A stretch of 37,860 bases of DNA, taken from a virus. Its lineage: Duplodnaviria; Heunggongvirae; Uroviricota; Caudoviricetes. The position numbers and the translations under genes were made by a program. A model generated the notes under the pieces. That model saw only the letters and a program-made list of their open reading frames with translations. It made no database searches and had not been told where the DNA came from. Positions 1 to 37,860 of this stretch are shown here, piece by piece. Each line of letters opens with the position of its first letter. Within the stretch, counting starts at the first letter, position 1. Location of the stretch: the IMG/VR virus record IMGVR_UViG_2541047762_000007. The stretch is one strand, 5' to 3'.

Positions 1-933
1 TTATGCCGCCAGCACGCGGTTGCGTCCATCATTTTTCGCCCGATACAAAGCATCATCAACGCGTTTAAACAGTTCATCGATGCTTTCATTTCCTTCGTGA
101 TGCGCCACACCAATGCTGACGGTAAAGCGTGGTAAGCCCGAAATACTCACTTTTGCCACGCTTACGCGGATAGTTTCAGCCAGCGAAAGCGCGGTATCCA
201 GTGGGGTTCTTGGTAGCAATAAGACAAACTCTTCGCCTCCCCAACGAAACACCAAATCGCCTTTGCGAGCGCAACTTTCGAGGGTGCGGGCGAGGGCGCA
301 TAACACCTCATCACCTTTAGAATGCCCATAGAGATCGTTAATGTGTTTAAAACGATCGGTGTCGATGAGCAATAAGCTGTAATCCTGAGCGATGGCGAGG
401 TGCTGCATTTGGCCTGGCTCGGTAATGTGGTAAAACTGTCGCCGATTCAGTAATCCGGTCATCGCGTCATGGTGGGCAGCATGTTCCAGCTGCTCCTCCA
501 GCCGTTTTTGCTCAGTAATATCATGCACAATACATAACATGAGCTTGTCGCCATAAATTTCAATCGGCCCAGCATAGGTCTGCACATGACGAGTCGAACC
601 ATCCGCCAGTTTATGAACAAAATTCAAAGGCTTATGGCCACCGGGTAAATGCGAAATTTCATGCATGATAGGCATGACGCGTCGCCCGAGCATATTTATT
701 TCCCAGGTATGTTTCTGGCACATCGTTTCATGGTTATAGCCATAGAAATTGAGCGCGGCGAGGTTAGCATCGACGATTTGGCCATCTCGTGAGGGGTCAA
801 TCAACAACATTGGTGCAGAGTTAGTCAGAAAAAAGCGCGCATAAAAACCTTGTTTTTTGCGCTGATAATTTGCCGAGCGACTGGCTTTTAAACCCAGCGT
901 TGCCGGTGCTTCGATACCTTCGAAAATAATCAC
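1..933 (-). CDS. PAS-GGDEF diguanylate cyclase (host gene; 5' end may be interrupted by prophage)
   Basis: Translation has the GGDEF active-site motif (RWGGEEF) and a PAS-like N-terminal region. Stop codon at 1..3. First codon is GTG at 931..933, and the frame stays open upstream to 982 with no ATG. Confidence 0.85.
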   Translation of the reverse strand: MIIFEGIEAPATLGLKASRSANYQRKKQGFYARFFLTNSAPMLLIDPSRDGQIVDANLAALNFYGYNHETMCQKHTWEINMLGRRVMPIMHEISHLPGGHKPLNFVHKLADGSTRHVQTYAGPIEIYGDKLMLCIVHDITEQKRLEEQLEHAAHHDAMTGLLNRRQFYHITEPGQMQHLAIAQDYSLLLIDTDRFKHINDLYGHSKGDEVLCALARTLESCARKGDLVFRWGGEEFVLLLPRTPLDTALSLAETIRVSVAKVSISGLPRFTVSIGVAHHEGNESIDELFKRVDDALYRAKNDGRNRVLAA

Positions 934-956
934 CGGTTCTGCTTCTGTCAGCTTTC

Positions 957-1003
957 TGATGCGCCGCGCGATAAATGCACTCTATCTTGTGCGATAAATG
1001 GCA
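957..1003. repeat. Putative prophage right terminus with transposase-binding repeats
   Basis: Sequence from 957 (TGATGCGCCGCGCGATAAATGCAC...) resembles the Mu R1/R2 end as I recall it (TGAAGCGGCGCACGAAAAACGC...CGATAAATGCG) and starts with TG. GCGATAAATG occurs twice, at 968..977 and 991..1000. Confidence 0.45.
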
Positions 1004-1034
1004 TCCACGCGGCGTTTCATTATTTGAAAAAGAA

Positions 1035-1607
1035 TTACATTTCAGGTTGCGTTATGACAGTCCCAACAGGGTGGTAGCGGTAGATCGTTGACAGTCCAAT
1101 ATCATAGATAATTGCCAGCCGCTTTCTGTCATACCCTTTCTGGAGCAATCTTGCGATCTGCTCATGCTGCTCCTTCGTCAGTTTCGGGCGACGTCCTCCA
1201 ACTCTCCCTTGTGCTCGCGCAGCAGCCAGTCCTGCCAGCGTGCGCTCAACTATCAGTTCACGCTCCATTTCTGCCAGTGCACCCATCATATGAAAAAAGA
1301 ACCTTCCCATCGGAGTGCTGGTATCGATTGAATCCGTCAGACTGCGAAAATTGACACCTTTTGCGCGTAGCTCTTCTGTGAGAGCAATGAGGTGTTTCAT
1401 TCTTCTACCCAACCGATCCAGCTTCCAGACCACCAATGTATCCCCTCTTTTAAGGCACTTTAAAGCGCGTTTCAGGCCTGGTCGTTCCGACTTGGTTCCG
1501 CTCATTTTGTCCTCAAAAATCTGTTCACATCCTGCGCACATTAATGCATTGCGTTGCAAATCTGTGTTTTGGTCATTTGTTGACACACGTATGTAGCCAA
1601 TCAGCAT
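1035..1607 (-). CDS. gin: Gin/Pin/Hin-family serine DNA invertase
   Basis: Translation from the ATG at 1607 (MLIGYIRVSTNDQNTDLQRNAL...GRRPKLT...) closely matches my recollection of Mu Gin and e14 Pin. The ORF-track start at 1736 is probably an upstream artefact. Confidence 0.9.
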   Translation of the reverse strand: MLIGYIRVSTNDQNTDLQRNALMCAGCEQIFEDKMSGTKSERPGLKRALKCLKRGDTLVVWKLDRLGRRMKHLIALTEELRAKGVNFRSLTDSIDTSTPMGRFFFHMMGALAEMERELIVERTLAGLAAARAQGRVGGRRPKLTKEQHEQIARLLQKGYDRKRLAIIYDIGLSTIYRYHPVGTVITQPEM

Positions 1608-1673
1608 TAAAAATACTCCCTTTTGAGTGGTTAAAGTACTGAGATAATGTGGGGAGGATTTGAGAGATAAACG

Positions 1674-1889
1674 TTGGTTTAGGAGAAGGCTCGGCGCTAC
1701 CCGTTGGTGTGCCTGTTCCGTGGCCCACCGCCACACCGCCAGCAGGCTGGTTAAAGTGCGACGGGCGCGCCTTTACAAAAGAACAATATCCTGTTCTGGC
1801 CAGAGTCTACCCGACCCTCCGTCTTCCCGATTTACGCGGTGAGTTTATCCGTGGATGGGACGACGGGCGCAAAGTTGATACAGGACGTA
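1674..1889. repeat. Left inverted repeat of invertible tail-fibre segment (gix-like site at 1664..1687)
   Basis: About 216 bp here is the near-identical reverse complement of 3061..3279. Its outer end (gagataaacgTTGGTTTAGGAGAA) resembles the Gin/Hin crossover half-site consensus. Confidence 0.7.
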
Positions 1890-2191
1890 AGTTGCTGTCC
1901 GCACAAGGGGCAACGCTGTTAAGAACAGCAATGCTGGATTATTATAACCAGGACACTACGGGAACCTCGGGGATAGTCGGCATGGGATTCAACAATGAAG
2001 ATTCCATTACAGACCTTCGTGAGGGCAGCTTTAAAATGCCGGACGGGACAACATTCAGCAATCCTGCCATGGCAATGTCAGACAATGGTATGCAGGCTAC
2101 TATTCTGACCTCTATCAGAAGCGGGTATGCGAAGGGTATCACTGTCAGACCCCGTAGCATTGCACTTAATTACATTGTGAGGGCAGTTTAA
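1709..2191 (+). CDS. Alternative tail-fibre C-terminal cassette (Sv'-like), promoterless in current orientation
   Basis: The first ~60 aa are nearly identical to the region of the 2812..4398 fibre that begins ~150 aa from its C-terminus (PVPWPTATPPAGWL...LRLPDLRGEFIRGWD), then diverge. It lies inside the invertible segment on the opposite strand. Confidence 0.7.
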   Translation: MPVPWPTATPPAGWLKCDGRAFTKEQYPVLARVYPTLRLPDLRGEFIRGWDDGRKVDTGRKLLSAQGATLLRTAMLDYYNQDTTGTSGIVGMGFNNEDSITDLREGSFKMPDGTTFSNPAMAMSDNGMQATILTSIRSGYAKGITVRPRSIALNYIVRAV

Positions 2192-2805
2192 TGAGTAACA
2201 CTGCAGTTCTGGATGAAAACGGTATCGCCACTGTAGCGGGCGATATCACTGTATATCACTATGACGAGGAAACCCGGGAATACACCTCATCCTCTGTGGA
2301 GTATCTCGCCCTTGGGGTGGGTACTCCGGCACATTCGTGCGCCGATGCACCGCCGGAAGCAATTTCGGGTTACGTGGTTTGCCGGACTGCCACGCTGAAC
2401 GGGTGGGAGCATGTGCCTGATCACCGCGGCGAGACGGTATACAGCACGGAGAACGGTAACCCCGTTCTGATTACCCAACCGGGTGATTACCCGGCGGACA
2501 CCACCACAAAACAGCCAGCCACGCCATGGGATACCTGGAACGGTGAGGCGTGGGTAACCGATACTGAACGGCAGCGAGCCGCAGAACTGGAGGTTGCCAG
2601 ACAGCAACGCCAGCAACGGGTGAAACAGGCGATGGCGTCCGTCGATCTTATCAACCTCAAACTGCGTGCTGGTCGCAGTCTGAAACCAGAAGAAACGGCA
2701 AAACTGAACGCCGTGCTGGATTATATCGACGAGCTGAACGCACTGGATATCAGCAAGGCACCTGAAATCAGCTGGCCGGAAGCGCCACTGGCGCTTGCCG
2801 GCTGA
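2191..2805 (+). CDS. Tail fibre assembly protein (Tfa/U-like)
   Basis: Position directly after the alternative fibre cassette (TAATG overlap), ~200 aa, composition typical of lambda Tfa / Mu U chaperones. Confidence 0.75.
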   Translation: MSNTAVLDENGIATVAGDITVYHYDEETREYTSSSVEYLALGVGTPAHSCADAPPEAISGYVVCRTATLNGWEHVPDHRGETVYSTENGNPVLITQPGDYPADTTTKQPATPWDTWNGEAWVTDTERQRAAELEVARQQRQQRVKQAMASVDLINLKLRAGRSLKPEETAKLNAVLDYIDELNALDISKAPEISWPEAPLALAG

Positions 2806-2811
2806 ACGGTA

Positions 2812-4398
2812 TCACGCCGCCCTCACGATATAGTTAAATGCGATATTGCGGGGGCGAGCTGATACATAAGCCCACCAGTCATATCTTTGTGCACCTTTAG
2901 AGGATGCATCAAATATCCACTTTTTGCCATTTATGACCCCCAGTTGATTAGAGGTTAAAGCGTCACCAAATCCGTATTGTGTAGAGCCGAGCGAACTGAT
3001 ATCTCCGGTATTATTATCATCAAAACCGGATACGATAGTCCCTTCCTGAAATGAAAGTACCGTACGCCCGGTATCAACCTTGCGACCACCGTCCCATCCA
3101 CGGATAAACTCACCGCGCAAATCGGGAAGACGGAGGGTCGGGTAGACTCTGGCCAGAACAGGATATTGTTCTTTGGTGAACGTAGCTCCGTTGCACTGTA
3201 ACCAGCCTGCTGGCGGTGTGGCGGTGGGCCATGGAACCGGTACACCAACAGGCAATGCAGAGCCTTCCCCCAAACCAAGGTAATTGAGGACATCTTTTAT
3301 ACTGCCCTTAGCGATAATAGCGCGACCAATAGCTGTAAGGGTTGCCAGCGCTGCGCGGTCTGCTCCGGTAAAATAAGGCAACCGATCTGCTGCAGTGGCA
3401 AGTCCTGCCAGAGCAGTGAGCGTGGCATCTGCCGGTTGTTTTCCGTTTGCCAGATCGTATGCAGCCTTGACGGCCTTTGGTGTGGCGGCCAGCGTTTCAG
3501 ACGTGCTGTTGATGGCGCTGCTCAATTGTACGGTGCCTTTTGCCGTCAGCGAGGCAGCAGGCACTCCCGTTATCTGACTCCACGGGTGAGTGTGGCTGAC
3601 GGGCGCCTTGCCGGCTGCAAGGTCGTATGCAGCCTTGACGGCCTTTGGTGTGGCGGCCAGCGTTTCAGACGTGCTGTTGATGGCGCTGCTCAATTGTACG
3701 GTGCCTTTTGCCGTCAGCGAGGCAGCAGGCACTCCCGTTATCTGACTCCACGGGTGAGTGTGGCTGACGGGCGCCTTGCCGGCTGCAAGGTCGTATGCAG
3801 CCTTGACGGCCTTTGGTGTGGCGGCCAGCGTTTCAGACGTGCTGTTGATGGCACTGCTCAGTTGTACGATCCCTTTACGGGTCGTTGTTGCATCCTGGGC
3901 TGTGTATTTTCCCCGGGCCAGATCATACGCGATTTTCACAGCCTTCGGCGTGGCAGCCTCAGTTTCTGATTGACTGTCCGTGGCACTGCTCAGCTGTACG
4001 GTGCCTTTTGCCGTCAGCGAGGCAGCAGGCACTCCCGTTATCTGACTCCACGGGTGAGTGTGACTGACGGGTGCCTTGCCGGCTGCAAGGTCGTATGCAG
4101 CCTTGACGGCTTTTGGTGTGGCGGCCAGCGTTTCAGAGGTGCTGTTGGTGGCACTGCTCAGTTGGGTGAACCCCTTAGCTGTCAGTGTCGCGTCCGGGTG
4201 GTTACGGGAACGTACGTGTTCAGCCAGTGACTGTGCGGCTTCCTCCGTTTTTTTCTTCAGCCATTTCGTCCTGTTTGCCAGTTGCCGGGGGGCTCGATTT
4301 GATATCCCGTCTGCACCACCCAGAACCGGATCTGATGTCTCCAGTTGATAGATATTTTCTTCCCACTTTTCTGTTTCATTCAGGTTTCCCATAATCAA
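2812..4398 (-). CDS. Tail fibre protein with internal tandem repeats
   Basis: 528-aa ORF with repeated fibre motifs (TAKGTVQLSSAxxSTSETLAATPKAVKAAYDLA, SHTHPW). C-terminal part lies inside the invertible segment. Position matches Mu S. Confidence 0.9.
   Translation of the reverse strand: MIMGNLNETEKWEENIYQLETSDPVLGGADGISNRAPRQLANRTKWLKKKTEEAAQSLAEHVRSRNHPDATLTAKGFTQLSSATNSTSETLAATPKAVKAAYDLAAGKAPVSHTHPWSQITGVPAASLTAKGTVQLSSATDSQSETEAATPKAVKIAYDLARGKYTAQDATTTRKGIVQLSSAINSTSETLAATPKAVKAAYDLAAGKAPVSHTHPWSQITGVPAASLTAKGTVQLSSAINSTSETLAATPKAVKAAYDLAAGKAPVSHTHPWSQITGVPAASLTAKGTVQLSSAINSTSETLAATPKAVKAAYDLANGKQPADATLTALAGLATAADRLPYFTGADRAALATLTAIGRAIIAKGSIKDVLNYLGLGEGSALPVGVPVPWPTATPPAGWLQCNGATFTKEQYPVLARVYPTLRLPDLRGEFIRGWDGGRKVDTGRTVLSFQEGTIVSGFDDNNTGDISSLGSTQYGFGDALTSNQLGVINGKKWIFDASSKGAQRYDWWAYVSARPRNIAFNYIVRAA
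3061..3290. repeat. Right inverted repeat of invertible tail-fibre segment (gix-like site at 3265..3290)
   Basis: Reverse complement matches 1674..1889. TTCCCCCAAACCAAGG at 3265..3280 is the inverted partner of the left site. Confidence 0.7.
3440..4200. repeat. 168-bp (56-aa) tandem repeats within tail fibre gene
   Basis: Three near-identical units are in register at ~3455, 3623 and 3791, followed by two more diverged units. The plus-strand shadow ORF 3436..3969 shows the same period. Confidence 0.85.
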
Positions 4399-4973
4399 CT
4401 GCTCCCGTGGTTATAACTGCCATCATGGATGGCAGTATTGTTATAGCGAATGGCCACAGACTGATACTCCAGGCTGGCCAGATGGCAGCGGGCCGGTGCA
4501 AATGCAGCCAGCGTCTGACGCAGCATCGCGGCCTGATCGTTAGTAATGGGCTGTTTCAGAATAACGCGATAAACTGCCCAGGCGGCTGCATCTCCATGAA
4601 CAAACAGTCCGTTATAGCTGCGATTGCCGTCGTAACTGAGACGACCTGTGCCTTCAATCAGATCCACTTCACCAAAGCCAAAACGGCGGATAACTTCCCG
4701 GATTGACCACGGCGTCCCTTTATACCGGTGCAGTTCGATGGCTGCTTTTATAAGCATGCGGCGAACATCGTCCGATTCCGCCAGCTCCCAGCCATCGCCA
4801 GACAGTGAGAACTGCTCGCCCAGCCATGGCAGCGCGGAACTGTCGACGATATCGACGAGAAAGACCATCAGTACGCTCAGGTCGATGTTATCCAGCCGTC
4901 CTGCCAGTCTTCCCAGCGTCCTGAGACTGATATCACCCTCAAGCGGTGGCGGGAGTTGTAATGGCTCAGTCAT
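4395..4973 (-). CDS. Baseplate protein (P2 gpI / Mu gp48-like)
   Basis: Size and position between the baseplate J-like gene and the tail fibre; overlaps its neighbours. Confidence 0.7.
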   Translation of the reverse strand: MTEPLQLPPPLEGDISLRTLGRLAGRLDNIDLSVLMVFLVDIVDSSALPWLGEQFSLSGDGWELAESDDVRRMLIKAAIELHRYKGTPWSIREVIRRFGFGEVDLIEGTGRLSYDGNRSYNGLFVHGDAAAWAVYRVILKQPITNDQAAMLRQTLAAFAPARCHLASLEYQSVAIRYNNTAIHDGSYNHGSS

Positions 4974-6069
4974 CAGACACTCCAGTCATGTTAAGAGTGA
5001 TTGCCGTACAGTTTGCCCATTCGTTTTCTGCCACCACCCGCAGTGCCGGTGTCACCAGTTCAACCTGGTACACCCCGGAAACGGACAATGCACTGATAAT
5101 CTGGCTGGGGACAATATCGCGCCCCAGCGTGGCGGCACGTGATGCCACCCAGTTCTGTATGGCGCTGTTAGCGGCATCTTTTACAGACCTGGCATCCTGA
5201 TCACGATAGATCGTAATCCTGGCTTCAATGGTGTAATCCACCTTCACTGGTGTTTTAGCCCGCACTGTATCAGTGAGTGGCCTGACTTTCTCATCAGAGC
5301 AGAAACTCTCTACCAGCGTGAGAACACCGCCGTCCGGCAGACCGGTACTGAGCAGCGGATACAGATCTACGGTCCCGGGAACCGGGGAAAGCACAGCAAC
5401 ATCGACAATGTTGGGATGGGCCTGCATGGCATGAAAGCGGTATGCGCCACGGCTTCCGGCATTGGTGAATGACTCCGGGGCCAGCCTGATACGCTCCCGG
5501 AGCCTGTCATCGTCTTCCTGTTCTGAACCGCCGGAACTGGCCGTCAGATTGCTCACCAGCAGGTCGACGTTATCAATCTCATCGAGTAACTGACTGACCT
5601 GCGCAGGTTGCCAGCCGTTACCAGCGGTACCGGGTTCGGTACAGGTGGACGTGACATTGACCAGCAGCAATCCGGCCTTCAGTACCACATCTGTATCGGT
5701 GGCAAAAATAACGCTGTCGGAAGCGCTGACGCGGGTGCCTGCCGGGATCAGCACATCAATGGCCAGTGCCTCATCTACGGAGAACTGGAGCGTGGTGGTG
5801 GCAGGCTGCGCGGCAAGACGGTATACACCGACCAGTTCACCGAGGTAATCAATCATCGGCTCACGGGCAAAGGCGACCAGATTCTGCTTTGCTGCCTCCT
5901 GTACCGCAACCCTGACCAGCATTTCGCGATAGGCCCACAGATCAATCAGCAGACGTTCTGCCTGTGCCGGGTACAGCGTTTTGCCGGTATCCGCTTCATA
6001 CTTCGCAATCATTTCTGCCGTGATTTTGTCGGCATCGCGTTCAATAAAATCGGGTTCTGTCAGCGCCAT
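4966..6069 (-). CDS. Baseplate J-like protein (Mu gp47 / P2 gpJ-like)
   Basis: 367 aa, position and composition match baseplate J family; translationally coupled to neighbours. Confidence 0.8.
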   Translation of the reverse strand: MALTEPDFIERDADKITAEMIAKYEADTGKTLYPAQAERLLIDLWAYREMLVRVAVQEAAKQNLVAFAREPMIDYLGELVGVYRLAAQPATTTLQFSVDEALAIDVLIPAGTRVSASDSVIFATDTDVVLKAGLLLVNVTSTCTEPGTAGNGWQPAQVSQLLDEIDNVDLLVSNLTASSGGSEQEDDDRLRERIRLAPESFTNAGSRGAYRFHAMQAHPNIVDVAVLSPVPGTVDLYPLLSTGLPDGGVLTLVESFCSDEKVRPLTDTVRAKTPVKVDYTIEARITIYRDQDARSVKDAANSAIQNWVASRAATLGRDIVPSQIISALSVSGVYQVELVTPALRVVAENEWANCTAITLNMTGVSDD

Positions 6070-6407
6070 AGCAGCTCCTGAGTCCGGGTCTGTCCGTCTG
6101 AGCCTTTCCAGCTCACCCGGAGCGTAAGATGTTCGCCGTCGACGGCGGGTTTAACTGACATAAGCTGGCAGCGGGGCTCCCAGCGCCGGATGGCATCGAC
6201 GGATTCGCGCACCACATGCGGAATGGCCCGGTCTACAGGCCAGTCGATATAAAGATGCAGATTGCTGCCGAACTCCGGGCGATGCGGGTCGCTGCCGCGG
6301 GGAGTCCGCAGGATAATTTGAATCGCCTGCCGGATATCATCCAGCCCCCGGACAATTTCGCCGGGAGCCTGCAGAGTTGGTTGCCAGAATACTGAGGTCG
6401 TTTTCAT
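6060..6407 (-). CDS. Baseplate wedge protein (gpW/gp25-like)
   Basis: 115 aa with gpW/gp25-like features (GSDPHRPEFGS...), located upstream of the J-like gene. Confidence 0.75.
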   Translation of the reverse strand: MKTTSVFWQPTLQAPGEIVRGLDDIRQAIQIILRTPRGSDPHRPEFGSNLHLYIDWPVDRAIPHVVRESVDAIRRWEPRCQLMSVKPAVDGEHLTLRVSWKGSDGQTRTQELLWR

Positions 6408-6532
6408 GGAGGCAGTATTGCCCCCGTGCGGGAACGCTGATATTAAAGGGATTTAAAAAAACGTAAAATGGTTGAGCTTATTGAAAAACAGCCAATATTG
6501 TTAATTAATAATCACCTGAAAACGGAGGTTTT

Positions 6533-6718
6533 ATGAAGAAAAAATTTTTTCAGATGACAAATAAAAGTCATTTCATTAACCCGGAACACATCGTTGAAGC
6601 ATACTTTACAGTTAAAGGTACTTTCGAAATAACACTTTCAACAGGTAAGAAAATTCAACTCGACGAAAGCGAAAGCAAGTATCTGATGGATGTATTTGAT
6701 TTTGAGAAGCCACTCTAA
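6533..6718 (+). CDS. Small AT-rich moron ORF (61 aa), unknown function
   Basis: Antisense to the surrounding baseplate operon. Strong SD (ACGGAGG) 5 nt before the ATG, AT-rich upstream region with -10-like TAAAAT, and an intrinsic terminator immediately downstream. Confidence 0.55.
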   Translation: MKKKFFQMTNKSHFINPEHIVEAYFTVKGTFEITLSTGKKIQLDESESKYLMDVFDFEKPL

Positions 6719-6727
6719 TTGCCAGTG

Positions 6728-6751
6728 AGGCCGCCCGGTGCGGCCTTTTTT
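6728..6751 (+). terminator. Rho-independent terminator of the moron ORF
   Basis: GC hairpin AGGCCGC-CCGGT-GCGGCCT followed by a T-run (6746..6751). Confidence 0.75.
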
Positions 6752-6755
6752 CATA

Positions 6756-7352
6756 TCAATGAGAATGGTGATTAGAGTTAGAGCCATCAGACAGCATACT
6801 GCCCGTGGCATGGGCATTCCCTTTAATCTCGATATTGCCATGGATGGTCGCGGTAACACCTTTACCACCAGAACCCGCCATGCCTCCTTCGTAAATCAGC
6901 TTTCCCCTGACACGCAGCTCTCCGGTAAGTTCGGTTTCCGGTGCGTCAATCGTGGCTTTCTGTGTTTTCAATACCACATCAGCACCACACTCAATGACAA
7001 TATGCTCAATGCCGCCCCGGATGGTCAGAGTGTGCGTCTTCCGGTTGTAGCTGTACTCTGCACCATCAGCAAACCGGGTTCCCCGGATATTTTTGTCACT
7101 GAACGGTGGTTTATCGACGTCTGAATACACCGCGCCCAGAATAACACCATCCTCGCCGTTGGCATCGAGCAGCACCTCAACCTGCTCCCCCACGTCAGGG
7201 AGCCAGTAATCTTTGTTATCCTGGGTATTGCGCTGCAGCACGTTAAGCCAGTTTGTGCGCAGGTTATCGCATTCAGGCAGACGAACGCGGGCCTGAACCC
7301 TGTCGGCATCAACGGCACTGACCGTACCGACCTGACGAGTGACACCAGTCAT
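6756..7352 (-). CDS. Baseplate spike/hub protein (P2 gpV / Mu gp45-like)
   Basis: 198 aa with glycine-rich, His-rich C-terminus typical of gpV spikes; sits between the gpD-like and gpW-like genes. Confidence 0.75.
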   Translation of the reverse strand: MTGVTRQVGTVSAVDADRVQARVRLPECDNLRTNWLNVLQRNTQDNKDYWLPDVGEQVEVLLDANGEDGVILGAVYSDVDKPPFSDKNIRGTRFADGAEYSYNRKTHTLTIRGGIEHIVIECGADVVLKTQKATIDAPETELTGELRVRGKLIYEGGMAGSGGKGVTATIHGNIEIKGNAHATGSMLSDGSNSNHHSH

Positions 7353-8503
7353 TTTTTCTTCTCCTTAATCACCGTCGATGTACTGCCATCCGGGTGATAA
7401 ACCGTGAGTTTCTGAGTTTTTTGTTTTTTCCCTCTTGTGACTGGCCCCCGTGCCACTTCCAGCTCTGTGGTGTAGCCGCTGTTACGGTCAAACGCATGGC
7501 GGGCAGTGGTTATGAGCCATGGCCCGGATAACTGCCCAAAACTCACCAGTTCAATTTTGTTGCCTGCTGTCAGTTGAGGTGTTCCCGTCAGCGTCAGGGA
7601 GCCGTTCTGCTGGTATTCGTTATGTCTGGCCAGTGCTGAATCCGCTTTAATCCGGGCACTGTCCGGGTCGCTGACGCGGCTGTTAACTTTAAGTGAGTCA
7701 GCGCTGGTAACCTTACCACCTTTGAGCTTTTTGTCGCTTTCACGGGTACCACCATCAGCTTCGTAGACGATCAGTTTTTTACTGCTGCTTTTCTGGTGTT
7801 TTACCTTTGCAGATTTATAGACCCGGTTGATGGTGTCACGCAGGGAAAAGCGGGCCACATCCTGCGGTTTTAACTGCCTGACCGGCTCCTGACTGCGCAG
7901 TGTGGCCAGATGAGAAAAAATCAGCTGGTCACTGACCACTTTCACTGCATAACCATACTCGCTGGCCAGCCGGCGCAGAAAACCCACGTCGGTTTCAGCA
8001 TACTGGGTCACCCGGTCGATTCTGATGGACTCAATGCTGCCCACCAGTTTCAGCCGGTGCTTTCTGGCAATCCGCCCCGCAACAGCTGCCAGCGTGGTGT
8101 TCTCAAAACCACGACTGGTTTTAGTCCGCAGGGCACTGTTAACCGAGGTGGCCACCCCACGGATAGAAACAACGGAAGCGGGCGAACTCACTTCGATCTC
8201 GTCTATAGAGAACGTACCGCAGGACAGCAGCTTCTCGCCCTGATAGCCCATTTTCAGCGTCAGCGTGTCACCCTTGCCCGGATACCATTTATCCAGCCAG
8301 CGGCCATCGGTGTCGTCCAGCTCCACCTCAATGGTATCGGACTCATTTTTGATGTTATCGCTCCAGGTCACACGGGTGACATAAGGCGCGATATCAGAGG
8401 TGATGTTTTTCTGCAGATACCACAGAGTGAACACCGGTGTCAGCACATCGCTGACGCCGGTTAACGCTGATGTGACTTGCGCAGTGCTGTTTATCTCAGC
8501 CAT
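7349..8503 (-). CDS. Baseplate hub / late control D-like protein (Mu gp44-like)
   Basis: 384 aa, position downstream of tape measure and upstream of the spike gene. Confidence 0.75.
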   Translation of the reverse strand: MAEINSTAQVTSALTGVSDVLTPVFTLWYLQKNITSDIAPYVTRVTWSDNIKNESDTIEVELDDTDGRWLDKWYPGKGDTLTLKMGYQGEKLLSCGTFSIDEIEVSSPASVVSIRGVATSVNSALRTKTSRGFENTTLAAVAGRIARKHRLKLVGSIESIRIDRVTQYAETDVGFLRRLASEYGYAVKVVSDQLIFSHLATLRSQEPVRQLKPQDVARFSLRDTINRVYKSAKVKHQKSSSKKLIVYEADGGTRESDKKLKGGKVTSADSLKVNSRVSDPDSARIKADSALARHNEYQQNGSLTLTGTPQLTAGNKIELVSFGQLSGPWLITTARHAFDRNSGYTTELEVARGPVTRGKKQKTQKLTVYHPDGSTSTVIKEKKK

Positions 8504-8706
8504 GGGGCAATATCCTCTTCTGTACGGGCTTCTTCAGCCTCAATCACCGGGATCAGTAACAACAGCCCGGAGGGCAGCACCGGCGTGATGGCCACGTGCG
8601 GATTGGCGGCAATAATCCGGGGATAGCCCAGCGGGTCACCGTAGTACTGCCATGCCAGCGAATCCCAGCGCTCTCCGTCACGGGTAACATGTTCAAGAAA
8701 CATCAC
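8491..8706 (-). CDS. Tail protein X-like (LysM-like)
   Basis: 71 aa, pattern resembles P2 gpX (W..YYG.P......ANP). Confidence 0.55.
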   Translation of the reverse strand: MMFLEHVTRDGERWDSLAWQYYGDPLGYPRIIAANPHVAITPVLPSGLLLLIPVIEAEEARTEEDIAPWLR

Positions 8707-9587
8707 ACACTCCTCGTCAGTATTCTGGCGGCCACTGCACTTAATCCCGGAGACATGCGGTTGAATGCTGTGCCGGCGGCGTTAAGCTGCCCGGAAACGG
8801 TATCCAGAGCACCTGCAATATTTCTTTTGTCCACACCACTCAGCGCAGACTGTGCCTGCTGTACATACGTGGCTGCTTCGCTGGCTGTTCTGGCCAGACT
8901 GATGGCATCGGGCATGGATTCAGAGAGTGCGTTAAACGCCGGAACACTTTTCCCCAGAGCCCCGGAGATATTACCCAGTCCGCTCATCAGCCCCGGCACA
9001 CGGGTCAGTGCGACAACGGGGTTATCCTTCATTTTCTGTGTCACCCGAACGGCGCTGATAGTGGTCTGGAGTACAGACTGCGCCTGTTTCGCATAGTTGA
9101 CGCCGTTGCGGATGAACTGCGCCACCCCTGAAGGTGAAGGAATGGCACCGGAGACCGCCCCGACACCCGGGAGCTTCGTGCGTATTGCCGGTGGTTGCAG
9201 AGGATTTTTCGGGTCACCGGTGTATTCCCGGAGAGACACGGTGGCACTGACAGCCAGCACGTTGCCGGTACTGTCAGTCTGCTCGCTGGTTGCAGTCACA
9301 TCGGTAATCACGAACCAGCCGCGATAGTCACCGTTGCCGAAGACCAGCGCCAGTGCCTGATGGGCTTTCATGGCTGTTCGCAGTCTCGCCAGCTCCACAT
9401 CGGGTACACAATAATGCTGATGGAAAACCAGAGTTATCTGGATTTCGTCCAGCCTGTCGCCGACGAATTGCAGGCCAGGCTTCCCCCCGATGCGGGCATG
9501 CTCCGCATAATCGACGCCGAACGTGGCCTCGAAGCCGTCCCAGTAGGTAATCAGCTCAAACTCAATATCACCCAGTACGGCAAACAT
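8703..9587 (-). CDS. Tail protein (Mu N / DNA circulation protein-like position)
   Basis: 294 aa, immediately downstream of the tape measure gene and coupled to it. Confidence 0.55.
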   Translation of the reverse strand: MFAVLGDIEFELITYWDGFEATFGVDYAEHARIGGKPGLQFVGDRLDEIQITLVFHQHYCVPDVELARLRTAMKAHQALALVFGNGDYRGWFVITDVTATSEQTDSTGNVLAVSATVSLREYTGDPKNPLQPPAIRTKLPGVGAVSGAIPSPSGVAQFIRNGVNYAKQAQSVLQTTISAVRVTQKMKDNPVVALTRVPGLMSGLGNISGALGKSVPAFNALSESMPDAISLARTASEAATYVQQAQSALSGVDKRNIAGALDTVSGQLNAAGTAFNRMSPGLSAVAARILTRSV

Positions 9588-12538
9588 CAGCGGTACTCCT
9601 TACGTTGTTTCTGAGCCAGCAGACGCTCCAGCATTTTTTCCAGCTCATGCAGACTCATATTCAGGGCACCAGTCAGTCCTGCAGGCGCTGTGGTTTCCCT
9701 GCCATTGAGGAAAAACTGAGGATTAAAGCTGACCTGGATACCACCAGACGTTCCACCGCCGGTTGCAGCTGCACCACGGCCTGAATATCCGGCAGCCAGG
9801 ATTTCAGGCGAGGGGATACGGGGAACATCCGGTGTCATCTCATTTGCCAGACGTTGCCCTGGTAAAATCGATGCCCGGGTGGAGAGCGGAATAGCGGGCA
9901 TGGAAGACAAACTATTGATTACGGATCCGATCGCATTTTTAGCAGACGACATAAACCCGTTGATATCGGGCAACGGCATACTGAAGCGAACACCTGAAGT
10001 GTTATCCCGTATTTCTGGCCCCTGAATGCTCACGGGCATTTTGGGGAGCAGTTCACTGACCATTCGCTGACCGGCCAGAGCTGCAAGCGGAGTGCTCCGC
10101 TGCAGGCCAATGGCGGCCCCCTGCGCGATATTGTCACCAAAGCCCATAAACACGCGGCTCGGCGAATGAATGCCCAGCTTTTCGCTGAACCAGCCACTGA
10201 TGCTGTCGCCCATTCCGGTTACGCTGGTTTTGAGTGACTCCCATTTGTTTTTGATACCGTTAATCAGACCGTCGACAAGATGGCCACCGAAGTCGGTGAA
10301 CTTTGCCGGCAGCTCAACGCCGAGATATTTCAGCGCAGCTGCAAAGGCTTTATAGAGCAGACCTGCCGGCGACCAGTTAATCAGCAGCTTACCAGTTCCC
10401 ACGATACCGCCGTTAAAGGCTTCCTGAATGTCAGCCCAGCGTTGTTTAAACCAGCTACTGATGCTGTCACCCATTCCGGTTACACTGGATTTGAGCGCCC
10501 CCCATTTGTTTTTGATACCGTTAATCAGACCGTCGATAAGATGGCCACCGAAGTCGGTGAACTTTGCCGGCAGAGCAACGCCGAAATATTTCAGCGCAGC
10601 CGCAAAGGCTTTATAGAGCAGGCCTGCCGGCGACCAGTTAATCAGCAACTTACCAATTCCCACAATGCCGCCGTTAAAGGCTTCCTGAATGTCAGCCCAG
10701 CGCTGTTTAAACCAGCCACTGACTGCCCCCCAGTTGCGGTAGATAAGGTAAGCTGCTGCCGCGACAGCGGTGATAACGAGACCGATGGGATTCATCATCA
10801 GCGCACGTCCAATCCAGAGAACAGCACGTCCGGCGAGCATAATTCCGCGAACCAGCCCCCCGGAGAGCACGCCACTCAGTGTTCTGGCTCCTCTGGCGAC
10901 GGCGCTAAATCCGGTCACCAGCCAGCGGAGCTTACCGCCTTGCCCCAGTGCGAGCGACAGACGAAGCCAGTTGGCCCGAAGTAAAACAGCATTTTTCCAG
11001 ACACTTACAAAGGGGGAAATAAGGAGATTCAGCCCCAGTTTGAGACCAACAGTCGCTATCTTAATCGCAAGGAGCGCACTGATGAGCTTAAAAGCCCCAC
11101 TGACAAATTGCGGGTGAGTCGCTACCCAGTGTTTTGTCCCCTGAATGAGTGGGAGCAAGTCCTGAGTCAGAGAAATAAAAGATGGAGCTAATTGATCGCC
11201 CAGCGTAATTGCCAGATCGCGACTGCTGACCATAAGTGCTTTAGTGGCTTCAAGGGGAGATTTCAGCCGCTGATCATAAGCACTGGCAAGCAAATCGTTA
11301 TCCGCAGCCCTGAGAGCACCGGCGCGGATCTCGCGATATCTGTCCATGTTGGCCAGCATCGGGCGGATAAATGCCATGACCTGCATATCCGCGAACATAT
11401 CACCCAGACCAAAGTTTTTCGCCAGAGCCTGAAGTGCCTCATCTCTTGCCGTATCATTCTTTATTTTCATGGCGGATTTGAAGCCGGCCAGCGCTTCGGG
11501 GCTTTTGGCATTGAGGTAACGTTCTATAACACTCAACATCCCTTCAATCGGAGAGATCCCCGCAGCCTTATAACTCGCAATAGATCCCTGCAAATCAATA
11601 CCCAGATCAGCAAACTGTTTCTGAGTATCGCGGGCAAAAATTTTGGTAAGAAAGTTTTTAAAATTATTGGCTGCCTCGTCGGTGGAACCTGCACCGATTT
11701 TTGCTATCTGGAGACTGGCCCCGATTTCAGCAACAGCCTCTTTTCCACTGGCAATACCCGCCATCATTGGGGCCAGGGACTGCATCCACTTGACCTGATC
11801 CGGGATTTCAAATGACCCCTGGTCACCGGCATAAGCCATAATATTCTGAACGGCACCAAAATCTCTGGCCGCACCTTTCAGGGAGTTTTGCCAGACTGCG
11901 GCCACTTTTGCCCAGTCCTGAGCAGACGTGCGTGTTGCCGTTGCCGCGCGGGCAATATCCGGCATCAGAAAACCGATATCTGACACATTATCAATATTGT
12001 CGCTGATGAGTGAACCCACCGCCTCCTGCAGCTCATCCTGATACTGATTGTATTTAAGCGCCCAGCCTTTTATCTGTCCGGCAAGTGCATCCCGCGTTTT
12101 ATTGTCATATTTTGCGGTGATCGACATATCAATCATTTTGTCCTGAAAAGACATGGACTGCTGAACGGCAGGGGAAACCGTATGATAAACAGTCTGTGCC
12201 ATGCCATACGCTTCAATCCCCTGACCATACAGCGCCATGCGGTTAGCTTTCAGCGCATCACTGGTAGCGGATGCCGCTGACAGACGGCGCTGCTGGCGCT
12301 CAATTTGCTCCATGGTGCGGCTTACCCGCAGCAGCTCGCTGTTGAGATGCTGCATCTGGGAAGAACCCAGTTGACCATAACGTTCTGTTGCACGGGTTAA
12401 AGCGTTCTGACGTTCCTGCAGGCGGCGTGAGGTATCGCTCAGGGAATCAAGCGCACGGCGGGTACCGCTCATTGCAGAACGGAATGTGCTGCCAATCATC
12501 CCGCCGATAACAACGCCGACTGAAAACTGTCCCGACAT
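9587..12538 (-). CDS. Tail tape measure protein
   Basis: 983 aa, helical N-terminus, hydrophobic central segment, located between chaperone and baseplate genes; contains an internal tandem duplication. Confidence 0.9.
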   Translation of the reverse strand: MSGQFSVGVVIGGMIGSTFRSAMSGTRRALDSLSDTSRRLQERQNALTRATERYGQLGSSQMQHLNSELLRVSRTMEQIERQQRRLSAASATSDALKANRMALYGQGIEAYGMAQTVYHTVSPAVQQSMSFQDKMIDMSITAKYDNKTRDALAGQIKGWALKYNQYQDELQEAVGSLISDNIDNVSDIGFLMPDIARAATATRTSAQDWAKVAAVWQNSLKGAARDFGAVQNIMAYAGDQGSFEIPDQVKWMQSLAPMMAGIASGKEAVAEIGASLQIAKIGAGSTDEAANNFKNFLTKIFARDTQKQFADLGIDLQGSIASYKAAGISPIEGMLSVIERYLNAKSPEALAGFKSAMKIKNDTARDEALQALAKNFGLGDMFADMQVMAFIRPMLANMDRYREIRAGALRAADNDLLASAYDQRLKSPLEATKALMVSSRDLAITLGDQLAPSFISLTQDLLPLIQGTKHWVATHPQFVSGAFKLISALLAIKIATVGLKLGLNLLISPFVSVWKNAVLLRANWLRLSLALGQGGKLRWLVTGFSAVARGARTLSGVLSGGLVRGIMLAGRAVLWIGRALMMNPIGLVITAVAAAAYLIYRNWGAVSGWFKQRWADIQEAFNGGIVGIGKLLINWSPAGLLYKAFAAALKYFGVALPAKFTDFGGHLIDGLINGIKNKWGALKSSVTGMGDSISSWFKQRWADIQEAFNGGIVGTGKLLINWSPAGLLYKAFAAALKYLGVELPAKFTDFGGHLVDGLINGIKNKWESLKTSVTGMGDSISGWFSEKLGIHSPSRVFMGFGDNIAQGAAIGLQRSTPLAALAGQRMVSELLPKMPVSIQGPEIRDNTSGVRFSMPLPDINGFMSSAKNAIGSVINSLSSMPAIPLSTRASILPGQRLANEMTPDVPRIPSPEILAAGYSGRGAAATGGGTSGGIQVSFNPQFFLNGRETTAPAGLTGALNMSLHELEKMLERLLAQKQRKEYR
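10190..10715. repeat. 261-bp tandem duplication inside tape measure gene
   Basis: CCAGC(C/T)ACTGA...TGCTGTC recurs at 10190, 10451 and 10712, in frame (87 aa). Two full copies of WFKQRWADIQEAFNGGIVG...SVTGMGDSIS appear in the protein. Confidence 0.85.
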
Positions 12539-12613
12539 AGTGGTTAACCTCCGGGGAAGGTGAAAAGACGTGAGGGGATAACGCAGAACAGCCGCTACTG
12601 GCGGCTGTCTGTA

Positions 12614-12871
12614 CTATGATTTGTCGCCGTACTCGCTTTTGATTTGCTCTTCAGCCTGCTCCAGCCACATCTCCAGATCGTCAGTATCGAGGGCATCAAT
12701 CTCCCCCGGCTGAAACCGGAACCATCTCGCCAGCAGCCCCTGCGCCTGCGTCAGCGCCCTGGTTGCTCTCACCCATCCCCGTGATGAGCTGAAATCGTTT
12801 CTGTAACTGCAGGTAATCAGCCAGATCCATATTGTCGAGATCTTCCGGGAGAAGACCAGTACTGCGGGCAA
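12614..12871 (-). CDS. Putative frameshift extension of tail assembly chaperone (GT-like C-terminal part)
   Basis: Open frame overlapping the 3' part of 12696..13031. Its distal part (EIDALDTDDLEMWLEQAEEQIKSEYGDKS) looks protein-like; its proximal part does not. Confidence 0.4.
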   Translation of the reverse strand: MPAVLVFSRKISTIWIWLITCSYRNDFSSSRGWVRATRALTQAQGLLARWFRFQPGEIDALDTDDLEMWLEQAEEQIKSEYGDKS

Positions 12872-13031
12872 TCAGCGGTTCGTCCCAGTCTGCCGGGTTT
12901 TTGCTGATTTTGCGCACCTGCTTCAGGTCTTTTACCGTCAGGCGTTTCAGTTCAACCTGCTCAATTCTGGTGCCTGCAGCAGTGGTGAAGGGATAAGACA
13001 ATTTAAAAGTATCGGATGGGGTCTGTGACAT
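12696..13031 (-). CDS. Tail assembly chaperone (G-like), candidate frameshift donor
   Basis: 111 aa directly upstream of the tape measure. A second ORF (12614..12871) overlaps in the +1 frame and ends just before the tape measure gene. Confidence 0.55.
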   Translation of the reverse strand: MSQTPSDTFKLSYPFTTAAGTRIEQVELKRLTVKDLKQVRKISKNPADWDEPLIARSTGLLPEDLDNMDLADYLQLQKRFQLITGMGESNQGADAGAGAAGEMVPVSAGGD

Positions 13032-13128
13032 GATTGTGCTCCTGTGTAAGTTCAGGGCAGTATGTCGGGAGAAGCGCGTGACGGATATTAAAGGAGATTA
13101 AGAAGAAGGGGCCGGAGCCCCTGTGATG

Positions 13129-13410
13129 TCAGCAAGTGCGAAACCCCTTGCAGTTACGCAGGAAAGCGATGAGAAGCGTCTTTCCCTCAGATTTGCCGGT
13201 GCCGGAGAACCAGTGGTCGGGAGGCTCCCATGCTTCAATCAAATCCGCCAGTTTGCGGGCCTTTGAACGTGTGCAGTCAATCGGGTCATTGGTTTTACGG
13301 GTATTAAAAAGGGTTTCCACCCCCGGAATATCAAGGAGGGTAAACCACGTACCATTTGACATGCCCAGTGCCGCACATCGTCCTCCTTTATCCGTCAGTT
13401 CAACACTCAC
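13129..13410 (-). CDS. Hypothetical protein between tail tube and chaperone
   Basis: 93-aa ORF tightly packed after the tube gene (GTG start); no recognisable motif. Confidence 0.35.
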   Translation of the reverse strand: MSVELTDKGGRCAALGMSNGTWFTLLDIPGVETLFNTRKTNDPIDCTRSKARKLADLIEAWEPPDHWFSGTGKSEGKTLLIAFLRNCKGFRTC

Positions 13411-13412
13411 CG

Positions 13413-13934
13413 TCAGCCCCCGATATTGATACGGTAGTCAGTCAGTTGATCAACACCGCCGACCCGGAAGATGTTGGCCAGATAGTCCAGTTGCAGCAGC
13501 TCTTCACCATCCAGTACCTGTCTGATATACGTGCAGGTGAAGCTACTGGAGAACTCGGCGTTCTCGTGCTGTTTGAACGTCCCCAGCGGGTTCTTCTTGA
13601 ACATAATCGTCAGGAAGGTGACCAGCGGGATTTCGTCAATCAGCCCCTGCGAGCTGTAGCGCTGGACGCTGGAACGACACTGCAGTGCCAGCGACCTGTA
13701 CGGGTTCGCGGCTGACAGCATCGCATCGCGGTAAAAGCTGTTCCATTTGATTTCGCCTTCCAGTTTGTCAAAACCAGCCGGGAGTTCCACCTTACCCACC
13801 ATCCCCAGCGCCTTGTGTTCCTGCATAATCATGGAGACATCGGGGAGTTTAACTTCCTCAGCCCGTCCCAGCAGGTTAGTACCATCCAGATAGATGTTGG
13901 CATTCGTGATGCGGTTTATCTCAATCTTTGACAT
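13413..13934 (-). CDS. Tail tube protein (Mu M / P2 FII-like)
   Basis: 173 aa immediately downstream of the sheath gene. Confidence 0.8.
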   Translation of the reverse strand: MSKIEINRITNANIYLDGTNLLGRAEEVKLPDVSMIMQEHKALGMVGKVELPAGFDKLEGEIKWNSFYRDAMLSAANPYRSLALQCRSSVQRYSSQGLIDEIPLVTFLTIMFKKNPLGTFKQHENAEFSSSFTCTYIRQVLDGEELLQLDYLANIFRVGGVDQLTDYRINIGG

Positions 13935-15361
13935 CAGTTGCCCCCTTTCAGGGTTAACAGGTATTCCGAGGTGATCTCAGTCTCAAACGTCAGTCGCTCC
14001 AGCGGCGGCGGTGGCGTATATTTGTAGCTCAGCAACAGGTGCCCGGCGGCCAGCTCCGTCTCCGGATTGCGGGCCGGATCAAACCAGCAACGGAAGCCCA
14101 GTACCGCACCATCACCAGTCATTTTGCGACCGTAGGCGTTGACCGACTCCGTCAGTGCATCAATCAGCGCCTGAGTAATCGGCATGTCGATGTACTGCTG
14201 GCTGAAATAACGAATGGACTCGTTGATCACATCACCGGTGCGGCGAACGTTCTCAAAGTTACGCATATGGGTGACCGTTGGCCATGCTGCCGTCCGGTTA
14301 CCCCACAGACGAAGGCCGCTGCCGTAACTGCTGAATACCGTGGTGATCCCCTGTTCGTTAAGCAGGTTCACCTCACTCTGCGGGTCATCAATCATCGCGG
14401 ACAGCTGGCGCTCCACGCCGGTGATCCCCAGAATCTCCTGATTGGAGGATGACCACCAGTAGCCCTTGTCCAGATCGACTCTGGCACGCAGACCTGCTGC
14501 ACGCTGGCTGAGCGGCTCCAGACGCTCTGTGTTTGTCACCGGGTCATATACCTTCACATGCGGATAGCACAGACGGACGCGGTCGGAGCTGGTATTGAAG
14601 TTGATGGTGCCTTCCGGGCCACGACCTGCCAGAGCCTGTGCAAAGGTGGTACCGACAGGCGCATCAATGTAGGTTACCGCGCCCAGCTTCTCTGCCATGG
14701 CGATAAGCTCAACTGCGACACTCTTCTGGGTGCAGAACACCGGCGCAATCAGAATTTTGGCGAAATAGCCGTACAGGTTGAAGCTGTCGTTAAGCAGCTT
14801 CATGCCGGTTCGGTTTCCGGCGCTGTTCACCCCGCCGATGATGTCCGCCGCAGTCACCTTCGACGGGTCCGCGTACTCATAGCTCACCTTCACGCTGCCA
14901 CCGGCCTCAATAGCCTTGCCCAGGTTCGTGAGCACACCCGCCTGCGCATCAACACGGTAGTCCGTGTTCGCCGTGTGGGTGGTGCTGCCTTCACTGTTTT
15001 TCACCACCACATTAGCGACAACCGGATGCGCCAGTCTGGCCTGCCCTGTCGATTTGTCAAAGGTAACCACCTCATCCTCGATCGCCGTTTTATGTTTCGC
15101 CGGGTCGAGGACGTTAATGACCAGAACGGTGCCTGCACTATGGTCATAAATCGCATCCAGCGCCTGCGGAATGGTAAAGCCGGTGAACTGGCTGCCAAAT
15201 GCCGCTGCGTCTTTCTCAGACAGGCACTGTACCAGCGTATTGACATCCCCCATCGGGGCGGTACCAATCAGGCCAATAACGGCAGATTTCACCGTTTTAA
15301 CCGGGCGGGCTCCGTTTTCCACCTCAATGGTTTCGACGCCATGCAGATAGTTAGCTGCCAT
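13934..15361 (-). CDS. Contractile tail sheath protein (Mu L-like)
   Basis: 475 aa, sheath-like composition, followed by the tube gene. Confidence 0.9.
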   Translation of the reverse strand: MAANYLHGVETIEVENGARPVKTVKSAVIGLIGTAPMGDVNTLVQCLSEKDAAAFGSQFTGFTIPQALDAIYDHSAGTVLVINVLDPAKHKTAIEDEVVTFDKSTGQARLAHPVVANVVVKNSEGSTTHTANTDYRVDAQAGVLTNLGKAIEAGGSVKVSYEYADPSKVTAADIIGGVNSAGNRTGMKLLNDSFNLYGYFAKILIAPVFCTQKSVAVELIAMAEKLGAVTYIDAPVGTTFAQALAGRGPEGTINFNTSSDRVRLCYPHVKVYDPVTNTERLEPLSQRAAGLRARVDLDKGYWWSSSNQEILGITGVERQLSAMIDDPQSEVNLLNEQGITTVFSSYGSGLRLWGNRTAAWPTVTHMRNFENVRRTGDVINESIRYFSQQYIDMPITQALIDALTESVNAYGRKMTGDGAVLGFRCWFDPARNPETELAAGHLLLSYKYTPPPPLERLTFETEITSEYLLTLKGGN

Positions 15362-15605
15362 GGGAGTCCTCCGTTTTCACTTCGCTGTCACTGCTGCTTC
15401 TGCGCTTTGGTGACTGCACAGCCGGTGTGACGGCGGGTTTAGTCTCTTCAGATACCGGCGTCAGGTGCTTCAGCGCCACCAGTACCTTCACGTAGTCATG
15501 CTCCTCCGGCAGGGAAACCGTCTTCCCCGGCCAGAGCAGGATTTCGGTTCCGTCCGACAGCGTGACGCCGCTGGCCGGGCCGGAATAGCGGTATTCTTTC
15601 ATCAC
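15351..15605 (-). CDS. Hypothetical protein (Mu gp38-like position)
   Basis: 84-aa ORF coupled between head-completion genes and the sheath gene. Confidence 0.5.
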   Translation of the reverse strand: MMKEYRYSGPASGVTLSDGTEILLWPGKTVSLPEEHDYVKVLVALKHLTPVSEETKPAVTPAVQSPKRRSSSDSEVKTEDSHGS

Positions 15606-16066
15606 TCGCTTTCCTCATAGTTCACTTCGGTTAACAGCGGGCCGGACGGTAAATCGCTGTCTTCGATAAAGACGCTTTCAGTCGCGAAGTCGAGGGCGTA
15701 TTGCCACAGCCCCCTGACTTCACCGATAAACACCTCGCGGGTCAGCCAGATACGGCGGCGGCACCCGGGCGGGGTGTGGCCACCGAGAATGCGGCGGACA
15801 GCATCCAGGACATTAATCGCCCCTTTTTTACCGTTGAGCTGGCGGAAGACCACCGTGACGCAGAGCTGGATAGTCTGAGACTGGATCACCGCACCGGTAT
15901 CATCCGGCCTGTCAAAGCGCGAACCGGCATAGCTCAACAGCAACGCGCCAACCGGATGGTTCAGGCGATATTCAGCCGGTTTCTCCGGGAAGTACTCCAC
16001 CTGCAGTTGCGGCAGCTTCTCGCGTAACCGGGCCAGTACCGCATCAAGGACGGGCAGAACGTTCAT
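15602..16066 (-). CDS. Head-tail joining / completion protein (Mu gp37-like position)
   Basis: 154 aa, coupled in the operon. Confidence 0.55.
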   Translation of the reverse strand: MNVLPVLDAVLARLREKLPQLQVEYFPEKPAEYRLNHPVGALLLSYAGSRFDRPDDTGAVIQSQTIQLCVTVVFRQLNGKKGAINVLDAVRRILGGHTPPGCRRRIWLTREVFIGEVRGLWQYALDFATESVFIEDSDLPSGPLLTEVNYEESE

Positions 16067-16512
16067 CAGTATTTCTCCAGTAAACCGTCACGACCGCCGA
16101 AAGTGGCCGGGCGACTGCGTACACGAAACTCGCCAGGCTCAGGCACATCTTTCTGAGTGGACGGCAGCCCCAGCGTGAGCCTGTTATCACGTAACTCCCT
16201 GAGTTGCCGCAGCGCTTCTTTGTGGTCATCCTTCACCGTATCCGGGAGGTCACCTTCCGGGCGGCGGGCGTAGAGCCGGTAACGGACCAGCGTGATGGCA
16301 ATGTCCCGCAGAACAGTCGGTATCTCTGCCAGTGGCAGGATATAGCGTCCGCGCAGATGGGCATCAATCAGCTCGTCGGCATAGCGGATACAGCTGTCCA
16401 CCACACGGGTATTCACTGTTGCAGGCGAGTCGAAGTCCATCTCTTCACTGGTGAGCTCGATAAGCGTCCGCTCCGGCACCTGCGCAAGCAAATCCTCCAG
16501 GGTGCAGTACAT
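16066..16512 (-). CDS. Head completion protein (Mu gp36-like position)
   Basis: Start reassigned to the ATG at 16512 (MYCTLEDLL...), which abuts the upstream gene's stop; the ORF-track start at 16674 overlaps that gene. Confidence 0.55.
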   Translation of the reverse strand: MYCTLEDLLAQVPERTLIELTSEEMDFDSPATVNTRVVDSCIRYADELIDAHLRGRYILPLAEIPTVLRDIAITLVRYRLYARRPEGDLPDTVKDDHKEALRQLRELRDNRLTLGLPSTQKDVPEPGEFRVRSRPATFGGRDGLLEKY

Positions 16513-16513
16513 G

Positions 16514-16852
16514 TCACACCCCGCGCAGGATACGAATGACGTCGCCTTCACCCCCGGCTTCATCAAGTGCAATACCACAGGATTTACCGTCGCCGGACTG
16601 CGGCACGGCTCTGGCCTGAGCATCTGACTGAACAGCCACACCACGGCTGACAGCGGCCCCGGCCTCGACAGCAATAATGCCCAGAACGCTCACCGGCGTG
16701 CTGTCGCCGGTAACAGCATCCACTTCGGCAACCCCGAGCGCTGCGGCACCGGCTTTACAGGGGGTATTATCTGCCCCGACAAAACGCTGCTGTGCCAGTG
16801 CTGCCCCTGCCGTTACGGTTGTGATCAGAATGACCTGCTGAGTGGTTCCCAT
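16514..16852 (-). CDS. Small head protein (Mu gp35-like position)
   Basis: 112 aa, Gly/Ala-rich, immediately downstream of the major capsid gene. Confidence 0.55.
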   Translation of the reverse strand: MGTTQQVILITTVTAGAALAQQRFVGADNTPCKAGAAALGVAEVDAVTGDSTPVSVLGIIAVEAGAAVSRGVAVQSDAQARAVPQSGDGKSCGIALDEAGGEGDVIRILRGV

Positions 16853-16861
16853 AACGCCTCC

Positions 16862-17815
16862 TTATTTACTGATACCGGTAATGAGATACCCGGCATCGCC
16901 ACCAACCACGGCGACTTTGTAGATATCGGTATAACGGCAGTACTTCACCTTGCCACCGGCTCCGTCGTATTTGTCGGCAACAGGCATCCCCTTACGACGC
17001 AGGGTGTAGCCGAAGGACGGCTCGTTCTCGTCCGCGCTGTCCGCCCCCGGCTGCGGTTTGCCGACATAGTGCAGCATCAGATTGTCTCCCCAGATATCCG
17101 CCGGCACGCTGTTCTTATCCATTGCCGCTTTCATGGACGGCAGGGAGACCGGGGCACCGATGACGATCTCTTCGATCTGAAAGAGGTCCTGCAGGATTTC
17201 TGTGGTGATGCGCTTGCGTTCGTTGGCTCCGATGGCGGCCTGAATCGCCGGGTGGAACTTCAGCAGCGCCATCACGCCGGCCCCCATGGTCATCAGGTTA
17301 GGACGCAGCCCCGTGGCCGTACGGACAGCTTCCATACCGGCTTCAATCACCCTGATGGGGTCCCCCTTACCACCGGCCCAGCGATCACTGGCTGTCAGTT
17401 TTTTGACGTGCCCGGTACGGTAGACCTTTTCATCCTGAGCCAGACGGGCAGCGATAAGTTCACGGCGCAGGTTCACGCCATTCGTGGCGCGACGGATGGC
17501 CTTGCTCTCTTCGTTAAACATGGACTCCGCCTGCTCGCGATAGTCCACCGGCGCAGCCAGATCGTGTTCACCCAGCACCAGGTCCAGCGTGCCTGTTTTT
17601 TCACGGACCAGAACATTGCTGTCCGCCCCGACGGCACGCTCGGTGTCATATTCCACAAAGGCGGTTTTCCCGAAGGTCGGCACACGCACGCCTTCCTTGT
17701 CCGTCAGCACGACGGGGAAAATACGTTCGCCAATGAATGCGGCATTTTTATAGCCTCGGGCGATACTGGTCAGTACCGGATCAACGACACGTTTACCTTT
17801 TAAGTAATCAGACAT
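16862..17815 (-). CDS. Major capsid protein (Mu T-like)
   Basis: 317 aa, position after protease/scaffold gene. Confidence 0.85.
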   Translation of the reverse strand: MSDYLKGKRVVDPVLTSIARGYKNAAFIGERIFPVVLTDKEGVRVPTFGKTAFVEYDTERAVGADSNVLVREKTGTLDLVLGEHDLAAPVDYREQAESMFNEESKAIRRATNGVNLRRELIAARLAQDEKVYRTGHVKKLTASDRWAGGKGDPIRVIEAGMEAVRTATGLRPNLMTMGAGVMALLKFHPAIQAAIGANERKRITTEILQDLFQIEEIVIGAPVSLPSMKAAMDKNSVPADIWGDNLMLHYVGKPQPGADSADENEPSFGYTLRRKGMPVADKYDGAGGKVKYCRYTDIYKVAVVGGDAGYLITGISK

Positions 17816-17829
17816 GCTCTCTCCTTAAA

Positions 17830-18297
17830 TTACAGGCAGCGTGCGACAGCAGCCTCATAGCTGATGCTTTCTTTTTTTGACAGGGCCACTGCTTTCTGAT
17901 GCAGGGCCAGACGCTCAGGATCGGCTTCCGCAAACTCCGCCACATCCACCTTCACCGTGTCGCCGACACGCTCTTTTGTGGCCTGTTCGGCGAAATTCAT
18001 CACCGGCTCCCCGTCGGAGAGCAATGAACGAAAGGCGGTGGCCAGCGGTGTGCGGCTTTCCCCCTCAGCAAACTCCACCGGCTTGTCGCCACCGGCGACG
18101 GCATCCAGCAGGGCAACCACCACGGAGGAGGCGCGGGGAGCCAGACGCCCCTCTGCGACCAGTTTTTCTGCAAAGGCCACATTGTCCTTATGCAGTTGCT
18201 CCTGTCTGACCTGTGCATCACGCGCATCGCGATCAGCAGCCTGCTGCTTCAGGCGGCGGTTCTCCTCCTGAAGGGCTTCAATCTCTTCTTTTGTCAT
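17830..18297 (-). CDS. Nested scaffold protein (Mu Z-like) from internal in-frame start
   Basis: In-frame ATG at 18295..18297 (MTKEEIEALQEENRRLK...) preceded by GAGGA 7 nt upstream; the C-terminal part is highly charged and helical. Confidence 0.5.
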   Translation of the reverse strand: MTKEEIEALQEENRRLKQQAADRDARDAQVRQEQLHKDNVAFAEKLVAEGRLAPRASSVVVALLDAVAGGDKPVEFAEGESRTPLATAFRSLLSDGEPVMNFAEQATKERVGDTVKVDVAEFAEADPERLALHQKAVALSKKESISYEAAVARCL

Positions 18298-18945
18298 CGA
18301 TGATTCCTCGTTACTTGCGGAAGACGGCCCCGGGCCTGTCTCACTGAATTGTGCACCTGCTGCATCCTGCGACAGTGTGTCGCGGTACGCCTCTTCGCGC
18401 AGACTGTTGAGCTGCCATTCCGGCAGGACTTTTTCTGCCTCGTCCAGACTGAAGCGGGCGATCAGAAAATCGCGCAGCTTTCCCCACAGGGAGGCATTCG
18501 TGATGGCCTGCCAGTCGGCGAACTCCACCACACCTTCTTCCTGCTCACTGAAGGACACCTGTTTCAGCCCCTTGACGGAAGGTGGCTGTGCCCCGAGAAA
18601 GCCCACATGGCGAAGGTAGAGCACGCCGGGCTTCGGATTGGACGGTGAATCCGGGAGGTAGAAAGAGGCGGACACTTTTTTGAATCGTCCGTCGGTGACC
18701 ATCTCAGCAAACTGCGGATCCAGCTGGGCAGGCTCTGCCATCAGATCGACACCGCTGAGCGACAGGGTTTTTACCCAGCCCCACGCCGGGTCTTCCGTTC
18801 TGGGATGACCAATCACGAGTGGTGCTTCATGGACGGACGGGTCATAGGCTTTCACGCAGGCGGCAAGATCGTCTGGCGTGAACGGCAGTTTTTTGCCGTG
18901 CATATCGGTATGAGTACCGGCTTTAAAAATGTGAATGGCTGACAT
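17830..18945 (-). CDS. Head maturation protease / scaffold (Mu I-like)
   Basis: 371 aa. N-terminal protease-like domain and charged coiled-coil C-terminus with an internal in-frame start. Confidence 0.8.
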   Translation of the reverse strand: MSAIHIFKAGTHTDMHGKKLPFTPDDLAACVKAYDPSVHEAPLVIGHPRTEDPAWGWVKTLSLSGVDLMAEPAQLDPQFAEMVTDGRFKKVSASFYLPDSPSNPKPGVLYLRHVGFLGAQPPSVKGLKQVSFSEQEEGVVEFADWQAITNASLWGKLRDFLIARFSLDEAEKVLPEWQLNSLREEAYRDTLSQDAAGAQFSETGPGPSSASNEESSMTKEEIEALQEENRRLKQQAADRDARDAQVRQEQLHKDNVAFAEKLVAEGRLAPRASSVVVALLDAVAGGDKPVEFAEGESRTPLATAFRSLLSDGEPVMNFAEQATKERVGDTVKVDVAEFAEADPERLALHQKAVALSKKESISYEAAVARCL

Positions 18946-19160
18946 TTTGCTGTCCCGCGTTATGTTGTCGGAGACAGTTTGTGAGAAATGCAGGCCCGGC
19001 GATTTTAATCTGCTTTAGAAAACATCAGGGGAGAAGGACAGGGAAAGCAATGCGGTGAACCGGAGGCGGTTATAAAACAGAGGCTGTAAAGCCTTTATAA
19101 AGGTAATACAGCCCCTCATTCGCTGGCAATGATTAAATCACCCGCCTGAAGGGAGAAACC
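18946..19160 (-). promoter_or_regulatory. Intergenic region upstream of protease gene; candidate activator-dependent late promoter
   Basis: 215-bp non-coding gap inside an otherwise tightly packed operon, with a -10-like TAAAAT but no good -35. Mu has a C-dependent promoter at the equivalent position. Confidence 0.4.
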
Positions 19161-19619
19161 TCAGCGACGAGCCGCAGATTCAAGATGGCGGATAATGGTA
19201 TCGAGGATGGGGACTACCACTTCAGGCTGTAGCTCTCCATCCCCCGTCACCGGCAGGAACGGGCGGGCCGGAAGTTCAACAGACTCATTACGCCCCGTTT
19301 TACCCCCGAACTGGTGAATGGCACCGTAAACAACGTTGGTCCCCACAACAGCCTGCCGGTCATCATGGTCGGTTGATACTGACCCCATCAGACGCCCGGT
19401 ATCCTGCAGTGTCTGCCCGTCACGCTCTTCCGCTGCCAGCGAGGGGATCCACCCCGGACGCCCCTCATCAAGAAAGTTAAACTGCGTTTCCGCCAGCAGG
19501 GTTCCGGCGATTTTGCGCATCGCGGGCTCCATGTCTGTGGCAGCCAGATCCAGCGCACGGAGGCTCCGGTGCAGGGACTTATCGTTAATGGTGATACTGA
19601 CCAGGTTATCGGAAACCAT
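19161..19619 (-). CDS. Virion morphogenesis protein (Mu G-like)
   Basis: 152 aa, downstream of the F-like gene. Confidence 0.75.
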   Translation of the reverse strand: MVSDNLVSITINDKSLHRSLRALDLAATDMEPAMRKIAGTLLAETQFNFLDEGRPGWIPSLAAEERDGQTLQDTGRLMGSVSTDHDDRQAVVGTNVVYGAIHQFGGKTGRNESVELPARPFLPVTGDGELQPEVVVPILDTIIRHLESAARR

Positions 19620-19621
19620 TG

Positions 19622-20443
19622 TTATCCTCTCAGTTCCTGTTGTGCCAGTGGCTGAAGCGTCCCCTGATAACGGGCAAGGTCAGGACGGTATGCAGCCCCC
19701 GGCGCATAAGACCAGCCGACGTCGGTGGTCACCTTCGTGGTACCGGTATTAAAGGTGGCCACGTTCCGCATTTCGCCGGTTTTCTCTGAGACCAGTTTCA
19801 GTTCCTGGCCCATGGCAGAGCCGGAGCTGATAACCTTCAGGCCACGGGCACGTACATCCGCCGCACTCAGGGCAATCACACTACAGCGGCAGCGCCAGCC
19901 GTTCGGCGGGTAAAATGCCTGCCAGAACGGGTCATCCCAGCGCAGCACCAGACCATGCAGCGCCAGATGGCTCCTGCGGGTATGGCTGTCGTTGATGCCG
20001 GTATACATCCAGTACGGCCTGTCGTCGACGTTTTCCATCTGTTCCGCCCAACGACCGGCGCTGTAGAGTACGGACATATTGGTGCGAAAGATGGTATCGA
20101 GCCGCCACGGACTGCCCTGCTGAATGGTGACCGGCTCACCCGTTACCGGGTCAGTCGTGTCACGTGGTCCCCACCATCCCTTACGCTTCAGCACCGGCTC
20201 CAGCTCCTGCCGGAACCAGCGATCGGTTTTTCCTTCATCGACAGCCTGCTGCAGTGCCCCGCGAATATCTTCCAGGATATCCAGGCGGGTCACTTTAGCA
20301 ACGGTAAAGGCGCGGGCATGGGCCTCCTGCCACATTTCTTCCCAGTCCCAGGTAATCTGATACCCTTTGGACTTCAGGTAGTTGATTGCCCGCTTCGGGG
20401 GAAGCGTCATGCAGTACGCCAGTTCAGCCGTTGTCACGCTCAT
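19622..20443 (-). CDS. Minor head protein (Mu F-like)
   Basis: 273 aa, follows portal gene, Mu F-like features. Confidence 0.8.
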   Translation of the reverse strand: MSVTTAELAYCMTLPPKRAINYLKSKGYQITWDWEEMWQEAHARAFTVAKVTRLDILEDIRGALQQAVDEGKTDRWFRQELEPVLKRKGWWGPRDTTDPVTGEPVTIQQGSPWRLDTIFRTNMSVLYSAGRWAEQMENVDDRPYWMYTGINDSHTRRSHLALHGLVLRWDDPFWQAFYPPNGWRCRCSVIALSAADVRARGLKVISSGSAMGQELKLVSEKTGEMRNVATFNTGTTKVTTDVGWSYAPGAAYRPDLARYQGTLQPLAQQELRG

Positions 20444-21920
20444 GCAGACGCCCCCAGATATTTGTCACAAAGAGAATGCGGGCCAGCCGCTCCTGCAGAT
20501 CGTCCGTGTTCATCTGAGGGTAGAGCTCCGCCAGTTCGCCCAGCAGCTCAGACGGGTTAACCCCATTTTCGACCCGCCTGAACAGAGGTGCCAGGACGGG
20601 TTCCAGCGAGCCATTTAACGCGCCTCCGTTCATCAGAATGTCCAGCGCGTCGTCAAGCTGCTGCTGAGCCTGAATATCAGCATCAATCGCCTCGGCAAAT
20701 GACAGCGGCAGCATGTTATTCTGGCGTTCCGACGGTGGTGTCTCGTCAATATCGCCGTCCTGCAGCTGGTACTCACGCTTGAAGTACTGCGGGGTCAGAC
20801 GCAGACCCGCCCGGGTGAGTTTTTCGTCGCGGGTGGCACGGGTGTCATCAATGGCCTCCTGTTCCCACATGGCCCAGACCGGACACGGCACATCGCCGAA
20901 GTTCAGGGTGACCACCGTTCTGATGACCTGATTCACTGCCGCCTGAATGATGTCCGCATCCGCATCGCGGATATCAGCCGTTACCTCCAGCCCGGCCTGT
21001 GCAGAGGCCTTGTTACTGTTCGCTTCCGTGGTCTGATTCTGACCGAGTAATGCAATGGAGATCTCACTGCGTGACAGTGTGATCAGCTCGCGAAATACCT
21101 CGCTGCTGTCTGCCTTGCCATCCGCTGCCCTGAGCTCAATACTGCTGTCATCGGGGATGGCGGCCACCGCGTCCTCCACCATCTGCTCCATGGAGTCCAG
21201 CAGTTTTTCAATCTCTGCATCATTTGCGCCCCTCGGGTGCTTACCGATCACCCACGGGGAGCCAAACTTTTCGGCAAAGCGGAGCCAGAATTTCATCCCG
21301 CCTTTCTTGAAGGCGACCGGCCAGAAGCACATGGACAGGTCCGGGAAACCGTAAGGATTGTCATACGAGGCATCCTGTGCCGGCACCACGAATTTTGACG
21401 GTGACAGCAGCTCACCCTCCACACCCGCATCACGCGCCCGGAAGCGCAGGCAGTTGTCCGTATCAAACTGAAACCACTCAGGCGGTTTGCCGACAATATC
21501 CGTCACCGCCCACGACCTGACCGAACGGCCCCACATGATTTCGCAGGGCTGATACCCGTAGAGCACGGCATCGCTCATTTCACCGATGATGCGGGACAGA
21601 TCCAGATCGTCGAGCATGTCGCGGATGAAACGGAAGACCCGGGCAGAGGCGTGACCACGCTCCAGTCCACGCTCCAGCGATTTAAGCGCTGCTTTACGTC
21701 TGCGGATACAGCCCCCGACCAGCGGGTCGGTGCGCAGTTCGCGGTAGATACGGATATCCCGTCCCTGAGCCTTGAGAATGGGATCAGGATTGGGCAGATA
21801 CATGCCCAGTCCGTAAAAGTCGATCGCGCGGCTGCGGGAAGCAATCTGCGCGGTCAGTGATTTCTGAGGCTCAGAAAAAGCAACAAATTCATCGGGTGAA
21901 ACCCAGATACCCCTCGCCAT
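20424..21920 (-). CDS. Portal protein (Mu gp29-like)
   Basis: 498 aa, immediately downstream of the large terminase. Confidence 0.85.
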   Translation of the reverse strand: MARGIWVSPDEFVAFSEPQKSLTAQIASRSRAIDFYGLGMYLPNPDPILKAQGRDIRIYRELRTDPLVGGCIRRRKAALKSLERGLERGHASARVFRFIRDMLDDLDLSRIIGEMSDAVLYGYQPCEIMWGRSVRSWAVTDIVGKPPEWFQFDTDNCLRFRARDAGVEGELLSPSKFVVPAQDASYDNPYGFPDLSMCFWPVAFKKGGMKFWLRFAEKFGSPWVIGKHPRGANDAEIEKLLDSMEQMVEDAVAAIPDDSSIELRAADGKADSSEVFRELITLSRSEISIALLGQNQTTEANSNKASAQAGLEVTADIRDADADIIQAAVNQVIRTVVTLNFGDVPCPVWAMWEQEAIDDTRATRDEKLTRAGLRLTPQYFKREYQLQDGDIDETPPSERQNNMLPLSFAEAIDADIQAQQQLDDALDILMNGGALNGSLEPVLAPLFRRVENGVNPSELLGELAELYPQMNTDDLQERLARILFVTNIWGRLHERDNG

Positions 21921-23515
21921 CAGAATCCCTCCAGCATACGGGCCGCCTGACGACGACGGCGTGAGCTTGCCTTCACCGGCCCTTTGTTAATTTCACGGCT
22001 GGCGAAATACGCCAGCGCCAGTGCGATGGCTGAATCCCCGTGGCGTTTACCACCGTCAGCCTTTGCTTTTGAGCGTTGCTCCGGTACGCGGGGGACACCG
22101 TTCACCACCTGAACGGCCCGCAGGTCATCCAGTGTGTCTTCATCCTTTGGTAAGTCCACCAGGTTACCGTCTTCCAGTGCAGCTTTGACCGGAGGCATAT
22201 GCTCCCGGTACCAGCCTTCGGTTGGCATCACCTGCTGAACCCGGCCGGAGCCGTAGCGCTGCATGGCGTATTCAGCCAGATAGGCACCATTACCACGGGC
22301 ATCAAACGCTGCACCCAGCAGACCGGGCAGGCCATCCATCAGATACCAGGTGATTTGCTCCTGCTGTCTGAACGGCACGTTACGCAGCTCCAGTACGAAT
22401 GGCACGCGTCGTACCAGGTTCTTCTCCTGCAGCAGGGGATAGTCCACCGACAAATCACCGCTACGGCCAAAGTCGCGCCCCAGGAAAGAGCGGGCATCAG
22501 TGGGGAGTGCCTCCAGCAATGGTTTCAGATACTCATCAAGCCAGTCCTGCGTCTCGCGGAAGCGAACCTCATCAGACAGCAGTTCATAACCTTCCTTGCA
22601 GGTCAGACGCAATACCGGCGTATCAGCGGACATGCGGGACTCTATCAGGGCACGGGACAGCCAGGCACCGCCACCGTTGGCCGGAATACAGTCAAGCTCT
22701 TCGGATGCGCCGGCACCGTAGAATTTGTACACCGATGCCATCCAGGCCTGCTCGGAGGCCTCCGACCATTCCTTCCCGGTGCGCAGACAGACGCGCCGGA
22801 ACAGCCCCTCAGATACGGCTTCCCGGAAAGTGATGCGATGTATGCTGCCTCCCTGACGTCCGGCACGGATATCCCCGATAAGCGTATTGAACGGATTGTC
22901 GTCACCGTCATGGGTGGAGATAACGCGTACCTTTCCTCCCCAGATAAGCATCGCCAGCGCCGCTTTCAGCAGTTCGTCCAGTTGCTCATGGAACGCCGCT
23001 TCGTCGATAACAATAATACCCTGACGGCCACGCAGGTTAGACGGGCGGCTGGAGAGCGCAACAATACGAAAGCCGGAGTCAGGAAATTTGATGGTGTAAG
23101 TCCTGATGTGTTTGTCGTCGTCGTCCTCTTCCCAGAATCCTTCTTCAATTTCACTGGCCGCATAGTTGAATGCCCGTGCCCACATCGCACACGCCTGAAT
23201 GTATTCGACGGTCATGTCCTGGTTATAAGCGATGTAATACACATTCATCCCGCCTGCTGGCGCAGAAGAGGCGGCGGTCAGTACGTTATCGGATGCCTCA
23301 GCCCATGTAATACCGGTACGACGGCTCTTTTCTATCACCTTAAGCGGAGAGGTGTCTGCCACCCAGCGCTGCTGGTAAGGCAACAGAACGGGAGGGGCAT
23401 CCAGCGCCGAGGTATCAGGCAAAACGGGAGCAAGGTTATTCCTCCCGTCCATGGGACTCATCCCTTTGGGGCCGCCGCCAGCGGCGTTTAAAATCACTCC
23501 GGATGATTTTGTCAT
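21920..23515 (-). CDS. Terminase large subunit
   Basis: 531 aa, acidic patch and nuclease-like C-terminal region; ATGA overlap with the upstream small-subunit gene. Confidence 0.85.
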   Translation of the reverse strand: MTKSSGVILNAAGGGPKGMSPMDGRNNLAPVLPDTSALDAPPVLLPYQQRWVADTSPLKVIEKSRRTGITWAEASDNVLTAASSAPAGGMNVYYIAYNQDMTVEYIQACAMWARAFNYAASEIEEGFWEEDDDDKHIRTYTIKFPDSGFRIVALSSRPSNLRGRQGIIVIDEAAFHEQLDELLKAALAMLIWGGKVRVISTHDGDDNPFNTLIGDIRAGRQGGSIHRITFREAVSEGLFRRVCLRTGKEWSEASEQAWMASVYKFYGAGASEELDCIPANGGGAWLSRALIESRMSADTPVLRLTCKEGYELLSDEVRFRETQDWLDEYLKPLLEALPTDARSFLGRDFGRSGDLSVDYPLLQEKNLVRRVPFVLELRNVPFRQQEQITWYLMDGLPGLLGAAFDARGNGAYLAEYAMQRYGSGRVQQVMPTEGWYREHMPPVKAALEDGNLVDLPKDEDTLDDLRAVQVVNGVPRVPEQRSKAKADGGKRHGDSAIALALAYFASREINKGPVKASSRRRRQAARMLEGF

Positions 23516-24057
23516 GTGGCAATCCCCAGAATCTCGCGACGAAGCGCCTGTACTGCGTCGCTTGACAGTCCCCCCTTACGGGCAATTTTCTCGGCGTTGC
23601 TGGCTGCCTGCTGCGCTCTGGCCCGTACTTCAGACTGGAACTTTTTGAGGTTGACGGACGCGCGGGACAGCGTAGCCACATTCTTCGCCACCTTCGACAG
23701 CAGGGCCACGCGTTCTTTAGGATCGACTTCGCCTTCTTCCGCCTCCTGCAACTGGACAATACTCTCGAACAGCTCGGTCTGAATAAGGGCTATCACAGCC
23801 TCCGAACGCGCATCCTGATCGTCTGCTGCGCCTTCGGTCAGCATGCGGGCCGCTTCTGTTGCCGCACGGATAGCACCATAGCGGCGCTCAATCTTCTGTC
23901 CATAGCGATGGATAGCGGATTTGCTGATGACGTACCCCCGCTCACGCAGCAGGGACTCCAGCTCGTTATACCCGCTGAAGCCGGATTCAGTCAGCGCCCG
24001 TTCAAGCCAGCGGCGCACGTCTTCCGGCAGCTTTTCTATTGTGCTGCGTCTGGCCAT
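23512..24057 (-). CDS. Terminase small subunit-like protein (Mu gp27-like)
   Basis: 181 aa, helical, directly upstream of the large terminase. Confidence 0.7.
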   Translation of the reverse strand: MARRSTIEKLPEDVRRWLERALTESGFSGYNELESLLRERGYVISKSAIHRYGQKIERRYGAIRAATEAARMLTEGAADDQDARSEAVIALIQTELFESIVQLQEAEEGEVDPKERVALLSKVAKNVATLSRASVNLKKFQSEVRARAQQAASNAEKIARKGGLSSDAVQALRREILGIAT

Positions 24058-24368
24058 TATTCACTCCAGTACTTTTCCGGGCGGGCAATACCCGGACCAC
24101 ATTCCACGGTGTATTCCACCAGGTCTACGCCGAGGCGGGTCAGGTCAGCAAACCAGTCGCCAGAAGGTTTTTTCTCCAGATCAACCATTTTACGGTCAGC
24201 CAGATAATCCAGTTCGCGGCGCAGTTCCAGCGGTGTGGTGTCCGGGTAGATGGCACGGGACACATCCAGCAGCAGCGTCTCGCTGGCGGTGTAAGGGCGG
24301 GTCTTGTTCAGGGCAACCAGCAGACTCCAGCGCAGGGATTCGCGGCGTACCCGGGTAATATCGACCAT
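24057..24368 (-). CDS. Hypothetical protein (Mu gp26-like position)
   Basis: 103-aa ORF coupled in the operon. Confidence 0.45.
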   Translation of the reverse strand: MVDITRVRRESLRWSLLVALNKTRPYTASETLLLDVSRAIYPDTTPLELRRELDYLADRKMVDLEKKPSGDWFADLTRLGVDLVEYTVECGPGIARPEKYWSE

Positions 24369-24694
24369 TATTGACCTCCGGTATTGCGGTACTGCTGTAC
24401 CACTTCCAGTTTGTTATAAAGCGCGTCCAGTTTGGCCTCAATGACTGTCTGGCCACGGATATAATCCTCTCGACGGACATAATTCAGCGGTAAATCCGCT
24501 TTAAATCGCATAAATTCTTTTTCCAGCTCGCCCCAGTTGGAGGCGGATTGTTGCAGGGCCTGTTCAAGGGAGGCGAATCGTGCCGCCTGGCGTTCTTCTG
24601 TTTTACTGAACAACCATTTGGCGAGCCCTCCCACAAACCCCATGAAGGTGAGCAGAAAACTCACCACCGTCCAGAATTCAACCTGCAGTGTCAT
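24368..24694 (-). CDS. Membrane-anchored protein (Mu gp25-like; possible lysis accessory)
   Basis: 108 aa, N-terminal transmembrane helix then coiled coil; directly downstream of the spanin gene. Confidence 0.5.
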   Translation of the reverse strand: MTLQVEFWTVVSFLLTFMGFVGGLAKWLFSKTEERQAARFASLEQALQQSASNWGELEKEFMRFKADLPLNYVRREDYIRGQTVIEAKLDALYNKLEVVQQYRNTGGQ

Positions 24695-25341
24695 TTCTGT
24701 AATCCTTCCCGTTCATCCAGTAACGCGTTTATCTGGTTCCGCCAGCGACGACATTGTCCTGCGTTGTCGATGATGTTGGCGAGAACGTCACGCTGGGAGA
24801 CACCCGAATCGCGTAACCGGGTGTCAGTGGTTTCAGGTTGCCCGGTCGCTGTGCCAGAGCGGGTGCCAGCGGCGGCAACTGAGTCTGAATGACCGGTGTC
24901 GACGGATGCGTTGTCATATCCGAGTGCGGCGTTGTACTGGCGCACGAAACCGCGAGTAAACACGCACTCAATGGGATGGCTCTTACCTTTTTCATCAATC
25001 CAGCGCTGTGTGACATCGTTAATTTGCCCCTGTAGTTGTTTATTCCGGCTCTCCAGTTGAGCAATCTGCTCAAGATAACCGGCTTCAGCCCGCTGCCCGG
25101 CGGCCACCTGCTCCTGATACCGTCTGGCCCAGGCCCGCAGCGCAGCATTCTCAAGCGTTGCCTGCTCCGTTTTGTACGCGTCAAATGCTGACTGCAACTG
25201 ACTGAGCGCGGTATCACCGTCACGCTTTGCAGAGTCATGACCACTTCTGTATCCCATGGCATACAGGCCGACCAGAAAGGCATTGATAAGAATGGCCAGC
25301 AGAATGCCGCGCCACGGCAGCTTTTTAACCAGATGCCACAC
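24691..25341 (-). CDS. i-spanin (Rz-like)
   Basis: N-terminal transmembrane segment (ILLAILINAFLVGLYAMGY), then coiled-coil periplasmic domain. Start assigned to the GTG at 25341 with GGAGG upstream; the ORF track extends further. Confidence 0.65.
   Translation of the reverse strand: MWHLVKKLPWRGILLAILINAFLVGLYAMGYRSGHDSAKRDGDTALSQLQSAFDAYKTEQATLENAALRAWARRYQEQVAAGQRAEAGYLEQIAQLESRNKQLQGQINDVTQRWIDEKGKSHPIECVFTRGFVRQYNAALGYDNASVDTGHSDSVAAAGTRSGTATGQPETTDTRLRDSGVSQRDVLANIIDNAGQCRRWRNQINALLDEREGLQK
24729..24995 (-). CDS. o-spanin (Rz1-like lipoprotein) embedded in i-spanin gene
   Basis: Alternate-frame ORF wholly inside the i-spanin gene: MKKVRAIPLSACLLAVSCAS has a lipoprotein signal and lipobox Cys, then a proline-rich mature region. 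Confidence 0.65.
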   Translation of the reverse strand: MKKVRAIPLSACLLAVSCASTTPHSDMTTHPSTPVIQTQLPPLAPALAQRPGNLKPLTPGYAIRVSPSVTFSPTSSTTQDNVVAGGTR

Positions 25342-26065
25342 AACTGCTGCCTCCCCATGTGAGATATCGCGGTGCCAGTTCGCGCAGGATGCGCTGCGGA
25401 TAATGGCGGTTCTCCCGCCAGCTGGCCGCATTGCGTCCGGCATTCACCGTGGCGACATGTCCGAACCAGCGGGTGCTGTCCAGACCTTTCTGTGATGCAA
25501 GCCGCCTGTCCCGTTGTACCCAGCCCAGACCACCGTTATAGCCCGACAGTGTCATGGCCATACGCTCGCAGTCACTGGCGGCGCTGACACGCTGCCACAG
25601 CCAGCGGTCATAGCTGACCAGCGCCCGGATAGCCCATGCCGGATTAAACGGCTCACGACTGCTCAGCATCGGTATCAACTGGCTTATCCAGTCGGCAGTG
25701 GCAGGCATGAACTGCGCCAGTCCCTGAGCGCCAGCCGGCGAGATCGCATCAGGTCGCCAGCCGCTTTCCTGATGCAGTTGCGCGGCGAAATCGGCCACCG
25801 GCGCAGACAGTCCCCATTCAAGCCGGGCATTACGGATCACATCATCGCGATACTGCAGCGCAGCCTGCGGAGGTTGTGCTGCGCATGCCTGGCTGAAAAA
25901 GCCGCCACACCAGAGCAACATTGCGACAAAGAATACCCATGCCATATGAACCAGAAAGGTCCCGGCGCGGACTGACAGGCGTTCGGTTCTGATGAAGACC
26001 CGAAAGGCTTCGAAAGCCAGTTTCAGGGACATGCATACAATCCAGGTGATCTGCGGCCAGTTCAT
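25325..26065 (-). CDS. Endolysin, lytic transglycosylase (SLT) type with N-terminal hydrophobic segment
   Basis: SLT catalytic motif (ESGWRPDAISPAGAQGLAQFMPATA) and an N-terminal hydrophobic stretch (MAWVFFVAMLLWCGGFF). Possible alternative start at 25945. Confidence 0.8.
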   Translation of the reverse strand: MNWPQITWIVCMSLKLAFEAFRVFIRTERLSVRAGTFLVHMAWVFFVAMLLWCGGFFSQACAAQPPQAALQYRDDVIRNARLEWGLSAPVADFAAQLHQESGWRPDAISPAGAQGLAQFMPATADWISQLIPMLSSREPFNPAWAIRALVSYDRWLWQRVSAASDCERMAMTLSGYNGGLGWVQRDRRLASQKGLDSTRWFGHVATVNAGRNAASWRENRHYPQRILRELAPRYLTWGGSSCVASG

Positions 26066-26067
26066 GA

Positions 26068-26418
26068 TTAAAGCCCCATCGCAACAGCCAGGCAGACCGC
26101 TGCAACAATCAGTGCACGGCGGATTAACGCAGCAGAAAACACCAGGTGAAGGCCGGTCTGTACCGGGAAACGCCCTTCAGCCATCAGCCTGTCGTCATGT
26201 TTCAGGTACTGACCGGGACGGGCTTTGGGGAAGAGCGAACGGTCAAGCCAGTAACCCAGCACTGCTGCCAGCGTGATGAGTGCCAGCTTGTAGATCACAA
26301 CAGGCAGCTGCTGTGGTGAGACCAGAGCGATGGTGCCCAGCAACAGCACTGAGGTCAGCAGCCAGCCGCTGAGGCGAGGTTTTTTAACAGGGGGAATGAA
26401 TTTTTTCAGGTTTTTCAT
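26068..26418 (-). CDS. Putative holin (three transmembrane segments)
   Basis: 116 aa from the ATG at 26418 (AAGGAGACACAC upstream), three hydrophobic helices, immediately upstream of endolysin. An in-frame upstream start at 26448/26451 is possible. Confidence 0.6.
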   Translation of the reverse strand: MKNLKKFIPPVKKPRLSGWLLTSVLLLGTIALVSPQQLPVVIYKLALITLAAVLGYWLDRSLFPKARPGQYLKHDDRLMAEGRFPVQTGLHLVFSAALIRRALIVAAVCLAVAMGL

Positions 26419-26548
26419 GTGTGTCTCCTTATCTGGTGGAGACAGCATCACAAATACAGGGCGCGAAGGATTTTAAAGCGCGTTAAGAGAGCCGGGGATA
26501 CGGGATGTGCAGGATAAACGATGAATTATTCACAGAGGAGAATACGAT

Positions 26549-27025
26549 ATGACGCAGACACTGAATCCGGTCATCACTGTCACCGTGTCCGGTCCTGTGG
26601 GCAGCGGTAAAAGTTACATATTGGCGCGGATAGAGGAAGTGGTGAAACAGGAATTCGGAAACAGCGTCATTGTCGATGCTGCTGACGTGGAGAATGAGCG
26701 CCGTATGAATGGCGAAGATCTGACGACCTGGCAGAAGCCACGGGGTGGCACAGTGATCAGGCTAGAGGAATACACGGGACAGGGCCTGTTGTCATACGGC
26801 GAGGAGCGTATCTGTCGGACGAATGAGCTGCTGGATGTTATATGCCCCACGGGCCGGCAACCCTGGATACTGCCCGATGCACTGCATGCCACCATTGCGG
26901 CACTGATGACAGTTTACGATCAGGAGCTGCTCATGAAGGAGTTACGTAAACTCACCGGTCAGCCAACAGAATGTTGTTCGTCTCCGAAGTACGGCAAACA
27001 GGAAAACGCCCCGGATAATCCTTAA
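26549..27025 (+). CDS. Small P-loop (Walker A) protein, unknown function
   Basis: 158 aa with GPVGSGKS Walker A and a possible Walker B (VIVDAAD). Strong SD (AGAGGAG); on the opposite strand to the late operon. Confidence 0.6.
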   Translation: MTQTLNPVITVTVSGPVGSGKSYILARIEEVVKQEFGNSVIVDAADVENERRMNGEDLTTWQKPRGGTVIRLEEYTGQGLLSYGEERICRTNELLDVICPTGRQPWILPDALHATIAALMTVYDQELLMKELRKLTGQPTECCSSPKYGKQENAPDNP

Positions 27026-27044
27026 GATACCTCCTGAACAGAAA

Positions 27045-27060
27045 CAGCCCTGAAGGGCTG
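27045..27060. terminator. Hairpin between convergent genes (likely terminator for 27063..27653)
   Basis: CAGCCC-TGAA-GGGCTG stem-loop; on the minus strand it is followed by TTTCTGTT. Confidence 0.5.
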
Positions 27061-27062
27061 CA

Positions 27063-27653
27063 CTAAAAAAAGAAGTGTATTATTGCCCAAACAGCTATAA
27101 CGATGATTCCCAGCCCAAGAGCCGATTCTAACTTATCTTTGGCAGTCATTTTTACTGTTGTAGCGGGCGCAGGTAAGTCTTGCTGCTGTGGATTTTCTGT
27201 TAGTTGTTTACGAGAAGAAACATCGCCCCTGTTAGTTTGCTTCATGTTGATTACAGATGCGTTATGGGCATTATCAGCAGCAATTGACTGAAGTTTTACA
27301 AAAGTTTTTGAATCTGTTTTAGCCAGAAGTAACCTATTTCCCGTAAACATTGCCTTAAAAGTGATAGTTTTTTTCGTCTTGTCCGCCGCACCAAGCAAAC
27401 CTCCAATGACCAACCCTGCACCACCAAAGATTAATCCACCAAGCAAACCTGCGCCTGCCGCCTTACCTATACGGCTTTCCTCTTCACTATCCGCAAGTTC
27501 AATCGATAAAAGCTCTTCTTTCAGATTTAATACAATATTTTCAGGAAAGCCTTGTTTTGGTTTTTTGGCAAACACGATGGTACCGAACCCCATGCTTGCC
27601 CACCCTTTAGGAAAACTTCCTGCGATAACCTGAATCCCTGCCATGTTCATCAC
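27063..27653 (-). CDS. Glycine-zipper membrane protein, unknown function
   Basis: 196 aa, AT-rich codons, central GxxxG-rich hydrophobic region (AAGAGLLGGLIFGGAGLVIGGLLGAA) and C-terminal transmembrane helix. Confidence 0.55.
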   Translation of the reverse strand: MMNMAGIQVIAGSFPKGWASMGFGTIVFAKKPKQGFPENIVLNLKEELLSIELADSEEESRIGKAAGAGLLGGLIFGGAGLVIGGLLGAADKTKKTITFKAMFTGNRLLLAKTDSKTFVKLQSIAADNAHNASVINMKQTNRGDVSSRKQLTENPQQQDLPAPATTVKMTAKDKLESALGLGIIVIAVWAIIHFFF

Positions 27654-27734
27654 CTTTTACATTAAAATTTCAGAACGCAGCATGATGCCGCCTTTGTCTT
27701 TTTTCTGATCCCATGGTAATTCAGCTGTTATTTT

Positions 27735-28721
27735 CTATTTAAGAATAAAACGGTACTTACTGTCAGGAGTGCTTTGCTGATCAAGTAGCAGTGAACGACA
27801 TGGAGCAGTCAAAACCCGAGCATAACTACCATCAGGGCTTATGTTAATGTAACAAACCTTGCCCTTAACACTATAATTTTCGGGGACGGATGCCTTTGCT
27901 GATACAGTAAATTTAAGGGTATGCCAGCCCGTTTTTTGCTTGTAGCTTGAAACCGAATGGAAATCATCTGAGTACTTATTTAACCCTGGAAACATGCTGC
28001 GCAGTGCGGGGATGGAATCTTCTATTATTTTATCGTTGGTTTTAATGTTAAAAACGCTGGTTTCAGTAGAAGCTACTGCTTTGGCATTTCCCCATTTACC
28101 AGCGAACACAATCATTCCCACGAAAAATATTGCTACAAGAACTAACACTCCCCCCAACACTACTACATGAGGCTTCCGGCTTCTGGTTGGTACAGTTGCG
28201 ACTGATTTTGCACCGCTTTCCGATGGAGGTGATAGAGTTTTACTCTCATCACGAATATTCAGCAGATCATCAAAATAACCAAACACAGCCTGCAACTGCT
28301 CTTTGTCTAGGCCTTTAAGATGGGTTGTACCGAAATGCTTCAGACAGTATCTGTCACGGTCAAGACGATACCCAGGGTCAGTAAGCGCCATTATTTTGCT
28401 GACCAGAAGATTACAGTCCTTCATATTCTGGATCTGTTGTGCATATCTCTGAAGGATCTCAACCGCACCATGATAATCAGCCGCAGTCATTTCATTAACT
28501 GTTTTGGTATTAAGTTTCGTGTGGATCGTCATCCATAGCTCGCGCTTACTTTCCCCCAGATCAACCAATTCATCCATCAATCTGTGTAAATCGCGTTTTT
28601 GCAGCAACGAAATTGGTTGCTGGGCCGAAGGAAGTATGTCAGCAGAATAGTTATGAATGGTAACATCACCGCTGACAACGTTACCCACATCCCCGTTAAC
28701 TGTTTGCTTCTCTTTACTCAT
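27735..28721 (-). CDS. Bitopic membrane protein co-transcribed with repressor (candidate superinfection-exclusion/defence protein)
   Basis: 328 aa, start overlaps repressor stop. Single transmembrane helix (HVVVLGGVLVLVAIFFVGMIVFAGKW) splits an ~185-aa N-terminal domain from an ~120-aa C-terminal domain. N-terminal motif GDVGNVVSGDVTI echoes the repressor C-terminus. Confidence 0.6.
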   Translation of the reverse strand: MSKEKQTVNGDVGNVVSGDVTIHNYSADILPSAQQPISLLQKRDLHRLMDELVDLGESKRELWMTIHTKLNTKTVNEMTAADYHGAVEILQRYAQQIQNMKDCNLLVSKIMALTDPGYRLDRDRYCLKHFGTTHLKGLDKEQLQAVFGYFDDLLNIRDESKTLSPPSESGAKSVATVPTRSRKPHVVVLGGVLVLVAIFFVGMIVFAGKWGNAKAVASTETSVFNIKTNDKIIEDSIPALRSMFPGLNKYSDDFHSVSSYKQKTGWHTLKFTVSAKASVPENYSVKGKVCYINISPDGSYARVLTAPCRSLLLDQQSTPDSKYRFILK

Positions 28722-29179
28722 CTTCTCTTGGTATTTTTGTTCATTATTCCACCTGTTCCTATGGTTACGTTACCTTTGATAACATTCCCCAGAACATCTC
28801 CATGAATAACCTGTTCCGCCCGTTCTCTGGAGGAGCCAGTAGTCAAGGCCGACAAAACTGAACCTTTGACCTGTAATGGTGCCTGCCGGTAGTGCTGCAG
28901 TAACTCCATTTCATCACGTGATAAAGTTATACCTGATGACTCCCCGGTAAGAATGAACTGTACATTGGCCCCAATTCTTGCAAAGGCTGCAAGTAACTCA
29001 CCTCCGGGAACAGCAACCCCTCGTTCATATTTCCCCCACATTTCTCTTGAAACGCCACAAAGGGCTGCTACTTCAGCCTGCTTGAGTGATAACCGCGAAC
29101 GCTCAGCTTTGAACCGCGACGCGCAAAGAGAATCAAAATTCACATAAACCTCATTGACAATGAGAACAATAGTTCTCAT
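28718..29179 (-). CDS. XRE/Cro-C1-type HTH repressor (immunity repressor candidate)
   Basis: HTH segment LSLKQAEVAALCGVSREMWGKYERG; divergent from the early operon. True start may be the GTG at 29143, since operator-like palindromes cover 29150..29179. Confidence 0.75.
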   Translation of the reverse strand: MRTIVLIVNEVYVNFDSLCASRFKAERSRLSLKQAEVAALCGVSREMWGKYERGVAVPGGELLAAFARIGANVQFILTGESSGITLSRDEMELLQHYRQAPLQVKGSVLSALTTGSSRERAEQVIHGDVLGNVIKGNVTIGTGGIMNKNTKRR

Positions 29180-29182
29180 AAT
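29150..29182. promoter_or_regulatory. Operator-like palindromes overlapping early promoter
   Basis: Perfect palindromes CTCATTG-A-CAATGAG (29150..29164) and ATGAGAAC-AATA-GTTCTCAT (29160..29179). Consensus -35 TTGACA at 29154..29159 and CATAAT at 29177..29182 with 17-bp spacing, facing the Ner/Cro-like gene. Confidence 0.6.
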
Positions 29183-29229
29183 CTATCACATATAAAACAA
29201 ACATCATTGCATCAACAAAGGAGACAACA

Positions 29230-29418
29230 ATGACTTCCGAACAAGTTAAAAATCTCTTCCGTCAGCGTGGTATCACGTTTACCCGCTGGGCCGAAGAACA
29301 CGGCTACAGCCGCAATGAGGTCTATCGTGTTCTCAATGGACAGACCAAAGCTCGTTACGGCAAAGCCCATGAAATTGCCGTAAAACTGGGATTAAAACCC
29401 ACGTCAAATGCGGCATAA
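29230..29418 (+). CDS. Ner/Cro-like small DNA-binding early regulator
   Basis: 62-aa basic protein, first gene of the rightward operon, divergent from repressor; SD AAAGGAGA upstream. Confidence 0.65.
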   Translation: MTSEQVKNLFRQRGITFTRWAEEHGYSRNEVYRVLNGQTKARYGKAHEIAVKLGLKPTSNAA

Positions 29419-29470
29419 ATTTTCCACATATGCAACAGGTTATCACATATTGCAAAAATGGAAATGTGAC

Positions 29471-29779
29471 ATGAGTAAAGTAAATATTTCCAGTTCTGGG
29501 AGCCGCATCCTACGTGTACTCAAAGCTCTACGCGGTCATGCTCTGAACGGTGTTTCTAACGGTGAACTGGCATCAGCCCTGGGGGAGTCCCCGGCGAATA
29601 TCAATCGAGCACTTAATACCCTTATTGAAGAGGGACTGGCCATGAAATTAGAGAACGGACGTTTCGCACCGGGAATCCAGTTACTACAGATCGCCATGGC
29701 TCACAGTCACGAGATGGCGCGTGCACAGGATCGTATTAACGAAATCAACCAACGAGTTATTTCAGGTAGTCGTTTGTAA
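29471..29779 (+). CDS. Winged-helix DNA-binding protein (putative regulator)
   Basis: Start taken at ATG 29471 (MSKVNISS...); wHTH-like segment LRVLKALRGHALNGVSNGELASALGESPANINRALNTLIEEGLA. Confidence 0.5.
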   Translation: MSKVNISSSGSRILRVLKALRGHALNGVSNGELASALGESPANINRALNTLIEEGLAMKLENGRFAPGIQLLQIAMAHSHEMARAQDRINEINQRVISGSRL

Positions 29780-29789
29780 GGAGTAATCA

Positions 29790-30704
29790 ATGGGACGCAC
29801 CAAATCACCCGTTAACACTGAACTGAATGTTGAGGTTCCGCTGTCAGATAACATCAATGTCAATTTGAACGCTATGACACAGCATCGCATGGAAATTATG
29901 CAGCAGTTTGGTGATGGACTGCCTTATGAACGTGATCGCATTGTTCACGAAGCACGTTTTTATATGGCGCAGAGTGCTGAATCTATGCTGGAAGCAGGTA
30001 AGCGGCTGATCATCTTAAAAGAAAATGAGCCACACGGTGATTTTACAAACATTTTAGAAAATGAACTCGGACTTGCACCACAAGTTGCTCGCCGCATGAT
30101 GCAAGCCAGTATGAAGTTTTTGGGAGAAGGTGATGAGCCAACAAAACGCTCAACGTTGAGCGTTTTGGGGAAAGCCAAACTGTACGACCTGATGGTTCTG
30201 GATAATGAAGAACTTGATGAATTGGCCGACGGCGGCACAGTTGCCGGCCTGACGCTTGACGACGTTGATCGCATGTCAGTACGTGAATTGCGTCAGGCCC
30301 TGCGCGAAGCGCGCGAAACCAACGCAGCACAACAGCGCGTACTCGCCGACAAAAATGAAAAAATAGATTCACTCTCCACCAGACTGGAGAAGAAATCCCG
30401 TATTCAGCCGCCTGAGCCTGATGAGGAGGTTAAGAAGCTGCGGGCGGAAGTAACAGCATTAGCGGTTGAGGCGGAATCTGCTATCGCCGTCCGACTGTCC
30501 AGCGCTTTTGAGACGCTGTGCGCATATTGTGCTGAAAACATGATTGATACCCCCAGAGACTTCATGGCAGGCCTGGTCTGTCAACTGGAAAGCACAGCGC
30601 GTAGCCTGCGCTCCACATTTGACCTGCCGGACGAGCCAACAGGCAATGCAGCGCCTTCATGGCTGACTGAGCCGACGCCACAGATTAACGGGCTGGAGGC
30701 ATAA
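29790..30704 (+). CDS. Early protein of unknown function
   Basis: 304-aa ORF coupled to the upstream gene and immediately preceding the transposase. Confidence 0.55.
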   Translation: MGRTKSPVNTELNVEVPLSDNINVNLNAMTQHRMEIMQQFGDGLPYERDRIVHEARFYMAQSAESMLEAGKRLIILKENEPHGDFTNILENELGLAPQVARRMMQASMKFLGEGDEPTKRSTLSVLGKAKLYDLMVLDNEELDELADGGTVAGLTLDDVDRMSVRELRQALREARETNAAQQRVLADKNEKIDSLSTRLEKKSRIQPPEPDEEVKKLRAEVTALAVEAESAIAVRLSSAFETLCAYCAENMIDTPRDFMAGLVCQLESTARSLRSTFDLPDEPTGNAAPSWLTEPTPQINGLEA

Positions 30705-30707
30705 CCA

Positions 30708-32477
30708 ATGAATGCTGCCCTGACTGAACGACTGGTTTATGTCGCCCGCGCGGCACGTGACGCGGGGCATGGTAAACGCGGTGCAATATACGACGCTGCC
30801 TGTGCTGAACTTGGCATGTCCCGCGCCACTCTGCTGCGCAGGCTGAAGGAGGTCTCTGTGACTGATAAACGCAAAAAACGCGCCGATGCCGGGCGCAGCG
30901 CCCTGACCCGCGACGAAGCCGCGCTGATATCTGCCACACTGCGTGAGGCCACCCGCAAGAACGGTAAGCGTCTCTATTCCATCGCGGATGCAGTGGAAAC
31001 CCTGCGGGCTAACGGCTTTATCTCCGCAGGCAGAACAGATGAAACCACCGGTGAGTTTTTCCCGTTGTCCGAAGATGCCATCAGCCGAGCCCTGCGTAAC
31101 TATGGCCTGCACCCGGAACAACTGGATGCCCCTGCACCACATACTGAAGTGGCCAGTCTGCATCCCAATCATGTCTGGCAGATTGATGCCTCGCTCTGCA
31201 CGCTTTACTACCTGAGTAATGGACACAAAGGACTGCAGGTGATGGACAGCGCGAAGTTCTACAAGAACAAGCCCGCTAACCTTGCCCGTATCGCCAGTGA
31301 CCGCGTGTGGAGTTACGAGATTACCGACCATGCCAGCGGCTGGATTTACGTTGAGTATGTGACGGGTGCGGAATCCGGTGAGAACCTGTGTTCTGTGCTT
31401 ATCAACGCCATGCAGGAGCGTGGCGGCGCAGACGTGCTGCACGGCGTGCCAAAAATACTCTATCTCGACCCCGGCTCGGCAAACACCGCGGGTATGACGA
31501 AAAACATGTGCCGCTCACTGGGCATTGACCTGATAGCGCACAAGCCGCATAACGCCCGCGCCACCGGACAGGTGGAAAAGGCGCGTGACATTATCGAACG
31601 CAAGCTGGAGCCGGGTCTGAAGTTCCGGCCGGTTCACAGTCTGGAAGAACTCAACGCGCTGGCCGCGAAATGGCGCAGCCACTTTAACGCCACGGCTGTT
31701 CACAGCCGCCACGGTAAAACCCGCACGGATATCTGGCTGAAGATTACTACTGAGCAGCTGAAAAAAGCGCCTTCCGTTGAGGTATGTCGTGAACTGGCTG
31801 TGGCGGCACCAGAACTCCGCAAAGTCACGCCAAAACTTCGTGTCTCGTTCCGGGGCACTGAATTTGACGTATCAACGGTACCGGGCGTACTGGTCGGTGA
31901 AAAACTGATGATTACCCGTAACCCGTGGCGCAGCGATGTGGCACAGGTGGTTCTGACCGGTGAGGACGGCCACGAGACGTTCTTCCTGGTCGAAGAGGTC
32001 AGAAAGAACGAGTTTGGCTTTGCTGAAGGCGCGGCGGTATTTGGCGAAAGTTACAAAGCCCTGCCGGAAACACCGGCGCAGACGGCGGCAAAAGAAACTG
32101 AAGCGCTGGTCACCGGTACAGACAACGCCACAGATGCAGCTGCCGCACGCAAGGCGAAGGCGCTGCCGTTCGGCGGGCGGCTTGACCCGTATAAACATAT
32201 TGATGACGCCACACTTCCGGCCTATATGCCGAAGCGCGGTCAGGCCTCTGACGTACGCGGGCCGCGCACTGAACAACGTCCCATGACTCATGTGGAGGCC
32301 GCGAAAGCCCTGCGCGATAAGTTCAGCGCCGACGGCCTTACCTGGACGCCGGAACATTACCGCCAGTTAACGGCACAGTACCCGGACGGCGTACCGGAAG
32401 CCGCACTGGATGAAGTCATGGCCACGCTGACCACGCCGGCACGCAGCAGTGTTATCAGCATTGTTAACGGCAACTGA
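30708..32477 (+). CDS. DDE transposase (Mu A-like)
   Basis: 589 aa with N-terminal HTH-like region and an integrase-type catalytic core (HVWQIDAS, LYLDPGSANTA, ATGQVEKA); followed by a MuB-like ATPase. Confidence 0.8.
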   Translation: MNAALTERLVYVARAARDAGHGKRGAIYDAACAELGMSRATLLRRLKEVSVTDKRKKRADAGRSALTRDEAALISATLREATRKNGKRLYSIADAVETLRANGFISAGRTDETTGEFFPLSEDAISRALRNYGLHPEQLDAPAPHTEVASLHPNHVWQIDASLCTLYYLSNGHKGLQVMDSAKFYKNKPANLARIASDRVWSYEITDHASGWIYVEYVTGAESGENLCSVLINAMQERGGADVLHGVPKILYLDPGSANTAGMTKNMCRSLGIDLIAHKPHNARATGQVEKARDIIERKLEPGLKFRPVHSLEELNALAAKWRSHFNATAVHSRHGKTRTDIWLKITTEQLKKAPSVEVCRELAVAAPELRKVTPKLRVSFRGTEFDVSTVPGVLVGEKLMITRNPWRSDVAQVVLTGEDGHETFFLVEEVRKNEFGFAEGAAVFGESYKALPETPAQTAAKETEALVTGTDNATDAAAARKAKALPFGGRLDPYKHIDDATLPAYMPKRGQASDVRGPRTEQRPMTHVEAAKALRDKFSADGLTWTPEHYRQLTAQYPDGVPEAALDEVMATLTTPARSSVISIVNGN

Positions 32478-32487
32478 GGAGGAAAAC

Positions 32488-33654
32488 ATGCTGGTACTGA
32501 AGCAGCAACTGAAAGAGGCCCGTATCTCACAGGCGGTGGTGGCGAGAGCTGTCGATGTTTCTGAGGCCACGCTGGCCCAGATTGTGAATCATAACGCGTG
32601 GCCCCGCACCCGCCCCGGAGAAGTGCGCCGGCGTCTTGCGTCCTGGCTGGAAAGTCAGGGGATTGATACAACGAAGAGTTTTGATGCTGTACAGGTCGCG
32701 GCCACGCCCCGTACAGCGGGTACCACAGACAAAACGAGCCTCAGTGAGGAAGAGAATATGTTACTCAAAAAACAGGTGTTATTTCCAGCAACCAAAAAAG
32801 CGTTTGGTCTTTTCCGTGACCCGTTCGCCGATGAAGCCATGCAGGGTTCTGATGATGTGTTCACCACCCCGGACATCCGCTATGTGCGTGAGGCGCTGTA
32901 CCAGACAGCCCGTCATGGTGGATTTATGGCCGTCATCGGTGAGTCCGGTGCGGGCAAATCCACGCTGCGCCGCGACCTGACTGAACGTATCAACCGCGAG
33001 AATGCGCCGGTAATTGTTATCGAGCCATACGTCATCGCCATGGAAGACAACGATGTGAAAGGAAAAACCCTGAAGGCTGCAGCGATTGCCGAAGCCATTA
33101 TCAGTACCATCGCACCACTGGAAAGCATCAGACGCAGTCAGGACGCCCGCTTTCGCCAGTTGCATCGCGTCCTGAAAGACAGCAGCCAGGCGGGGTTCAG
33201 CCACGTTCTGGTGATTGAGGAGGCCCACAGTCTGCCCGTTCCGACACTGAAACACCTCAAACGCTTTTTTGAGCTGGAGTCCGGTTTCAAAAAGCTGCTG
33301 TCCATTGTGCTGATTGGCCAGCCGGAACTGGCGACAAAACTGTCTGAACGCAATATGGAAGTCCGTGAAGTCGTTCAGCGCTGTGAGGTGGTCGAACTTC
33401 TGCCTCTGGACAATAACCTTGAAGAATTTCTGACGTTCAAACTGCAACGGGCCGGTAAACAACTGACGGACATTATGGACGCCAGCGCAGTGGATGCCAT
33501 ACGTGCCCGCCTGAGCAATCCGGGAAGTCATCGTAAAAATATGGTCAGCCTGCTGTATCCGCTGGCCGTCAGTAACCTGGTAATAGCCGCCATGAATCTG
33601 GCCGCTGAAATCGGGGTTCCACAGGTCAACGCTGACGTTGTCAAAGGGGTTTAA
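32488..33654 (+). CDS. Transposition ATPase (Mu B-like AAA+)
   Basis: Walker A GESGAGKST, Walker B-like VLVIEEAH, N-terminal HTH-like region. Start taken at ATG 32488 after GAGGAGG. Confidence 0.8.
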   Translation: MLVLKQQLKEARISQAVVARAVDVSEATLAQIVNHNAWPRTRPGEVRRRLASWLESQGIDTTKSFDAVQVAATPRTAGTTDKTSLSEEENMLLKKQVLFPATKKAFGLFRDPFADEAMQGSDDVFTTPDIRYVREALYQTARHGGFMAVIGESGAGKSTLRRDLTERINRENAPVIVIEPYVIAMEDNDVKGKTLKAAAIAEAIISTIAPLESIRRSQDARFRQLHRVLKDSSQAGFSHVLVIEEAHSLPVPTLKHLKRFFELESGFKKLLSIVLIGQPELATKLSERNMEVREVVQRCEVVELLPLDNNLEEFLTFKLQRAGKQLTDIMDASAVDAIRARLSNPGSHRKNMVSLLYPLAVSNLVIAAMNLAAEIGVPQVNADVVKGV

Positions 33655-33656
33655 TA

Positions 33657-33926
33657 ATGAAATCCACCGCAGGTATCAACCAGCAAATCAGCAAAGTGCA
33701 GTCAGCCATTATGGCGCTTAAGGCGACGAACACGGATGTACAAAGCATCACCATCAGGGGGAACAAACCTGTCATCCGCGTTTCCCGGAGTGCGCATTGC
33801 ATGCGCATGCTTGAGCAGGGAAAGGCCTGTTATCTGTATACCGGACATGACCACAGGGGATATTTCCGTCAGGGCGTTTTCGAACTGCACGGCTGTCGCG
33901 TCGTGTGGCCGGAATCTTTGTGGTAA
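33657..33926 (+). CDS. Hypothetical early protein (Kil-like position)
   Basis: 89-aa ORF between B and gam. Confidence 0.45.
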   Translation: MKSTAGINQQISKVQSAIMALKATNTDVQSITIRGNKPVIRVSRSAHCMRMLEQGKACYLYTGHDHRGYFRQGVFELHGCRVVWPESLW

Positions 33927-33953
33927 TCAGCACAACCGGAGAAATCATAAAAT

Positions 33954-34484
33954 ATGGCAAAAAGTACAAAAGGGGCAAAACGTATCAAGTCCGCAGCGGC
34001 ACTCTGGGTACCGGGGACACGCGAAGAGGTCATTGAGGGCATCAGACTGCTCGGTGACGCACAACGTGAACTGGTCAGGGCTGAAACAGAAATGAATGAC
34101 GCCATTGGCGATATCACCGCACGTTATGCCCCGCTCACCGAGAGCCTGAAAAAACGCATGGCCGAACTGCAGTCCGGTATTCAGACATGGTGTGAGGCAC
34201 ACCGTGATGAACTGACCGGCAACGGGAAGGTGAAGTTCGCTAACCTCACCACCGGCGAGGTGCAGTGGCGAAACCGTCCGCCATCAGTCAGTATCCGTGG
34301 GGCGGATAATGTTATTGAATTACTGAGACGTCTGGGGCTTGAGCGCTTTATTCGTGTAAAAGAGGAAATAAATAAAGACGCTATCCTGAATGAAAAAGAG
34401 GCCGTGAAAAATATTCCCGGTATTTCCATTAAAAGCGACATTGAGGATTTTTCAATAATTCCTTTTGAGCAGGATGTGCAGTAA
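33954..34484 (+). CDS. gam: Host-nuclease inhibitor Gam (Mu Gam-like)
   Basis: Translation closely matches Mu Gam as I recall it (AKRIKSAAA...EMNDAI...WCEA.RDELT..GKVK.ANL.TG.V.WR.RPPSVSIRG...GIEDFSIIPFEQ). Confidence 0.9.
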   Translation: MAKSTKGAKRIKSAAALWVPGTREEVIEGIRLLGDAQRELVRAETEMNDAIGDITARYAPLTESLKKRMAELQSGIQTWCEAHRDELTGNGKVKFANLTTGEVQWRNRPPSVSIRGADNVIELLRRLGLERFIRVKEEINKDAILNEKEAVKNIPGISIKSDIEDFSIIPFEQDVQ

Positions 34485-34526
34485 ACACACCACGTTAATT
34501 ATTTAATAAAAACATTTTCTTTTTTA

Positions 34527-34563
34527 TTCCGGCGTCAGCGCCGTGGGCTTCTGCACGCCGGAA
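34527..34563 (+). promoter_or_regulatory. Stem-loop downstream of gam, preceded by an AT-rich tract
   Basis: 9-bp stem TTCCGGCGT/ACGCCGGAA with a 19-nt loop, preceded by a T-rich/AT-rich tract (34490..34526) and followed by the SD of the next ORF. Confidence 0.4.
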
Positions 34564-34581
34564 ACAGAGGAGAATTAAATT

Positions 34582-34776
34582 ATGATATTTAAATGTATTC
34601 AGTGCGAGAGGGATATAACAGCCCTGCGTTTTCACAGCGCCATCGCCGTGATGTCCGGTAAATACCACATCCCTGCGGTACGCGTCACCCTGGTCTGCCC
34701 GTACTGCAGCCAGCATTTTTCGGCAGATGTGCCCGTCATGGAATTCTCCCGCCCTGACAGGGAGGACGCGCAATGA
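34582..34776 (+). CDS. Small zinc-ribbon-like protein
   Basis: 64 aa with CxxC (CIQC) and CPYC pairs; SD GAGGAG upstream. Confidence 0.5.
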   Translation: MIFKCIQCERDITALRFHSAIAVMSGKYHIPAVRVTLVCPYCSQHFSADVPVMEFSRPDREDAQ

Positions 34777-35045
34777 TTACCCCACAGGAAGCACGACAGC
34801 GCACCCGAACTCTTGTTGAACACTATGTCAACGAGTGTGAATGCCGCGACCTCACCGATGTGAAGCACGTCCTGACGGCGCTAATCAGCATGGCCACGCA
34901 GGCCATTGTGGCAACCAACGGAAAGGAGGCTGCCCTGCAGGTACTGATGAACACACTCACCCACACGGCAGAGCACGAGGTGCCGTACCGGGTGGAAACC
35001 ACTGCAGAAGGCGGCCTGAACATCACCGTCGACCGGAAACACTGA
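34773..35045 (+). CDS. Hypothetical early protein
   Basis: 90-aa ORF with ATGA overlap to the upstream gene. Confidence 0.45.
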   Translation: MITPQEARQRTRTLVEHYVNECECRDLTDVKHVLTALISMATQAIVATNGKEAALQVLMNTLTHTAEHEVPYRVETTAEGGLNITVDRKH

Positions 35046-35054
35046 GGGCGCGGC

Positions 35055-35357
35055 ATGACACGGAACACCGAACTCACCCGCACCGCCCTCTACCGTCTGG
35101 CCCTGCAGCGTTTCGGGCCGGACGCACAGGCCCTGAAACTGACAGAAGAGGCCGCTGAACTGGCGGCCAGTGCCGCCCGCAACCTGAACGGACAGGGCAG
35201 CGAAAGTGACCTCGCGGCAGAGCTGGCAGACGTGGAAATCATGACAGAGCAGCTGCGCCTTCAGGGAATGGACCGGCTGATTGACTTCCACAAACGGAAA
35301 AAACTGGAACGCCTTGCCGCACGGCTGGGCGTCTCATACACCGGAGAAATCATATGA
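35055..35357 (+). CDS. MazG-like nucleotide pyrophosphohydrolase domain protein (tentative)
   Basis: 100 aa with EEAAEL and ELADVE motifs in the spacing typical of small MazG-like proteins. Confidence 0.45.
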   Translation: MTRNTELTRTALYRLALQRFGPDAQALKLTEEAAELAASAARNLNGQGSESDLAAELADVEIMTEQLRLQGMDRLIDFHKRKKLERLAARLGVSYTGEII

Positions 35358-35737
35358 ACCGCACCGAACAGACGCCACAACTGACGCCGGAAGATGCTGC
35401 ACAGCGTATTCGGGTACTGGAAGACGAAAACGAATACCTGCGCAAGAGATTTGAAGAGGTGGACCTGTACTTCGGGCGCAATCTGGTCGTCATGAAAGCT
35501 GCAGTGATTGAGTGGCGGGCCACCGGTGATGCCAGGAACGGCATGGCGTGGATTTACAACACCCTGTGTGGGCCGGGCGAACTGCCGCCGCAAGAGGAGA
35601 AAGAGGCACAGGAATACTTCAACAGGGAAACTGAAGTTATCGACAGAAAACTGGCTGCCCTGTACCACTGGTTCAGGAAATACCACAGGACACACGCCGC
35701 ACCTGACCAGACCACCACAGGAGGTACCAGTGACTGA
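35354..35737 (+). CDS. Hypothetical early protein
   Basis: 127-aa ORF, ATGA-coupled to the upstream gene. Confidence 0.45.
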   Translation: MNRTEQTPQLTPEDAAQRIRVLEDENEYLRKRFEEVDLYFGRNLVVMKAAVIEWRATGDARNGMAWIYNTLCGPGELPPQEEKEAQEYFNRETEVIDRKLAALYHWFRKYHRTHAAPDQTTTGGTSD

Positions 35738-35945
35738 CACCATTATGGAAATTGTGGTATGGGCTTTCCTGCTTACTGGTATAGCCGTGTGCATCTGCGC
35801 CGGATTCGCCCTGGTTGCCCTGCTGACCCACGTGGTGACGCAGTGGTTATGGGAAAAGCTTAAAGCAGCATACAGCCTGAAAGAGCTGTCCGACGCTGTT
35901 CGGGCATGGGAACAGCAAAAAAATACCGGAGATACTGAACAATGA
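35730..35945 (+). CDS. Small membrane protein (one TM)
   Basis: GTG start after AGGAGG; hydrophobic segment VVWAFLLTGIAVCICAGFALVALL. Confidence 0.4.
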   Translation: MTDTIMEIVVWAFLLTGIAVCICAGFALVALLTHVVTQWLWEKLKAAYSLKELSDAVRAWEQQKNTGDTEQ

Positions 35946-36625
35946 CAGACCAGGATAAGCACATTGAGAAACTGAAAAAGTTGCTGGCGCTGGCAGCATC
36001 CGGCAACCCGCATGAGGCTGCTCTGGCACTGCGCCGCGCCCGTAAACTGATGGATGTTCACGGCATCACACATTCCGACATCGCCATGAGTGATATTGAT
36101 GAAACCATCAGTCACTACTGGCCGACAGGCAGCCTCCGTCCGCCGCGCTACATGCTGGGCCTGATGAACATCATCCGCGAGGCATTTGGTGTTAACTCCA
36201 TCATTCACCCCGGCACATATCCGGGTGTGGGGTTCTACGGCAACCGGGAACGGGCCGCACTGGCCGCGTACACCTGGGAAGTGCTGGCCCGTCAGCTGAA
36301 AAAGGCGCGTCAGCAGTATATCAGTGCACAGAACAAAAGAATAAAAACCGCCACCCGCACCAGCCGTGGAGACCAGTTTGCTGAAGGCTGGGTGCTGGCC
36401 GTTATCAGTGAAATACAGTCCTTCGCCCTGACCGATGACGAACGTGAACTGATGCAGCAGTGGCTGGAACATAAATACCCGCAGACGCAAACCACCAGGG
36501 CGCGTAAACCGGGAAGAAGTCGCAATGGCGACGCCTCTCGCTATGCGGGGTTTCGAGAAGGGCAGAACGTCAGACTGCACCGACCGGTCAGTGGGCGGGA
36601 ACAGCAGAAACTGGAGGCCAGATGA
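35942..36625 (+). CDS. Hypothetical protein (DUF2786-like N-terminus, from recollection)
   Basis: 227 aa; N-terminal KHIEKLKKLLALAASGNPHEAALALRRARKLM. Confidence 0.5.
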   Translation: MTDQDKHIEKLKKLLALAASGNPHEAALALRRARKLMDVHGITHSDIAMSDIDETISHYWPTGSLRPPRYMLGLMNIIREAFGVNSIIHPGTYPGVGFYGNRERAALAAYTWEVLARQLKKARQQYISAQNKRIKTATRTSRGDQFAEGWVLAVISEIQSFALTDDERELMQQWLEHKYPQTQTTRARKPGRSRNGDASRYAGFREGQNVRLHRPVSGREQQKLEAR

Positions 36626-36852
36626 TTACGTTATCAGGTAACAGCCGGAAATTAAAAGCCTGCCGAATATCTGCCAGATACCTTTTTGCCCGCGCCTTTT
36701 TTAAGAACGTCAGGCCGGGGATCACAATTGGTGTTATTGCCGGACGCGAACAGGTTGAAAAATACATGTCAGGTGCATGGTGGAATAAAGACCCTGTCAT
36801 TGCTGCCCGTAATATTCATATCAGTTGGGGGGATATTCAGAATGATGACTGA
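36622..36852 (+). CDS. Hypothetical small protein
   Basis: 76-aa ORF with ATGA overlap to the upstream gene. Confidence 0.35.
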   Translation: MITLSGNSRKLKACRISARYLFARAFFKNVRPGITIGVIAGREQVEKYMSGAWWNKDPVIAARNIHISWGDIQNDD

Positions 36853-37057
36853 ATCTGTTGTATGTGCCCTGTTCTGGTATTGTTTTGTCGGTTGGTGTAC
36901 TGCTGAACTGCACCGCCGTTCAGGGTTTTATTCACGTTACAGTGGTGCCGGTTACTGGATTAGCTGGTCGGTGATGTTCCTGTGCTGGCCTGTGGTACTT
37001 CCTTTATATGTCGATTATATCGGTGATGCAGGCAGAAGGAGCAACGATGATGACTAA
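36842..37057 (+). CDS. Small membrane protein (two hydrophobic segments)
   Basis: ATG after a G-rich SD; hydrophobic segments VVCALFWYCFVGW and WISWSVMFLCWPVVLPLY. Confidence 0.4.
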   Translation: MMTESVVCALFWYCFVGWCTAELHRRSGFYSRYSGAGYWISWSVMFLCWPVVLPLYVDYIGDAGRRSNDDD

Positions 37058-37499
37058 ACAACGTCTTATCCAGCTCATTCATATTGCCCGTAATGAACTG
37101 GGTATGGATGAAGACACCTACCGCCAGATGTTACAGGGGCTGACCGGTAAAGCCTCAACCAAAGGAATGGATACCACACAACTAAACTGCGTGCTGGAAT
37201 CCATGAAAAGGAAAGGCTTTCGCGTTAGGCCTGCAGGAAAAGCCAGCTCCGGTTTACCGCTGGATAACCATCCGCAGTCCAGGAAAATCCGTGCGCTATG
37301 GCTTGAAATGGCTGCTGCCGGCATTGTTCGTGACCGTTCAGAAAATGCATTAGCGCGGTGGATCAAGCGGGAAACGGGCATCAGCGCCCTGCGCTGGCTC
37401 AATACTGAACAGGCAAGCAGTGTTATTGAGAAACTGAAGAAGTGGCAGCGCAGAGCTGCGGGAGTAAAACATGAGCGACCTGAATCAGTTTCGAAGTAA
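37047..37499 (+). CDS. gemA: GemA-like protein (Mu gp16 family)
   Basis: Start at ATG 37047 after AAGGAG; pattern TKQRLIQLIHIARNELGMDEDTYRQML...TGK.S matches the GemA family; immediately precedes the Mor-like gene as in Mu. Confidence 0.65.
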   Translation: MMTKQRLIQLIHIARNELGMDEDTYRQMLQGLTGKASTKGMDTTQLNCVLESMKRKGFRVRPAGKASSGLPLDNHPQSRKIRALWLEMAAAGIVRDRSENALARWIKRETGISALRWLNTEQASSVIEKLKKWQRRAAGVKHERPESVSK

Positions 37500-37860
37500 A
37501 GGGCCGGAACTCCTGGTGGAACTGGCACAGCATACCTCTGAGACCGTTCGCGAGATTATTGATATTGAGCCCGCAATTGCCGACCAGATTGGTCAGGCCG
37601 TCGCGAACCGCATGATGCAGGTCTGGGGCGGGCAAAACGTTTATTTCCCGATGGGCATGGTATGGAAGGTCAGTCAGCGCGACCGGGAAATCTTCAGGGA
37701 GTTTAACGGACGTAACCACCATGAACTGGCCCGCAAATTTGGTGTTTCGCTTCAGTGGGTCTACAGCGTGGTTAAGCGGGTAAGAAAAGAAGAACTGGAT
37801 CGGATGCAGGGCAAGCTATTTGCTGATGAACCCGATGTAGATACGGAGAAAAAAGAGTAA
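37471..37860 (+). CDS. mor: Mor/C-family transcriptional activator (likely Mor)
   Basis: C-terminal pattern VYFPMG..W..SQRDREIFREFNGRNHHELARKFGVS..WVYSVVKR matches the Mu Mor/C family. Stop codon is at the last three bases of the window. Confidence 0.8.
   Translation: MSDLNQFRSKGPELLVELAQHTSETVREIIDIEPAIADQIGQAVANRMMQVWGGQNVYFPMGMVWKVSQRDREIFREFNGRNHHELARKFGVSLQWVYSVVKRVRKEELDRMQGKLFADEPDVDTEKKE

Follow-up and report, generated by a model that had tools for sequence, protein, structure and literature searches.

An accessory gene inserted before a terminator-like hairpin between the tail tube and chaperone genes of a BcepMu-like prophage

Introduction

Between the tail tube gene and the tail assembly chaperone gene of the prophage analyzed here lie a short open reading frame, referred to below as ORF93, and a GC-rich hairpin, which raises the question whether this interval holds an inserted gene, a regulatory element of the tail genes, or both. 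An earlier note on this DNA had suggested either a small inserted gene or a partial terminator tuning the proportion of tube to tape-measure protein. We analyzed the coding status, distribution and family of ORF93, along with the conservation of the hairpin and the sequences surrounding it. The term window denotes the whole 37,860-nt stretch of DNA, and all positions are given in its coordinates.

The Prophage and Its Late Genes

The window can be identified as a transposable prophage of the BcepMu-like (Bcepmuvirus) type that is common in E. coli, since it encodes Mu-type Gam, GemA, and Mor proteins and since the 571-bp junction was found in 629 of the 5426 complete E. coli genomes (~12%), mostly with at least 99% identity. 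In E. coli SCU-105 (NZ_CP051738), for example, the identity over this locus is 100%. The region shows 99.7% identity to that of Escherichia phage PhiKM, which is placed in Bcepmuvirus, and ~88% identity to that of Klebsiella phage KP12. In the records of both phages, ORF93 is annotated as a hypothetical protein located between the tube and the chaperone.

The late genes are carried by the minus strand in the following order: sheath (13934-15361), tail tube (13413..13934), ORF93 (13129..13410), a 97-nt non-coding gap extending to the chaperone ATG, chaperone (12696..13031), and tape measure (9587-12538). The tube protein, which is of the P2 FII or BcepMu gp40 type, matches the Pfam family Phage_tube (E 2.9e-53) and is 100% identical to the tail tube FII protein of PhiKM. 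The chaperone, of the P2 E or BcepMu gp41 type, was identified from its matches with Phage_TAC_7 (E 3.5e-22), phrog_166 and phrog_8286 and from the annotation of BcepMu gp41-43; its gene is preceded by a Shine-Dalgarno sequence, AGGAG (13039-13043, minus strand), and overlaps an open reading frame on the same strand (12614-12871) which is presumed to be its frameshift extension.

ORF93 Is a Real Gene

The 93-aa, cysteine-containing reading frame described in the earlier note was recovered in the list of open reading frames at the position given there, on the minus strand and with a GTG start. Only 2 nt separate the TGA of the tube gene from this GTG (...ATC GGG GGC TGA CG GTG AGT...), and a Shine-Dalgarno-like GGGGG is present in the last codons of the tube gene, 6 nt 5' of the GTG. 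Since the two genes are so close together, the translation of ORF93 is probably coupled to that of the tube gene. The start at 13410 is backed by the ATG which relatives carry at the same codon and by the alignment of the family, in which M1, V3, and D7 are near-invariant. A 77-aa version starting from the ATG at M17, which some annotation pipelines propose, was rejected on these two grounds and because the strand formed by residues 2-7 is confidently modelled.

In 1260 pairs drawn from 55 distinct alleles of BcepMu-like loci, the median dN/dS of ORF93 is 0.09 and the maximum 0.27. The AlphaFold2 model, based on an 80-sequence alignment, shows a compact beta-beta-alpha...alpha-alpha-beta domain with a mean pLDDT of 92.5 and a pTM of 0.84. 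The low dN/dS, the conservation of the family, and the pLDDT rule out a non-coding artefact, and ORF93 is a real gene. Among its four cysteines (C12, C46, C87, and C93), C87 is the sole invariant one in the 80-sequence family alignment, which means that the protein has no metal-binding cluster, and the idea of a zinc- or metal-binding Cys protein was rejected. The GC content of ORF93 (0.52-0.555, vs. 0.52-0.56 in the flanks) gives no compositional signature of horizontal transfer by comparison with the flanking genes, and no sigma-70-like promoter site was seen upstream of it.

Distribution of ORF93 in the Tube-Chaperone Gap

A survey was conducted on one locus per bacterial species, found via the tube protein, in which the tube, ORF93, and the chaperone were located (n = 69). 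ORF93 is intact in 14 loci, where it occurs either alone (10/69) or along with a 97-aa Phage_gp49_66 gene (4/69), and is decayed in seven others owing to a premature stop (L015), a frameshift (L021), or an N-terminal deletion (five Photorhabdus loci). In 32 loci, the gap is at most 180 nt long and carries no cargo, and in the remaining 16 it carries other cargo, so that ORF93 is lacking in 48 of the 69 loci and absent or decayed in 55. In this sample, ORF93 was found only where the tube protein is at least 91% identical to that of the window. The other occupants of the slot include gp49/66-like proteins, a cysteine-less ferredoxin-like protein, and PAAR or toxin-like modules.

In BcepMu, the tube gene is followed by a 121-bp gap containing no open reading frame, and then by gp41. 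When the window is aligned with the empty sites of Erwinia, Xenorhabdus, and Pectobacterium, a clean indel of ~280 bp appears between the tube stop and the hairpin. Small cargo on the same strand (ORF93, the gp49_66 gene plus ORF93, a 66-aa ORF, or a ferredoxin-like ORF) is always located between the tube stop and the hairpin, and larger cargo lies downstream of a hairpin, as in L064 (on the reverse strand) and L067. Along with the occurrence of homologues in unrelated types of phages (see below), these data bear out the suggestion of a small inserted gene, and ORF93 is cargo placed between the tube stop and a resident hairpin rather than a component of the tail. The earlier note had counted an absent ORF and a gap conserved as non-coding in homologues as evidence against its proposal; this is what the synteny comparison yields in many relatives, and yet it argues for insertion.

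The Hairpin and the Promoter-Like Element

The stem-loop AGGGGC-TCCG-GCCCCT (13107..13122, minus strand) has a 6-bp stem with five GC pairs, a 4-nt loop, and a predicted energy of -10.3 kcal/mol. It is directly followed by an interrupted T-tract, TCTTCTTAAT (13097..13106, minus strand), running into the left half of the dyad described below; the GC hairpin and the T-rich stretch on the coding strand had been correctly located and described at the outset. The hairpin tops the list of terminator-like sites for the 10-kb region, no terminator-like hairpin as good arose when the local 75 nt were dinucleotide-shuffled 100 times, and the 116-nt intergenic RNA folds as a whole with a z value of -3.6. 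No known RNA family or tRNA was found in the tube-chaperone gap.

The conservation of the hairpin was judged from loop-anchored stem tables and dinucleotide shuffle controls. Most of the relatives in which the gap is at least 100 nt long, whether or not they carry cargo, have a hairpin with a T-rich tail 65-101 nt before the ATG of the chaperone gene. The orthologous hairpins show at least 10 distinct stem sequences, every one of which is complementary: GGCCCAC/GTGGGCC in Pandoraea, GCGAGGGGCC/GGCCCCTTGC in Erwinia, and AAAGGAGGGA/TCCCTCCTTT in Pectobacterium, for example. Downstream of the tube stop in BcepMu lies GGCCCGC-TTCG-GCGGGCC-TTTTTTAAT, a textbook case of an intrinsic terminator (stem GGCCCGC/GCGGGCC-T6) located 56 nt from the ATG picked by the script and ~74 nt from the annotated start of gp41. 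In the shuffle test on 15 lineages, from which BcepMu was left out because the segment tested missed its hairpin, the natural sequence beat 100 of the 100 shuffles in 14 lineages and 99 in the remaining one. Judged by these patterns, the hairpin is ancestral and was present before the insertion of ORF93. It can be described as an intrinsic-terminator-like structure which would end the tube transcript, although termination may be weak or partial since the T-tract is interrupted.

Downstream of the hairpin, the T-tail is followed by the dyad TTAA-N6-TTAA (13088..13101, minus strand), then after 23 nt by a -10-like hexamer, CATACT (13059..13064, minus strand), the AGGAG, and the chaperone ATG. 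The predicted transcript start is near 13051-13052, which places the centre of the dyad ~42-43 nt upstream (-42/-43). The dyad is a putative binding site for an activator of the Mor/C family, the members of which recognize an imperfect dyad situated immediately ahead of a poor -35 element (doi 10.1101/2025.05.02.651988; PMC4461284). The exact dyad/-10 pattern occurs twice in the window, vs. 0.01 occurrences expected. With a promoter profile (nhmmer) built from 59 orthologous gaps, four sites were found in the window, all of which are intergenic, on the late strand, and ahead of a late gene block: 26443-26486, 18991..19021 (minus strand, a weaker copy upstream of the protease/scaffold gene), 13058-13103 (minus strand, before the chaperone), and 6413-6459. 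Two of these four sites are weak (E 1.4e-3, and E 0.028 in the case of that at 18991..19021). The continuation ACTG(Y)C is common to the four sites and ACTG(Y)CTCC to three of them, and the site before the chaperone reads ACTGCCCTG.

The dyad and CATACT are better conserved than the hairpin, and their spacing has been kept from Enterobacterales to Burkholderiales and Neisseriales: apart from Enterobacterales, the block was seen in Burkholderia, Ralstonia, Pandoraea, Chromobacterium, and Lysobacter. The window also carries a gene of the Mor family of transcription activators (37471..37860, plus strand; Pfam Mor PF08765, E 1.3e-43), which runs off the window end and the product of which is a candidate for activating the four promoter-like sites on the late strand. 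Since the promoter-like element comes directly after the hairpin, the chaperone and tape-measure genes are probably under the control of a Mor/C-type promoter of their own, as far as can be judged from the motif.

The hairpin might otherwise be a partial terminator, an attenuator, or a stabilizer of the mRNA 3'-end, in which case read-through would set how much sheath and tube is made relative to chaperone and tape measure, and the motif would not be a promoter. The shortness of the stem (6 bp, -10.3 kcal/mol) and the interruption of the T-tract suggest that termination is incomplete, and some distant relatives with gaps of 2-78 nt have no hairpin (L062, L063, L065, L073, and L076-L079), so that co-transcription of the tube and the chaperone is possible there. 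However, the motif is not only the better conserved of the two elements but also recurs ahead of three other late gene blocks, shows the layout of Mor/C promoters in a window in which a Mor gene is present, and is retained in two loci without a hairpin (L058 and L076), and we therefore regard the read-through explanation as rather unlikely. As regards the earlier suggestion of a partial terminator tuning the tube to tape-measure ratio, the terminator-like hairpin turns out to be a conserved structure, but tuning need not be invoked in view of the promoter-like element just downstream.

The ORF93 Family

ORF93 matches phrog_1239 over its full length (E 4.6e-48, residues 1-93 vs. positions 1-96 of the 96 in the profile). 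Its match with the Pfam family DUF7739 (PF24881) is restricted to residues 12-65 and scores 24.6 bits (E 3.8e-5), below the gathering threshold of 27 bits; a precomputed PF24881.2 match exists for a protein 99% identical to ORF93 (P0001), and a profile including ORF93 retrieves proteins annotated as DUF7739 with E values of 1e-35 to 1e-40 and 99% query coverage. The alignment of ORF93 with the DUF7739 members shares six invariant columns (N19, W22, F83, C87, G89, and F90), and gp22 of phage Sf6 shows 42% identity to residues 1-91 of ORF93 in tblastn (E 1e-14). Judging from these similarities, ORF93 can be assigned to phrog_1239 and regarded as a divergent DUF7739 protein. An HMM search run exhaustively against 1.84 billion representatives gave only 85 clusters, nearly all of which consist of stand-alone proteins of 90-100 aa.

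No functional annotation for ORF93 was found in Pfam, PHROGs, NCBIfam, PADLOC, the PDB sequences, or the searchable literature, and searches of the literature for DUF7739, hkaH, phrog_1239, fHe-Yen8-01, and DUF2737 gave nothing relevant. There is no NCBIfam name for ORF93, and since there is no PADLOC match either, the idea of a defence-system component was rejected. No solved sequence homologue is present in the PDB even at E 10, and Foldseek detected nothing in the PDB at E <=0.001 with the ORF93 model; the only structural match in BFVD, at E 4.2e-4, is an unnamed viral protein and is uninformative. The matches to known folds are thus modest.

The family spans BcepMu-like myoviruses, P22-like and lambdoid phages, and SSU5-like phage-plasmids. 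In Sf6, gp22 belongs to the PL operon, where it is located between the DUF2737 and Ea22-like genes, near abc2 and a Lar-like gene. Other homologues were located among the early genes of Edwardsiella phage EPP-1, beside rdgC on the downstream side of the repressor in a lambdoid contig, and, in SSU5/pHCM2-like phage-plasmids of ~92 kb, between DNA methyltransferases and a 2400-aa ADP-ribosyltransferase (ART) polyvalent protein, an arrangement also found in 85-92-kb contigs. Homologues in these settings show 38-55% identity. That of fHe-Yen8-01, gp123, is annotated in its record as a 'particle associated protein.'

Discussion

The arrangement which we consider likely is that two late transcription units meet at the tube-chaperone gap and that ORF93 is an accessory gene inserted before a pre-existing terminator. 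The first unit would start near 19.0 kb, with the weaker motif copy at 18991..19021 as its presumed promoter, and comprise the protease/scaffold, capsid, and connector genes, continue with the sheath and the tube, and end with ORF93. The terminator-like hairpin would end this head-sheath-tube unit, and a promoter dependent on a Mor/C-type activator, located after the T-tail, would restart transcription for the chaperone, the tape measure, and the downstream tail genes. ORF93 was probably acquired horizontally, entering a spacer of ~30 nt between the tube stop and the terminator; since it was inserted at this point, it would have no promoter of its own and, as the final cistron on the abundant mRNA of sheath and tube, would be transcribed late along with them.

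The product of ORF93 is predicted to be a compact, cytoplasmic, non-acidic alpha/beta domain. We suggest, with low confidence, that it binds a protein of the host or the phage and serves, as a dispensable accessory factor, in host takeover or counter-defence, in view of the neighbours of its homologues elsewhere (anti-RecBCD, restriction alleviation, RdgC, Erf, and polyvalent ART), the mobility of the family, and the dispensability of the gene.

A further step would be to suppose that the protein is made late, packaged in the virions, and injected along with the DNA to act in counter-defence or takeover at time zero of the following infection, P22-like phages expressing it early via PL instead. 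The location of ORF93 as the last cistron of a structural late transcript is in keeping with this idea, as are the presence of family members in the early operons of lambdoid phages and the annotation of fHe-Yen8-01 gp123, whose cluster neighbours (a methyltransferase and an ADP-ribosyltransferase toxin) also carry particle-association notes and correspond to the neighbourhood of the ART polyvalent protein in the 85-92-kb contigs. On the other hand, 'particle associated' is a record annotation for which no supporting paper was found, neither a packaging signal nor a capsid-targeting motif of a known kind could be identified in ORF93, and the place before the terminator is explained equally well by neutral insertion into a permissive spacer, so that packaging seems to us improbable. 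The same degree of doubt applies to the more general proposal that DUF7739 is an uncharacterised counter-defence or takeover family, of which the prophage carries a late and possibly packaged copy, and that the spacer between stop and terminator is a dedicated cargo slot; if this were true, the slot could be mined for anti-defence or fitness genes.

It is very unlikely that ORF93 serves specifically in the tail, as an assembly or structural protein such as a tube-associated factor. Its location between the tube and the chaperone, tightly next to the tube stop, is what would be expected of such a protein, but BcepMu and 48 of the 69 related tail modules lack it, seven loci carry it in decayed form, and it has homologues in the early operons of tailless-tube podoviruses (Sf6, CUS-3, and HK620-type phages); the quite different places which the homologues occupy in their genomes rule out a tail-specific role. 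Equally slight is the probability that ORF93 is a DNA mimic like Neisseria DMP12, its best structural match, since the two proteins share 8% identity with a Foldseek probability of 0.23, ORF93 has 11 Asp/Glu vs. 13 Lys/Arg and lacks the strong negative surface defining DNA mimics, and Sf6 gp22 is likewise not acidic.

The finding is by itself of little importance. The extra ORF of a prophage present in ~12% of the complete E. coli genomes is accounted for as an accessory gene belonging to an uncharacterised family, the regulatory interpretation of the hairpin is put right, and a map is obtained of four candidate Mor-type late promoters and of the operon boundaries in enterobacterial BcepMu-like prophages. 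In many genera, the spacer between the tube stop and the terminator and the boundary at 6.4-6.8 kb serve as slots whose cargo varies. There is now a confident structural model, along with a curated alignment, for DUF7739, which is a reasonable candidate for anti-defence screens because it adjoins anti-RecBCD, restriction-alleviation, and polyvalent-protein genes in other phages.

Comparison with Known Systems

Like ORF93, Sf6 gp22, HkaH of HK620 and CUS-3, and HCM2.0097c of pHCM2 are stand-alone single-domain proteins, with 38-57% identity over ~93-102 aa. The subclade to which ORF93 belongs differs from the Pfam members of DUF7739 in that it scores just under the Pfam threshold, and in its setting: ORF93 is part of the late structural operon of a Mu-like myovirus, whereas its DUF7739 kin occur in early-left operons or in the accessory blocks of phage-plasmids. 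The small alpha/beta proteins DMP12 (3w1o), CdiI-E479 (5j4a), and YfbM (1ryl) show 7-12% identity to ORF93, and a relationship with them has no Foldseek support.

ORF93 is an ordinary accessory-gene insertion at a late-operon boundary and is nothing categorically new. P2-like phages carry the non-essential genes orf30 and Z/fun at the boundaries of their late operons, and anti-CRISPR (acr) loci occur as insertions within the head-gene operon in Mu-like phages of Pseudomonas. ORF93 resembles morons and the P2 genes in being an extra gene at a boundary between late transcription units, and differs from morons in that it relies on the resident terminator and is expected to be expressed together with the late genes only. 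Two of the four features by which morons are recognized (PMC2920897; for the definition, see also PMC3594210) were found in ORF93, namely its insertion between genes which are adjacent in relatives and the occurrence of its family in several classes of phages; the other two, a promoter and terminator of its own and a deviant GC content, were not, the terminator being a resident one also present at the empty sites. A classic AT-rich moron in reverse orientation is present at a second boundary in the window (6457-6755). The acr loci, like ORF93, consist of small accessory genes at a fixed permissive site in the structural region where the cargo varies between relatives, but unlike ORF93 they have their own promoter, an aca regulator, and a demonstrated anti-defence function (for the accessory regions of Pseudomonas Mu-like phages, see PMC4378225).

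The late promoters of Mu (Plys, PI, PP, and Pmom, activated by C) and its Pm promoter, activated by Mor, have the same layout as the promoter-like element described here, with an imperfect dyad located 5' of a poor -35, and a -10-like hexamer, although the window motif TTAA-N6-TTAA differs from them in sequence. Mu and this prophage both encode a protein of the Mor/C family, and the window carries four sites on the late strand. Mu is not known to have a late promoter between the tube gene M and the following tail genes. The regulatory layout proposed here would therefore be that of the C-dependent late promoters of Mu with an extra promoter between the tube and the chaperone.

Genes Inserted between the Tail Tube and the Chaperone

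ORF93, the 93-aa accessory gene of the DUF7739 family (13129-13410, minus strand), is not the only cargo carried between the tail tube gene and the tail assembly chaperone gene in the loci collected from relatives (L-numbers). In six Pectobacterium spp. loci (L046, L047, L048, L051, L053, and L056), a cargo of about 109 aa lies between the tube stop codon and the chaperone, flanked by two hairpins. It matches the plant-type 2Fe-2S ferredoxins (Pfam Fer2, 27.5 bits), and the cysteines serving as cluster ligands appear to have been replaced (…LPYSSRAGADPSSVARLISGQVDQSD…). Larger inserts occupy the same slot in Chromobacterium sphagni (L064, 2.2 kb) and in a Neisseriaceae bacterium (L067, 1.5 kb), and in both cases the hairpin still adjoins the tube gene and the late promoter motif still adjoins the chaperone gene. 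The former insert contains reverse-strand ORFs, one of which looks PAAR-like and another lysozyme-like by eye only, and the latter contains a pair encoding 296 and 115 aa, which could be a toxin-immunity module. In Pseudomonas phage Komp_PAO1_1 (L007), a reverse-strand ORF of 63 aa (3104-3295) without any Pfam match is present in the gap downstream of the tube hairpin, and in Pantoea stewartii (L018), a transposase ORF of the IS type, encoding 319 aa on the reverse strand (~3590-4980), is located between ORF93 and the hairpin/promoter block.

A 97-aa protein of the Phage_gp49_66 family (N4 gp49 / Sf6 gp66) is encoded between the tube gene and ORF93 (at ~3024-3320) in L011, L012, L014, L018, and L021. 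In the SSU5-like phage-plasmids, a gp49_66-like gene (L165 667-1347, a faint match) also shares an accessory block with DUF7739, and a functional link between the two genes is possible. Three database proteins (P0053, P0065, and P0066; 153-154 aa) combine DUF2737 (PF10930) and DUF7739 in a single product, which mirrors the adjacency of genes 23 and 22 in Sf6; the two may be genuinely fused, or the product may be an artefact of gene calling.

Two short contigs (L010 and L084) labeled as Arthrobacter sp. GMC3 and Y81 encode a tube protein that is 100% identical to that of the E. coli prophage and most likely reflect contamination of those assemblies. In the tape-measure gene of the window, a stretch of 261 nt (87 aa) is duplicated in tandem and in exact register (10188-10709), and the copies are 93% identical. 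The record of the near-identical Escherichia phage PhiKM shows a sequencing gap in the tape-measure gene, probably because of this repeat.

Late Operon Boundaries and Promoter Motifs

A second late-operon boundary (6457-6755) separates the baseplate-V-like gene (6756-7352) from the gp25/W-like gene (6060-6407). It harbors a classic moron, a reverse-oriented ORF of 61 aa (MKKKFFQMTNKSHF...; 6533-6718, plus strand) with a GC content of 29-32% vs 55-62% in the flanks, its own Shine-Dalgarno sequence (GGAGG) and its own terminator (GGCCGCCCGGTGCGGCC-T6). Its Pfam match with LytTR is borderline (23.1 vs 22.6 bits). This ORF lies directly upstream of a copy of the late promoter motif at 6413-6459. 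The window has four such copies (26443-26486, 18991-19021, 13058-13103, and 6413-6459), which are all on the minus strand and consist of a dyad of the TTAA-N6-TTAA type, 23 nt and a -10-like motif. After the -10, ACTG(Y)C is common to all four copies and ACTG(Y)CTCC to three of them. All four lie at the head of late gene blocks, and a terminator-like hairpin is also present upstream of the motif in the gap at 18946-19160. The four copies constitute a candidate Mor-dependent late regulon, paralleling the four late promoters of Mu.

Follow-up and report, generated by a model that had tools for sequence, protein, structure and literature searches.

The embedded two-component spanin architecture is reportedly defined by Summer (2007), and also by Kongari et al. 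(2018). Lambda Rz and Rz1 consist of 153 and 60 aa, respectively. In the lambda prototype, a short Pro-rich outer-membrane lipoprotein is paired with a type II membrane protein that has two helical segments in the periplasm, and Rz1 has Cys29 for an intermolecular disulfide (PMC6139136). Among curated systems, 507 of 528 pairs have one or more periplasmic Cys, in the i-spanin or the o-spanin, available for homotypic disulfides, and 124 of 526 o-spanins are devoid of Cys (PMC6139136). The same 2018 census, by Kongari et al., includes BcepMu among the embedded spanins and reports no family that combines embedded with overlapped members (PMC6139136).

BcepMu gp23 (Rz) and gp24 (Rz1) are located at 12513..13112 and 12820..13074 of NC_005882, and the GenBank text on gp24 reads "Rz1, out of frame, embedded proline-rich protein". 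Phage KS10 is described as having no recognisable Rz/Rz1 (PMC2628397). For the transposable phage Mu, a two-component spanin, gp23/gp23.1, follows the endolysin gene within the lysis region (Chamblee et al. 2022, PMC9239132); this phage has no holin and uses the gp25 releasin (DUF2730) (PMC9239132).

The locus described here belongs to a viral DNA stretch of 37,860 nucleotides (IMG/VR record IMGVR_UViG_2541047762_000007), hereafter the window, which over the lysis region shares 99.6% identity with PhiKM, an Escherichia phage that has been isolated and is classed as a Bcepmuvirus. All features given below lie on the minus strand. Taking the evidence together, it is very probable that the prophage lysis cassette has, as its last functional unit, an embedded two-component spanin of the BcepMu family.

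The lysis cassette and the i-spanin

The cassette is arranged in the order holin, SLT endolysin, spanins, with the i-spanin gene as the last one; holin and endolysin thus stand immediately upstream of the spanins on the same strand. The holin (26068..26451) matches PF13272 Holin_2-3 (E=1.5e-41) and phrog_1528 holin (E=7.5e-55); these coordinates are those of the maximal ORF, and RefSeq and PhiKM annotate a 351-nt version. The endolysin, an SLT lytic transglycosylase (25325..26065; PF01464 SLT, E=1.8e-14; phrog_669 endolysin, E=8.8e-69), displays hydrophobic N-terminal segments, and the 3' end of its gene overlaps the i-spanin start by 17 nt.

The i-spanin gene (24691..25341) comprises 216 codons and begins with GTG, with a Shine-Dalgarno sequence, GGGGAGG, 8 nt upstream. 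Its 216-aa product matches phrog_1403 "Rz-like spanin" (E=6.8e-92), and this family search, together with the position in the lysis cassette, identifies the gene as a putative spanin gene. Neither the i-spanin nor the embedded o-spanin gives a Pfam match above the curated cut-off, and hence neither matches a lambda spanin family.

A transmembrane helix is predicted near the N-terminus of the i-spanin, at approximately residues 12-30 (nt ~25252..25308), where the best 19-aa Kyte-Doolittle window, of 2.15, is also found. The AF2 model, obtained from single-sequence input and of modest confidence (pLDDT 64), has helices at residues 10-118 and 183-215, and the pLDDT falls below 50 at residues 121-179, roughly the linker. 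As modelled, the protein would be of the type II inner-membrane kind, with a single N-terminal transmembrane domain (TMD) and a mostly helical periplasmic part. Two periplasmic cysteines are present, Cys126, which is part of an invariant CVFTRGFVR motif, and Cys197; it is through these that the pair contains at least one periplasmic Cys.

The embedded frame and its conservation

Inside the i-spanin gene, a second ORF, at 24729..24995, encodes the candidate o-spanin, an 88-aa prolipoprotein, as judged by ORF geometry, the lipobox rule, conservation and homology with BcepMu gp24. It runs from ATG to TAA in frame +1 relative to the i-spanin, its first base being i-spanin base 347 (0-based offset 346), and its stop lies 38 nt ahead of the i-spanin stop, so that it is wholly contained in that gene. 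The first-pass annotation had placed an alternate-frame ORF here, entirely within the i-spanin gene, and its coordinates are exact. It had also described a lipoprotein signal with a lipobox Cys followed by a proline-rich region, a description with which the predictions agree. The precursor reads MKKVRAIPLSACLLAVS followed by CAS, with a Pro/Ser/Thr-rich mature part, and the product, MKKVRAIPLSACLLAVSC followed by ASTT, satisfies a PROSITE PS51257-type prolipoprotein rule with Cys at residue 18 (match PLSACLLAVSC). The predicted signal peptide, MKKVRAIPLSACLLAVS, and the lipobox Cys18 together occupy 24942..24995, with 24942..24944 as the Cys codon. Within the lipobox, A-V-S-C, Ala stands at position -3, where L, V or I is usual. 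The mature protein would comprise 71 aa, including 11 Pro, 20 Ser+Thr and zero further Cys; its residue +2 is Ala, not Asp, and among homologues it is Ala in 49 of 50 and Val in one.

An alternative lipobox, the LSAC string with Cys12, was considered and rejected. Cys18 is preferred as the lipidation site because the 11-residue signal implied by Cys12 would be too short; furthermore, Cys18 aligns with the lipobox of BcepMu gp24. The lipobox was judged by a permissive pattern that 16 of 1270 start-to-stop candidate ORFs in the window also satisfy, and after this window-wide control the pattern by itself was rejected as evidence. Another stretch of the i-spanin +1 frame, opposite the i-spanin TMD, is among the ORFs that pass the rule.

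Beyond the signal peptide, the o-spanin can be divided into a Pro-rich conserved core, residues 19-64 (24804..24941, with the sequence ...QLPPLAPALAQRPGNLKPLTPGYA), in which codon-position diversity and substitution classes show constraint on the o-frame, and a C-terminal tail, residues 65-88 plus the stop (24729..24803), which largely overlaps the i-spanin C-terminal helix. The tail ends in SPTSSTTQDNVVAGGTR, and the 88-aa product contains no hydrophobic C-terminal segment of the kind that characterizes a unimolecular spanin (T1 gp11 type). The Shine-Dalgarno sequence before ATG 24995 is poor (TGGA, at 3-nt spacing). Profile searches with the embedded ORF matched nothing in PHROGs, Pfam or NCBIfam; embedded genes are seldom called and are therefore poorly represented in profile libraries.

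Conservation was examined in 50 distinct full-length 651-nt homologues, with i-spanin identities of 71-100%. The embedded ATG, the lipobox Cys and the TAA are retained in all 50, with no internal stops, and every homologue satisfies the lipobox rule (AVSC in 47, AASC in 3). Absence of a predicted lipobox together with a lack of conservation of the embedded frame in homologues had been named in advance as an outcome that would refute the proposal; instead, the frame is kept throughout. Over the same overlap, the +2 frame contains 4-8 stops. ORF length and lipobox alone do not exceed chance expectation, and it is conservation that places the embedded ORF well beyond it. The mean pairwise identity is 0.957 for the o-spanin signal peptide, and 0.746 for the tail, where the overlapping segment of the i-spanin reaches 0.91.

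The wholly embedded position holds in all enterobacterial homologues, and the +1-frame lipoprotein itself is found in all intact distant homologues, persisting at i-spanin identities of 27-43% across several bacterial orders; Photorhabdus, Pseudomonas, Burkholderia and Ralstonia are represented. A +1-frame lipoprotein bearing the RP...LTP.Y motif occurs at every one of the 60 intact genome loci, which come from Enterobacterales, Photorhabdus, Pseudomonas, Burkholderia, Cupriavidus and others, and such a lipoprotein is likewise present in B3, RS138 and one faecal phage contig. The fuller form of the o-spanin motif, L(L/K)(K/R)RP....LTP.Y, is common to BcepMu, B3, RS138 and the genome loci.

The substitution pattern shows that the embedded frame is under purifying selection of its own over o-spanin codons 1-64. 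For changes that are synonymous for the i-spanin and nonsynonymous in the +1 frame, acceptance is 0.67 upstream versus 0.20 in these codons (Fisher p=2e-18). Among i-nonsynonymous changes in codons 1-64, acceptance is about three times higher for those that are silent in the +1 frame (p=3e-7), and the same comparison in the upstream control region gives p=0.14. Within the Pro-rich core, diversity is highest at i-frame position 1, which corresponds to o-frame position 3. In codons 65-88, selection on the o-frame was sought and none was detectable (Fisher p=0.46); there, the diversity at i-frame positions 1/2/3 is 0.059/0.068/0.189, and the i-spanin frame dominates. The coding load is divided between the two frames: the o-spanin core is mostly opposite the poorly ordered i-spanin linker, and the variable o-spanin tail is opposite the conserved i-spanin C-terminal helix. 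The nucleotides of the signal peptide and lipobox specify, in the i-spanin frame, the invariant CVFTRGFVR motif, and both products are highly conserved over this segment.

The prophage is common in E. coli: 637 of 5426 complete genomes of this species contain its i-spanin gene. A protein search for o-spanin homologues yielded 6 proteins in all, most of them longer ORFs that had been mis-called; by this measure the o-spanin gene is essentially unannotated, and the search gave no clue to function. Three annotated records were inspected, those of PhiKM, KP12 and a RefSeq E. coli chromosome: each labels the i-spanin "lipoprotein" and has no entry for the o-spanin. This hides the actual lipoprotein and makes the lysis cassette seem incomplete. 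The embedded arrangement is already annotated in BcepMu, and what is new is only this annotation gap in records of BcepMu-like E. coli prophages. The current picture of spanin action is unchanged and the value of the finding lies mainly in annotation; at the same time, a well-sampled spanin family is obtained in which the dual-frame constraint is measurable.

Alternative readings and proposed working

In the window, the +1 frame runs for 203 codons without a stop, far beyond the proposed gene. This length is compatible with an open frame that arose by chance in G+C-rich coding sequence and bears an accidental lipobox-like string, which would leave the i-spanin to act alone or with a partner encoded elsewhere; so are the 16 window ORFs that pass the lipobox rule, with one of them opposite the TMD in this very frame, and the lack of a profile-library match for the embedded ORF. 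Such a reading is nevertheless close to refuted, and we consider it extremely improbable, as the 88 codons remain open in all 50 homologues, versus the stops that interrupt the +1 frame upstream of the embedded ORF in 42 of the 50, the substitution signal is confined to codons 1-64 and absent from the control region, the ORF and the annotated BcepMu Rz1 are homologues, and the lipoprotein persists in distant homologues of several bacterial orders. A separated architecture, in which the embedded ORF is irrelevant and the o-spanin partner is the product of the downstream gene (24368..24694), is likewise extremely improbable. This gene encodes a 108-aa membrane protein (phrog_462, E=1.6e-36), the equivalent of BcepMu gp25, and is translationally coupled to the i-spanin stop through an ATGA overlap; phrog_462 is labelled "lipoprotein" in PHROGs, as are the B3 and BcepMu equivalents in RefSeq. 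However, the N-terminus, MTLQVEFWTVVSFLLTFMGFVGGLAKWLFSK, is a plain transmembrane helix, and because this region contains no Cys, a lipobox is impossible and the gene was rejected as the lipoprotein partner. Moreover, the record note on BcepMu gp25 is "putative inner membrane protein", and a separated architecture would offer no explanation for the selection seen on the embedded frame. The same gene was also considered as a Mu gp25-type releasin (DUF2730) and rejected, with no significant Pfam match, even at E ≤ 10; BcepMu gp25 likewise lacks a DUF2730 or other Pfam match at E ≤ 10. The downstream gene and Mu gp25 are alike in position and topology only.

If the embedded gene is taken as real, its boundary might still be slightly different from that of the first-pass annotation, with the start at the in-frame ATG 25016 (95 aa, MSHSAGLMKKVR...) or at TTG 24998. 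The ATG at -21 (25016) is kept in all 50 homologues, none of which has a stop between 25016 and 24995, but it may be kept merely through the conserved i-spanin segment DVTQRWIDEKGK. Shine-Dalgarno sequences are weak at both candidate starts and the BcepMu gp24 record uses a GTG further upstream, whereas ATG 24995 gives a canonical n-region (MKKVR) with an 18-residue signal and aligns with an internal Met of BcepMu gp24 (MRLFR...). An upstream start is thus rather unlikely, and the mature lipoprotein is identical with any of these starts.

With the embedded lipoprotein starting at ATG 24995 as the o-spanin, the pair may be expected to work as follows. The o-spanin would be translated from an ATG of its own, in frame +1, on the mRNA that also encodes the i-spanin, and, following lambda Rz/Rz1 biology, its precursor would undergo Sec export, lipidation at Cys18 and cleavage by signal peptidase II. 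In E. coli, Asp at position +2 of a mature lipoprotein is the signal for Lol avoidance. The absence of Asp at this position points to outer-membrane sorting; because residue +2 is Ala instead, the Lol system would, in line with established spanin biology, carry the o-spanin to the inner leaflet of the outer membrane. By analogy with described spanins, the Pro-rich periplasmic part would bind the C-terminal part of the i-spanin, and the complex would span the periplasm through the peptidoglycan meshwork. It is probably stabilised by homotypic disulfides, formed solely by Cys126 and Cys197 of the i-spanin, as Cys is absent from the mature o-spanin. Once holin and SLT endolysin have removed the peptidoglycan, the complexes would be free to move and collapse, and this collapse would fuse the inner and outer membranes, completing lysis.

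Comparison with BcepMu, B3, Mu and lambda

In pairwise BLASTP, the i-spanin is 32% identical to BcepMu gp23 over 118 aa (E=1e-10), and the o-spanin is 39% identical to gp24 over 56 aa (E=1e-5). BcepMu failed the 1e-3 cut-off in a database-wide tblastn, and the relationship therefore appears to be distant. Judged by sequence, the spanin pair belongs to the BcepMu/B3 family. In the curated spanin census, the homologous BcepMu pair is classed as embedded (PMC6139136). BcepMu and the window share the +1-frame embedded o-spanin, with its stop exactly 38 nt before the i-spanin stop, the gene order holin, SLT endolysin, spanins, gp25-like membrane protein, gp26, TerS, and the motifs CVFT.GFVR (i-spanin) and RP...PL.PGYA (o-spanin). 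They differ in that sequence identity is low and the window i-spanin is 17 aa longer than gp23, with a longer linker; the BcepMu lipobox is LSAC, as against AVSC in the window. The cysteines are also reversed: in BcepMu, the mature o-spanin has a periplasmic Cys (MVCPRP) and the i-spanin lacks a second one. The family also includes a clade in which the periplasmic Cys of the o-spanin has been lost and the i-spanin has a second Cys.

Pseudomonas phage B3 has an i-spanin, ORF27, homologous to that of the window (33% identity, E ~1e-7), a +1-frame lipoprotein with the same motif, and the same transposable-phage lysis cassette. B3-like o-spanins carry 1-4 periplasmic Cys, unlike the mature o-spanin of the window, and in B3 and some 18 Pseudomonas loci the o-spanin ORF extends 7-19 nt past the i-spanin stop and is thus "overlapped" rather than embedded. 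In embedded members (enterobacterial, Burkholderia, some Pseudomonas or Stutzerimonas), to which these B3-like loci are closely related, the o-spanin stop lies 23-92 nt before that of the i-spanin; the contrast is exemplified by loci L102 and L112 (-38) versus L100 and L111 (+16). We tentatively suggest, as a possibility somewhat short of probable, that the BcepMu/B3 family mixes embedded and overlapped architectures and so provides natural intermediates of embedding. If this were true, it would bear on how embedding arises, and the family would show a split of the constraint between frames, with o-spanin core set against i-spanin linker and o-spanin tail against i-spanin C-terminal helix.

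Mu is similar to the window in having a small N-terminally anchored membrane protein slightly further downstream of the spanins; the window differs from it by the presence of a Holin_2-3 holin and by a protein in the gp25 position without a DUF2730 match.

With respect to lambda, the first-pass annotation had termed the arrangement "lambda Rz/Rz1-type", which is correct for the architecture and not for the sequence family, as neither protein is above the Pfam cut-off and no sequence relationship is detectable by that measure. The window proteins (216 and 88 aa) are larger than Rz and Rz1, the mature o-spanin lacks a counterpart of Cys29 of Rz1, and the endolysin, an SLT transglycosylase with hydrophobic N-terminal segments, is a further difference from lambda. 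The protein plan of the lambda pair nevertheless matches that of the window pair, and both systems place the spanins at the end of the cassette, with the o-spanin lipoprotein encoded in frame +1 and entirely contained in the i-spanin gene.

Lysis cassette and embedded reading frame

A BcepMu-like transposable prophage makes up the window, whose segment 24300..26500 shares 99.6% identity with Escherichia phage PhiKM, classified as Bcepmuvirus, and 87-88% with Klebsiella phage KP12 and Escherichia phage Phi06_2974 B. The lysis genes form a compact minus-strand cassette comprising a Holin_2-3 holin (26068..26451; PF13272, E=1.5e-41; phrog_1528), an SLT lytic transglycosylase endolysin (25325..26065; PF01464; phrog_669) and the 216-codon i-spanin gene (24691..25341), a full-length match to phrog_1403 'Rz-like spanin' (E=6.8e-92). 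The latter begins at a GTG preceded by GGGGAGG, its start overlaps the endolysin 3' end by 17 nt, and an ATGA overlap joins its stop to the ATG start of the following gene. Within the N-terminal ~65 residues of the endolysin, two apparent hydrophobic stretches are followed by ...FFSQACA|AQPP, an AxA-like site; the BcepMu endolysin, gp22, is ~40 aa shorter, and judging from its sequence the window's enzyme may be of the SAR or signal-anchored type, or else be translated from a start further downstream. Just past the holin, on the plus strand, the gene for a 158-aa P-loop protein (26549..27025; GPVGSGKS) shows weak AAA-type matches (best E=0.003) and bears the RefSeq name 'ABC transporter ATPase'; in PhiKM the corresponding position is taken by another, longer gene, and the window's gene is possibly a moron or an accessory gene.

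The embedded o-spanin ORF (24729..24995, minus strand; 88 codons) opens at base 347 of the i-spanin gene, in its +1 frame, with ATG at 24995 and TAA at 24729. With its end 38 nt short of the i-spanin stop, it lies wholly inside that gene, exactly where the first-pass annotation had placed it. The product, MKKVRAIPLSACLLAVSC|ASTTPHSDMTTHPSTPVIQTQLPPLAPALAQRPGNLKPLTPGYAIRVSPSVTFSPTSSTTQDNVVAGGTR, passes a PROSITE PS51257-type prolipoprotein rule at Cys18, and its 71 mature residues include 11 Pro and 20 Ser/Thr, which bears out the lipobox Cys and proline-rich region attributed to it. Position +2 is Ala, compatible with outer-membrane sorting under the established E. coli Lol rule. Three candidate starts are in frame (ATG 24995, ATG 25016 and TTG 24998), all with poor SD sequences; initiation at ATG 25016 or TTG 24998 is improbable, as ATG 24995 yields a canonical n-region and aligns with the internal Met of BcepMu gp24 (Rz1). 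The mature o-spanin is identical whichever start is used.

Conservation and selection on the two frames

ORF length and lipobox alone are not more than chance: the +1 frame is open over 203 codons in the window, and 16 of its 1270 start-to-stop candidates satisfy the same prolipoprotein rule in a six-frame control. The conservation and substitution data rule out a chance origin. An IMG/VR scan recovered 69 loci, with 50 distinct full-length (651-nt) alleles at i-spanin identities of 71-100%. The embedded frame claimed by the first-pass annotation is conserved in these homologues, with ATG, lipobox Cys, TAA and an unbroken 88-codon frame retained in 50/50 alleles (lipobox AVSC in 47, AASC in 3), while the +2 frame contains 4-8 stops inside the overlap. 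The sole exception is a 594-nt allele (locus L069, also L087 from Mixta mediterraneensis), a decayed copy given its lipobox Cys to Tyr change and truncated i-spanin. Decayed copies were also seen in Enterobacter asburiae, where all but the 3' third of the gene is gone, and in E. coli 510016, where IS100 cuts the prophage immediately past the gp26-like gene and IS1 does so on the far side of the holin. The +1 frame (24729..25358, minus strand) contains another lipobox-like string (…PFLSMPFWSAC) opposite the i-spanin TMD, upstream of the o-spanin; it is a chance match, since +1-frame stops upstream of the o-spanin ATG in 42 of the 50 homologues argue against translation continuing from it.

Upstream of the overlap, diversity at i-spanin codon positions 1/2/3 is 0.178/0.118/0.302, with the usual third-position maximum. 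Over o-spanin codons 1-64 it becomes 0.129/0.035/0.059, the maximum having shifted to i-frame position 1, which corresponds to third positions in the embedded frame, and over codons 65-88 (0.059/0.068/0.189) the i-spanin frame dominates again. Substitution counts, in which distinct variants were compared with every possible single-base change (Fisher), agree with this pattern. Changes synonymous in the i-spanin but nonsynonymous in the +1 frame reach 149/223 upstream vs 29/142 in codons 1-64 (p=2e-18). Among i-nonsynonymous changes in codons 1-64, 45/155 are found when +1-silent vs 26/278 when +1-nonsynonymous (p=3e-7); the corresponding upstream control is 72/222 vs 156/575 (p=0.14). In codons 65-88, no separate o-frame selection is detectable (9/66 vs 10/104, p=0.46). 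Mean pairwise amino acid identities are consistent with these results, falling in the o-spanin from 0.957 (signal) to 0.899 (core, residues 19-64) and 0.746 (tail), and rising in the i-spanin from 0.775 (N-terminal part) to 0.855 over the o-core and 0.910 over the o-tail.

Shared DNA, cysteines and proposed function

AF2 modelling of the i-spanin from a single sequence, with modest confidence (pLDDT 64), predicts that residues 10-118 form one unbroken helix (TMD and periplasmic helix) and residues 183-215 a C-terminal helix; the segment between them, 121-179, is of low confidence. In this model, the Pro-rich conserved o-spanin core is mostly opposite the poorly ordered linker and the variable tail opposite the conserved C-terminal helix, a predicted layout that fits the published view that embedded genes are placed where the host frame tolerates change (PMC6139136). 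The bases encoding the o-spanin signal peptide and lipobox also encode the i-spanin motif C126-VFTRGFVR, conserved and mostly invariant in distant homologues.

Because the mature o-spanin has no further Cys, any stabilising homotypic disulfides must lie in the i-spanin (Cys126, Cys197). Such a combination is common in curated spanins, 124/526 o-spanins having no periplasmic Cys (PMC6139136). Comparison of the window with loci L078-L139 revealed a periplasmic Cys ~8-15 residues past the lipid Cys in the o-spanins of nearly all Pseudomonas, Burkholderia, Photorhabdus and Ralstonia homologues; this residue is absent throughout the enterobacterial clade, to which the window belongs and in which every i-spanin has a second Cys (Cys197) within its C-terminal helix. 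In L090 the o-spanin Cys has been lost and the second i-spanin Cys is present; both are missing only in L095. This pattern, drawn from few independent events, is compatible with a requirement for a disulfide close to where the i- and o-spanin meet.

The analysis establishes two overlapping genes, encoding a membrane-anchored helical protein and a conserved prolipoprotein under selection, in a lysis-cassette context. By analogy with lambda Rz/Rz1 (PMC6139136 and general knowledge), the o-spanin precursor would be exported by Sec, lipidated at Cys18, cut by signal peptidase II and carried to the outer membrane by Lol. By binding the C-terminal part of the i-spanin, it would form a periplasm-spanning complex that, once the endolysin has removed the peptidoglycan, would fuse the inner and outer membranes. 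The next gene (24368..24694, minus strand; 108 aa, N-terminal TMD; phrog_462), ATGA-coupled to the i-spanin stop and equivalent to BcepMu gp25, was considered as the o-spanin partner owing to its 'lipoprotein' PHROG family and ruled out, its N-terminus being a Cys-free transmembrane helix; the label is a mislabel. Its product is similar to the Mu gp25 releasin in topology and in lying just downstream of the spanins (PMC9239132), with no match to DUF2730 or other Pfam families.

Annotation, distribution and relatives

In practical terms, the finding exposes a gap in annotation. Of 5426 complete E. coli genomes, 637 contain the i-spanin gene, and in the one RefSeq E. coli chromosome inspected it is WP_000264664.1, 'lipoprotein', with the o-spanin uncalled. 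In PhiKM and KP12 the i-spanin is a 'putative lipoprotein' and the o-spanin is unannotated; 'lipoprotein' is also the feature name on E. coli i-spanin matches, among the matches listed. The positions concerned by this mislabelling are 24691..25341 in the window and, in homologous loci, 632..1282 (L001), 3391..4044 (L002) and 2501..3151 (L077).

With the i-spanin as query, tblastn recovered 51 Pseudomonas (B3-like) and 5 Ralstonia phage records at 27-33% identity, and a +1-frame lipoprotein with the motif RP...PL.PGYA is present in B3, RS138 and a human-faecal phage contig. Scanning one bacterial genome per species yielded 62 loci (Pantoea, Erwinia, Mixta, Photorhabdus, Pseudomonas, Stutzerimonas, Burkholderia, Cupriavidus, Thauera, Paludibacterium and others), and all 60 intact ones encode a +1-frame lipoprotein. 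After a hand check of seven loci missed by the lipoprotein pattern, 42 proved embedded and 18 have an o-spanin extending 7-19 nt past the i-spanin stop. Phage B3 (L074; o-spanin ORF 1730..2074, i-spanin stop 2067) and ~18 Pseudomonas loci (among L097-L131), ending 7-19 nt beyond that stop, are strictly 'overlapped'; in L102 and L112, which are closely related to them, the o-spanin is embedded (-38). B3 is given as embedded in the 2018 spanin census, which reports no family mixing embedded and overlapped members (PMC6139136).

The first-pass annotation is right both in what it observed and in how it interpreted it, with the lambda type holding for architecture only: neither protein has a Pfam match above cut-off, hence neither matches a lambda spanin family. 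BcepMu has the same gene order, and its record NC_005882 lists gp23 as Rz (12513..13112) and gp24 as 'Rz1, out of frame, embedded proline-rich protein' (12820..13074). Pairwise BLASTP aligned the i-spanin with gp23 at 32% identity over 118 aa (E=1e-10) and the o-spanin with gp24 at 39% over 56 aa (E=1e-5), with RP...PL.PGYA in common. Kongari et al. 2018 place (BcepMu, phiE255) and (B3, JBD25, JBD18, JBD67) among the embedded spanin families (PMC6139136). The finding is an ordinary one: the window pair is orthologous to the embedded Rz/Rz1 spanins of BcepMu and has gone unannotated, and gp24, like the window o-spanin, ends 38 nt before the Rz stop.

Follow-up and report, generated by a model that had tools for sequence, protein, structure and literature searches.

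An SLT-type endolysin with an N-terminal two-helix hairpin in the BcepMu-like lysis cassette of an Escherichia coli transposable prophage

Lysis cassettes of the BcepMu type have been described since 2004. In BcepMu (NC_005882) the genes for the holin gp21, the SLT endolysin gp22, the Rz/Rz1 pair gp23/gp24, gp25 and gp26 follow one another, and gp22 (203 aa) bears one short N-terminal signal, MRVLIAFVVALLGAAAPVAA|QVP. PhiKM and KP12 are the E. coli/Klebsiella relatives of this cassette. In Pseudomonas B3-like phages (JBD18/JD18, JBD25, Fc02 and others) the gene of a 52-aa membrane protein is placed between those of the holin and the SLT endolysin, and the genes of the spanins and of a protein in the gp25 slot follow. 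Pseudomonas SLT endolysins closely related to the one described here were classed as SAR enzymes by the Young laboratory (PMC9239132). Phage Mu is likewise transposable, exports its endolysin by an N-terminal hydrophobic region and encodes spanins, a single-TMD protein of ~100 aa as well as gp26 and gp27, but its endolysin gp22 is a PF00959 lysozyme that has a single SAR helix rich in G/A and is devoid of an A-x-A site, its gp25 is a releasin of the DUF2730 type, and it possesses no holin (PMC9239132). Outside these phages, the endolysin Lys44 of Oenococcus phage fOg44 is exported by Sec, processed by signal peptidase and remains under restraint as long as the holin has not dissipated the membrane potential (PMC6116005). 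The endolysin of Xanthomonas phage Xp10 has two N-terminal TMDs (PMC8541568), and this phage is said to be without a holin. Here, the lysis cassette within a stretch of 37,860 nt of viral DNA (IMG/VR record IMGVR_UViG_2541047762_000007, in its entirety called the window) was compared with these systems.

Composition and distribution of the lysis cassette

A transposase is encoded in the window, and the cassette is carried by a BcepMu-like transposable prophage that is common in E. coli. The cassette comprises, in this order, holin, SLT endolysin, i-spanin, embedded o-spanin, gp25-slot protein, gp26 homologue and TerS; the features from the holin to the gp26 homologue lie on the minus strand. 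The gene order is that of BcepMu and all genes are homologous to their BcepMu counterparts; the gp26 and gp27 genes are in addition homologous to those of Mu. The initial annotation had regarded the lysis module as swapped relative to Mu while keeping a similar logic. The cassette corresponds gene for gene to BcepMu gp21-gp27, its DNA is 98.8% identical to Escherichia phage PhiKM, and the cassette was found in 638 of 5426 complete E. coli genomes (12%, about one in eight); it is the known BcepMu lysis module and not a new swap. Its logic also differs from that of Mu, since the cassette starts with a PF13272 holin and Mu has none (PMC9239132).

The holin gene (26068..26418, 116 aa) was assigned by its matches to PF13272 (Holin_2-3; Pfam E=1.5e-41) and phrog_1528 (E=7.5e-55), and its product is 52% identical to BcepMu gp21. 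Its likely start is the ATG at 26418 with AAGGAG ahead of it, and its stop codon is located 2 nt before the ATG of the endolysin gene. The i-spanin gene (24691..25341; Rz-like, 216 aa, GTG start; phrog_1403, E=7.2e-92) overlaps the 3′ end of the endolysin gene by 17 nt and encodes a protein with an N-terminal TMD that is similar to BcepMu gp23. As its start, a codon within a longer ORF was chosen; the phrog_1403 match begins at residue 36 of the long ORF, and the annotations of PhiKM and KP12 support this choice. Within the i-spanin gene, in another frame, lies the embedded gene of the o-spanin (24729..24995; Rz1-like, 88 aa), which reads MKKVRAIPLSACLLAVSC..., carries the lipobox LAVSC with Cys18, has a Pro-rich mature part (16% Pro) and is similar to BcepMu gp24 (E=1e-5). 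Together the two genes form a two-component, embedded Rz/Rz1 spanin pair. Both had been passed over initially, when the endolysin was described as followed by a small TM protein at 24368-24694, and both are located between the two. The gp26 homologue (24057..24368, 103 aa) belongs to phrog_436 (E=1.4e-41), as does Mu gp26 (E=7.3e-43), and anchors the synteny with Mu.

Enzyme family and active site of the endolysin

The endolysin gene (25325..26065) starts with ATG and encodes a precursor of 246 aa and 27.7 kDa that belongs to the BcepMu gp22 family. It is ~60% identical to BcepMu gp22 over residues 72-238, its gene likewise stands between those of the PF13272 holin and of the Rz/Rz1 spanins, and 1956 homologues were retrieved at E<=1e-10. 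The SLT lytic transglycosylases (Pfam PF01464) are of the Slt70 type with the GH23 fold. A PF01464 match (E=1.8e-14; 53.8 bits, above the cut-off of 21.3) covers residues 97-193 (25487..25777), PHROG 669 ('endolysin') is the best PHROG of the ORF (E=8.8e-69), and Slt70 (1sly) was matched by phmmer with E=1.7e-5.

In Slt70 of E. coli, the Glu of the QESAW motif is the catalytic residue. In the alignment with 1sly/1qsa this motif pairs with LHQE100SGW of the endolysin, whose Glu100 (25766-25768) lies within the SLT catalytic domain and is followed downstream by GLAQFMP and SGYNGG, which are motifs of the GLMQ-like and AYNxG types. Among 46-48 homologues E100, S101 and YNGG (Y176-N177-G178-G179) show no variation or almost none. 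By family the endolysin is confirmed as an SLT lytic transglycosylase, with Glu100 as the predicted catalytic residue. The initial assignment to the SLT-type transglycosylases is upheld by the PF01464 and phrog_669 matches and the Slt70 motif alignment, and its second part, that the enzyme is not of the Mu type, likewise holds, Mu gp22 being a phrog_7/PF00959 lysozyme of another family.

Two Cys residues, C166 and C242, are invariant in the homologues and probably have a structural role. Caging by a disulfide as in P1 Lyz is unlikely, as many homologues have S, W or A in place of C53 of the second hydrophobic helix and the BcepMu signal contains no Cys. An internal start at M41 as the source of the main product was also rejected, because Met is absent from this position in most homologues, whereas the MxWPQI start, which is coupled to the stop codon of the holin gene, is conserved.

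The N-terminal hairpin and the candidate signal peptidase site

Relative to BcepMu gp22 with its single short signal, the protein has ~48 extra residues, which make up a two-helix hairpin; the enzyme type is known, and it is this N-terminus that is new in detail here. Hydrophobic helix 1 (residues 5-25; 25991..26053) has the conserved WPQI at its start and is weakly hydrophobic in the E. coli variant, where it carries K15, E19 and R22. Hydrophobic helix 2 (residues 35-57; 25895..25963) is strongly hydrophobic over its 23 residues, has the conserved LLWCGGFF at its end and is predicted to be oriented N-in/C-out. The two are joined by the basic loop RTERLSVRA (R26-A34). From the AlphaFold model of the endolysin, which has a mean pLDDT of 65 and falls below 60 in places in the catalytic domain, the secondary structure of the hairpin alone was used; it comprises predicted helices 3-25 and 30-53 and a break at G54-G55 (pLDDT 71-83). 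WPQI and WCGGFF are conserved across homologues, and the conservation of WLLWCGGFFSQA is far above that of usual signal peptides, which points to some further role. The single N-terminal hydrophobic segment of the initial annotation was recognized correctly as a hydrophobic, membrane-targeting N-terminus, but it consists of two segments (5-25 and 35-57) instead of one.

The hairpin has a free-standing homologue, the 52-aa protein whose gene separates those of holin and endolysin in 48 Pseudomonas phages. BLASTP aligned the two collinearly with E=3e-4, and in a local profile search a profile of 74 fused hairpins matched the 52-aa ORF of JD18 and JBD25 end to end with E=2.8e-9. A phmmer search of the whole library with the 66-residue hairpin gave 10 matches, all of them fragments or fused forms and as such uninformative on free-standing homologues. 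A fragmentary profile match between the hairpin and Mu gp19 (E=0.027) was judged to be compositional. The B3-like phages share with the window the holin family and an endolysin that is 60% identical, but in contrast to the window their hairpin gene is separate and their endolysin has its own signal with the lipobox LLSAC.

Behind helix 2, the candidate signal peptidase I site A60-C61-A62 (25880..25888) is located. The order R26/R29/R33, helix 35-57, SQ-A60-C61-A62|A63 agrees with that of a Sec signal, with a positive N-side, a hydrophobic segment and small residues at -3 and -1 within ~5 residues, and the predicted cut A62|A63 would yield a mature enzyme of 184 aa and 20.5 kDa that starts with AQPPQ. 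Among 61 unique junctions, Ala was found at -3 in 58, at -1 in 59 and at +1 in all 61, while position -2 is hypervariable (2.64 bits). The h-region comprises 23 residues, with the GG break 8-9 residues before the site; it exceeds typical cleaved h-regions (~7-15) and has a length at which uncleaved signal anchors are found. That the window endolysin might be a lipoprotein was rejected, as LLWC and SQAC are unlike a lipobox.

In orthologues, the same mature domain is joined at this junction to export signals of other kinds. Classical signal peptides are present there in Brenneria P0113 and in BcepMu gp22, lipoboxes in JD18/JBD25 (LLSAC) and in P0099 (LLSGC), and an unrelated second hairpin in Salmonella P0088 and in L084. 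At nine loci hairpins with internal deletions were found, which read as canonical signal peptides, MNWRQIIGIVLLWCGGMVSPALA|DEPP, with an h-region of 13-14 residues. For the homologous lysin of KS10 a cleavable signal predicted by SignalP has been reported (PMC2628397). One orthologous endolysin family is thereby equipped with at least five export devices at the same residue (signal peptide, lipoprotein signal, two unrelated hairpins and collapsed hairpin), and this series offers a natural system in which the mode of export or tethering can be related to lysis timing.

These data weaken the earlier proposal of a SAR endolysin. Instead of a single, charge-free TMD rich in G/A/S/T, two helices are present, three charges are located in helix 1, and the G/A/S/T content amounts to 0.19 and 0.26, as compared with 0.55-0.65 in the known SAR domains of Mu gp22, R21 and P1 Lyz. 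Moreover, the orthologues have classical signal peptides or lipoboxes, and the conserved A-x-A|A at the end of the hydrophobic region has the pattern of a cleavable Sec signal, which the initial annotation itself had considered to be at variance with a SAR domain. Judged from the sequence, the window endolysin is probably not a Mu-style SAR enzyme, and the 'SAR' label on the Pseudomonas enzymes may be wrong.

With moderate confidence, it is proposed that the protein is a Sec-exported SLT pro-endolysin to which the hairpin is fused, that it is cut by signal peptidase I and that the holin sets the timing. The SLT endolysin would reach the periplasm via Sec and independently of the holin ('exported endolysin'). 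The hairpin would be oriented N-out/C-out with its basic loop in the cytoplasm, and helix 2 would act as an internal signal sequence. The hairpin would have originated when a small membrane protein became fused in frame to the c-region of the signal peptide that the endolysin already possessed, and the source protein would be the one that is still separate between holin and endolysin in the Pseudomonas B3-like phages. Signal peptidase I would cut most likely after A60-C61-A62 and so split the precursor into a hairpin of 7 kDa, which stays in the membrane, and a soluble SLT enzyme of 20.5 kDa in the periplasm; the activity of the latter would be restrained until the holin fires. Collapse of the membrane potential by the PF13272 holin would determine the timing of lysis, and the Rz/Rz1-type spanin pair would finish the outer membrane. 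Spontaneous exit in the manner of a SAR domain is disfavoured, because three to four Arg and a second helix would need to cross the membrane; in Mu, two Lys in the cytoplasmic tail suffice to block spontaneous SAR release (PMC9239132). Against cleavage it may be held that a freely released periplasmic transglycosylase would need some restraint before the holin fires, for which, by analogy, Lys44 provides a Gram-positive precedent (PMC6116005). Lys44 resembles the proposed logic in its holin-independent export, its processing and its restraint until the holin acts, but its host is Gram-positive and its enzyme another one, whereas the putative signal of the window protein is helix 2 of a hairpin with a free-standing homologue and its cleavage is predicted.

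The gp25-slot membrane protein and alternative explanations

The third gene after that of the endolysin (24368..24694), located directly upstream of the gp26 homologue, encodes a membrane protein of 108 aa (phrog_462, E=1.6e-36) of the BcepMu gp25 family, which is 53% identical to BcepMu gp25. Its only TMD, at the N-terminus (residues 7-25), precedes K26/K31/R35, and AlphaFold modelled it as a single helix from 7 to 104 (pLDDT 83), the part after the TMD being predicted to be cytoplasmic. Since it contains no Cys, it is not a lipoprotein, and the 'lipoprotein' database label of phrog_462 may be wrong. In size, architecture and position it agrees with a releasin-type protein, and the small TM protein that had been noted initially at this position of Mu gp25 is thus substantiated, with one TMD and the phrog_436 gp26 homologue as its immediate neighbour. 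A releasin function is only an analogy.

In sequence, the window protein and Mu gp25 belong to different families, PHROG 462 and PHROG 736 (Mu gp25/DUF2730), respectively. BLASTP gave no alignment between the two, PF10805 (DUF2730) was not detected at E<=10 in the window protein, BcepMu gp25, KP12 or 26 family members, and an NCBIfam search for homology to DUF2730 was negative. By hhalign, a profile of 26 gp25-slot sequences and one of 18 Mu gp25/DUF2730 sequences were related with a probability of 2%. Two gp25-slot homologues are named DUF2730 by UniRef, which is taken as a lead only. JD18 and JBD25, the SLT endolysins of which are 98% identical, differ in the slot: JD18 has a phrog_462 protein, as the window does, and JBD25 a DUF2730 protein, which suggests that the two families are interchangeable. 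In a head-less Brenneria element, a gp25-like and a gp26-like gene are kept beside the lysis genes.

The gp25-slot protein is central to a possible, though doubtful, alternative, which follows the initial annotation and according to which the endolysin would remain uncleaved and tethered to the membrane, the hairpin or helix 2 would keep the SLT domain inactive, and release would be brought about by holin depolarisation and/or by the gp25-slot protein as a releasin analogue after the manner of Mu. The length of helix 2, which is that of a signal anchor, and the weak hydrophobicity of helix 1 in the E. coli variant are consistent with such tethering, but the conservation of A-x-A|A around a hypervariable -2 position argues for cleavage. 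Relatives in Pseudomonas have been called SAR endolysins (PMC9239132); the G/A/S/T content of the two helices is set against this by its distance from SAR domains, and the basic loop and the second helix make a spontaneous exit unlikely. The likeness of the gp25-slot protein to Mu gp25 in size, N-out/C-in single-TMD architecture and position (PMC9239132), the exchange of phrog_462 for DUF2730 beside nearly identical endolysins in JD18 and JBD25, and the retention of gp25-like and gp26-like genes in the head-less Brenneria element point to a part in release, but homology to DUF2730 was not detected by BLASTP, Pfam or hhalign. Furthermore, gp25-slot proteins also accompany endolysins with short, plain classical signal peptides, where nothing is there to release, and a strict requirement for endolysin release is therefore disfavoured.

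It is improbable that the hairpin constitutes a cis-acting holin- or antiholin-like module with which the endolysin would bring about its own export or control the holin, as has been suggested for the Xp10 enzyme, so that any cleavage would merely separate two functional products. The hairpin is homologous to a conserved, independently encoded small membrane protein, labelled 'holin' in some records, in the lysis cassettes of 48 Pseudomonas phages, and its WPQI and WCGGFF are conserved beyond the needs of export; the two N-terminal TMDs of the Xp10 endolysin (PMC8541568), a different enzyme that is likened here by description, offer a precedent. However, a dedicated holin is present in the cassette, and the hairpin is missing or mostly deleted in BcepMu and in several relatives from enterobacteria, all of which keep holin, endolysin and spanins, so it is dispensable for the cassette. 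That the SLT protein would be a virion-associated or host-type transglycosylase and another gene the endolysin is scarcely credible: SLT domains are also known from tail proteins and from proteins inside the virion (weaker PHROG matches), but the gene is located between holin and spanins with coupled start and stop codons, falls into the phrog_669 endolysin family (E=8.8e-69), and is the orthologue of the annotated BcepMu endolysin, and the part of the cassette region that was examined showed no second muralytic domain.

As regards the preferred Sec-exported pro-endolysin, enzyme and cassette are ordinary, and the N-terminus adds the interest. A more extended version, which is speculative and unlikely, would be a natural 'pro-endolysin' made as one chain with a small lysis-cassette membrane protein, perhaps an antiholin or a partner of the holin, that the host signal peptidase splits off, with phrog_462 as a second releasin-like family, unrelated in sequence to DUF2730 and interchangeable with it. 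If this were true, a regulator of lysis would be coupled in its dose and its delivery to the enzyme. The question is raised whether unrelated but functionally equivalent 'releasin' proteins occupy the gp25 slot of transposable phages, and it can be addressed in a system compatible with E. coli K-12. For database comparisons of these cassettes, care is needed with the labels 'lipoprotein' for phrog_462 and 'SAR' for the Pseudomonas enzymes.

The lysis cassette and its SLT endolysin

The window is a transposable prophage with genes for a transposase (30708-32477), a transposition ATPase (32449-33654) and Mu gp27-like TerS and TerL. Its lysis region was 98.8% identical to that of Escherichia phage PhiKM (genus Bcepmuvirus) and about 89% identical to that of Klebsiella phage KP12. 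It was carried by 638 of 5426 complete E. coli genomes, in 476 of them at an identity of at least 99%. On the minus strand, the genes are arranged in the order holin (26068-26418; PF13272, E=1.5e-41), SLT endolysin (25325-26065; 246 aa), i-spanin (24691-25341; phrog_1403, E=7e-92), the protein at the Mu gene 25 position, here called gp25-slot protein (24368-24694; 108 aa, single TMD, phrog_462), gp26 homologue (24057-24368; phrog_436), TerS and TerL. The Rz1-like, Pro-rich o-spanin (24729-24995, minus strand; lipobox LAVSC, Cys18) is encoded within the i-spanin gene in a different reading frame; the i-spanin gene probably starts at the GTG at 25341 and not at the upstream ATGs of a 250-aa ORF. 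Neither spanin was mentioned in the initial annotation.

BcepMu gp21-gp28 match this cassette one to one, and each member showed similarity to its BcepMu counterpart in pairwise comparison. The initial annotation had proposed a lysis module swapped relative to Mu, but the module is the standard one of the Bcepmuvirus lineage, there is no new swap in the window, and the endolysin belongs to a known family in a very common prophage. The suggested likeness to Mu in logic was retained in part: both are transposable phages with an exported endolysin, spanins next to it and, after these, a single-TMD protein of about 100 aa followed by homologous gp26 and gp27, whereas a holin is present in the window and none in Mu, and the enzyme family, the kind of export signal and the family of the gp25-slot protein differ.

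The endolysin matched Pfam SLT (E=1.8e-14) and the endolysin PHROG 669 (E=8.8e-69), and its motifs QE100SGW, GLAQFMP and SGYNGG, which aligned with the catalytic domain of E. coli Slt70, were invariant in 46-48 homologues. Among characterised relatives, BcepMu gp22 and the SLT enzymes of B3-like Pseudomonas phages are nearest (about 60% identity). Since Mu gp22 is a lysozyme (PF00959/phrog_7), the description of the enzyme as SLT-type and not Mu-type was correct.

Between the lysis cassette and the repressor region, a stretch of low GC content (27000-29200; 42-46% versus 55-59% in the flanks) with two minus-strand TMD genes (27063-27653, phrog_12025; 27735-28721, phrog_10002, weak match to a moron membrane protein) is probably accessory cargo. 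Just upstream of the holin, a 158-aa ORF on the opposite strand (26549-27025, plus) matched phrog_3787 (E=1e-107); its product has a P-loop-like GPVGSGKS motif and a weak AAA_30 match (E=0.003), and other genes occupy this site in KP12 and PhiKM.

The N-terminal hairpin and its origin

At its N-terminus, the window protein extends about 48 residues further than BcepMu gp22 (203 aa) and the endolysin of JD18 (209 aa). The hydrophobic N-terminus noted earlier is present, but as two segments instead of one: a weak one at residues 5-25 with the charges K15, E19 and R22, and a strong one at residues 35-57, separated by the basic loop RTERLSVRA. AlphaFold gave helices at 3-25 and 30-53 with a break at G54-G55 (pLDDT 71-83), in a model whose catalytic domain was poor. 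Following the positive-inside rule, the loop would be cytoplasmic and the SLT domain periplasmic, with or without insertion of helix 1. The 240-246-aa form is usual in Enterobacterales (E. coli, Salmonella, Klebsiella, Pantoea, Serratia, Pectobacterium, Dickeya, Morganella, Arsenophonus) and has a conserved M-x-W-P-Q-I start and W-L-L-W-C-G-G-F-F end; the hairpin is therefore regarded as a real, selected architecture. The endolysin start codon lies 2 nt past the holin stop. N-terminal variation among BcepMu-type lysins, with a predicted cleavable signal in some cases, was noted in the KS10 paper (PMC2628397), and the endolysin of Xanthomonas phage Xp10 has two N-terminal TMDs (PMC8541568). As far as the searchable literature shows, a fused hairpin with a conserved signal-peptidase site is an undescribed N-terminal variant.

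In Pseudomonas B3-like phages, a separate 52-aa protein, running from MGAPQIIWIV to VWWGGFFG and the stop, is encoded between holin and endolysin and is conserved in 48 phage records. It aligned end to end with the window hairpin (BLASTP, E=3e-4), and a profile of 74 unique fused hairpins, searched against 793 reading frames, matched it over the full model length (E=2.8e-9; runner-up E=0.027). The endolysins of these phages start with a short signal of their own, MKRLLTLGLLGLLSAC↓QP. The enterobacterial form lacks the n- and h-regions of this signal, and the small protein continues in frame into the c-region. The most economical reading would be a deletion fusion.

Probable processing at the junction

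For 61 unique junction sequences the consensus was ...G-G-F-F-S-Q-A-x-A↓A-[Q/E]-P-P, with Ala at -3 in 58, at -1 in 59 and at +1 in all of them, and with -2 as the sole hypervariable position (N/R/H/S/A/D/Q/C; 2.64 bits). The conserved Ala at -3 and -1 around a variable -2 correspond to the -3/-1 rule of signal peptidase I. Orthologues sharing the mature domain carry other export devices at exactly this junction: classical signal peptides in Brenneria (MARR...LLFLLLILLLTGAFGSNA↓AQPP) and BcepMu, lipoboxes in JD18 and JBD25 (LLSAC) and, similarly, in P0099 (LLSGC), and a second two-helix module in Salmonella (P0088, L084; ...TKSHA↓AEPP) without evident sequence similarity to the window hairpin. 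Some Salmonella prophages (Salmonella enterica L009, 3501-4223, and L084) carry the latter module, MTMIFYIISCVLVAAAIIASLYGAIRKACAEGAFFLVLIFLFFASMFGALSTKSHA↓AEPP, on the same mature SLT domain. In nine IMG/VR loci (L073-L081) the hairpin has collapsed by an internal deletion, so that the beginning of helix 1 runs directly into the end of helix 2; the result, MNWRQIIGIVLLWCGGMVSPALA↓DEPP, reads as a canonical signal peptide, and the gp25-like gene is kept downstream.

Judged from these sequence patterns, the candidate A-x-A↓A site of the window endolysin is, on balance, probably cleaved, in line with the varied export devices at the junction, the helix composition and the charged loop with its second helix. 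An uncleaved N-terminus is the rival explanation: for an h-region that is cleaved, helix 2 would be long, conservation of the region goes beyond the needs of export alone, and the Young laboratory classed Pseudomonas relatives as signal-anchor-release (SAR) endolysins (PMC9239132). The SAR domain suggested initially is disfavoured by the conserved A-x-A↓A, by the other export signals at the junction and by a G/A/S/T fraction of 0.19 and 0.26 in the window helices versus 0.55-0.65 in Mu gp22, R21 and P1 Lyz. In Mu, two Lys in the cytoplasmic tail suffice to block spontaneous SAR release (PMC9239132), and such release is disfavoured here because it would require a loop of three or four Arg, and a second helix as well, to pass through the membrane.

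If cleaved, the protein would yield a soluble enzyme of 20.5 kDa and a hairpin of 7.2 kDa, which corresponds to the free-standing Pseudomonas protein with five residues added (computed masses). Restraint of the enzyme until the holin fires might then work much like the control through the PMF reported for Lys44 and other secreted endolysins (PMC6116005). A more novel reading, in which a pro-endolysin processes itself and delivers a lysis regulator along with the enzyme, and in which there is a second family of releasin-like proteins, seems rather unlikely.

The SLT endolysins of JD18 (L005, 2408-3037) and JBD25 (L006, 3398-4027) start with the short signal MKRLLTLGLLGLLSAC↓QP, a good lipobox with Gln at +2. 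This suggests outer-membrane lipoproteins like the host MltA-D enzymes; Pseudomonas endolysins of this type have been listed as SAR (PMC9239132).

The protein at the gp25 position

The gp25-slot gene lies directly upstream of a true Mu gp26 homologue, which is the position of gp25 in Mu, where this releasin is required for release of the SAR endolysin gp22 (PMC9239132). The initial annotation had rightly named a Mu release factor here; the small TM protein that it described as following the endolysin does not do so directly, as the spanin genes lie between. The protein has a TMD at residues 7-25 with basic residues after it, and AlphaFold gave a single long helix (7-104; pLDDT 83). Because it contains no cysteine, the PHROG and GenBank label 'lipoprotein' or 'putative lipoprotein' is misapplied; the phrog_462 label may derive from Pseudomonas members with LGAC near the N-terminus.

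In comparisons with DUF2730, BLASTP gave no alignment for the gp25-slot protein, PF10805 at E<=10 had no match in this protein, BcepMu gp25, KP12 or 26 family members, and hhalign of the two families gave a probability of 2%; the PHROG also differs (462 versus 736 for Mu gp25). By these measures the protein is outside detectable DUF2730 membership. The endolysins of JD18 and JBD25 are 98% identical, and the gp25 slot holds a phrog_462 protein in JD18 versus a PF10805 protein in JBD25. This exchange, together with the Brenneria element described below, suggests that the two families are functionally equivalent. The neighbouring gp26-slot gene was also exchanged, and the event may have been a mosaic block and not a single-gene replacement. 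The exchange starts just past the spanins, and the gp25-slot and gp26-slot proteins of L005 (3833-4520) and L006 (4852-5471) are unrelated.

The gp25-like protein also occurs with endolysins whose signal peptides are short and classical; this parallels the occurrence of DUF2730 alongside cytoplasmic endolysins (PMC9239132). A strict releasin role is disfavoured because partner endolysins may have classical signal peptides.

A head-less BcepMu-like element of Brenneria goodwinii (L010, GCA_042863245.1, JAVCYT010000087.1, 1-20648; two assemblies), from which terminase, portal and capsid genes are absent, has gp25-like and gp26-like genes beside its lysis genes. It comprises transposase, GemA, Mor, repressor, holin, SLT, spanin, gp25-like and gp26-like genes, directly followed by tail genes (Gp37, sheath, tube, tape measure, baseplate), and may represent either a prophage in decay or a tailocin-like element derived from a transposable phage.

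Follow-up and report, generated by a model that had tools for sequence, protein, structure and literature searches.

A deletion-shortened allele of a phage-restricted P-loop gene divergent from the lysis genes of an E. coli BcepMu-like prophage

What is the small P-loop gene that is transcribed away from the lysis genes in an E. coli prophage of the BcepMu-like transposable type, and at which stage of phage growth is its product likely to be made? One such gene is located in the window, that is, in the whole stretch of 37,860 nucleotides that was analysed. The first-pass annotation took it for an orphan that is positioned to be expressed in the lysogen and may be a toxin, an antitoxin or a defence component. 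According to our analysis, the ORF appears instead to be a shortened allele of a known phage family, and neither an orphan toxin nor a defence gene.

The gene, its neighbours and its family

The gene occupies positions 26549..27025 of the + strand (stop codon included) and encodes 158 aa from an ATG start, exactly as had been annotated. The Walker A motif GPVGSGKS lies at 26591..26614 (+) and comprises residues 15-22. The amino acid sequence contains neither a membrane segment nor a signal peptide. The Shine-Dalgarno sequence that had been claimed for the gene is GAGGAG at 26535..26540 (+), 8 nt 5' of the ATG, and a CA.A.AG block is kept there in the intergenic alignment. The gene is indeed divergent from the lysis operon. 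Its neighbour is the holin gene (PF13272, Holin_2-3; 26068..26418, - strand), which is the first gene of the lysis/late arm, and the other genes of the lysis cassette, those for the SLT endolysin (25325..26065) and the Rz-like spanin (24691..25443), are also on the - strand. After the holin gene, the late arm on this strand comprises the genes for the terminase, the Mu-type portal, the head and the tail and reaches down to an invertible tail-fibre segment. The + strand from 29230 carries the early arm, which encodes a ner-like protein, an IclR-type HTH protein, a DUF3102 protein, a DDE transposase, an AAA+ MuB/ExeA-like protein, Gam, GemA and Mor. The Mor-family transcription activator (129 aa; 37471..37860, +; PF08765, E 1.3e-43) is a candidate activator of the dyad-containing promoters discussed below. 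Downstream of the P-loop ORF, the + strand has no further gene up to the ner-like one at 29230; the three intervening genes are all on the - strand. A terminator hairpin at 27044..27061, with a T-run on the - strand only, ends the repressor operon and stops it just short of antisense entry into the P-loop gene. The GC content is ~54% in the P-loop gene and 40-45% in the cassette 3' of its stop codon.

The ORF is a genuine protein-coding accessory gene, far beyond a chance ORF. This follows from its match to phrog_3787, from 93% identity to residues 1-157 of the 242-aa protein found in Escherichia phage PhiKM and in EC958, from the N-terminus MT(Q/H)TLNP, which is present in all homologues, and from a dN/dS of 0.15-0.36, determined pairwise against four diverged alleles over codons 1-136, which cover the N-terminal half and the helical part after it. 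The phrog_3787 HMM matched with an E-value of 1.3e-107 and 359.7 bits, with residues 1-157 on profile positions 1-157 of 242. The match stops at position 157 and does not extend over the full-length architecture of the family (~242 aa with a C-terminal module D). Like the window gene, the gene for the 242-aa protein of PhiKM and EC958 sits in the slot divergent from the holin. Compared with the 242-aa form, the window copy lacks the last ~85 residues, which make up module D, and ends in five out-of-frame residues.

Using a 644-bp query over the P-loop gene, we obtained matches in 571 of 5426 complete E. coli genomes, always chromosomal; about one in ten complete E. coli genomes, among them that of the ST131 strain EC958, carries the gene. 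Many Salmonella carry it too, and their divergent relatives, 160-290 aa long, fall into more than 100 clusters at 90% identity. Thus, the gene that had been called an orphan is not one; it belongs to phrog_3787, an uncharacterised family confined to phages and prophages, with PhiKM XRL29432.1 and RefSeq WP_000194951.1 and WP_000149906.1 among its members. All 45 representatives of the remote homologues match phrog_3787, and among them no Pfam family scored above threshold apart from one PG_binding_1 fusion. When genome contigs were scanned with a profile of the close family, no relative was detected; the scan with an alignment of the Salmonella-type N-domain gave one real relative, the other matches being limited to the P-loop stretch. 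A literature search on the protein accessions and on E. coli Bcepmuvirus prophages found nothing on the P-loop gene. The gene is dispensable and accessory and lies in a variable prophage region, since it is missing from BcepMu and is replaced by a different gene in Klebsiella phage KP12. The accessory position assigned to it earlier is in agreement with this.

RefSeq gives the family the names 'ABC transporter ATPase' (WP_000149906.1, the 158-aa product), 'KAP family NTPase' (fragments) and 'P-loop NTPase fold protein'. Together with weak NCBIfam and Pfam matches, these names would make the protein an ABC transporter ATPase, a KAP NTPase or a piece of a housekeeping kinase. In the scans of Pfam, NCBIfam and PADLOC, every match was sub-threshold, and most were confined to the Walker A stretch. 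The best NCBIfam scores were 12-14 bits with cut-offs of 204-875, over residues ~2-59 only; for the ABC transporter ATPases, the cut-offs were 220-875 and the alignments were limited to residues 2-58, and the LSGGQ signature, the Q-loop and the H-loop are missing from the sequence. The KAP family PF07693 scored 14.5 bits against a cut-off of 20, over residues 3-43 only. A profile search of the PDB returned alignments limited to the Walker A region, and the restriction of the family to phages and prophages does not fit such an identity. Clear homology to a housekeeping kinase fragment, which the first-pass annotation had named as the finding that would speak against its own reading, was not seen in these searches. 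At the level of sequence these identities are already refuted, we give them practically no chance, and the RefSeq names for this protein are misleading.

Module shuffling and the origin of the 158-aa allele

Modules A, B, C and D of the relatives were defined by BLAST and alignment. The Salmonella proteins consist of the N-domain and varying combinations of helical modules: the Salmonella and Hafnia proteins have the composition N+A+B+C, and a 144-aa Salmonella form is N+D. The common E. coli protein (242/247 aa) is N+C+linker+D, and a 141-aa E. coli form is N+C and stops at the module boundary at which the Salmonella proteins end as well. The window protein consists of N (residues 1-78), C (residues 79-137) and a linker stub. 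Its helical module C (26783..26959, +) is homologous to the C-terminal module of the Salmonella/Hafnia N+A+B+C proteins and in the AlphaFold model contains helices 83-98, 110-122 and 125-136. PDB searches with modules A-B-C and C-D gave Walker A-level matches or nothing. In L015, a distant Hafnia-like BcepMu-like locus, a gene of its own, located downstream on the same strand, encodes module D, and in the 247-aa E. coli form this module is fused. The fusion of the modules in one lineage and their presence as separate genes in another argues for a joint function of these modules. L015 was also considered as a true three-gene operon. This was rejected, because the apparent split of N from A-B-C, into 88 and 161 aa, results from a tandem duplication of 8 bp, and Hafnia has the unsplit form of 246 aa; in L015, only module D is truly a gene of its own. 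A protein of 2018 aa (P0054) with 13 repeats matching module C was treated as a spurious repeat match.

Judging by the comparison of alleles, the 158-aa allele derives from the 242/247-aa form via a deletion of ~850 bp. The junction, CAGGAAAACGCCCCGGATAATCCTTAA, comprises the last 27 nt of the gene (26999..27025, +). Here approximately codon 154 is joined to the end of phrog_4490, a 72-aa gene, in a frame other than its own, and this creates the ...APDNP* terminus. In the 247-aa arrangement, the 72-aa gene sits ~850 bp downstream. The parental deletion sites are imperfect 20-bp repeats. With the deletion, the locus lost module D, the phrog_2266 gene (134 aa, convergent) and the greater part of the 72-aa gene. 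When the deleted neighbours and the partner modules were scanned against Pfam and PHROG, the only families obtained were of 'unknown function'. Locus L009 has the same junction and runs on into the old downstream sequence, and the homology of the window ends right after the stop codon. At a later time, a low-GC cassette linked to a repressor took the place of the sequence 3' of the stop codon; in the window it encodes two membrane proteins, one of 196 aa and a Flk_N-like one of 328 aa, as well as a different repressor. The arrangement of the window was found in ~96 of 634 genomes. The earlier remark that the gene has no partner on its strand is correct for the window. It does not hold for the original state, in which module D and two neighbouring genes were present before the deletion removed them; in L015, module D is still a separate gene on the same strand. 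The lack of a partner is a secondary condition, because it results from the deletion and the cassette replacement.

Such an origin raises the question of whether the 158-aa allele is a functionless remnant, a decaying leftover of the 247-aa gene that is still open only as the deletion is recent. The allele has lost module D and gained an out-of-frame tail of five residues, and the gene is dispensable for this phage type. Moreover, many frameshifted or partial fragments of the gene circulate, as well as a 182-aa internally deleted allele, in which most of the domain beyond strand 2 is missing and the frame is still open. These variants are compatible with weak constraint. However, the 158-aa form is found with the same junction in diverged backgrounds: codons 1-136 of the window allele and of L009 differ with a dS of 0.34 and a dN/dS of 0.28, a divergence to which recombination may contribute. 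The largest 90%-identity cluster of the 158-aa form holds 369 member sequences, the existence of a natural 141-aa N+C form makes N+C look viable, and other phages have the N-domain by itself as an autonomous protein. Thus, we consider a mere remnant unlikely.

An N-domain resembling a minimal P-loop unit

The N-domain (26549..26782, +; residues 1-78) has the layout of a mini P-loop unit. It consists of strand 8-13, the Walker A motif, helix 21-39, strand 40-42, a loop with E50/R51 and W61, and strand 68-74 ending in E73-E74. An exhaustive profile search against 1.84 billion representative proteins produced 67 hits. Outside E. coli, the relatives share only profile positions ~1-75, after which they have unrelated C-termini or nothing. 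The conserved unit includes a hydrophobic strand, then GPxGxGKS and a helix with the pattern xVLxxIExxLxxEFG; strand 2 follows, and a loop containing E-R/K and W..P leads to strand 3 with its terminal Glu. In an alignment of 75 sequences, G15, P16, G20, K21, S22, I28 and E74 are invariant or nearly so. Some members of phrog_3787 have a degenerate Walker A motif (SGAESSGKN). This N-domain of ~70-75 residues is the conserved core of the whole family and is absent from Pfam.

Dozens of homologues are stand-alone proteins of 74-90 aa that consist of the N-domain only and extend one to three residues beyond the Glu of strand 3. They are complete genes in tightly packed phage operons. One site is the P2-like tail operon, between gpU and gpX; others are early regions. 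Their neighbours include methylases, RecT, NinG, a Tad2-like gene and repressors.

AlphaFold with the 75-sequence alignment gave a moderate model (mean pLDDT 65, pTM 0.38). With just 16 close sequences, the pLDDT was 47.7 and the model was unusable. In the better model, strands 8-13, 40-42 and 68-74 and helix 21-39 are followed by three helices; for the N-domain, the block-mean pLDDT is mostly 58-80 in the secondary-structure elements and ~45 in the loop 41-60. The best match among predicted viral structures is a 72-aa protein. As in the P-loop NTPase fold, the Walker A motif GxxxxGK[ST] lies between strand 1 and helix 1. In the sequence VIRLEE, the near-invariant E74 stands at the end of the predicted strand 68-74, which in this moderate model would correspond to the position of a Walker B acid. 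A core sheet of five parallel strands between helices is not predicted: at a pLDDT of 65, there are three strands, and the stand-alone homologues end after the third. The predicted N-domain is without the usual strands 4 and 5 and without a base-recognition element. Thus, the N-domain resembles a reduced P-loop unit that has a Walker A motif and a Walker-B-like Glu. Its nearest neighbours in fold and sequence are P-loop NTPases of the kinase type (thymidylate, cytidylate and APS kinases; UreG), in which GPxGxGKS likewise joins a strand to a helix and a later strand ends in an acidic residue. To our knowledge, the N-domain would be smaller than any characterised P-loop NTPase.

Similarly small are the designed 'P-loop prototypes', one of which (PDB 6c2u) is among the PDB sequence matches of the N-domain. 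These strand-P-loop-helix polypeptides reportedly bind phosphate ligands and nucleic acids and act as oligomers (10.1101/2020.07.30.228619; PMC10119929). They differ in that they are laboratory constructs without homology to the N-domain beyond the motif, and the binding and oligomerisation are reported for the designs only. With lower confidence, we suggest that the mini P-loop of the phage protein may bind a nucleotide or a phosphate-bearing ligand, most likely as an oligomer or jointly with its helical partner modules. If confirmed, an autonomous P-loop unit of ~70 residues would be the natural counterpart of the designed minimal polypeptides that model the origin of NTPases.

Promoter region, predicted timing and possible role

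The earlier expectation of expression in the lysogen required a suitable promoter between the holin gene and the P-loop ORF. A scan of this intergenic region for promoters of the sigma-70 type found none. An extended -10 sigma-70 promoter was considered for the P-loop gene and rejected, as the TG is misplaced and not conserved. No early-operator motif was shared between the intergenic region and the early promoter region, and Rfam detected no RNA family in 26000-29400. When the intergenic regions of the E. coli alleles, the Salmonella locus L014 and L015 were aligned, four blocks proved to be conserved: TGGAGACAGCAT; TTTTAAAG.GC.TTA; GCAG.AT; and the Shine-Dalgarno sequence. The second block is a dyad, TTAAA-N4-(T/G)TTAA. 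In the window it reads TTAAA-GCGC-GTTAA (26473..26486, with no strand assigned; centre 26479.5), and we predict that it is a site of the Mor-family activator common to two divergent promoters. On the + strand, the predicted -10 of the P-loop gene, CAGGAT (26510..26515), lies 31-36 nt from the dyad centre without a -35, and transcription is predicted to start near 26522. On the other side, the predicted -10 of the late lysis promoter, GATGCT (26444..26449, - strand), lies at the same 31-36 nt and is followed by GTCTCC. The distance from the dyad centre to the first base of the hexamer is 30.5 bp for both CAGGAT (+) and GATGCT (-), and both retain the critical A2 and T6 of a -10 hexamer. A dual-start holin like lambda S, using a conserved upstream ATG at 26446-26448, was also considered and was rejected, since this codon is not in frame in L005 and falls on the predicted -10 hexamer.

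The dyad pattern has eight matches in the window, with 0.7 expected by chance. Four of the eight are in intergenic gaps of the late arm, and on the late side of each of these there is an nAnnCT hexamer at 31-36 nt. The three late-arm dyads other than that at the lysis genes have their centres at 6449.5, 13094.5 and 19011.5, and their hexamers at this distance, on the late-gene side, are AATACT, CATACT and CAAACT. The hexamers are followed by GyCTCC, with the variant GCCCTG after CATACT. A hexamer with A2 and T6 is present on the opposite side as well at the lysis site only; the other three late dyads have none. CAG[G/A]AT keeps its offset in all seven related loci, including KP12, in which the promoter and the 5' UTR are conserved ahead of a different coding sequence. 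In the comparison of E. coli, Salmonella, L015 and KP12, no block between the dyad and the Shine-Dalgarno sequence is better conserved than this hexamer. Upstream of the BcepMu holin there is the same geometry: CTAAA-GCCG-ATTAA, 23 nt and CAAGAT.

In phage Mu, Mor/C dimers bind a 16-bp dyad centred at -43.5, the promoters have a -10 and lack a typical -35, and the Mor site has 5-bp arms and a G/C-rich spacer (PMC4390567, PMC2582627). The elements described here resemble the Mu Mor/C promoters Pm, Plys, PI, PP and Pmom: two 5-bp arms with a G/C-rich spacer lie ~42-43 bp upstream of the predicted start, with a -10 and no -35. As in Mu, several such promoters head late operons and a Mor-family gene ends the early operon. 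The spacer is 4 bp here (a 14-bp element) and 6 bp in Mu (16 bp). Another difference is that one predicted site apparently serves two divergent promoters, an arrangement not described for Mu. On the P-loop side, CAGGAT is a poor match to TATAAT and thus a weak -10, the dyad half is less conserved than on the late side, and the GyCTCC motif of the late side is missing. Moreover, one activator site at about -42.5 cannot serve two RNA polymerases at once, which tells against the proposed use in both directions. Nevertheless, the dyad with symmetric -10-like hexamers, in a geometry repeated at three other late promoters and in BcepMu, suggests that the P-loop gene is probably Mor-dependent, late and not expressed in the lysogen. 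The gene would be transcribed from one face of a bidirectional Mor-activated promoter, the other face of which drives the holin and the late operon, and the protein would be made in lytic growth. If confirmed, a single Mor-type site for two divergent promoters would extend the late-activation paradigm of Mu and would correct the default view by which a gene that faces away from a late operon is taken to be expressed in the lysogen.

The alternative follows the earlier proposal: a toxin, an antitoxin or an anti-phage defence component that is expressed in the lysogen from a constitutive promoter in 26452-26548 and acts alone or with its - strand neighbours. The gene is oriented opposite to the late arm and adjoins the low-GC repressor-linked cassette, which has two membrane proteins and is probably expressed in the lysogen. 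There are also faint matches to mad8 (E 0.0016), Zeta_toxin (E 0.073) and BrxC_BrxD (E 0.046). However, the sole conserved promoter-like element has the geometry of a late promoter, the lack of a sigma-70-type promoter tells against constitutive expression, and all of the family matches are below their cut-offs. A Zeta toxin or AbiEii-type protein (PF06414, PF13304) was rejected, Zeta_toxin scoring 12.9 bits with a cut-off of 22.3. Among the defence systems of PADLOC-DB v2, mad8 was the best match (16 bits) and the others had E-values of at least 0.005, over the P-loop stretch only; of the neighbours, none was significant, the best being PDC-M19B (E 0.014) for the 328-aa protein. A toxin kinase with its antitoxin was rejected as well: in the window there is no co-oriented neighbour, and the neighbours vary between carriers. 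The adjacent cassette, a recent replacement that most carriers of the gene lack, is not a conserved partner, and the - strand terminator separates the two units. Lysogenic expression as a toxin, antitoxin or defence component thus seems improbable to us.

Sharing of the predicted activator site leads to another possibility, namely that the protein, or its promoter competing for the site, tunes holin expression or endolysin action and thus the time of lysis. In E. coli, Salmonella and the Hafnia-like L015, the gene is always head-to-head with the holin gene across a gap of 129-132 bp, and the predicted dyad is common to both promoters. In addition, one remote homologue fuses PG_binding_1, which is typical of endolysins, to the mini P-loop, and one lies between lysis-like genes and an HNH-terminase pair. 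Against this, most stand-alone homologues are in early or accessory regions or in the tail operon, away from lysis genes; the fusion to a PG-binding domain is a single case; a protein without a membrane segment or a signal peptide is not what this role suggests; and BcepMu and KP12 lyse without the P-loop gene. A regulator of lysis timing is the weaker alternative, ranked below an accessory ligand-binding factor, and we regard it as improbable.

As the best guess, with low confidence, the P-loop protein may be a late accessory factor that binds a nucleotide or phosphate ligand and serves host takeover or counter-defence. It would have a dispensable, fast-evolving role in the conflict of the phage with its host or with other phages, and such a role is preferred over that of a toxin, an antitoxin or a transporter ATPase. 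A role of this type is suggested by association only: by the more than 100 shuffled Salmonella clusters, by an orphan Dam methylase, which in most carriers occupies the neighbouring slot, and by the genes that surround the stand-alone homologues. The modules are shuffled under purifying selection, yet the gene frequently decays. Taken as a whole, the reading as an accessory phrog_3787 gene that encodes a minimal P-loop with module C, was shortened by a deletion and is expressed in lytic growth from a bidirectional Mor promoter to yield a ligand binder acting in conflict has, in our opinion, slightly better than an even chance of being right. A bolder version is tentative, and we would rather expect it to fail. 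In it, a natural autonomous mini P-loop of three strands and one helix is used alone, in the 74-90-aa proteins, or as a constant head that binds a nucleotide or phosphate ligand, which in BcepMu-like prophages of Enterobacteriaceae is coupled to rapidly shuffled helical specificity modules; there it is fired late from the second face of the bidirectional Mor-dependent lysis promoter as a conflict or host-takeover factor, e.g., a binder of a nucleotide signal. If confirmed, the constant head with shuffled modules would be the signature of an arms-race gene.

Unlike the products expected of anti-defence hot spots, the P-loop protein has no homology to anti-defence proteins that are known, and genes of counter-defence would not usually be expressed as late as is predicted here. 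The locus itself is similar to the accessory (moron/anti-defence) hot spots of Mu-like phages: the slot is fixed, the promoter and 5' UTR are conserved, and the coding content is interchangeable and diversifies fast. The likeness extends to the adjoining Dam methylase gene.

Predicted late promoters and the repeat at the holin start

Late transcription units are headed by a dyad of the TTAAA-N4-TTTAA type at four places: 6443-6456, 13088-13101, 19005-19018 and 26473-26486. At all four sites, an nAnnCT hexamer lies on the late (minus-strand) side, 31-36 nt from the dyad. The hexamer is followed by GyCTCC at three sites and by GCCCTG at the site at 13088. The four sites look like the set of predicted Mor-dependent late promoters of the phage, and the four promoters of Mu would be their counterpart. 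The ATG at 6407 begins only 6 nt past the hexamer of its predicted late promoter, which suggests a leaderless late mRNA.

The holin Shine-Dalgarno sequence is overlapped by an inverted repeat, GTCTCC-N9-GGAGAC (26423-26443). The GGAGAC arm of this repeat (GTCTCC on the minus strand) belongs to a conserved 12-mer beside the predicted -10. With a transcription start near 26437, the RNA would contain a single arm, and the repeat may act either as a discriminator element of the promoter or as a hairpin in the RNA. The in-frame ATG upstream of the holin (26446-26448) is out of frame in the related locus L005.

Repressor operon and early promoter

A low-GC (40-45%) cassette shares the minus-strand operon of the repressor (27063-29179), which is closed by a terminator at 27044-27061. 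The repressor has 153 aa and an HTH_31 domain. Its stop is overlapped by the start of a gene for a 328-aa protein (minus strand, phrog_10002) with a Flk_N-like N-terminus and one membrane segment. The operon also encodes, on the same strand, a 196-aa glycine-rich membrane protein (phrog_12025). In BcepMu, too, the repressor is followed by a membrane protein (gp18). It is likely that these two cassette genes, and not the P-loop gene, are the candidates for superinfection exclusion expressed in the lysogen.

The gap that separates the repressor gene from the ner-like gene holds a strong early promoter (TTGACA-17-CATAAT, 11/12; 29154-29182). It is overlapped by the palindrome GAGAACAATAGTTCTC (29163-29180), which is probably the operator. 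A search of the P-loop intergenic region for this palindrome motif found none.

Invertible tail-fibre region and prophage ends

The region 1035-3281 resembles the invertible G segment of Mu. It includes a minus-strand Gin/Hin-type invertase (1035-1736; Resolvase and HTH_7) and 229-nt inverted repeats, 86% complementary (1671-1899 and 3053-3281), which enclose a tail-collar fragment and a tail-fibre assembly gene, both on the plus strand. The PAS-GGDEF diguanylate cyclase at 1-933 (minus strand) is presumably a host gene, and the left prophage end would then fall at about 940-1030. The last base of the window is the end of the Mor gene stop codon, so the right prophage end lies outside it.

Variation of the mini P-loop family and its slot

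In Klebsiella phage KP12 (locus L017), the slot divergent from the holin is filled by an unannotated 107-aa ORF (4046-4369, minus strand in the locus) with a promoter and 5' UTR as for the P-loop gene. This ORF overlaps the annotated convergent gene KP12_281, and its module recurs C-terminally in certain mini P-loop proteins of Salmonella (P0041, P0058, P0059).

In L015, a distant Hafnia-like locus, an 8-bp tandem duplication (CCAGATGA CCAGATGA; 7248-7270) cuts a gene of the N-domain and modules A, B and C into two ORFs, of 88 and 161 aa, that meet in an ATGA overlap; a Hafnia assembly carries the gene undivided, as a 246-aa form (P0167). A 182-aa E. coli allele (P0027 and P0030, from loci L007 and L008), representing about 59 member sequences, carries in-frame internal deletions of approximately residues 52-87 and 96-124. 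Of the N-domain it retains nothing beyond strand 2, and module C is mostly gone; module D is kept. The metagenomic protein P0086 (159 aa) has a PG_binding_1 peptidoglycan-binding domain (E 4.7e-15) N-terminal to the mini P-loop unit, the sole fusion with a known Pfam family among the homologues examined.

Follow-up and report, generated by a model that had tools for sequence, protein, structure and literature searches.

It is poorly understood how prophages that lack a LexA-type repressor, Mu-like and P2-like ones among them, sense the moment of exit, and the locus considered here raises this question in a particular form: what connects a prophage repressor to the membrane protein encoded directly behind it, when the end of the former and the beginning of the latter carry the same short motif? 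The window, i.e., the whole stretch of 37,860 nucleotides that was analysed, represents a Mu-like transposable prophage with a DDE (rve) transposase, a MuB-like ATPase, Gam, GemA (gp16), Mor and Mu-type head genes, as judged from a Pfam search for rve and from the RefSeq annotation of an identical prophage in E. coli IAI39. Both open reading frames at the locus were confirmed on the minus strand, and their surroundings are organised as follows.

28718..29179, minus strand: prophage repressor gene of the XRE/Cro-CI HTH type, 153-aa ORF (ORF with Pfam HTH_31/HTH_3)
27735..28721, minus strand: partner gene, 328 aa, with N-terminal motif, Flk_N domain, membrane helix and periplasmic domain (ORF, profiles, AF2)
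28718..28721, minus strand: ATGA stop/start overlap of repressor and partner (sequence)
29153..29186, plus strand: putative early (ner-side) promoter TTGACA-17-CATAAT with an overlapping 15-nt inverted repeat (consensus scans only)
29230..29418, plus strand: ner-like HTH gene, divergent from the repressor (ORF list, Pfam)
27063..27653, minus strand: third gene of the leftward unit, a 196-aa glycine-zipper membrane protein (ORF list, PHROGs)
27044..27061, minus strand: terminator-like hairpin of the leftward unit, which with the third gene spans 27044..27653 (scan)

The 4-nt gene overlap reported in the original prediction is borne out as the ATGA at 28718–28721, and its arrangement suggests that translation of repressor and partner may be coupled. 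The same overlap occurs in all loci of motif type A (motif types are treated below) and also in L124 and L125, while loci of the other types have a gap of 3–36 nt. The repressor is divergent from the cro/ner-like gene, and the early promoter and the operator-like repeat, both pattern matches, lie between them; the 15-nt inverted repeat is a candidate operator. Translation of the repressor probably begins at the GTG at 29143 (MNFDSL...), giving a protein of 141 aa. This start is preferred because the early promoter, which is near-consensus, and the inverted repeat fall within the first 12 codons as annotated, and the MNFDSL start is the one used in most repressor homologues.

The shared motif itself withstands scrutiny. 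BLASTP aligns repressor and partner over 21 positions with 11 identities and 17 positives (E = 3e-4), and the Smith-Waterman motif score of 55 compares with 30.1 ± 4.4 for composition-preserving shuffles, only one of 2000 of which reached it. A third copy is absent from the window: among its 304 other ORFs, the best score to either motif was 38. The motifs, with a median length of 19 aa, are rich in N (×3.0), G (×2.2), V (×1.55), Q (×1.46) and I (×1.36) and poor in L (×0.17) and P (×0.14), with K lowered only to ×0.78. A low-complexity artefact was rejected as the source of the similarity by shuffle and permutation tests. Across 21 loci, the codon agrees for only 93 of the 213 aligned positions with identical residues, by which recent DNA duplication or gene conversion was likewise rejected; synonymous sites are scrambled, and selection therefore acts at the protein level.

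Within the repressor, the motif occupies a C-terminal tail that follows an otherwise well-ordered protein.

28976..29116, minus strand: HTH region (Pfam match)
28838..28918, minus strand: linker of two helices, residues 88–114, LSRDEMELLQHYRQAPLQVKGSVLSALT (AF2 pLDDT ~90; conserved in motif-bearing homologues)
28760..28822, minus strand: C-terminal matched motif RAEQVIHGDVLGNVIKGNVTI, residues 120–140 (BLASTP and shuffles; predicted disordered)
28721..28759, minus strand: basic repressor end GTGGIMNKNTKRR (K/R-rich C-termini of homologues)

HTH_31 covers residues 22–68 (E = 4.7e-7), and HTH_3 is also above its cut-off; against the Pfam gathering scores, the two domain matches reach 30.5 bits versus 27 and 23 versus 23. 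Helices in residues 15–78 are modelled by AF2 with pLDDT above 90, and among solved structures the P22 C2 repressor comes nearest with its N-terminal domain. Disorder is predicted for the last 39 residues, with pLDDT of 42–50 in the motif. A K/R-rich end follows the repressor motif in nearly all motif types, K and R making up 35% of the last 8 residues. A Pfam search gave no Peptidase_S24 match in the repressor, while some of its relatives (P0092, P0093, P0102) do carry S24. Judging by these matches and the model, the S24 self-cleavage and dimerisation domain appears to be replaced here by two helices and a disordered motif tail, and RecA-dependent cleavage is therefore not expected.

The partner combines its own copy of the motif with a cytoplasmic domain, an anchor and, in this prophage, a further domain beyond the membrane.

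28656..28715, minus strand: N-terminal matched motif KEKQTVNGDVGNVVSGDVTI, residues 3–22 (BLASTP and shuffles)
28242..28631, minus strand: helical Flk_N domain, predicted cytoplasmic, residues ~31–160 (NF007987, PF27202, AF2 pLDDT >90)
28098..28166, minus strand: predicted membrane helix VVVLGGVLVLVAIFFVGMIVFAG, residues 186–208, preceded by RSRKPH (hydropathy)
27738..28061, minus strand: predicted periplasmic alpha/beta domain, residues ~221–328 (AF2 pLDDT ~90)

The motif is the best-conserved segment of the partner family, with K5, Q6, G10, G13, N14, V15, V16, S17, G18, V20, T21, I22 and Y25 each conserved at 90% or more, and it is predicted to be disordered (pLDDT 44). It is directly followed by the well-folded Flk_N domain of the AF2 model. 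The NCBIfam profile NF007987 (Flk) matches residues 19–147 (E = 2.9e-12) with 46.6 bits, below the 353-bit equivalog cut-off, the N-terminal 130 profile positions alone being aligned; eight other phage partners match it as well, and Pfam PF27202 (named Flk_N) is precomputed for P0001. Other searches were less informative. A local Pfam copy, searched with this partner and five others, returned no match, a weak GemA hint (E = 0.09) excepted; a PDB sequence search with the partner gave no match, and Foldseek with its model gave nothing in the PDB under E = 0.04. The protein belongs to PHROG 10002, a family of unknown function, and its PHROGs matches are confined to function-unknown families or ones labelled "membrane protein".

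A single membrane helix is predicted, with a basic N-side and a 120-aa, presumably periplasmic, domain after it. The motif-bearing N-terminus would face the cytoplasm, within reach of the repressor, because of the Flk homology and the excess of basic residues before the helix. The partner had originally been proposed to be a membrane sensor. Its anchoring is supported by prediction, which extends to nearly all partners (no helix is predicted in L029, L108 and L118); a sensor role does not generalise, since the periplasmic domain is missing from most of them. This domain is limited to partners of the query type, is missing in the short variants P0022 and P0024, and some 35 representative clusters match the partner profile in its region only. 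Most partners without it are predicted to be simple tail-anchored proteins, and some even to be soluble.

About 125 related loci were compared. Repressors there have at least ten types of tail motif, and the gene directly downstream begins with the matching type, as in the repressor/partner combinations KIGGKGHRFALGDYHENK / EITGQEHRIALGDYYEH, FNGNIDGQVSAENIYNIG / FNHTVGQVAANNIYNIY and VQQNIQGGVGQQVNGDLINH / IQQTIQGGVKQLAAGDIHNH. Among 40 non-redundant pairs, the mean Smith-Waterman score is 40.1 for cognate versus 22.6 for non-cognate combinations; none of 20000 permutations reached the observed sum, and the cognate partner ranked first of 40 in 13 pairs. Permutation within the NRxAGRDY type alone still gives p = 0.013. 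A best ORF match of at least 35 was obtained for 52 of the 79 distinct repressor tails (99th percentile of the background, 32), and in 43 of these 52 strong cases it was the immediate downstream gene, mostly in its first 13 residues. Two high values proved spurious: that of L033, which was left out, arose where overlapping ORFs run through a tandem DNA repeat, and the top score of L038 matched a second repressor paralogue.

Conservation is concentrated in the same segments. Repressor tails of relatives are 82–89% identical where the HTH is down to 35–50%, and the partner motif is 84–96% identical versus 40–85% for the remainder of the partner; in type A, identity of the Flk_N domain is 52–85%, with both motifs nearly constant. 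Pairing is also modular, the NRxAGRDY motif being found both in Flk_N-TM partners and in Zn-ribbon-TM partners unrelated to them. What stays constant opposite each motif is therefore its copy in the other protein, and most likely each recognises the other. Downstream of homologous repressors without a motif, the genes are unrelated. In a Flk_N-centred sample of nine loci looked up singly, three Flk_N proteins with such N-termini had no adjoining repressor (L121, L126, L129). Co-conservation in homologues is thus present, the matched types varying together. The earlier idea of a specific heterotypic interface is strongly supported by this co-variation as regards specificity and has to be amended in its other part, as the presumed contact is homotypic, like with like.

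The explanation that we favour, and consider slightly more probable than not, is a cognate homotypic tail–tail contact by which the repressor would be tethered at the inner membrane or inactivated there. Repressor and downstream protein would form a cognate two-gene module made from one transcript, in which the disordered C-tail of the one and the disordered N-tail of the other share a beta-prone motif of about 19 residues. The two motifs may bind one another directly and homotypically, in a beta-strand zipper or a cross-beta stack, and the repressor would thereby come under the control of a partner anchored in the inner membrane, the likely result being its sequestration or inactivation there. 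Such a module could serve as an induction or immunity switch, in place of the S24 domain of LexA-type repressors with an HTH of the same family. The match, its co-variation and position, its protein-level selection, its modularity and the domains of the partner are what the analysis shows; direct tail–tail binding, a cytoplasmic N-terminus of the partner and this regulatory outcome, control of immunity or induction, are what we infer. Several observations sit uneasily with this picture: the motif can exist without a repressor partner, as in the three loci above; the repressor would be constantly co-expressed with its own inactivator, so that the model needs an extra trigger; and the only obvious sensing part, the periplasmic domain, is the one that most family members lack.

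It is tempting to go further and regard the pair as a prion-like, amyloid-templating switch for lysogeny, a reading that we offer tentatively and consider rather doubtful. Once clustered, the Flk_N protein at the membrane would seed a cross-beta fold in its own N-terminal motif, and this fold would template the identical motif of the repressor tail, so that the repressor would be irreversibly lost from solution and induction would be triggered without SOS. Co-resident prophages would be insulated from one another by the many matched motif types. Close to the present pair among known systems are the amyloid signalling motif pairs, such as fungal HET-s/NWD2, bacterial BASS1–10 in Bell/NLR pairs and E. 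coli Bab/Agp with BASS11. Like them, the present pair repeats a motif of some 20 residues, once at the C-terminal end of a protein and once at the N-terminus of the product of the adjacent gene, the gene with the C-terminal copy comes first, and many motif families exist, with matching inside each pair. The motifs are similarly G/N/Q/V/I-rich and L/P-poor, a bias reported for BASS motifs and beta-helices, which also speaks for the tail–tail contact favoured above. They differ in several respects: an XRE HTH repressor stands here where those pairs have a cell-death or immune effector (HeLo/Bell/Bab, TIR, CHAT), a Flk_N membrane protein takes the place of their oligomerising sensor (NLR/STAND, TPR), the median motif length is 19 aa versus ~25, and the repressor copy is followed by a basic end. 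The comparison was made with BASS by general description, and the present pair is known from sequence and AF2 monomers. HET-s-like pseudo-repeats were found in partner N-termini in only 1 of 53 cases at p ≤ 0.01, and in open-access papers and preprints on amyloid signalling we found no mention of HTH proteins or repressors.

Among the alternatives, the one that survives best reverses the direction of control, which strikes us as improbable. The membrane protein would be the effector, serving abortive infection or superinfection exclusion, with the repressor tail keeping it inactive; were the repressor lost or titrated away, the partner motif would be released to associate with itself and act on the membrane, much as a shared motif switches on HET-S and Bab. 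Genes co-transcribed with the repressor in Mu-like lysogens can indeed be exclusion genes, the use known for shared-motif pairs is the control of membrane effectors through the motif, and some Flk_N proteins bear the motif with no repressor nearby. However, PADLOC gave no defence-family match and there were no NLR or Bell matches either, the anchor is a plain C-terminal helix with no recognised pore-forming or toxic domain, and the fact that the motif stands in for the S24 domain of the repressor suggests action on the repressor.

A common third factor, with one protease, chaperone or phage protein recognising both tails and the partner setting the stability of the repressor by acting as decoy or competitor, by analogy to the ClpXP-sensitive C-terminal tail of the Mu repressor, appears slightly less probable again. 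Motifs that are terminal and disordered, with a basic end in the repressor, are typical of degron-like tails, and competitors for one site would be expected to look alike, yet at least three types, GDVxGNV, FNGDxSGQF and NRVAGRDY, occur in Enterobacterales phages with common host proteases, each being matched to its own neighbour only, and the prophage holds no third motif-bearing protein.

Less credible than either is a pseudo-ligand arrangement, in which the repressor tail binds the globular cytoplasmic domain of the partner and the partner N-terminus is a cis mimic until a signal displaces it. Similarity would then be accounted for without homotypic binding, and a well-folded domain does adjoin the motif; against this, one motif type pairs with unrelated domains, either Flk_N or Zn-ribbon, and the type A Flk_N domain varies around nearly constant motifs. 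That the likeness is functionless, a chance G/N/V low-complexity resemblance or a remnant of recent local duplication or gene conversion, gains something from the shortness and biased composition of the motifs and is nonetheless very hard to believe, given the shuffle and permutation tests, co-variation over at least ten types, the scrambled synonymous sites and the fact that in both proteins conservation is highest in the motifs.

The favoured reading, cognate tail–tail contact restraining the repressor at the inner membrane, may be set beside several known systems. The antirepressors RstC, which acts on RstR (CTX-phi/RS1), and Qtip, which acts on cI (VP882), make their repressors insoluble or relocalise them into foci, without cleavage, and provide a precedent for the sequestration or aggregation of a repressor by a phage-encoded binder. 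They have no sequence relationship to the present partner and are small, soluble and signal-expressed; in contrast to it, they are neither membrane-anchored nor co-transcribed with the repressor and share no motif with it. LexA-type phage repressors such as lambda CI and P22 C2 have an HTH of the same family, and some close homologues of the present repressor carry S24, whereas here two helices and a disordered motif tail take its place. Flk offers a parallel for the partner: the cytoplasmic domains are homologous, and both proteins are predicted to lie in the cytoplasm, anchored to the inner membrane through a C-terminal helix. The N-terminal matched motif, however, is absent from bona fide Flk (P0230, P0231), while the phage protein is prophage-encoded, adjoins a repressor and has, in this case, an extra periplasmic domain.

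In Mu itself, the C-terminal tail of the repressor (Rep) controls sensitivity to ClpXP, and its DNA-binding fold is not an XRE HTH. We know of no partner gene with a matching motif in Mu. Both systems belong to Mu-like transposable prophages and have a regulatory C-terminal repressor tail with no SOS-type cleavage domain; the gene order around the repressor differs between them.

Open-access papers and preprints yielded no description of a repressor/Flk_N motif pair, and the co-changing tail copies point to a previously undescribed, membrane-coupled control of a phage repressor. With the regulatory end of a repressor corresponding, in each motif type, to the beginning of a membrane-anchored protein, the question of exit sensing becomes a concrete hypothesis that mutation can test. 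The phage-borne Flk_N family, now annotated as hypothetical proteins, would gain a function, and matched motif diversity would amount to a new kind of specificity determinant beside operator specificity. Should the contact be cross-beta, gene regulation would join immune cell-death pairs under the paradigm of amyloid signalling; should the prion-like switch be true, amyloid signalling would directly control a transcription factor and supply an induction mechanism for non-SOS Mu-like and P2-like prophages.

The third leftward gene is not kept in related loci with the same repressor/partner pair, and its position looks like a variable cargo slot outside the conserved pair. Among 5426 complete E. 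coli genomes, 127 carry the two-gene module itself, and related forms are found across Gamma- and Betaproteobacteria.

The 153-aa XRE-type HTH repressor (28718..29179, minus strand) and the 328-aa predicted membrane protein encoded next downstream (27735..28721, minus strand) overlap by ATGA, as the original prediction had described, and the motif it placed in both the repressor C-terminus and the partner N-terminus is borne out by alignment. Repressor residues 120-140 (RAEQVIHGDVLGNVIKGNVTI) align to partner residues 3-22 (KEKQTVNGDVGNVVSGDVTI) with 11/21 identities and 17/21 positives (BLASTP, E=3e-4), and the Smith-Waterman score of the two motifs is 55 against 30.1 +/- 4.4 for shuffles, 1 of 2000 of which equals it. 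No third copy of the motif was found in the window, all other ORFs scoring <=38 to either motif. In the AlphaFold2 model of the repressor, a confident HTH domain and two more helices (88-114) precede a tail (115-153) predicted to be disordered (pLDDT 42-50), which carries the matched motif and a basic terminus. Among solved structures the P22 C2 repressor comes closest, through its N-terminal domain, and some sequence relatives (P0092, P0093, P0102) contain a Peptidase_S24 domain, so that in this lineage the tail occupies the place of the LexA-type dimerisation/self-cleavage module. The AlphaFold2 model of the partner, built on its family alignment, starts with a disordered N-terminus (residues 1-30, pLDDT 44) and continues with a helical domain predicted at high confidence (31-160, pLDDT above 90); the hydrophobic helix (186-208) falls in a low-confidence stretch, after which an alpha/beta domain (221-328) is again modelled confidently.

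The key result comes from related loci. C-terminal motifs differ widely among homologous repressors, and when the end of the repressor was set against the start of the next gene product at 39 genome and 80 viral loci around repressor relatives, a change of motif in the repressor proved to be accompanied by a change in the downstream protein.

Matched motifs at related loci (repressor C-terminus; N-terminus of the downstream protein)
Pair 1: ..INVSGQGNRVAGRDYNENKK; MTGGSMNNDVSGRENRTAGRDFHENI
Pair 2: ..FNGDISGQFAGNQIINNG; MRQEFNGTAQGQFSSRDIINI
Pair 3: ..KIGGKGHRFALGDYHENK; MDRKIEITGQEHRIALGDYYEH
Pair 4: ..FNGNIDGQVSAENIYNIG; MEQHFNHTVGQVAANNIYNIY
Pair 5: ..AAGGVQVGYVGGSVN; ..GSGGVQVGKVDGDV
Pair 6: ..FHGNTIGQVVDGDIKNQ; MNQQLFQHSQIGQVAAGDIINH

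Among 40 non-redundant pairs, the mean score was 40.1 for cognate combinations (a repressor and its own downstream gene product) versus 22.6 (sd 8.6) for non-cognate ones, and the cognate partner ranked first of 40 in 13 cases. As to co-conservation in homologues, the motif varies jointly in both proteins, and none of 20000 permutations equalled the observed cognate total. Within the NRxAGRDY motif type alone, cognate identity exceeded permuted identity (p=0.013). When every ORF of each locus, on both strands, was scanned against 79 distinct repressor tails, 52 tails had a best match of at least 35, the 99th percentile of all other ORFs being 32. The immediately downstream gene was the best match in 43 of these 52, with the alignment mostly inside its first 13 residues, and two more matches are likewise partners, one displaced by one gene (L084) and one missed by the length filter (L107). 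Where a repressor relative has a helical segment at its C-terminus in place of a motif, the gene downstream is unrelated. One apparent very strong pair (score 75; locus L033, about 4320-4400) was rejected because it arises from overlapping ORFs that read the same tandem DNA repeat (VNGCKL..ANGCKLTGASS).

Partner relatives form 24 clusters at 90% identity, every one from Enterobacterales, and the N-terminal motif is the best-conserved segment of their alignment, near-invariant down to 44% overall identity. Identity in the partner motif is 84-96%, against 40-85% over the remainder of the protein. In repressors of the query motif type (GDVxGNV) the C-terminal tail is 82-89% identical, with HTH domains down to 35-50%, in a comparison whose cognate pairs were assigned from shared contigs and whose arrangement is confirmed by two loci (L051, L053); the HTH divergence presumably reflects different DNA specificity. 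At 21 loci the aligned motif segments share 41-69% nucleotide identity and use the same codon at only 93 of 213 identical aligned residues, so the match is kept at the protein level and does not stem from recent duplication or gene conversion.

The helical domain of the partner is a homologue of the Flk N-terminal domain (NCBIfam NF007987, E=2.9e-12, residues 19-147), with a score far under the equivalog cut-off; eight other phage partners also match NF007987, and the precomputed Pfam family of the partner, PF27202, is Flk_N. Bona fide Flk lacks the matched motif. Neither a defence family nor a solved structure nor an informative fold match came to light. When 1.84 billion representatives were searched exhaustively with the partner family profile, only 111 clusters matched, about 65 of them Flk_N proteins with diverse N-terminal motifs. 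About 35 align to the predicted periplasmic domain only, suggesting that this domain is a mobile module added to an Flk_N protein in this phage lineage; many of the proteins matching only this alpha/beta domain (27738-28061; P0136, P0141, P0147 and others) are short, roughly 130-200 aa. Partners at other loci are heterogeneous, comprising tail-anchored Flk_N proteins (about 200 aa), Zn-ribbon proteins with membrane helices (about 119 aa), further small membrane proteins and a few soluble ones, and the NRxAGRDY motif is paired with both Flk_N and Zn-ribbon architectures. A weak match of the Flk_N domain (partner residues 31-160) to the Mu GemA family was seen in the L012 partner (PF06252, E=0.09), and a helical unit (..FG....L..L...QL..V..Y) is common to Flk_N and small soluble partners (L029, L108, L118); judged from sequence, Flk_N and GemA may be distantly related, and this prophage also encodes a gp16/GemA protein.

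Viewed reciprocally, a matched HTH repressor lies upstream of six of nine diverse Flk_N proteins, immediately so in L123, L124, L125, L127 (score 62) and L128, and separated by an 88-aa ORF in the P2-like prophage L122; the Flk_N genes of L121, L126 and L129 have no repressor nearby. The module is thus portable across phage types and not obligatory for Flk_N proteins. A conserved 86-90-aa ORF (consensus ME..Y...ERP.FD......I.AA.D.WG.GA..M.V.I....GE.YR..RAWG..EY) directly precedes some Flk_N genes, with a 4-nt overlap in L121 (2732-3004) and L126 (1744-2004), and sits between repressor and partner in L122 (2095-2361). In a sister arrangement in Lonsdalea and Pseudomonas (L005-L009, L015, L017, L019, L021, L093; proteins P0154, P0156, P0166, P0194, P0204), repressors end in a helical domain (..VLKLVINH/R) without the G/N motif, and the downstream Flk_N protein opens with a helix (..DDELVAKLS.RLTEEI.NLP) that leads into a beta-like stretch (IKIKGD.GNINLGTQ), which may represent a different, heterotypic coupling of the same two protein families.

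Matched cores are 19 residues long in the median, with median distances of 4 residues to the partner N-terminus and 6 to the repressor C-terminus. N (3.0x) and G (2.2x), along with H, V, D, Q and I, are over-represented in them, L (0.17x) and P (0.14x) are strongly depleted, and W and C are absent; bacterial amyloid signalling sequences and beta-helical proteins are described as having the same composition bias. The layout of a C-terminal copy first and an N-terminal copy on the next gene is also that of amyloid signalling pairs in fungi and bacteria, among them the E. coli Bab/Agp antiphage system; a test of the motif for HET-s-like pseudo-repeats was negative. In the open literature such pairs are described only in NLR/Bell-type and Bab/Agp systems, in papers that mention neither HTH proteins nor repressors nor prophage control; a link between Flk-like proteins and prophage repressors was not found there either. 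Matched-motif gene pairs are already known, and it is the functional setting that is new.

Because the HTH, linker helices and partner globular domain vary freely while the motifs stay matched, the simplest reading is that each motif's counterpart is the other motif. The two would bind like with like through a homotypic beta-strand contact, possibly a finite zipper or cross-beta stack. Flk homology and the basic residues before the helix suggest a cytoplasmic partner N-terminus, so that the repressor could be held or inactivated at the inner membrane, and the 4-nt overlap, suggestive of coupled translation, points to the partner being present in lysogens. RstC and Qtip, antirepressors acting by aggregation or relocalisation, are precedents for such an outcome, not homologues. 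The same match could alternatively reflect reverse control, with the repressor acting on a membrane effector, a third factor common to both tails, or a cis pseudo-ligand. The proposed tethering of the repressor to a membrane sensor is partly supported: the interface draws strong comparative support from these sequences, and the partner's sensor role and the regulatory outcome are inferred. The predicted periplasmic domain of the query-type partner is an obvious candidate sensor, yet it is absent from most family members.

The whole window is an E. coli prophage, Mu-like and transposable, with the following genes to the right of the pair:

29230..29418, plus strand, ner-like HTH gene
right of the pair, plus strand, IclR-type HTH gene and DUF3102 gene
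30708..32477, plus strand, rve transposase

In the same prophage of E. coli IAI39, annotated ExeA/MuB-like, Gam, gp16 (GemA) and Mor genes lie farther right, and holin, SLT, portal (DUF935) and head genes lie on the left, on the minus strand. The 1.5-kb repressor/partner region is present in 127 of 5426 complete E. coli genomes, as a single chromosomal copy each time, and diverged relatives of the immunity region occur in a few sequenced phages. In Mu all genes run rightwards from a left-end repressor, whereas the window (like locus L120) is organised differently: the immunity region is mid-genome, the early operon (ner-like, transposase, MuB-like, Gam, GemA, Mor) runs rightwards, and lysis, head and tail genes run leftwards from about 26450. 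The first 12 codons of the repressor ORF as annotated cover a near-consensus sigma-70 promoter of the ner-side early operon (TTGACA-17-CATAAT, 29154-29182, plus strand) and a 15-nt inverted repeat (29153-29167 / 29172-29186), a candidate operator. As the majority of homologues begin MNFDSL, the GTG at 29143 is probably the true repressor start. A lone 158-aa P-loop protein gene (26549-27025, plus strand; PHROG 3787), labelled 'ABC transporter ATPase' in RefSeq and with only weak AAA/ABC-type matches, separates the late (holin) operon from the leftward repressor unit. The third gene of the leftward unit, after the partner (27044-27653, minus strand), encodes a 196-aa protein (PHROG 12025) that combines a hydrophobic stretch resembling a glycine zipper (GKAAGAGLLGGLIFGGAGLVIGGLLGAA) with a C-terminal membrane helix; the sole terminator-like hairpin of the region comes after this gene. 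The gene is missing from related phages with the same repressor/partner pair and therefore looks like a variable cargo (moron) slot.

Follow-up and report, generated by a model that had tools for sequence, protein, structure and literature searches.

The window, that is, the whole stretch of 37,860 nt that was analysed, carries a transposable prophage of the BcepMu type in E. coli, and its control region lies between two divergently oriented genes. On the minus strand, the repressor gene extends over 28718..29143, with 141 codons and a stop when read from GTG 29143, and RefSeq annotates it from ATG 29179 (29177..29179; gene 28718-29179, product WP_001259268.1 of 153 aa). On the plus strand, the first early gene (29230..29418) encodes a 62-aa HTH protein of the BcepMu gp16 family, also called "Ner-like". 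The intergenic gap of 50 bp between the annotated repressor ATG 29179 and ATG 29230 contains the feature that an earlier note on this DNA had reported. For the 751 bp around the control region, the identity is 100% with E. coli IAI39, CE10, and many other chromosomes, and this whole stretch is carried by 125 of 5,426 complete E. coli genomes. The closest isolated phage is Escherichia phage PhiKM, classed as Bcepmuvirus; a repressor of at least 60% identity was found in no isolated phage of the collection, so the window is, judged by its repressor, a new immunity type.

The repressor possesses an HTH of the XRE/P22 C2 type, followed by a C-terminal region of approximately 70 residues that has no known domain; the Pfam search gave only HTH_31 and HTH_3 and no S24 peptidase domain, and a few distant homologues of the repressor (P0068, P0069, and P0078) have PF00717. 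The closest solved relatives of its DNA-binding domain are the P22 C2 and 434 cI complexes (PDB 2R1J, 3JXB, 1PER), with E = 9e-5 for the N-terminal domain of P22 C2, in which repressor residue 5 is aligned to residue 4, and E = 0.02 for the 434 repressor. A tblastn comparison of the repressor gave 38.5% identity with BcepMu gp17 and 36% with the "repressor" of the B3-like phage Ps59. The adjoining gene on the same strand (27735-28721) encodes a Flk_N-like membrane protein of 328 aa, and the two genes overlap in an ATGA stop/start. The C-terminal tail of the repressor and this co-translated Flk-like membrane protein have a common motif, GDVxGNVxxGxVTI.

The first early gene is preceded by the Shine-Dalgarno sequence GGAG (29220-29223, plus strand), and its product matches NCBIfam TIGR04111 ("BcepMu gp16 family") with 94.4 bits at a cut-off of 34. 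The match to HTH_35 (PF13693), the Pfam family of Mu Ner, is nearly full-length and stays at 14.6 bits (E = 0.034), with a cut-off of 25. The early operon continues from this gene through an IclR-like winged-HTH protein and a DUF3102 protein to a DDE transposase and onwards. Three features of BcepMu/B3-type membership are present, namely, a gp16-family early gene, a divergent gp17-like XRE repressor gene together with a membrane-protein gene, and a short intergenic promoter with a dyad, and they identify the region as controlling lysogeny in a transposable prophage of the BcepMu/B3 type, a layout that is already known.

The earlier note had described a TTGACA and a CATAAT with 17-bp spacing that are aimed at the Ner-like gene, and the promoter scan bore this out. 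The putative early promoter, Pe, consists of the -35 hexamer TTGACA (29154..29159) and the -10 hexamer CATAAT (29177..29182) on the plus strand, separated by a 17-bp spacer and located 76 bp upstream of ATG 29230, with the same geometry in relatives. It is an 11/12 match to sigma-70 and the sole match of at least 11/12 on either strand of the 37.9-kb window; shuffled windows have a mean of 0.37 such matches, and 31% of the shuffles contain one. From its position, transcription would start at approximately 29189.

An inverted repeat, ATGAGAAC-AATA-GTTCTCAT (29160..29179), takes up the -35/-10 spacer completely and extends over the start of the -10 hexamer (3 nt). It is the predicted primary operator, O1, an 8-4-8 dyad with the core GAGAAC-N4-GTTCTC. 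It had been described as a perfect palindrome of 20 bp; the inverted repeat stands, with perfect arms of 8 bp, but its perfection does not, for the 4-bp centre AATA is asymmetric and 18 of the 20 positions are self-complementary. The second element of that description, the 15-bp perfect palindrome P1 (CTCATTG-a-CAATGAG, 29150..29164), was confirmed as a perfect 7-1-7 repeat. The palindromes by themselves are not significant, because inverted repeats with arms of 7-8 bp occur in the window at about the chance rate: a search with a minimum arm of 7 and a maximum spacer of 6 gave 30 matches, several of which are one repeat scored at different spacers, and the expectation is approximately 16 for arms of 7 and approximately 4 for arms of 8. 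The significance of O1 rests on its position and on the comparison with relatives.

This comparison drew on 80 loci located through the gp16 homologue, with one genome per species, and on five more lineages from Salmonella, Pectobacterium, Dickeya, and metagenomes, which were located through homologues of the repressor. A repressor whose DNA-binding N-terminal domain is at least 61% identical is encoded by exactly six of the 80 gp16-anchored loci (five from Pseudomonas and one from Serratia). It is exactly these homoimmune loci, six of six, in which the O1 core is present with 0-1 mismatches and at a constant distance from gp16. It is absent from the remaining 74 (0/74), all of which show at least three mismatches. 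Similarly, the five repressor-anchored lineages were found to have the same dyad in the same register, with TTGACA followed by ATGAGAAC-N4-GTTC(T/A)CAT and running into CATAAT. The sequence elements, their geometry, their conservation, and the co-occurrence of O1 with the repressor type were observed directly.

Over the 11 lineages, the arms of O1 are nearly invariant and the central 4 bp vary freely (AATA, TAAA, TTTA, CAAA, TATA, TAGA, TTAA, and TTTG). The changes in the arms are few, one-sided, and uncompensated, namely, GTTCACAT in L087 and L088 and ATGAGAAT in L083 and L053. Since the arms are conserved, the centre is free, and the changes are one-sided and uncompensated, the pattern fits an operator bound by a protein and not an RNA stem. 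An operator that overlaps a real-looking early promoter of the Ner-like gene, as had been suggested, is therefore supported, with a dyad that is conserved together with the repressor type. The wider family shows the same arrangement: of the 68 gp16 loci in which the promoter matches at 9/12 or better, 40 have a perfect dyad (arms of 6 bp or more) centred in the -35/-10 spacer, and such a dyad is found at 7% of control positions. Each immunity type has its own dyad, for instance, TATCCCATTTATGGGATA and GGTGCCAAATATGGCACC, or TGCTCATAATTATGAGCA in PhiKM, and a dyad between the -35 and the -10 is the family norm. No further copy of O1 with three or fewer mismatches was found in 29180-29230. A copy of the O1 core with one mismatch at 31380-31395, in the transposase gene, was rejected as an operator; the heteroimmune PhiKM is identical there.

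P1 behaves differently from O1 among relatives. It is perfect only here and in one Pectobacterium lineage (L087), and its left arm is variable elsewhere (CCCATTG, ACCATTG, TCCATTG, AACCTTG, and CCCCTTG). On the minus strand, the position of this arm is occupied in all homoimmune lineages by a purine-rich Shine-Dalgarno sequence that lies 5 nt ahead of the conserved start codon and is GAGG here and GGGG, GGTG, GGAG, or AAGG elsewhere. P1 and O1 overlap by 5 bp, and their half-sites, read toward the centre, differ (CTCATTG in P1 and ATGAGAAC in O1). P1 was considered as a second operator and was ruled out by its unconserved left arm and its different half-site and orientation. It is most likely a by-product of the abutting repressor Shine-Dalgarno sequence, -35 hexamer, and outer end of O1, and chance is a plausible best description of its perfection. 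Among the palindromes, only the 8-4-8 dyad O1 co-travels with the repressor.

A candidate for a second, weaker operator, O2, is AAGAGAAT-CAAA-ATTCACAT (29126..29145), which lies outside the region given in the earlier note and was missed there. In each arm, 6 of 8 positions match O1, with three mismatches in the core and four in the 16 arm positions, and it is centred 34 bp left of the centre of O1, approximately three helical turns away. A match of this quality within 60 bp upstream has an empirical p = 0.011 against random places in the same locus. Among the heteroimmune O1 types, 13 of 32 have a significant second copy, which in 11 of these lies 27-35 bp upstream. O2 spans the GTG start and codons 2-6 of the repressor gene. 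A comparison of synonymous sites covered codons 2-66 of five enteric lineages, which have 57-69% repressor identity to the window. Codons 3-6 (TTT GAT TCT CTT) are identical in all five lineages and are the only ones of 40 that are synonymously invariant; the 36 other degenerate codons with an invariant amino acid all have at least two codon forms, so that synonymous sites are saturated. The TTT and TCT codons stay invariant after Salmonella and Pseudomonas are added. These frozen codons argue for a constraint at the DNA level, although part of the conservation of O2 could stem from requirements of the translation initiation region or of the protein N-terminus, and O2 is degenerate in two Pseudomonas lineages (L025 and L041).

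The minus-strand ORF comprises 153 codons, with GTG 29143-29141 in frame 12 codons downstream of ATG 29179-29177, and this first ATG is indeed covered, as had been pointed out, lying within the right arm of O1. The earlier note had offered a start at the GTG or a leaderless transcript from the ATG, and the former is very probably correct, because most homologues are called from MNFDSL, which is the GTG position (with an ATG there in a Salmonella homologue), a Shine-Dalgarno sequence GAGG (29149..29152, minus strand) can be read 5 nt upstream of the GTG, and the alignment to P22 C2 begins accordingly. In addition, the ATG inside O1 stands directly before TGA in Pectobacterium and Dickeya (L087 and L088) and is out of frame with the conserved start in the Pseudomonas loci. 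ATG 29179 as a leaderless start is thus disfavoured, it is probably not the true start, and the 153-aa RefSeq model is probably 12 codons too long.

The scan gave no sigma-70 promoter on the minus strand for the repressor. A candidate extended -10, TGaTAGATT (29180..29188, minus strand), was read from the sequence and may belong to a proximal repressor promoter; as TGnTAGATT or TGnTAAATT, it is kept in most enteric relatives, including the heteroimmune PhiKM, and not in Pseudomonas.

The -10 hexamer of Pe is also a recombination junction. Homology to PhiKM begins at 29178. Another 448 complete E. coli genomes match the 136-bp control region only from 29177-29179 rightwards, with other repressors and operators on the left side. 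The reverse is seen in Salmonella L085, which has the same repressor and operators, is common with the window to the left of 29182 and has nothing in common to the right, and whose first early gene is unrelated to gp16. As homology breaks at 29177-29182 in PhiKM, in the 448 E. coli genomes, and in L085, the repressor, O2, the -35, and O1 appear to constitute an exchangeable immunity cassette without gp16, with its junction inside the -10 hexamer (29177-29183). Gp16 proteins that are 85% identical adjoin entirely different dyads. Being outside the cassette and next to unrelated dyads, the gp16 Ner-like protein is predicted to be one that cannot read these immunity-specific operators and so cannot use O1 and O2 as Cro does. 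There are two immunity-independent candidates for its sites. One is the conserved 5'UTR block CAAAC-ATCATTGCATCA (29198..29214, plus strand), which has a related block in approximately 48 of 82 gp16 loci of many immunity types and may be a site for the gp16 protein or a translational element; the other is TCACATAT, which has only two exact copies in the window, at 29186 and 29443.

Other explanations of the dyad have to be weighed against an operator for the divergent repressor. The 8-4-8 repeat could form a hairpin in the repressor mRNA leader and act there at the RNA level, in stability or translational control, and the minus-strand RNA 29141-29190 folds with an 8-bp stem (-13.1 kcal/mol, z = -2.5) in a region across which the distal repressor promoter of the B3 relative Fc02 transcribes. 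However, the arms are conserved in sequence and show no covariation, the one-sided changes GTTCACAT and ATGAGAAT break the pairing, the register of the dyad is fixed against the -35 and -10 in all lineages, and an Rfam search for the hairpin gave no match, which leaves this reading very improbable. Equally little credence is given to a dyad bound by another early regulator. The IclR-like winged-HTH protein and the gp16 Ner-like protein would be candidates as small HTH proteins whose genes follow immediately downstream, but homologues 73-93% identical to those of the window adjoin different dyads (L003, L004, and PhiKM), and Salmonella L085 keeps the dyad and the repressor with no gp16 homologue. 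Chance, that is, an A/T-rich promoter region with short palindromes that have no function, can point to the near-expected frequency of repeats with 7-8-bp arms and to the 31% of shuffled windows with a promoter of at least 11/12. It is contradicted for O1 by the co-occurrence of dyad and repressor (6/6 vs. 0/74) across Enterobacterales and Pseudomonas, and by the 125 E. coli copies: in the 136-bp control region, none of them is less than 99% identical, but over the 751 bp that include the flanking genes, 29 drop below this value. As an account of the region, chance is scarcely credible, and for the 15-mer alone, it is plausible.

The model of the earlier note was that both palindromes are operators of a lambda-like bistable switch, in which the repressor and the Ner/Cro-like protein compete and a leaderless mRNA may start from ATG 29179. 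The arms of both repeats are perfect here and the 15-mer is perfect in L087 as well, the gene pair is divergent, the repressor has a P22 C2/434-class HTH, and from a weak minus-strand TTGATG-17-TATGTG, transcription would begin close to the A of the ATG. Nevertheless, of the two repeats, it is the 8-4-8 dyad alone whose conservation follows the repressor; the 15-mer has an unconserved left arm, which is Shine-Dalgarno sequence, and a half-site unlike that of O1, with which it overlaps by 5 bp, so the claim of two operators in this pair was not supported. In relatives, the ATG either stands before TGA or lies in another reading frame, and TATGTG lacks the conserved final T of a -10, in line with the scan. 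The comparison with lambda also went too far, for the HTH is of the P22 C2/434 class, but the repressor has no S24 domain, there are no three tandem operators, and the gp16 gene is outside the cassette. Overall, the model is unlikely to be correct.

The explanation that we consider the best as a whole, and regard as probable, is that of a Pe repressed from O1, a repressor that starts at GTG, a weaker copy of the operator in O2, and an exchangeable cassette. Pe, as a strong sigma-70 promoter, would drive the early operon from gp16 through the transposase onwards. The 141-aa repressor is predicted to bind O1 (ATGAGAAC-N4-GTTCTCAT) as a dimer and, because O1 fills the whole spacer and the start of the -10, would exclude RNA polymerase from Pe, thereby keeping the prophage silent. 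O2 probably provides cooperative binding and/or negative autoregulation, of which the autoregulation step is speculative, as the relative Fc02 makes its lysogenic repressor transcript from a distal promoter. The gp16 protein would act at a separate, cassette-independent site. Binding, repression, cooperativity, and the transcription starts are in each case what we infer from sequence and its conservation.

A more far-reaching joint reading, which is tentative and rather doubtful, combines a plug-in switch module, O2 within repressor codons, a separate gp16 site, hybrid logic, and induction by a membrane partner. In such a module, the repressor, O2, the -35, and O1 would move together, by recombination at the -10, onto a common early operon, and O2, lying within the first six repressor codons, would freeze synonymous sites; a GTG start would be favoured because GTG keeps the C of the half-site GTTCAC. 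If this reading is true, the switch would have a hybrid logic of lambda-class repressor chemistry and Mu-like Ner wiring, and induction might run via the Flk-like membrane partner and not RecA, a possibility suggested by the GDVxGNVxxGxVTI motif that is common to the repressor tail and the Flk-like protein.

Among known systems, BcepMu (NC_005882.1; Bcepmuvirus) has the same triplet, gp16-gp17-gp18, in the same orientation, with an XRE repressor gene that overlaps the downstream membrane-protein gene. It likewise has a TTGACA followed by a spacer dyad, GGTA..TACC, but differs from the window in operator sequence and repressor specificity, being of another immunity type. To our knowledge, the operators of BcepMu have not been mapped.

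The B3-family Pseudomonas phages (B3, Ps59, and Fc02) have, as here, divergent repressor and ner-like genes approximately 100 bp apart; the promoters of these phages overlap, and their ner-like genes are approximately 70% identical to that of the window at the DNA level. In Fc02, the promoter pE before ner fires on thermal inactivation of the repressor and overlaps the proximal promoter pC2 in a 106-bp intergenic region (PMC9936078). The candidate minus-strand -10 of the window would belong to a pC2-like promoter. RNA-seq of Fc02 placed the lysogenic repressor transcript at a distal promoter (pC1), antisense to ner, and the operators were left undefined in that study (PMC9936078). No equivalent of this distal repressor promoter was identified in the window.

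Further comparisons can be made with the classical switches. In the operators of P22 C2 and 434, the outer arms are conserved, and the central 4 bp are uncontacted and free to vary. The putative operator O1 has the same design of arms and centre, but with arms of 8 bp, a site of 20 bp, and another sequence; moreover, there are three tandem sites in P22 and 434, whereas the window has one intergenic site and one in coding sequence, and the C-terminal part of its repressor is not S24. The core logic of lambda CI and Cro is that both regulators use the same operators. Lambda OR resembles the window in its divergent repressor and early genes and in an operator over the lytic promoter, and pairwise cooperativity between two sites, as in lambda OR, is probable here. 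Unlike lambda OR, the window has no tripartite operator and no RecA-cleavable domain, and the gene in the Cro position is not co-inherited with the operators. The c/Ner system of Mu (O1-O3, Pe/Pc) is likewise that of a transposable phage, in which, as is probable for the window, the gene in the Ner position acts at its own site. However, the window repressor is not of the Mu c type, in which repressor and transposase have a common DNA-binding domain (only HTH_31 and HTH_3 in Pfam), and the Mu comparison gave no evidence that the window operators double as a transposition enhancer.

A literature search for mapped operators in BcepMu/B3-like phages and for DUF3102 found no operator mapping, and only the Fc02 transcriptome paper was relevant. 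The proposed O1/O2 model would thus be new in detail and unsurprising. Of modest practical value, it offers a specific operator model and corrects the start codon of a repressor whose annotated length is 153 aa, in a prophage found in 125 of 5,426 complete E. coli genomes with heteroimmune relatives in 448 more. An immunity cassette that ends within the -10 and excludes the gene in the Ner position would constrain the wiring of the lysis-lysogeny decision; the general concepts of phage regulation are left unchanged.

A separate observation was made further along the early operon. The longest palindrome of the window is a perfect one of 26 bp (30142-30167) within the DUF3102 gene, and at the same codons, 24 of 39 loci with a DUF3102 homologue likewise contain a perfect palindrome, its arms being 11 bp or longer. 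Its outer CAAA..TTTG is conserved, and the inner eight positions vary, always complementarily, so that they covary. The covariation was compared with the IclR-like winged-HTH protein and with the N-terminus of the transposase, and it tracked neither. A PDB sequence search for the DUF3102 protein gave no match, and a single-sequence AlphaFold model of it (pLDDT 45) was too poor for use. The palindrome tracks a helix approximately 20-35 residues upstream in the DUF3102 protein, which physical linkage alone could explain, and it looks more unusual than the operator region of the early promoter.

The longest palindrome in the window is a perfect 26-bp one, CAAAACGCTCAACGTTGAGCGTTTTG, which occupies 30142-30167 inside the DUF3102 ORF (29790-30704, plus strand), the gene that precedes the transposase in the early operon. 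Of the 39 loci having a DUF3102 homologue, 24 carry a perfect palindrome at the same codons whose arms are 11 bp or longer; these counterparts lie in L001, L005, L006, L016, L017, L024, L027, L031-L037, L043, L046, L050, L051, L060, L061, L071, L076, L080, and L087. Across loci, the outer ends are kept as CAAA..TTTG, the inner eight positions are variable with changes that are complementary in every case, and the breakpoints of mosaicism coincide with the palindrome.

The palindrome may be a self-encoded binding site of the KfrA or ParB kind, or it may act as a hairpin. Among the compared loci, neither the IclR-like winged-HTH protein nor the N-terminus of the transposase correlated with the palindrome; a one-to-one correlation was seen with DUF3102's own putative recognition helix, which is APQVARRMMQ in the window. 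This correlation is confounded by linkage, as the putative helix is encoded only 40-100 bp from the palindrome.

Another repeated element, TCACATAT, is present in only two exact copies in the whole 37.9-kb window, one at 29186-29193, at the predicted start of the early promoter Pe, and the other at 29443-29450, immediately upstream of the winged-HTH gene; the latter is also kept in the heteroimmune Escherichia phage PhiKM. Near copies lie at 29140, 29424, and 29462, and when one mismatch at most is allowed, five of the 14 matches in the window fall inside the 330 bp around the gp16 gene. TCACATAT is a candidate site for the 'Ner-like' gp16 protein. Directly ahead of the gp16 Shine-Dalgarno sequence, the 5'UTR carries a block, CAAAC-ATCATTGCATCA (29198-29214), that is kept in approximately 48 of 82 gp16 loci spanning many immunity types and genera, and that may serve either as a site for a protein or in translation.

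A recombination junction is located at 29177-29183, inside the -10 hexamer of Pe. Only the right side of it is common to the window, PhiKM, and 448 complete E. coli genomes, and only the left side is common to the window and the Salmonella element L085.

The annotated repressor (RefSeq WP_001259268.1, 153 aa, 28718-29179) probably begins 12 codons too early in that model, the conserved start codon being the GTG at 29143. PhiKM (PQ738613.1, locus L001) has its own XRE repressor gene, divergent from its gp16 gene, at locus positions of approximately 2650-2960 on the minus strand; this repressor gene is unannotated in the GenBank record, where the nearby entry is only a 126-nt 'hypothetical protein'.

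The C-terminal tail of the window repressor, VIHGDVLGNVIKGNVTI (28718-28790, minus strand), has a motif in common (pairwise E = 1e-4) with the N-terminal part, VNGDVGNVVSGDVTI (28650-28721, minus strand), of a Flk_N-like membrane protein of 328 aa, whose gene comes next and is translationally coupled to the repressor gene via an ATGA overlap. Among homologues, the HTH domain to which the same C-terminal tail is joined is of three or more distinct kinds. These features hint at a link between the repressor and a membrane partner instead of RecA-dependent cleavage.

Follow-up and report, generated by a model that had tools for sequence, protein, structure and literature searches.

Downstream of gam in Mu-type phages lies what looks like an unannotated, conserved non-coding element of the intercistronic mRNA hairpin kind, in which an AT-rich, G-poor tract is followed by a GC-rich hairpin and then by the Shine-Dalgarno (SD) sequence of the next gene. 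The element is described here from a stretch of viral DNA of 37,860 nucleotides (IMG/VR record IMGVR_UViG_2541047762_000007), termed the window throughout, which is a BcepMu-type, Mu-like transposable prophage of E. coli. We tentatively read the element as a sense-strand processing or stability hairpin between two cistrons of the early polycistronic mRNA of Mu-type phages. Comparison across phages carries the case for its conservation, while its mode of action would have to be weighed against several other readings that are given below together with the evidence bearing on each of them.

The gam-downstream gap and its hairpin

Relatives of the BcepMu-like prophage in the window are carried by 637 of 5,426 complete E. 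coli genomes, and phage PhiKM is 98% identical to it over the queried 33900-35100 region. Its early operon runs on the + strand from a transposase gene through a B-like ExeA ATPase, an 89-aa ORF and gam into a series of small accessory genes that ends with gemA- and mor-like genes. The genes of this operon otherwise overlap or lie at most 27 nt apart, and the sole long gap, of 97 nt, separates gam from the first gene past it, a zinc-ribbon ORF of 64 aa. This makes the gap the only uncoupled interval in an otherwise overlapping, translationally coupled operon. On one side it is bordered by conserved core early genes (transposase, B, and gam or a DUF3164 substitute) and on the other by variable accessory genes. 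The features of the gap and its borders are as follows.

33954-34484, + strand: gam (Pfam Phage_Mu_Gam, E 1e-40)
34482-34484, + strand: gam stop codon TAA, upstream border of the non-coding gap (ORF list)
34485-34526, + strand: AT-rich tract with one G in 42 nt (sequence)
34500-34507, + strand: box TATTTAAT, inside the AT tract
34515-34525, + strand: pyrimidine run TTTTCTTTTTT, inside the AT tract
34527-34563, + strand: GC-rich hairpin (folds, RNAalifold, pair counts)
34527-34535, + strand: 5' arm of the hairpin, TTCCGGCGT (sequence)
34536-34554, + strand: nominal loop of 19 nt (sequence)
34536-38/34551-53 and 34540-42/34546-48, + strand: inner pairs, apical loop GUG (folds)
34555-34563, + strand: 3' arm of the hairpin, ACGCCGGAA (sequence)
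34561-34568, + strand: conserved 3' flank GAAACAGA, overlapping the stem base, GAAWCWGA in Mu-type phages (alignment)
34567-34572, + strand: SD GAGGAG of the zinc-ribbon ORF
34582-34584, + strand: start codon ATG of the zinc-ribbon ORF
34582-34776, + strand: 64-aa zinc-ribbon ORF (ORF list; RefSeq CDS WP_000576352; PHROG 3401, E 1e-40)

Coordinates read off the sequence agree with the anatomy given in the original prediction, namely a stem of 9 bp that closes a 19-nt loop and stands between a T-rich tract on its 5' side and an SD on its 3' side. Inside the nominal loop, CAG/CUG and GCC/GGC can pair and leave an apical loop of 3 nt, and the 3' end of the stem lies 3 nt from the SD. The stem-loop also holds up in folding energy, where both the 53-nt core (-23 kcal/mol, z -3.4) and the 116-nt gap (-31.9 kcal/mol, z -4.25) are more stable than all of their shuffles (0/200 in each case). 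A 9-bp stem alone is not unusual by chance, as the window holds 5 perfect ones against 3.0 +/- 1.7 expected from Markov simulations, and it is the context and the conservation of this one that exceed chance. No other GC hairpin in the window has a G-poor 5' flank of 89% A+T, and the element occurs there as a single copy. Of all 42-nt windows in the whole stretch, 0.04% contain no more than one G.

Some further observations concern the surroundings of the gap. The last ~160 nt of gam (34320-34484) are already AT-rich, with 32-40% G+C against ~55% elsewhere, so the AT-rich island reaches into the gam coding region. In the GenBank record of PhiKM, a minus-strand CDS is drawn across the region corresponding to window 34495-34773 (L001 4596-4817); this is probably a mis-call, because RefSeq and PHROG 3401 (E 1e-40) back the zinc-ribbon ORF on the + strand. 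A coding role for the gap itself was considered and rejected, with no conserved small ORF found on either strand, and Pfam and PHROG searches of the neighbouring genes returned no candidate RNA-binding protein. Elsewhere in the window, the only other G-depleted stretch is 29140-29232, a likely early promoter/operator with a perfect TTGACA and then a 20-bp palindrome (ATGAGAACAATAGTTCTCAT), situated between a leftward repressor-like ORF and a Ner-like ORF of 62 aa. At 3578-4150 there are three near-identical units of ~70 nt, each with a hairpin GGCTGCAAGGTCGTATGCAGCC (stems at 3613, 3781 and 4081), which look like a repeated coding segment.

The hairpin had been put forward as a possible intrinsic terminator between early sub-operons, and on this point the prediction fails. 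The element is not an intrinsic terminator because neither strand has a U-run 3' of the stem: the + strand continues as AAACAGAGGAG and the - strand as AATAAAAAAG (also given as AAUAAAAAAG), with no T-run in either, and the T-run that does exist lies 5' of the stem. The hairpin is stable and GC-rich, and two distant Mu-like loci (L345 and L347) do have a canonical terminator-like hairpin, AACCCACTTATTAGTGGGTTGTTTT, directly after gam in place of the element. However, a consensus scan for terminators was negative both in the window and at the homologous site of Mu, the nominal loop measures 19 nt (3 nt at the apex once the inner pairs form), and essential distal early genes, mor among them, must be read through the site. 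The gam-downstream element does not terminate transcription, and a Rho-independent terminator or attenuator that divides early sub-operons is extremely improbable. The idea of a boundary survives in an evolutionary sense, in that the element borders conserved core genes on one side and mosaic accessory genes on the other, but not as a site of termination.

Conservation across phages and independence from flanking genes

Loci encoding relatives of Gam were fetched and the sequence 3' of each stop codon was read. At least eight diverged lineages, one of them comprising Mu, D108, SfMu and the Yersinia Mu-likes, and together spanning 58-100% Gam identity, have the same arrangement of a stop codon, an AT-rich, G-poor stretch of 22-56 nt, a GC-rich hairpin, and 13-26 nt to the next start codon. 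The distance from hairpin end to start codon and the hairpin stability (-13 to -26 kcal/mol) stay within these limits in all lineages, and the hairpin sits 4-15 nt upstream of the following SD. The stems themselves vary from lineage to lineage (TTCCGGCGT, TTTCGGCGT, ACCGGCGT, AATCCGGCGT, GGCGCGA, ATTCGGCGC and GCCTGCCGGG; the same list is also written UUCCGGCGU, UUUCGGCGU, ACCGGCGU, AAUCCGGCGU, GGCGCGA, AUUCGGCGC and GCCUGCCGGG), and each of them is self-complementary.

Substitutions within the stems follow the pairing. Among 20 distinct sequences of the class-1 hairpin, 97% of cells are paired and three pairs are compensatory (RNAalifold, pair counts), and the covariation score of 0.155 exceeds both the shuffles (0.096; 0/500) and all slid controls. 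To judge from these alignments, the GC-rich hairpin is evidently kept by selection for base pairing. One-sided changes in the stem yield G.U more often than A.C (12:5 in class 1, 7:1 in class 3), and since they are mostly G.U on the + strand, stem evolution points to the transcribed + strand RNA as the favoured form over duplex DNA or antisense RNA; of the three hairpin classes, two show this preference of wobbles for the sense strand. The base-pairing signal is not clean, given that A.C mismatches interrupt the stem in common E. coli variants and take its stability from -20.7 to about -14 kcal/mol, and that the inner helix of class 2, the Mu-type hairpin, is unsupported on the + strand.

Conservation extends beyond the hairpin. 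The AT tract is conserved in primary sequence throughout lineages A-H, and it is evidently kept G-poor. Conserved motifs comprise the ATTTAAT boxes in the tract, GCGTCA (GCGUCA) and GGGCTTCTGCAC in the hairpin, and the GAAWCWGA flank. Within lineages, third codon positions of gam are roughly three times as diverse as the gap (0.094 against 0.02-0.03, and 0.204 against 0.06-0.09), and because of this difference the whole unit of ~85 nt is evidently under purifying selection, regardless of the flanking genes. Searches for a known counterpart returned little. In Rfam nothing came near a gathering score, the best matches being snoRNA psi28S (22 bits, threshold 44) and the PyrC leader (20 bits, threshold 50) at E 0.9-8; a loose scan of IMG/VR with a flank-only pattern gave mostly random AT-rich matches, the true ones being the known A and D types only; and a literature search, including literal sequence strings, found no paper that mentions the gam-downstream site.

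Phage Mu itself carries a homologous element at AF083977 6326-6423 (L106 2327-2424), with an AT tract and a GGCGCGA...TCGCGCC hairpin. It occupies the 98-bp gap between gam and gene 11, which is unannotated and reads ...TATTTAATTAATTCACATTCTTTTAATTAT GGCGCGATACGTCAGGAGATTGCTCGCGCC TGAAACAGA... Mu has a second long early gap, before gemA, and this one is built alike (L106 4150-4235, which is Mu 8149-8234, and L078 ~4976), its AT-rich tract leading into the GC hairpin GGCGGTG-TTGCAG-CACCGCC and then the SD. In relatives whose gam overlaps the next gene, the element is absent. Further early-operon gaps of related phages (L424 ~3184; L423 ~2141) follow the same order, with the SD preceded by a GC hairpin and this in turn by an AT-rich tract, which suggests a recurrent design where translational coupling breaks.

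The gene on either side of the element can be exchanged. In 32 distinct IMG/VR variants a DUF3164 gene fills the gam slot upstream of a retained element, and in such phages the AT tract begins at the stop codon of the DUF3164 gene, as in the BcepMu-like prophage of E. coli AF22 (NZ_OZ547223; L444 2381-3070). On the downstream side, at least four unrelated genes follow the element in Mu-type phages. The original prediction had set the element immediately ahead of the zinc-ribbon ORF, and while the position is right, with the SD directly after the stem, a specific link to this gene is not borne out: the association is incidental, because the zinc-ribbon gene is present without the element in Dickeya- and Brenneria-type relatives and the element also occurs without the zinc-ribbon ORF. 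Across the loci compared, the element thus behaves as an autonomous unit, independent of both flanking genes. A scan with the class-1 hairpin found it in 81 viral contigs, and E. coli genomes have 1-3 element places each, every place examined (by annotation or sequence) lying in a Mu-like prophage. E. coli S10EC (L445 2237-3020) carries an IS1B copy at the very 3' terminus of gam, directly upstream of the element, and both the element and the genes beyond it are intact.

This mosaic setting is what a conserved recombination joint would offer, with homologous exchange inside the element shuffling core and accessory modules and any role in expression being secondary. In Mu-type phages, diversity rises from 0.06-0.09 across the element to 0.42 just 3' of GAAWCWGA, i.e., a mosaic junction lies immediately 3' of the element (0.06 to 0.42); a second junction, marked by the alternation of gam and DUF3164, lies immediately 5'; and the tract is near-identical between Mu-type and DUF3164-type phages despite much more diverged genes. 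Lambdoid linker sequences are comparable in this respect, and the PeSL cassettes of T4 are likewise conserved non-coding stem-loop cassettes at junctions of variable accessory ORFs that mark mosaic boundaries. Unlike PeSLs, however, the element is present in one copy per genome, has no recognisable promoter consensus and resides in temperate transposable phages. Exchange also leaves the compensatory stem changes, the G depletion and the fixed distance to the SD unexplained, and it is compatible with a function in expression and hence not a true alternative to one. We hold it very unlikely that recombination is the chief reason why the element persists.

DNA-level, elongation and translational readings

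The strong conservation of the AT tract at the level of primary sequence would also suit a DNA site, either a weak or regulated internal promoter, in which the AT boxes would stand for the -35 and -10 elements and the inverted repeat for a discriminator or operator, or a site for a host nucleoid protein. Pairs of TTTAAT-like boxes 16-18 bp apart are seen in several lineages, the second adjoining the hairpin, and the similarly built pre-gemA gap of Mu is annotated as a "semi-early promoter" in its GenBank record. However, consensus scans picked up no sigma-70-like site at the element or at its Mu counterpart, and the best hexamer pairs match 6-9 of 12 positions, lack A-11 or T-7, and are not conserved in position in lineages B, C, F and H. 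A -10 box abutting the hairpin would moreover place the start inside the 5' arm and yield transcripts without that arm, which conflicts with the RNA-type G.U and compensatory changes of the stem. Matches to the IHF and CRP consensus are, by eye, not conserved, and the tract has no motif in common with the early operator of the phage. A repressor operator at the element was rejected on this last ground. We therefore hold a promoter or other DNA-level site to be unlikely.

A second group of readings concerns transcript elongation. The G-poor tract could serve as a Rho entry site and the hairpin as a pause signal, a Rho-dependent attenuation by which mor and other distal genes would be held back, or the element could be an antitermination site of the nut or ops type. 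The gap of 97 nt is untranslated, its C/G ratio is 7 between the stop codon and the hairpin and 1.5-2.2 over 78 nt, and CACCAC follows the stop codon in lineages A, D and E. As a rut site, however, the tract would be poor, with only 15-17% C over about 42 nt. The lambda nutL site is laid out as a pyrimidine box, an AAUUA spacer and a GC hairpin. The layout of the element resembles it, and like nutL/nutR (boxA-boxB) and the RNase III site of the N leader it combines a pyrimidine-rich box, a short AU spacer and a GC hairpin upstream of the next SD in an early transcript. Unlike in the lambda sites, boxA (CGCUCUUUA) is not conserved, being matched at no more than 5 of 8 positions in lineages A and D and at 7 of 8 only in two F variants. 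The hairpin is also far larger, with 30-38 nt and an interrupted stem of 7-12 bp against the 15-nt boxB with its 5-bp stem and 5-nt loop, and no N-like protein was identified by Pfam and PHROG among the neighbouring genes. A site for RNase III, about 20 bp of coaxial helix, differs as well, in that the Mu-type helix has 7-12 bp and the window attains ~25 bp only with an unsupported lower stem. The GGCG..AGCG of the hairpin recalls the RfaH ops element GGCGGTAGnnTG, which acts in the non-template strand, but GGCGTCAGCGCC mismatches it at G5, T6, T11 and G12, positions that RfaH needs. Control of elongation by Rho or by antitermination thus has a low probability in our view.

At the level of translation, the 5' pyrimidine tract may pair with the 3' SD while the hairpin acts as a clamp, so that translation of the first accessory gene would stay low unless this structure opens. 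Both the MFE and the centroid structure of the window do pair 34514-23 with 34566-75 and thereby cover GAGGAG, the predicted probability of the SD being unpaired is ~0.01, and some tract/SD pairing can be drawn in every lineage. This pairing, however, does not stand out from controls. Pairing a tract with its cognate SD gives -5.56 kcal/mol, no improvement on the -5.86 of non-cognate pairs taken from other lineages. The mean z against composition-matched shuffles is -0.07 and that of the window -0.95, and only some 5 of 12 MFE folds, that of Mu not among them, contain the lower stem. Several coupled genes of the same operon are equally low in predicted accessibility. As modelled, the pairing between the U tract and the SD in the window is that expected generically of a U-rich flank and a purine-rich SD, and a universal anti-SD role for the tract is unsupported. 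The window fold resembles fourU and ROSE thermometers, and the translation-inhibition structure of Mu com-mom, in that a U-rich strand pairs with the SD beside a stable helix; unlike in those systems, control sequences pair just as well and the interaction lacks conservation. We consider a translational attenuator of this kind doubtful. Com-like control by the zinc-ribbon ORF was rejected separately, since in comparison with Com the ORF reaches E 0.11 and matches only in the CxxC motif, and ORF and element are unlinked.

Proposed role in early mRNA and its meaning

A processing or stability site in the mRNA, which the original prediction had listed among its options, is the best fit to the anatomy of the element. 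A G-poor, AU-rich segment (89% A+T), putatively single-stranded, lies beside a stable stem-loop, which is the combination expected of an RNase E site with a 5' stabiliser. In the processing and stability model, the unstructured AU tract would be the entry site of an RNase E-type endonuclease, and cleavage would leave the distal message with the hairpin at its new 5' end or within a few nt of it. There the hairpin would protect the distal mRNA and provide a fixed structural context for the first uncoupled ribosome-binding site, so that stability and translation of the accessory genes could be set independently of the transposition genes. RN|WUU-like motifs (AC|AUU) are found 12-16 nt 5' of the stem; any AU-rich tract would contain motifs of this type by chance.

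Among the closest known systems are processing sites between cistrons that carry a stabiliser hairpin, as in E. coli papBA, and 5' stem-loops of the ompA type. There too an AU-rich single-stranded segment lies beside a stable stem-loop in a polycistronic mRNA, with the hairpin just upstream of the distal ribosome-binding site, and differential expression of proximal and distal genes would be expected. The element differs from them in a primary sequence conserved beyond the usual needs of such sites. REP/BIME sequences, as in malE-malF, are also GC-rich imperfect palindromes in an intercistronic gap and the element could, like them, block 3' exonucleases; unlike them, it has no REP consensus, occurs once per prophage and only in Mu-like prophages, and includes the AT tract as part of the unit.

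The strong conservation of primary sequence (ATTTAAT boxes, GCGUCA, GAAWCWGA) is left unexplained by the processing-hairpin model. Tract and hairpin motifs are conserved beyond what a spacer and a clamp would need, which may hint at a sequence-specific partner. Along this line, the element could be an exchangeable punctuation cassette common to the otherwise distinct Muvirus and BcepMu-like prophages, whose motifs are read by a specific host factor, which governs polarity within the operon, be it by way of Rho, by antitermination or by timing the access to mor, and which doubles as a recombination joint that drives the shuffling of accessory genes; we think this combined reading quite unlikely.

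Should its function be simple mRNA stabilisation, the element would be an ordinary one. Mu is a textbook system, and yet its gap between gam and gene 11 has stayed unannotated. Accessory modules are exchanged at a junction that the element locates exactly, which helps in the annotation and engineering of Mu-like prophages. If it does set the expression of accessory genes relative to transposition genes, it would add a post-transcriptional layer to the early/middle/late cascade of Mu, one that concerns semi-essential accessory genes, including some that affect host physiology, and ultimately mor.
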